NCBI GenBank assembly: GCA_905331485.1
Contig: CAJNYT010000794.1
Coordinates: 113,928 to 128,814, forward strand
Reading direction: 5' to 3'
Source of the DNA: Rotaria socialis
Taxonomy: Eukaryota
Length of the DNA: 14,887 nt
In this document: in pieces, positions 1 to 14,887 of the stretch
Layout of the letters: each line of letters begins with the position of its first letter
Numbering within the stretch: the first letter of the stretch is position 1
Translations under genes and position numbers: made by a program
Notes under the pieces: model-generated
The model's input: only the letters and a program-made list of their open reading frames with translations
Told to the model about the DNA's origin: nothing
The model's database searches: none

Positions 1-760
1 GGGTGTTGTCCGGAGACAATTTCAAGAGCCCGATATTTTTCCTACAACTATTACTAGCTGCAGCTCTGGACAGAAGGCCGGCCTGACTCAGAGTTCCTTC
101 TGCTTAATTACTTAAGCTTCCCATGCATTCTGACTAACCACATACTATCCATGAGGATATTTTTATGTATGTCATATGTAATCAGCGTGCTATCGGATGG
201 GTGATCCGAGACAAAGCAGCCGTTAGTAACTTGTCCAAGGTTATTCTATGGATGATGGCGCCGAGGTTTGAACACACTATCTTGTGGATATGTGCCGAAC
301 ATCTTAACCATTCAGTCATAGCGGCTTCTTGAAGAAGGAACTGTGGACCATGTTCGATACATCAAGTAGATCCTTTCAGTAGCTCTCGAATGTGGTACGC
401 AGTGTTTGGGAGTGACTGGACGTTCCAACAAGATGGCGCACGATCACACATTCATCATCTCACTCAAGGATGGTGTCGAAAACATTTTCCACCATTTCCC
501 GATCAATATGAATGGCCCCCAAATAGTCCGGATTTGAATTCTCTGGACTACTGTATCTGGACTGACTTGCCGAAGTTATCAAGTGGGTGAAGGTGTTGTC
601 GAAAAGTCCTTAATTGAAGAACTAAAACGTGCTACAAAATAAATTTGACTTGAAGTCGTCTTTGAACGCTGTGATTCTTGAACTAATCGCTGGCATCGAA
701 TTTCTAAAAATAATGGAAACTATGTTGATTAGTCAATAAATATCAGTTTTGTCAAGAACT
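1..760 (+). mobile_element. Degenerate Tc1/mariner-superfamily DNA transposon fragment. The 5' end is truncated by the window edge. The 3' TIR was not identified.
   Basis: Translation shows recognisable transposase motifs in order: IHEDIFMYVICNQRAIGW (147-200, cf. mariner TGDEKWIxYDN); KVILWMMAP (cf. KTMLCVWWD); WTFQQDGARSH...EWPPNSPDLNSLDYCIW (390-590, the third-Asp region of the DDE/D domain, cf. FLHDNAPSH...YSPDLAPSDY); and RWHRISKNNGNYVD* (688-732, cf. mariner C-terminus RWEKCVASDGKYFE*). The reading frame is broken by in-frame stops (135-137, 330-332, 588-590) and by a frameshift after 588. Confidence 0.75.
138..732 (+). pseudogene. mariner-like transposase pseudogene (multiple stops and a frameshift)
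   Basis: Same evidence as above. Frame 0 is open from 138 to 329, stops at TGA 330-332, resumes to 590, then homology continues in frame +1 to the stop at 730-732. Confidence 0.7.
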
Positions 761-1254
761 GAATTCTGCGTTTATTAAAAAAACGATTAGGTCTTTACGA
801 TAATCCTGAGAGGAGATAATGAAGAAATGATGAGACGGACATTTATTAGGGCTCACCCGTTGATATACATATATTTCGGTATTGAATATCAAGCGAAGTT
901 TTCTAAGCAAGCTTATTCTCGTTGTCTCCATGTTTACTACAAAAGTATCGATAAAATAAAACGTACTGCTAATCTAAACAAATACCGAACGCAAACTAAT
1001 ATTCTAGTTACCAAGTAATATCGAATTTTTTTTATTCTGTAATATGAGTGTATAGGCGATTCTTGTACATAGGGTAGGTAATTTTTATTTTTTTCCAACA
1101 TAAATTATTTGAATCAGCCAAGTGTGACTATTTTGTATGTGACAGCTTCGCTTTTTCCCATTAATACCTGTAATTTTACGTATCATACGTGCGTCTCCTA
1201 CACTCTCTCCATGCTTTGCTGCGAGTTTTTTCGATTGAAAACAAACCAAATGAT

Positions 1255-1276
1255 GGGGTGTGGGTGTGGGTGTGTG
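1255..1276 (+). repeat. Telomere-like hexamer repeat (GGGTGT)n, G-strand, about 3.5 units
   Basis: Direct reading: ggggtgtgggtgtgggtgtgtg. Confidence 0.9.
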
Positions 1277-1321
1277 AATGTCGGTGCGGGCGCTGGACAA
1301 ACGAACATCGATATCCAGAGT

Positions 1322-1354
1322 CCTCACCCACACTTGAGGGTGTGGGTGTGGGTG
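1322..1354 (+). repeat. Small hairpin cacccacac/ttgag/ggtgtgggtg leading into a (GGGTGT)n G-strand block
   Basis: cctcacccacac ttgag ggtgtgggtgtgggtg. The two flanks are exact reverse complements. Confidence 0.8.
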
Positions 1355-1372
1355 CGAGTTTACTGCTTAATT

Positions 1373-1403
1373 ACACCCACACCCACACCCACACCCACAC
1401 CCA
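1373..1403 (+). repeat. Telomere-like repeat (ACACCC)5, C-strand, inverted relative to the blocks at 1255 and 1338
   Basis: Direct reading: acacccacacccacacccacacccacaccca. Confidence 0.9.
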
Positions 1404-1663
1404 AGTTGAATTGCATTCATCTATGTAACCTTTCTTCTTGTAGATCTCGTCTACCAAAACAAGTTTTATATCTTATGTTTTTATCTTCTTGAAACTAGGC
1501 AAGGTGAGTTGACATCTGATCATCCAATATAGTGAATGTAATAATGCATTTTCTTATCAAAAACTTCAATATTAGAAATTTGTGTTCAATATTAACTGAC
1601 ATTCATCTTGCATATGGACAAAAATTCGATCCACTGCATGGGTGTGATCAGAAACAAGGCCAG

Positions 1664-1716
1664 CACCCGCACTCAAGCCCATACACCCGCACCCTACTCC
1701 ACCCACAACCACATCA
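1664..1716 (+). repeat. Degenerate C-strand telomere-like block (CACCCG/CACCCT/CACCCA variants)
   Basis: cacccgcactcaagcccatacacccgcaccctactccacccacaaccaca. It is decayed relative to the perfect units nearby. Confidence 0.6.
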
Positions 1717-2445
1717 AACACTTAATCTAATTTACAAGTTATTTATTGTTTATAAAAAAAAGTTGTAGATTTTCGTTGTTTTCAAAATCTTTGATAAACT
1801 CAAATTCGTGAATCAGCTCTACTAACTCAGATAGTAGCAACATATTTTGTGCCACCATTTCATGAATATCTCTAAATGAACTACTCTGTCTATAGTGATT
1901 GATCAACTCGTTGTAGTCCATTCAATTTATATGTCCTGCTCATGCTGAACTGACGAGTATTCGTTTTCATATGATCATTCAGCATCAACATTCTGTTCTC
2001 CCACTTTTATTTTTTTCAAAAAATGATTCATAATCGTAAGCTGATATATTCGTTATGTAGAGATTTACATCGATTGAAAATAGAGAATAAGAGAGATCAG
2101 GCTTTGGAATATTTCTTTTCAGTTTTTCGATGATTTTCAGCAAAAAGTATAATGAGCATTACTTTGAGTACACGAAAACTACAACGAGTAACTTTAATGC
2201 TTATGTCCGCAAATGACATTCGTTTAATGCACATTTTCAATAGGGGTTGCATCAATAGCTTTTCTAGTTCTATGCTTTGCAGGATAATCTTTCGGATACA
2301 AGATTGTTAATGATTAACAGCAGGGTCCTCTACAAATTACAAAAGTTTTATGTGAAAGAAAAGAAGTTTTAAGTAATGATCATCTCTTTAATAAATCGAA
2401 AATTTACAAGAATTTCATCGTAAAAAAGTAAAATTAAAGCAGTGT

Positions 2446-3210
2446 TCACAGATGAGACATCGCTGCTTGTCCACCGATCCCGGCGAGCCAACATGTAGTG
2501 TTTACGATGTATCGTGCTGTACCGGCGTCATCCCAATTTATATATAATTTTGTGAAACCAGAATCGAAGGATAAACGTCCTTCAGTTGATGTTGCTGGTG
2601 GGTCAAATACAGCAATATTAGGATTGCCATCGGTCGATGTCGCCAAAACGGTAAGTGCAGAACAACTGGCAGTGGTTGAATAAACAGGTTGACAAATAGT
2701 GTGTCCTTCATATAGATTTGTTATTCCAGTAAATATATCATGCTGACCAAAATGTCCAGTTTCTAAATATCCTTTTTCTTTGTATGTGAGCGTTAGTTGT
2801 GCACCGTAACAACCCGTTAGAGTGATGCCAAACCTTTTATTGAGAAAGTTGGACGCATGAGTTATATATGGTACATTGTCTGCGAACAAAAAAATTGCTC
2901 CGCCTGATGCATGAAACTTTATTAAAGCTACATCGAATGTCGGGTCTTGAATAGAAGATGAACTGATAACCCATACTATCCGATAAAGATTTGTGCTTAA
3001 TTCAGATAAAAATTCTGTTTCAGATTTCACATGTTTCACTTGAAAACCTTTAACCATTAAAGCATCAATCGGTTTCTGCATGGCCACATCCGAAAATGCA
3101 CTATCAGAGTAAAACTGTCCAATTAAGACGCAATATCGATTAAAAGCACCGTCTCGACCCAGGTCATAATGTGTTCCGACAGGATTTCCATGTTTATCAT
3201 ACGAATGCAC
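2446..3210 (-). CDS. Single long ORF (254 codons) encoding a protein of unknown function, possibly caspase-fold (peptidase C14/CHAT-like). The N-terminus is unresolved. The ORF's first codon is GTG with an in-frame TAG immediately upstream, so there is probably an upstream exon or the start is an internal ATG.
   Basis: The ORF is far longer than background in AT-rich DNA. Weak motif resemblance to caspase/metacaspase: CVLIGQFY...DVAMQ...ALMVKGFQV (cf. ALIIGINY...NDA...FL..GF), then FHASGG, then TLTGCYGAQ about 35 aa later (cf. SGHG ... DSCHSG). The His is not in the canonical position, so this is tentative. Confidence 0.55.
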   Translation of the reverse strand: MHSYDKHGNPVGTHYDLGRDGAFNRYCVLIGQFYSDSAFSDVAMQKPIDALMVKGFQVKHVKSETEFLSELSTNLYRIVWVISSSSIQDPTFDVALIKFHASGGAIFLFADNVPYITHASNFLNKRFGITLTGCYGAQLTLTYKEKGYLETGHFGQHDIFTGITNLYEGHTICQPVYSTTASCSALTVLATSTDGNPNIAVFDPPATSTEGRLSFDSGFTKLYINWDDAGTARYIVNTTCWLAGIGGQAAMSHL

Positions 3211-5120
3211 ACCAATAATTTCGCTTTGACCAGCAACAGGGTTATAAATATCTGTAGTTGTGCTTTTCTCCTGTGACTAGACCAAAAAAAAACGATGCTT
3301 AGCATTATAGAGTGTAATGTAAGTTGTTATCTCATTATCTTAAAAACTGTTCGCTTAAAGATACTGAGAACAGAACTAAAAAATATTTTCTAGTTGACAC
3401 TATGTGACCTTACTCTTCCGTCGTTTCATTTCATTTTTTACATCAGAAATATTAGTCCTGTAAACGTTGTTCTCTCAAAACTGACACCTAAATTGAAACT
3501 CATCGTACTGTATCTCTAACTGCAAATTTACATAGAAAGTCAGCGCTGAGACAAATAAAGTACAACATGATTTCAATCTTATTCTTGCTCAGCGAACATT
3601 TTTACTTGTTTGATGGTGGATCAGTTCGGAATTTCTCTTACTTACAGTCCAATATTTCCCATTCAATCCTGTATAAACACGTTGTTTTCGCTGTTTTACA
3701 GAGCCATTGCTTGCTTTTGACCGATGATATTTCTAAAATAATAGATTGTATTCTATTGTCTATTCATTTGCATATAATAATTTGTTTACTCTTTTTCTGA
3801 TGTTATTTTTCTTCGATTGAGTTTTCTGGGTAGTGGATTTGCATAATCGTTTTCCTTTTTTCGTTGATGAATTTTCAATATGTTCATGAACCTGAAAACA
3901 AAGGGAGTGATAGAGAAAGTAGTTATTTCTTCTTTGTTTTTTGTTTATTTCAAAGGCATACATCATTAATTTCTTTTGAAGAAGATTTTGTGCTTCGCAG
4001 GCTTCTAGAGTAATTTGACGAGAGTTTTGTTGTCATAGTTACTCTGAAGTATAACAGAATCATGTTCATTAATATTTAATTTGAAATACCAATTACGTAC
4101 CAGACTTACTGTGGTTAGTCAATGATTTTGTTTTTCTTTTCCAGATAAAGAAGCAATGAGCAGAACACATATTTATATACCCACGAAGTGCAGAGCAGAA
4201 TAATAAAAAAATGTGATTTCACAAGTGTGGTGCAATACCAATGTCGTCACGTTTTATAAAGCTACTGCTGGTTAACTGCAAGTTCTCGCTCTAAGTCAGG
4301 TTATCTAAGTGTCTCTGCCGATCAAATTGTTTTTCATAAGATTTTTCTCTTTTTATCAACAGAGAACTTTTGACGAATGTCATTACGCGTATTAATTCTT
4401 GTGATTCATCGGATACATCAAAAGTGTGAGTGTTACGGTATTCCCATGTTGCCATTGTACCTGACATGTTAGCGCAATCATTTTGGATTTTAAAATGTGA
4501 TACATGAACCTTATGTTGTTACTATAGACGCAAAAACTCTTTTATTCCATATCCCTTTGCAATCCTTGAATATACTTTTTAGTAGTCAAAAAAGACGTTA
4601 ATAAGAAAGCTGTTGATATGTTTTATGAGATTTCAAGAACATAAAACCATTAATCTTTCATTGAAGCCGTCTCTAATAACCTGCGATGTTTCTCGAGTTC
4701 GTGTATCACTGTCTGAATGTATGATTTCTTGACCGGACTGAGTAGGGCGGTCAACTTGCGTGAGCCATTGCTTGATTTTCTCATACATTGAGGGCATTGT
4801 TTAATTCTCTATTAGTAATCCTTACAGCTGAATCATTACAAGTATTACCTAACAGTTGAATGCTACTTGCAATGTTTTGCTGAAACATAATTAGTTATAT
4901 AAGACGCTTCTAGTGAATATTAGCTCATTTTTAATATTCATACTCGTGCACATTCATAAAAATAATCACCAATATCTTAGCCCCCTGAATCCCGAGAACT
5001 CTTGCTTACTATTCGAAGCTAAAGAAAGTTTTAAAAAAGACTTTCTTTGGTGTTGTCGCTCTGAATCAGCTGTATATATGTTCTGTATTTTATTCACCTA
5101 TGTCGTATAGATTTGCACTA

Positions 5121-5136
5121 GGGTGTGGGTGTGGGT
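5121..5136 (+). repeat. Telomere-like (GGGTGT)n G-strand, 2.5 units
   Basis: gggtgtgggtgtgggt. Confidence 0.85.
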
Positions 5137-5160
5137 TCGATAATAAATATTCTACTGATT

Positions 5161-5173
5161 CACACCCACAGCC
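5161..5173 (+). repeat. Short C-strand telomere-like block, inverted relative to 5121-5136
   Basis: cacacccacagcc, 24 bp downstream of the G-strand block. Confidence 0.6.
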
Positions 5174-5367
5174 ATTTCAAGGTGCCAGCTTATTCACACT
5201 ATTGCCCTGTGAATTGGATTCTTGTATTACATTATTAGAAATAATCTTGAAAGTTCTTGAAGATATAATTTGTTTTGAACTTTCTTTCGAGAATAATTCA
5301 GAACCATTAAGCCACCTGATGAGACCCTTTAGCTACGTCAAAATCTAGAACATGGCAGCTTATTCAT

Positions 5368-5422
5368 GCCCACGCGTACGCCCACGCCCACGCTTACACC
5401 CACACTCACACCCATACACCCC
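5368..5422 (+). repeat. Degenerate C-strand telomere-like block (CACGCC/CACACC/CATACACCC variants)
   Basis: gcccacgcgtacgcccacgcccacgcttacacccacactcacacccatacacccc. Confidence 0.6.
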
Positions 5423-5503
5423 GTGTCATATAGATATGATGAGATTATATACGATCAAAAGCGAATAATAAAGCACAAGTACAACAAGATTGAAGAATTC
5501 AAA

Positions 5504-6768
5504 TCACTTTGATAGGTATGATTTTGTCTTGAGAATGGCGATCTCGCTCTTTTTCTTCTTCGACACCCATTCCACATACTTCTTGGCAATAAATGTTTCA
5601 TTAAATTCTTTCTTATAATTAGTTGATGGCAGAACATGGAGAATAAAGCCGAGAACTTGTGGGGCATATGAAAGTAGATAAGTAGCAAGTAATGTATGAC
5701 GTTGCCAATCACTAAGTGGTGTACATGCAAAACTAAATGTAAGAATGATTTGAGGCAGAACAGAAATAACAGCAATCGTTGGTGTGACATAGAGTTCCTT
5801 CTGAGTCTTAAATTGTTTCTTTAACACTTCACTAAATGTTACTCTTTGTCCAACCGTTTTTGCTCGACTACGAGCAACTAGAACAATCAAAAAAGTGATG
5901 CAAGTGATTTGGATAAAAAATGGAACGATATAGTGAATGAGAGTAGAAGTTCGATTGTAATTTGATGCCAGGGCGGTGTTAAAGTTTGTCACGTAGACGA
6001 ATGAACCGGTGGGAGTGTACTGAATGATAACGGAATGAATTATTTCAGGCACATGCATAAGAAAGAGGACAATCGACGTTGCAATACTCATTCCGATAGA
6101 TAGACGAGGATTTTTTAGAGATGATGAAGTTGGGATAAGGATTATCAGAAGGCGATCAACAGTAACCCAACTTGTTAGCCAGTAGGTCGATCGTGTGAAT
6201 ACGGGAAGCAAGAAAGAAATAGCTCTACATGTCCCCAGATCAGAGACTTCGATAGTAATTTGAATAAATTTGAAAAACAAAAAGAACAAAGCAGTCTGAT
6301 TGAGACCAGTGAGAATGAACAAAAAGTTGCCCACGCCAAATTTTCGAGGCGTAGGTCGTTTAAATGTGATGAATGAACAGAAATTGTTAAAGAATCCGAT
6401 GATGAAGAGTAGACAAGCTATAGAAGCATAGATGATCTTCACTTGTTTTGAATAATCAACCAGAAGTAAATCGAGAGTGAAGCCAAATGCGTGCAAACTA
6501 AATTCACATCGATGTCCTTGATGACAAGAAGGACAAAGGCAAATGAAGTCGTTTAAATCTTTTGGATCACCTTGAAGACATTTTCCTCCAGAGAGACACT
6601 TGTCACAATGGTCAAGTTGAGTATCGTGTATAAAACAATTGGCACCATAATGATCTGGTTGGCAAATACATATATAGTTTTCGTCATAAAAACAGATATG
6701 TTGAGTGTCGTTTCGACAGATATTATGATATTTAAAAATCGCTGGAACGGACTCATCGATTCGTCGCA
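5504..6768 (-). CDS. Exon 3 (terminal) of the LDLa/EGF/7TM receptor gene. It encodes two EGF-like modules, a seven-helix rhodopsin-like transmembrane domain, a cytoplasmic tail and the stop codon.
   Basis: Open frame. Seven hydrophobic segments: TM1 IIYASIACLLFIIGFFNNF (GN-type Asn); TM3 begins with Cys and ends WVTVDRL (DRY-like); TM5 has Pro; ICL3 is basic. The acceptor tttttag|TG joins in phase with exon 2 (A + TG = Met codon). EGF-like C-x-C-x(n)-C-x-C-x-x-G spacing in FYDENYICICQPDHYGANC and CLQGD...FICLCPSCHQGHRC. Confidence 0.8.
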
Positions 6769-6815
6769 CTAAAAATCGACATCAGATGAATATTTTTATC
6801 TATCTGAAAACTCAC
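6769..6815 (-). other. Intron 2 (47 nt), GTGAGT...TTTTTAG
   Basis: Minus-strand donor GAAA|GTGAGTTTTC and acceptor GATTTTTAG|TG. Splicing keeps the 1102-aa and 421-aa ORFs in one frame. The stop (TAA) 21 nt into the intron explains why the six-frame ORF ends there. Confidence 0.75.
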
Positions 6816-9800
6816 TTTCGGACAACAGTGACAAGGCGTGCGGACAATTCTGTGGAGATGAGGTGATGTTGATCATTCGTTGAACCTGACAATAGATGAT
6901 GAAATATTGCGGATCTGATAAATCTTCATAGATTTTGAGAAATCCGAATTCGGGTGCATAAACACTAGAATGGTAGTAGTTAATCATCGATGGCAAGCCA
7001 TAATAGGCCTTCTGATGTTGGATAGAAAGTGGCAAATCAGAAGCATCACCGCTGTAAAGTTGTACAATGGTCGCACGAGCAGATACTGCCCTTGTTATAT
7101 TCAAAATAACGCGAACAAATGCCATCTCATTTTCACATTGATTTCCATAGAATTGCTGTGAGCAGTTGCACATGTAGGCTTGTTCGCCACTTCGATCATA
7201 ATTAGGAAGACAAGTTCCATTGTTCAAACATGGACTCGAATCGCAATAGTCGTATTTAAAATTGCAATGTGGTCCAAAGTGGCCAAGTGCACATATGCAG
7301 TAAGGATTGTTTCTTTTGACCTGTAGATCATAATGATCTGGTCGACAGAATGCTTTGACTGAACAGTAAGTTCCACAACGATACTCGTACATGCTACAAT
7401 TCGTCCCATAATAACCACTTTTGCAAGAACAATAGTAAGAGTTGTTTTGATTGAAAACTGGCATGCAAGTGGAATTCTCATTGCATCTGTTTTGCCAGCA
7501 AGCATCATGTGTGGTATTTTCCAACCAAGATGGAAATCTCAATACGATCGCCAGACGGAATGCTGGTAGATAATCGAAATAAATTGGGTAGTGCCAAGAG
7601 CCAATTTCTTTGATACTGTTTTCATTTTCAAGGGAGAAAACATCAAAATGAACAGAATATGGATGATTATTGATCACATCAGTTCGATTGAAATAGCGCC
7701 GTTGCTTGTGTACAAGCATCTGTGCAGAACGAGAATACACAAGATAAAATTTATGCTTGATTATTTTGACTCTTTCGAATGTTGGAATAATAGTGAATTC
7801 ATGATGATCGATTATTCTATTATTGAAAAGAAAATTCGCTTTGATTTTGAGGGTCACTTTCGACATTGTCGTCAGCAAGGTGTTCTGATCGAGGTGTGCA
7901 ATAATACTGATTCGATCGCTAAAGAATTCACACCAACGACCATAATAAGCGGGTGGACACAGACATCGAGTTTCATTCATTTGAAGAACAGCAATACCTC
8001 GATTACATTGATACGAATGTACTTTGAAAAAGGAGTCATTTTGAAGGTTAATACTTGATTTTGGCACCTGCTGTTGATTGACATCTACCATACTCTCTGG
8101 TGGGTACGTTATCAGATAGATATTATCAATGTGATTATCTAGGATTTGTCTTTTGCCAAAGCGATAGCTTCTTTGATCGTTGAGAGAACCAGACGGACAC
8201 CAATACTCATCTTCTCCATCCTCACAATCTACTATTCCATCACATCGTGCATTCTTCTTGCATCGATCGTCTCCGTGACAAATGGCATCTTTCTTATTGG
8301 AGCATGATCCGTCTTTATCCCGATACTTTGAGCAAAGAATCTCAGTGCAATTTAACGTTGAGCAAAATTCTACGTAGCTCCTATGTTCACTTCCGCAACG
8401 AAAATGGAAGCCCCACATATTTGTATTATCGGTTTTCGCTGTGAATGTATTCTTTTCGTCGTGGGCATTGTAGCAATCTTCCACACCATCGCCAATCTGA
8501 GTAAGATTGATACATGGAGTATTTGACTGAATATCCAATGGGTTTGATACTCGAGATAGATAACAACCGAATTCAAAAGATGTATTGCAGATTTTCCAAA
8601 ATGGTGGTTTGGAGTATCGTTCTCGACATTTTTCAAGCTGAGAAGGTAAATTTGTGAGATGAGCGTTGTGAATCGTCCATGGTTGATTAAGAACGATGGC
8701 TTCTTCATCGCTTGCGTCTGCACAGTCCCATTCACCATCGCATACCCAATCGAGTAAAATACACTGTCCTGTTCGACATCGATATCGATCATGCTCGCAT
8801 ACCCAATGTTGGCACGAAGAAGACAATTCGTCAATGTGATTGTCCAAATTCCAAAAAGTATCACAATACGATCGAAAAGCGATGAGTTTCTTTGATTCTT
8901 GTCGTTGAGTACTGACGAGGGAAGCGTTGTTGCTTGAATTCTTTGCAGATGATTGCTGAATGTATGCTTTCAAATGGTGGCAATGAGTGGTTCGTGTTTT
9001 CGAACATAAAAGCTGTATTCGAAGAAGACCACCAGTGCCATGCCAATTTTTATCATAGCTGTTCGAACAACTAGGAACGTCTCTACCCAAGTGGCTCAGT
9101 GGCAGACATGCGTAATCATCATCAAAACACTGAAAACGATGTCGTCCTGCATTTCCCGTGCAATAATTCTTGTCAAGGATCATAATTTCATCGCTTGCAT
9201 CAAGGCAGTCGAATGTGCCATCATGAATTCGATATTGTGATATGCATTCACCGGCATAAGGACATATTTCAAGATTAACAGCATATGGGCGACCATTGAA
9301 TGTTAGTGAGTCATTCCAACAGAACTTGTCATTTTGAATTGGTGACAAAAAATCTAGATTCCCATAAATAGGATCAGAAAAGTGACAAAGCTTGTGATGA
9401 ATCAATGGATATGAAATTAGGGCAACATAGAACGGCTCCTCGAATGAGTATTTGGTCTGAAAAAAATACCCTCGACATTTTATGCCGCCAGAAAGTAAGA
9501 AAATCTGAAAACTTGGATTTTCCATAAACTGACTGTAGTTGTAGTAGATCAAAACATTTGGATTGATTAATCCTGCTGGTGGATAGAGAATGAGGTAGTT
9601 CTGTGATGAACACACACTCATCATCATTGGTGTGCAATTCGAATGATTGCATGGACAATCATGCTCCAAACCTTTCGACAAAGCACATCGAAATAGATAC
9701 TGGCATTTTTCTTTGTTGGTTAGGTTTGACGCAATAATCAGATTCCATGGAGGATATCTAGGATCATCGTAGTCTTTATCTGGCCAACATAGTCCACTCT

Positions 9801-10058
9801 CGAGTGTCCAAGCAGGTGGGTTTGAACTCGCTTCACACATATAGTTCCGATTGCGCTTGGTGAAACAGTCATTTTTCGCTGATTCAAATCGATTAAAATC
9901 CATTCGACTGCTCCATTGAACACATTGTCCGTCACCGCATGAGTACCACATCCTACTACATGTATGTTCGTCACATTCTATTGCGTTCGGATGAAATTGG
10001 CACGAGTCTCCACCATCGGAAAAATATTCATCGCTCCAATCCATACAATCGTTGTCAC
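6816..10058 (-). CDS. Exon 2 of the LDLa/EGF/7TM receptor gene, a 3.24-kb extracellular region with several LDL-receptor class A modules, a large Cys-rich region and two EGF-like modules.
   Basis: Uninterrupted 1102-codon frame. LDLa signatures CMDWSDE, DGTFDCLDASDE, CDGEWDCADASDEE, CDGIVDCEDGEDEYWC. EGF-like CQNRCNENSTCMPV...YYCSCKSGYYGTNC and CDSSPCLNNGTCLP...YMCNCSQQFYGNQC. Many N-x-S/T sites. Confidence 0.85.
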
Positions 10059-10108
10059 CTATAAAAACAATGAATGTAATAAGTTCTTTCAGAATTAACA
10101 CCACTCAC
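10059..10108 (-). other. Intron 1 (50 nt), GTGAGT...TTTTATAG
   Basis: Minus-strand donor TTGGATG|GTGAGTGG and acceptor GTTTTTATAG|GTGACAACG. Splicing gives WLDG-DNDCMDWSDE, which completes an LDLa module across the junction. Confidence 0.75.
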
Positions 10109-10805
10109 CATCAAGCCAAAATTCCTCCGCAATGCACATGCCATTTGTGCATCGGAATTCATCATACTCACATTCATTGAACTCTAATTTGTCACAATTT
10201 TCTTCATCGGTACCATTCGAACACCGCTGAAAACTGTCGCAAATTTCACGCCAATCCAGACAGAGAGGACTCGAAAGACAAGATAGTGTCTCATAGCAGA
10301 GAATCTTTCCGTAGCGTTGAGTATTCCATTCATCGCCGTTTTCCTTTTGTTCAAACTGAGCGTTGATTGCCTCGCTGAAGAATTTTGCCTCGTGTGTCAA
10401 TTTATACTCACAATATTTGCCGAATGTTCCCGAGTTTGTGCAGTTACATACAAATCTATCATCATTATCGTCAATTAACGATCGATTGTAGAAGGCCCTG
10501 GCGTACAAGTCGACCATCTCGACACTTGAACTCCAGTTGAGGATCTCGCTTGGATGAATTTTTTGATCGAGTAGATCGCGAAAGTATTTCTTCTGTCCTT
10601 GATTGTCACACTCACTCCTATTTCGAACAAGTGTTTGACTCCCACCTGGGCGTCGGCAATAAGAAATTTCTTCTCCGTCATTATAAGTGTAGTAGACACA
10701 ATCGAATTTCTCAAATGCCTCTCCATTTTCAGTATTGTAAAGTAGAACTCGACCATATGTGTCGCTGAAGATCAAGAGAAAAGTCGCTACGAAAGACGTC
10801 AACAT
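10109..10805 (-). CDS. Exon 1 of the LDLa/EGF/7TM receptor gene. It holds the ATG start, an N-terminal signal peptide and the first LDLa modules.
   Basis: ATG at 10803-10805 followed by hydrophobic MLTSFVATFLLIFSDTYG (signal-peptide-like). CLDWREICDSFQRCSNGTDEENC is a canonical LDLa module. The second module (EFNECEYDEFRCTNGMCIAEEFWLDG) is completed by exon 2. Confidence 0.75.
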
Positions 10806-11277
10806 CTCCGAACTATCCCGCGCTCACAATCCACATCAATAGATAATCATCAACACTTTATCTACCTGTGAAGAAAGAAAAGCTAACAAAGAACAATCCC
10901 TTTCAAATGATTTTTTTATTCCATGATATTTTTCGATATTATCATATTTCATGGGATGAGCACGTATGAAACAACAGTGATGAATAAATAGTCAATAAAT
11001 GATGACGTGCATGAAAAAAAGCCTTGTTTCAAACAAGCACACAAATAATGCATGATAATGAAAGACGGATGAATCACAAGAGAACATTTCCAGGTGTCGG
11101 AGCGCTTTTCAGCCGGGGTTTTGCGCATCTTGTAGCTCATAGTGAGCTGTGTCTATGGGAAAAAAGGTTCGGGTTTCTGGTATGTTTCTGGAGAAATATC
11201 GAGTTTTCGTTGAATTTTCTATATAGTATCCCATCTTTTTAGTAAAGCTATAGTTTTGAATTTTGACTCGAAACAGT

Positions 11278-11521
11278 ACCCACATAACGATCCCAGCTGG
11301 ACTAACTTGTATAACAAAATTCAGAAGTTTTGGACAAAGTCCCTCCTAGATATCGAACTATCACGGCACAGACTCTTTTTCATAGATCGAATGTATACTA
11401 TGCGTACTTTGAAAATTTCATATCTCGGAGAGGCTTTGTCCAAAACATCTGAATTTTGTTATCCAAGCTAGTCCAGCTGGGATCGTTAGGGTGTGGGTGT
11501 GGGTGTGGGTGTGAGGGTGTG
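11278..11521. mobile_element. Palindromic foldback or MITE-like element. The inverted-repeat arms are 58 bp (11285-11342) and 57 bp (11432-11488), about 93% identical, around an ~89-bp central segment. It is capped on both outer ends by telomere-like hexamers (acccaca on the left, (gggtgt)5 on the right).
   Basis: Left arm taacgatcccagctggactaacttgtataacaaaattcagaagttttggacaaagtcc. Reverse complement of right arm taacgatcccagctggactagcttggataacaaaattcagatgttttggacaaagcc. The flanks acccaca|taacg and cgtta|gggtgtggg extend the palindrome into the telomeric units. Confidence 0.7.
11489..11521 (+). repeat. Telomere-like (GGGTGT)n G-strand, about 5 units
   Basis: gggtgtgggtgtgggtgtgggtgtgagggtgtg. 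Confidence 0.9.
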
Positions 11522-11544
11522 AAACTCAGAATGAAAACAAACAT

Positions 11545-11562
11545 CCCATACCCACACCCCCC
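11545..11562 (+). repeat. Short C-strand telomere-like block, inverted relative to 11489-11521
   Basis: cccatacccacacccccc, 23 bp downstream of the G-strand block. Confidence 0.6.
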
Positions 11563-14500
11563 TCAGCAAATTGCTAAATACCTCAAGAAACCACCACTCC
11601 TTTCCTATCGTGGCACCTGAGAAACAAAATCATGGCTTATCTTTCTATGACAATAAAACACGGAGCCCACTAGTTTTAATGAAAGTTCATTTTTTATTGA
11701 AATTCTATTTAATAATTCAAATGATCCTAATAGTAAGTCAGGATTATGAGCAACCATGTTATTGTTAAAACTACTAGAAACCTTGCTATCAACTTGATCA
11801 AGCATTTGTACCAATTTTATTTTAAAAAATCAAGAGTGGAAAACTTTTTAGCTCTGGAATAGTTCTATTTGCTGTCAGATTATTTTTTCTAGTGCCTTTT
11901 TTCAATAACCTTTTTCAGGTAGTTGGTTAGTTTCTATGGTTTCGGGTGCAATCATGCCTTAGATAGTTATCACGTTTATAAATAATCAAAATCTAGGCGG
12001 AAAATTAACAACGATCTTCATTGTAAAGAAAAAGAATAAAAATACTTTTCAATTCATTCCCATCCATAAATACAAAATTAGGACTGGAATCAGATTGAAA
12101 TGAATTAAGCCATTTCTTATAATAATGAGCTTTTAATCCATTTTCAAACAGTTTTCACAAAACAACAACCTAAAAAAGTCGAAATATTTCATGCATCACA
12201 CGATTGCTACTGAGTATAATCGATTAAGACTTCATAAAAACTAGAGTGTAACTGGCGCAAACCACATTAAAACTTTTCATTTGTCACAAATAAAAACAAA
12301 ATTGAAATCTTATGATAATAATCAAATTCGAATTCTGTATTTTTACATGGACAGCATCATTTTGCTAAAAATGTGAGCCTATCTGTTAGAGTCATATATT
12401 TACATTCCTTGGCTCACTTCGTTCTTCACAATATATGTTTATTCAAGCGGCATTGCTTGATACTTTATTCTCTCACATCAGTATTTAATTCGATTTGATT
12501 CTTAATAAAAAGAACACCAAGAAAGGATTCTCGAATACTACCCTAGACTAAAATTGCTCCGCCGTCTCTGCTCACAGGCCGTGGTAAACGGGTTCCAAAA
12601 AAAAAGAGTTTCATCGTGTTTCACATTTTTATCCTACATGGACTGTGCTAGCAGCTTTTTTCATCAAATCGAAATACTCAGAAGTGAAATTGACACTTTT
12701 CAGATCTGAAATGCAATGTTTTAGAATGAAAAAATGGCATATTTTCACCAGAAGATACTATTATCATTACCATCAGATATAGAAGCTAACAACTTACCTC
12801 AATAAAATATTCTCTGCAAAACACTTTATCTAGCTATTACACCGTGTTTATGTGTTGTTAATATATTTTCCATAGCTCATTATAATTCTATTATAGGAGT
12901 CATTTCGTGCTTGGAAAATGCCACCAAATCAAACAAAGATCGTCAACAACTTTTGTAACGATGACTAAAAGAAAATATAGTACTTGGAAATTTGAATCGC
13001 AAAATGTATTCTTTTCTTCTGTTTACTATTACTTTTTTCCTCTTAGCAACCCTCGGGTACTTTAATTTGATCTTAGATGATGAAGTTTGTTTCTCTTTTT
13101 GGTAAGAATCACGAAGCGGAAGAAATAAAAGTAATTAAAGAAAAATGAAAAACACCGAGCTTCTGATTGACTAGAAACTATTTGTTTCAAGTTAAAAGCA
13201 GTTGTGTGAGTTTTTTATGGCTAATTTAAATTTTAGTCGTAAAGAAAGATCTTGAAATAACTATGATTCAGTCATGAAAAACTATTAACATAAGACCTGT
13301 GAAATCAAAGTTTGGGTAGCAATGAAACTGCTTTATTCTAAAAACCATTAACATTGATCTCTTAGAAGTTCCAAAGTGTTACCATGCGAATTTCAAAACT
13401 ATTTTTATGCTCTGAAATCAATAAAAATATCGCCACAATATTTAGTATTTTGAACGAAATAGAATTACTGTTGATACTTCTGCTTTCGTGTACATAGCAG
13501 ATGTCTACTATGACAAGTTTATAAGAAGTCATTAAAACTTCGAAACTTTTACGAATGTATCTGAGAAGTCTATTAGACTTTTAAGAATTTTGTGTAAATA
13601 CAACCAAGAAGAAAACAATTGAAACAATAAGATGACAAATATAATTGAGCAAGTAAGAGAAATGGAAAAGGTAAATTTGCCAACCTATATGAAAGCAGTC
13701 GATGGCATGAACCCATTTCGTTGAGTGCTTTGTCAATTTCTTTTTGTTTATCGTTTTATTTTTTCCAAGTAGCAAGTAAATGCCAACAAAATATTTATAA
13801 TCAGGGATGGAAAGCATATTGCTAGCACAGTAGTGTCAAACTTGAAATTTGAATTCACCTAAAACTTCAAGTTTCATGCTTCAAGTTACGAGTAGGAATC
13901 CACCAGGAACCAGTAAATCTGTTAGACTAGAAATGCTAGTATAGGTGCGTCCGTAGTTACAAGTTTTCAATTCTTCAACTATTCAATAATTAACGTTTCC
14001 AATTTTCAGGTATTGATTTTTCATGAATTTCAAAGAGTACGCGTCAACAACGTATCTCGACATTCCCTGTGTGTATTTTTGTTATGCATCCGTCTAACAG
14101 TACACCCATAGTTAGAGAGATGCGTTTTGATCGTCTTTCACGACATGGCCACGCTATTGTGTAGTGTATCTACATGTCTTCCGTATCTAGTATATGCCTA
14201 GCATCTTTAGTTCTATTCCAATTCTGTCAATTTAAATGAGTCAGCATGTGATTGAAACTGGACACTTGAAGGTTGCAAAGCTAAAGTTTCAGTGAGATTC
14301 ATTTCAAATATTAAATTTATATGCCAATTGTCGAATACGCAAATTTTAACGAGTTGCTTTGCTCATTTTTCACTATCAACGTATAAAAGCAACGCTTTTG
14401 CATTTGTTTATATGCATGTGTATAACTATCATCGCGCTCTAGAGAATAATGACACATCGTTGTACATGGTCCAAATGAATATTGTGTTACTAACTGACGA

Positions 14501-14676
14501 AGGAGAAAATCCGGTGTGTTTTCATAAAGATTACAATTTTCTTGAAAAATATTTCACGATCATTTATTAACTTTGTTAGAGATTTCCAGATACTCTTTCA
14601 TTCTAAAGAGATAGAATGTACCAATCTGAAGAAGAAAATTTGTACTCATAAAATTCAAATCATTAAATGTCTTACA

Positions 14677-14775
14677 GGGGTCGCAACGGGCCGCCCGACC
14701 CGGTGGACCGACCCGGACCGGGCGGGCCACGTATTTCTTCGGTCCACCCGGACCGGCTTGTTTTATTTTTTTTTC
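14677..14775 (+). other. Isolated GC-rich segment of about 82 bp (roughly 75% GC) with nested inverted repeats, followed directly by a T-run (ttttattttttttt). It could be a small structured RNA (Pol III-type T-run terminator) or a transposable-element terminus.
   Basis: ggccgcccg...cgggcgggcc form an imperfect outer stem. Inner cccggtggaccg pairs with cggtccacccgg. cggtcc-accc-ggaccg is a 6-bp stem with a 4-nt loop immediately before the T-run. The surrounding DNA is about 28% GC. Confidence 0.35.
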
Positions 14776-14887
14776 TTATGAATCGAACATAACTGGTGCG
14801 TCAGCATAAATGGCGGTCTCAATATTTCTTCAATATTCCTTTCAGCTTTCATAGTTTCGGGCTGACTTTTATACCAAAAGATTCAGC

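Follow-up and report, generated by a model that had tools for sequence, protein, structure and literature searches.

Bdelloid rotifers survive massive chromosome breakage and acquire foreign genes, and the way in which they stabilise and rejoin broken ends is a matter of continuing study. A familiar outcome of breakage is an inverted duplication with terminal deletion that a new telomere heals, as in fold-back inversion, in the first step of the breakage-fusion-bridge cycle, and in the hairpin-primed palindromes of yeast. The Tetrahymena rDNA minichromosome is a palindromic telomere-capped molecule, and the ciliate transposons TBE1 and Tec carry telomere-repeat termini.

The bdelloid telomere repeat is TGTGGG (PMC7943196, PMC8494291), and short telomeric stretches are already known in bdelloid subtelomeric DNA (PMC2861651). 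Bdelloid telomeres also contain Athena and Terminon, which are endonuclease-deficient Penelope-like retroelements (PMC6431247, PMC8557442); in the model for these elements the tracts lie in one orientation, with a hammerhead ribozyme beside (ACACCC)n (PMC6431247). Deletion breakpoints of A. vaga carry telomeric repeats together with Athena fragments (PMC13564844), and double-strand-break repair sites of vertebrates contain interstitial repeats inserted by telomerase (PMC8537989).

Here, we describe a palindrome joined to telomere repeats in a stretch of 14,887 nt of Rotaria socialis DNA (the window). The palindrome and its surroundings are organised as follows, in window coordinates:

5504-10805, minus strand: gene of the LDLa/EGF/multi-pass membrane family, identified by ORF and protein matches
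11270-11276, plus strand: GAAACAG, which with GAAACTCAG at 11521-11529 forms a weak candidate direct repeat around the entire capped unit, possibly due to chance
11278-11284, plus strand: ACCCACA, a C-strand telomeric heptamer that abuts the left arm and mirrors TGTGGGT of the right tract with a 3-nt offset
11285-11363, no strand: left arm, 79 nt, beginning TAACGATCCCAGCTGGACTA (repeat search, arm comparison)
11364-11409, no strand: asymmetric centre, 46 nt (repeat search, arm comparison)
11410-11488, no strand: right arm, 79 nt, ending ...TAGTCCAGCTGGGATCGTTA (repeat search, arm comparison)
11489-11521, plus strand: G-strand telomeric tract (GGGTGT)4-GAGGGTGTG, 33 nt, joined directly to the arm end at the junction A|GGGTGT
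11522-11544, no strand: unique spacer of 23 nt between the convergent telomeric tracts
11545-11562, plus strand: C-strand telomeric tract CCCATACCCACACCCCCC, which faces 11489-11521 head-to-head and beyond which the next segment begins

The palindrome, noticed initially by reading the sequence, is borne out by a repeat search of the window, which returns one outstanding inverted repeat at the locus. Its arms (11285-11363 and 11410-11488) are 79 nt each, 87% complementary and 46 nt apart, giving a core of 204 bp (11285-11488); the initial annotation was correct in describing inverted arms, and its 58-bp arms and ~90-bp loop give way to these lengths. Ungapped comparison of the arms places mismatches at arm positions 21, 26, 42, 56, 58, 63, 70, 71, 74 and 76, with no indels, and the ten differences are divided equally between transitions and transversions (five each). 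Five fall in the first 58 nt (91% identity) and six in the first 69 nt (~91%), and the outermost 20 nt of the arms are identical. No residual symmetry was seen in the 46-nt centre (11364-11409) when the arms were compared. A stable hairpin, a property to which attention had been drawn at the outset, is strongly predicted: folding of 11270-11530 as single-stranded DNA gives -72.7 kcal/mol, relative to -25.0 +/- 3.8 for shuffled sequences (z = -12.6; 0 of 200 shuffles as stable).

The palindrome runs into telomeric units on both sides, as the initial annotation had reported, and the two sides are very different in extent. The right arm end (...GGGATCGTTA, or in short ...CGTTA) passes straight into the 33-nt tract (GGGTGT)4GAGGGTGTG (11489-11521), and on the left there is a single heptamer, ACCCACA (11278-84), and nothing more that is telomeric. 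The telomeric phase differs by 3 nt, such that the reverse complement of the left side reads CGTTA|TGTGGGT and the right side CGTTA|GGGTGTGGGT. The heptamer is unlikely to have arisen by chance, because isolated telomeric 7-mers are rare, with only four others in the 14.9-kb window; we estimate the chance of a correctly oriented telomeric 7-mer within +/-3 nt of an arm end at ~0.15%.

The best named matches of the window genes are in Rotaria and Adineta. A yeast subtelomere, which the TG-rich repeats might suggest, is ruled out because the ORFs match bdelloid proteins. The protein of ORF 2446-3210 is 93% identical to that of Rotaria magnacalcarata, and window positions 1405-4979 share 91-93% nucleotide identity with five R. 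magnacalcarata contigs from different assemblies; none of the proteins searched is an exact match for a window ORF. The product of the LDLa gene is of the LDL-receptor-class-A/EGF type and has a tail that spans the membrane several times (multi-pass), and its protein relatives are all bdelloid (Adineta, Rotaria and many unnamed metagenome proteins). A block surrounding this gene (5453-11068) is 76% identical in nucleotides to two paralogous or orthologous contigs, and there is nothing in common outside of the block. The palindrome lies ~470 nt upstream of the LDLa gene ATG and ~210 nt past the end of homology. No empty site orthologous to it was found among the nearest relatives of the LDLa gene that we compared (loci L003, L004, L097, L099 and L102; 66-76% nucleotide identity), all of which lose homology at ~11000-11068. 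Near the left end of the window, ORF 390-590 on the plus strand resembles the catalytic domain of Tc1/mariner transposases (Sleeping Beauty, E = 0.0014; no Pfam match), and appears to be the decayed remnant of a DNA transposon.

Telomeric sequence is abundant in the window, with 17 telomere-repeat 12-mers where 0.02 would be expected, and it is arranged in at least five junctions, including the palindrome. In addition to the features listed above, these include:

1256-1403: compound junction of G19 (1256-74), a 50-nt spacer, C9 (1325-33), TTGA, G17 (1338-54), an 18-nt spacer and C31 (1373-1403)
1640-1720: old, degenerate convergent pair, with GGGTGTG (1640-46), a 17-nt spacer and a C-rich tract to ~1720, common to R. 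magnacalcarata
5121-5173: convergent pair, with G16 (5121-36), a spacer of 24-25 nt and C13 CACACCCACAGCC (5161-73)
5368-5422, plus strand: degenerate C-strand telomeric tract, ending ~30 nt before the LDLa homology block begins at 5453

These tracts are composed of the telomere repeat of the species, and they mark rearrangement breakpoints and segment borders. Homology with R. magnacalcarata starts at the first base past the (ACACCC)5A tract at 1373-1403 (1405), where the window reads ...ACACCCA-A-GTTGAATTGCATTC and R. magnacalcarata reads ...GATTTTTCT-GTTGAATTGCATTC. Because orthology begins exactly at the tract end, this neighbour of the palindrome, read on the opposite strand, is a telomere that was added de novo at a break specific to the lineage. 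Both species have the degenerate pair at 1640-1720, which is accordingly older. The LDLa block (5453-11068) is likewise flanked by tracts, ~30 nt from its left edge and ~210 nt from its right edge. A second kind of junction is found at 4979/4980, where R. magnacalcarata orthology stops with no telomeric tract, and 141 nt of unrelated sequence (4980-5120) precede G16. A 70-nt indel between the window (1639-1642) and R. magnacalcarata (L091 12465-12538) lies next to the old telomeric pair, and the deletion in the window creates the sequence GCATG|GGTGTG.

Within the compound junction, C9-TTGA-G17 (1325-1354; CACCCACAC-TTGA-GGGTGTGGGTG) forms a mini-palindrome, in which a short C tract and the G tract beside it are mirror images on either side of 4 nt. 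This unit can never have been a free fragment, which suggests that snap-back copying occurs at these junctions. The spacers have no likeness to each other or to nearby sequence, and the best match of any of them, an 11-mer (TGAAAACAAAC) at 1236-1246, is probably due to chance. Telomerase-RNA-derived flanks of the type described in vertebrates (PMC8537989) are ruled out as the source of the spacers, which are unrelated in sequence, and the segments 1404-1655 and 5174-5364 are ruled out as truncated retroelement 3' ends, having no mutual similarity.

The tracts are organised as convergent pairs, in the form (GGGTGT)n, a unique spacer of 13-67 nt, and (ACACCC)m, and this is almost the sole arrangement in the Rotaria loci compared. 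When successive tract pairs are pooled over non-redundant loci (the window, L091, L097, L099 and L102; L003 and L004 have no tracts), 13 of the 25 are G-to-C, ten are C-to-G, two are C-to-C and none is G-to-G. All but one of the G-to-C pairs (12 of 13) are spaced 13-67 nt apart, and the C-to-G pairs are separated by 4-6805 nt. The convergent pairs are located as follows:

Window: 1256-1403, 1640-1720, 5121-5173, 11489-11562
L091: 7222-7266
L097: 9643-9749, 15915-15961, 16374-16421, 17787-17873, 17927-17966
L099: 5-182, 6988-7158

This convergent polarity is that expected from the fusion of two telomerase-extended ends. Between the pairs are units that we refer to as 'C-body-G', with bodies of 4, 53, 412 and 600 nt and up to 6.8 kb, and the palindrome forms the terminal part of one such unit. 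Telomeric pairs likewise bracket LDLa paralogues of R. magnacalcarata (L097, L102) and of R. socialis (L099, L100), at distances of a few hundred bases (family copies at window 5453-11068, L097 10001-15206, L099 1278-6160 and L102 1839-2300), and no telomeric tracts are present at the Adineta-like metagenome paralogues L003 and L004. The bracketing suggests that copies of the LDLa family have been dispersed as telomere-bounded pieces.

The tracts also show a preferred junction. Of 29 tracts, 14 start with GGG on the body side, and in ten of these an A stands immediately ahead of the tract (12 of 14 when an extended G run is passed over and the base in front of it is taken), a preference that may reflect the alignment of rotifer telomerase on the broken end. 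The right palindrome junction, CGTTA|GGG, is of this majority form; the left junction, A|TGTGGGT, and the C9 tract are not. Junctions of a similar telomeric kind are present in at least four independent R. magnacalcarata assemblies. The telomere 24-mer is present in 86 IMG/VR contigs of mixed origin, nearly all of them with a single orientation; L010 alone is mixed, and none is window-like. In the literature searched, which did not extend to the primary bdelloid telomere papers, we found no description of a strict convergent-pair rule, of 'C-body-G' units, or of a telomere-capped palindrome. At the start of the R. socialis contig L099 (1-132), a variant telomeric array with an 8-nt period, (GGGTGTGT)n, precedes the canonical repeats.

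We favour, with a probability of roughly 0.55, the interpretation that the palindrome is a non-mobile repair scar without function, in which a broken end was duplicated in inverted orientation, by fold-back or through a hairpin, and was healed by telomerase. A healed end with inverted duplication was one of two readings offered by the initial annotation, and it is strengthened by the identity of the repeat as that of bdelloid telomeres, by the neighbouring tract at an orthology breakpoint, and by the majority form (A|GGGTGT) of the right junction; the other, a MITE or foldback element with telomeric caps, did not gain support. The fold-back event is suggested by the anatomy of the palindrome, which has inverted arms with a short asymmetric spacer and a telomere repeat that begins directly at the arm end (11488/11489). 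Snap-back copying seems to recur at telomeric junctions, because, just as the left heptamer mirrors the right tract, the very short C9 tract (1325-1333) is a mirror image of the G tract on the other side of TTGA.

The proposed events begin with a DNA end terminating ...GGGATCGTTA (also given as ...GATCGTTA), which would have been duplicated in inverted orientation either through snap-back priming of the resected 3' end on itself or through post-replication fusion of sister ends; either route would leave an asymmetric centre. Telomerase would have capped the end or ends with GGGTGT repeats, and the short capped end would have been joined head-to-head, via the 23-nt filler, to another capped end (11545-11562), thereby coming to lie inside a chromosome. 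The arms would then have drifted to ~9-13% divergence. The order of duplication and capping could vary: the right arm plus tract may be the copy, or the left arm may be the copy and the copied ACCCACA may have seeded a new telomere, or a free hairpin-derived dimer may have been capped at both ends. These three sub-variants differ mainly in how the 3-nt phase difference arises, and their separation requires an outgroup. The duplication is probably older than the split from R. magnacalcarata, provided that the arms began as identical copies, because the arms differ by more (9-13%) than the window does from R. magnacalcarata over the orthologous block (~8%); we estimate that such an age accords with the one irregularity seen in the 33-nt tract.

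Several features fit this repair scar poorly. The 3-nt difference between the junctions requires either an extra indel, where the 79-nt arms have none, or independent capping in an atypical phase, and the 13-67 nt fillers of the convergent pairs lack an explanation. Terminal repeats of a transposon would equally fit arms that are identical over the outer 20 nt and more diverged further in; under uniform decay, outer ends this clean are expected an estimated ~16% of the time. We consider it unlikely, if well worth weighing, that the palindrome is a non-autonomous DNA transposon of the MITE/foldback type, ~204 bp long with 79-nt terminal inverted repeats and a possible TA duplication, which either landed in a C/G telomeric junction that was already there or was excised and then capped by telomerase. 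Its small size, AT-rich arms with terminal inverted repeats, perfectly conserved outer 20 nt and a core with only chance ORFs are all MITE-like, a TA dinucleotide is present at both palindrome ends, the window contains a Tc1/mariner-type transposase remnant (ORF 390-590, E = 0.0014), and a bare C-x-G junction of the kind that might serve as target exists at 1325-1354. The palindrome termini, however, are unlike the transposase remnant, a special target would be needed to account for the inverted telomere repeats on the flanks, and the TA is self-complementary and may belong to the inverted repeat. The target-site duplications that the initial annotation proposed to look for did not materialise in unambiguous form, TAA and TTA not being a direct repeat and the GAAAC(..)AG around the capped unit being weak. 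No second copy of the palindrome was found in the window or in 178 kb of bdelloid loci. An arm 20-mer and an inner-arm 27-mer each had no match in IMG/VR, an arm 21-mer had none in bacterial and archaeal genomes, and an arm 18-mer had two matches of 18-19 nt in JGI metagenomes (which include many bdelloid contigs), both in contigs of 55-60% GC and attributable to chance; six-frame translation of the core returned nothing at E <= 10 among 5.8 billion proteins. The absence of a further copy disfavours a MITE only weakly, because the assembly of the source genome lies outside the sets searched.

The phase difference would need no indel if both ends had been capped independently, as on a free, very small palindromic linear DNA replicated from a hairpin-ended fragment and later captured between other fragments, and the C-left/G-right polarity is that of the other 'C-body-G' units, with bodies from 4 nt to 6.8 kb. 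We regard such a molecule as distinctly doubtful: the left cap is just 7 nt and starts TGTGGGT instead of with the usual A|GGG, neither a G tract nor a filler separates it from the segment to its left, and the 4-nt 'body' at 1334-1337 implies that not every C-x-G unit was once a free fragment. The great stability of the predicted hairpin, and its location upstream of a gene start ~470 nt away, could be taken to indicate a small-RNA precursor, a structured RNA gene or a cis-regulatory cruciform acting on the LDLa gene. This is highly improbable, given that there is no credible Rfam match (the sole match over the palindrome, at 11307-11464, scores 18.8 bits to a Streptococcus sRNA model with a gathering score of 72), that the arm mismatches show neither a strand-consistent G-U bias nor RNA-type compensation, and that paralogue conservation ends at 11068, short of the palindrome; from its sequence, we see no sign of function and suppose that there is none. 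An Rfam scan by E-value for structured RNAs and hammerhead ribozymes yielded hairpin-shaped microRNA look-alikes on telomere-repeat stems and the sub-threshold sRNA match, and both candidates were rejected. Inverted chimeras are also known from displacement amplification and from long-read libraries, but an artefact of assembly or whole-genome amplification is barely credible here because the arms are not identical: they differ at 10 of 79 positions about an asymmetric centre, whereas artefactual chimeras are identical copies, and like telomeric junctions recur in the independent R. magnacalcarata assemblies noted above.

If the palindrome is a healed fold-back, its closest counterparts are the healed inverted duplications, with which it shares inverted arms, a short unique spacer and telomere repeats directly on the end of the inverted copy, and in which the starting point is a broken end and not a transposase. 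The Rotaria palindrome differs in having arms of 79 nt rather than of kilobases to megabases, and in carrying a telomeric heptamer on its other side as well and having later been internalised head-to-head. The Tetrahymena rDNA minichromosome and the TBE1/Tec transposons are alike in shape, as palindromic or inverted-repeat-ended DNA with outward telomere repeats at both ends; the initial annotation knew of no described element with this terminal structure, which the TBE1/Tec termini in fact provide. These ciliate DNAs, however, are kilobase-sized, carry genes, and are made by programmed processes or by a transposase, whereas the Rotaria palindrome is 204 bp, non-coding, chromosomal and apparently single-copy among the sets searched; we found no substantial ORF for a transposase in the 204-bp core and no copies of the kind that a multicopy element would leave. 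MITEs and Foldback elements are similarly small, lack coding sequence, and share with the palindrome long terminal inverted repeats and, possibly, a flanking TA, but for the palindrome no copy family or clear target-site duplication was found, and its flanks are inverted telomere repeats.

The tracts themselves resemble the telomerase tracts of vertebrates (PMC8537989) and the neotelomere scars of A. vaga (PMC13564844), in that the species' own repeat is found at sites of breakage or repair, and alignment with an orthologous locus places the start of the tract right at the break. In vertebrates the inserted tracts have a single orientation and may be flanked by sequence derived from telomerase RNA, whereas the Rotaria tracts are convergent pairs with unrelated fillers of 13-67 nt; and unlike the vertebrate insertions, the flanks of the Rotaria tracts are not contiguous in the sister species. 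With Athena and Terminon the locus shares the host group and a subtelomere-like setting; those elements have short (ACACCC)n, telomere-capped 5' truncations, and host genes between repeats. The locus departs from them in the alternating orientation of its tracts, and in a window with no reverse transcriptase and no hammerhead ribozyme at E <= 1 in the Rfam scan.

Alone, the palindrome is a curiosity, the fossil of one repair event, and the architecture surrounding it matters more. We raise the tentative possibility that pieces of Rotaria DNA, from a few hundred bases to the size of a gene and with the hairpin-derived 204-bp palindrome as one of them, are routinely capped by telomerase at both ends and re-ligated head-to-head via short fillers, yielding arrays of 'C-body-G' units with convergent telomere-repeat pairs between them. 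If so, Rotaria would have a distinct pathway of fragment healing and stitching, by which subtelomere-like regions are built and members of gene families such as the LDLa/EGF receptors are dispersed, and which could take in foreign DNA; one of its hairpin intermediates would be directly fossilised in the palindrome. Comparison of the window with R. magnacalcarata offers cases, at base-pair resolution, of de novo telomere addition at lineage-specific breaks, together with a strict convergent-pair arrangement of tracts and a putative fold-back product at one such end. Should the pattern prove to be genome-wide, it would provide a sequence signature with which past events of breakage, healing and fusion could be counted and dated in any bdelloid assembly.

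Other features of the window lie toward its ends. Amid AT-rich DNA, the segment at 14680-14760 is GC-rich; it has an 11-nt direct repeat as well as inverted repeats nested within one another (GGGCCGCCCGACCCGG / CCGGACCGGGCGGGCC), and may represent the terminus of a transposon. Positions 806-846 and 14806-14845, near opposite ends of the window, form a 41-nt inverted match (83% identity, E = 3.6e-4). Window positions 1-6 are GGGTGT, and these are possibly the tail of another telomeric tract cut by the window edge.
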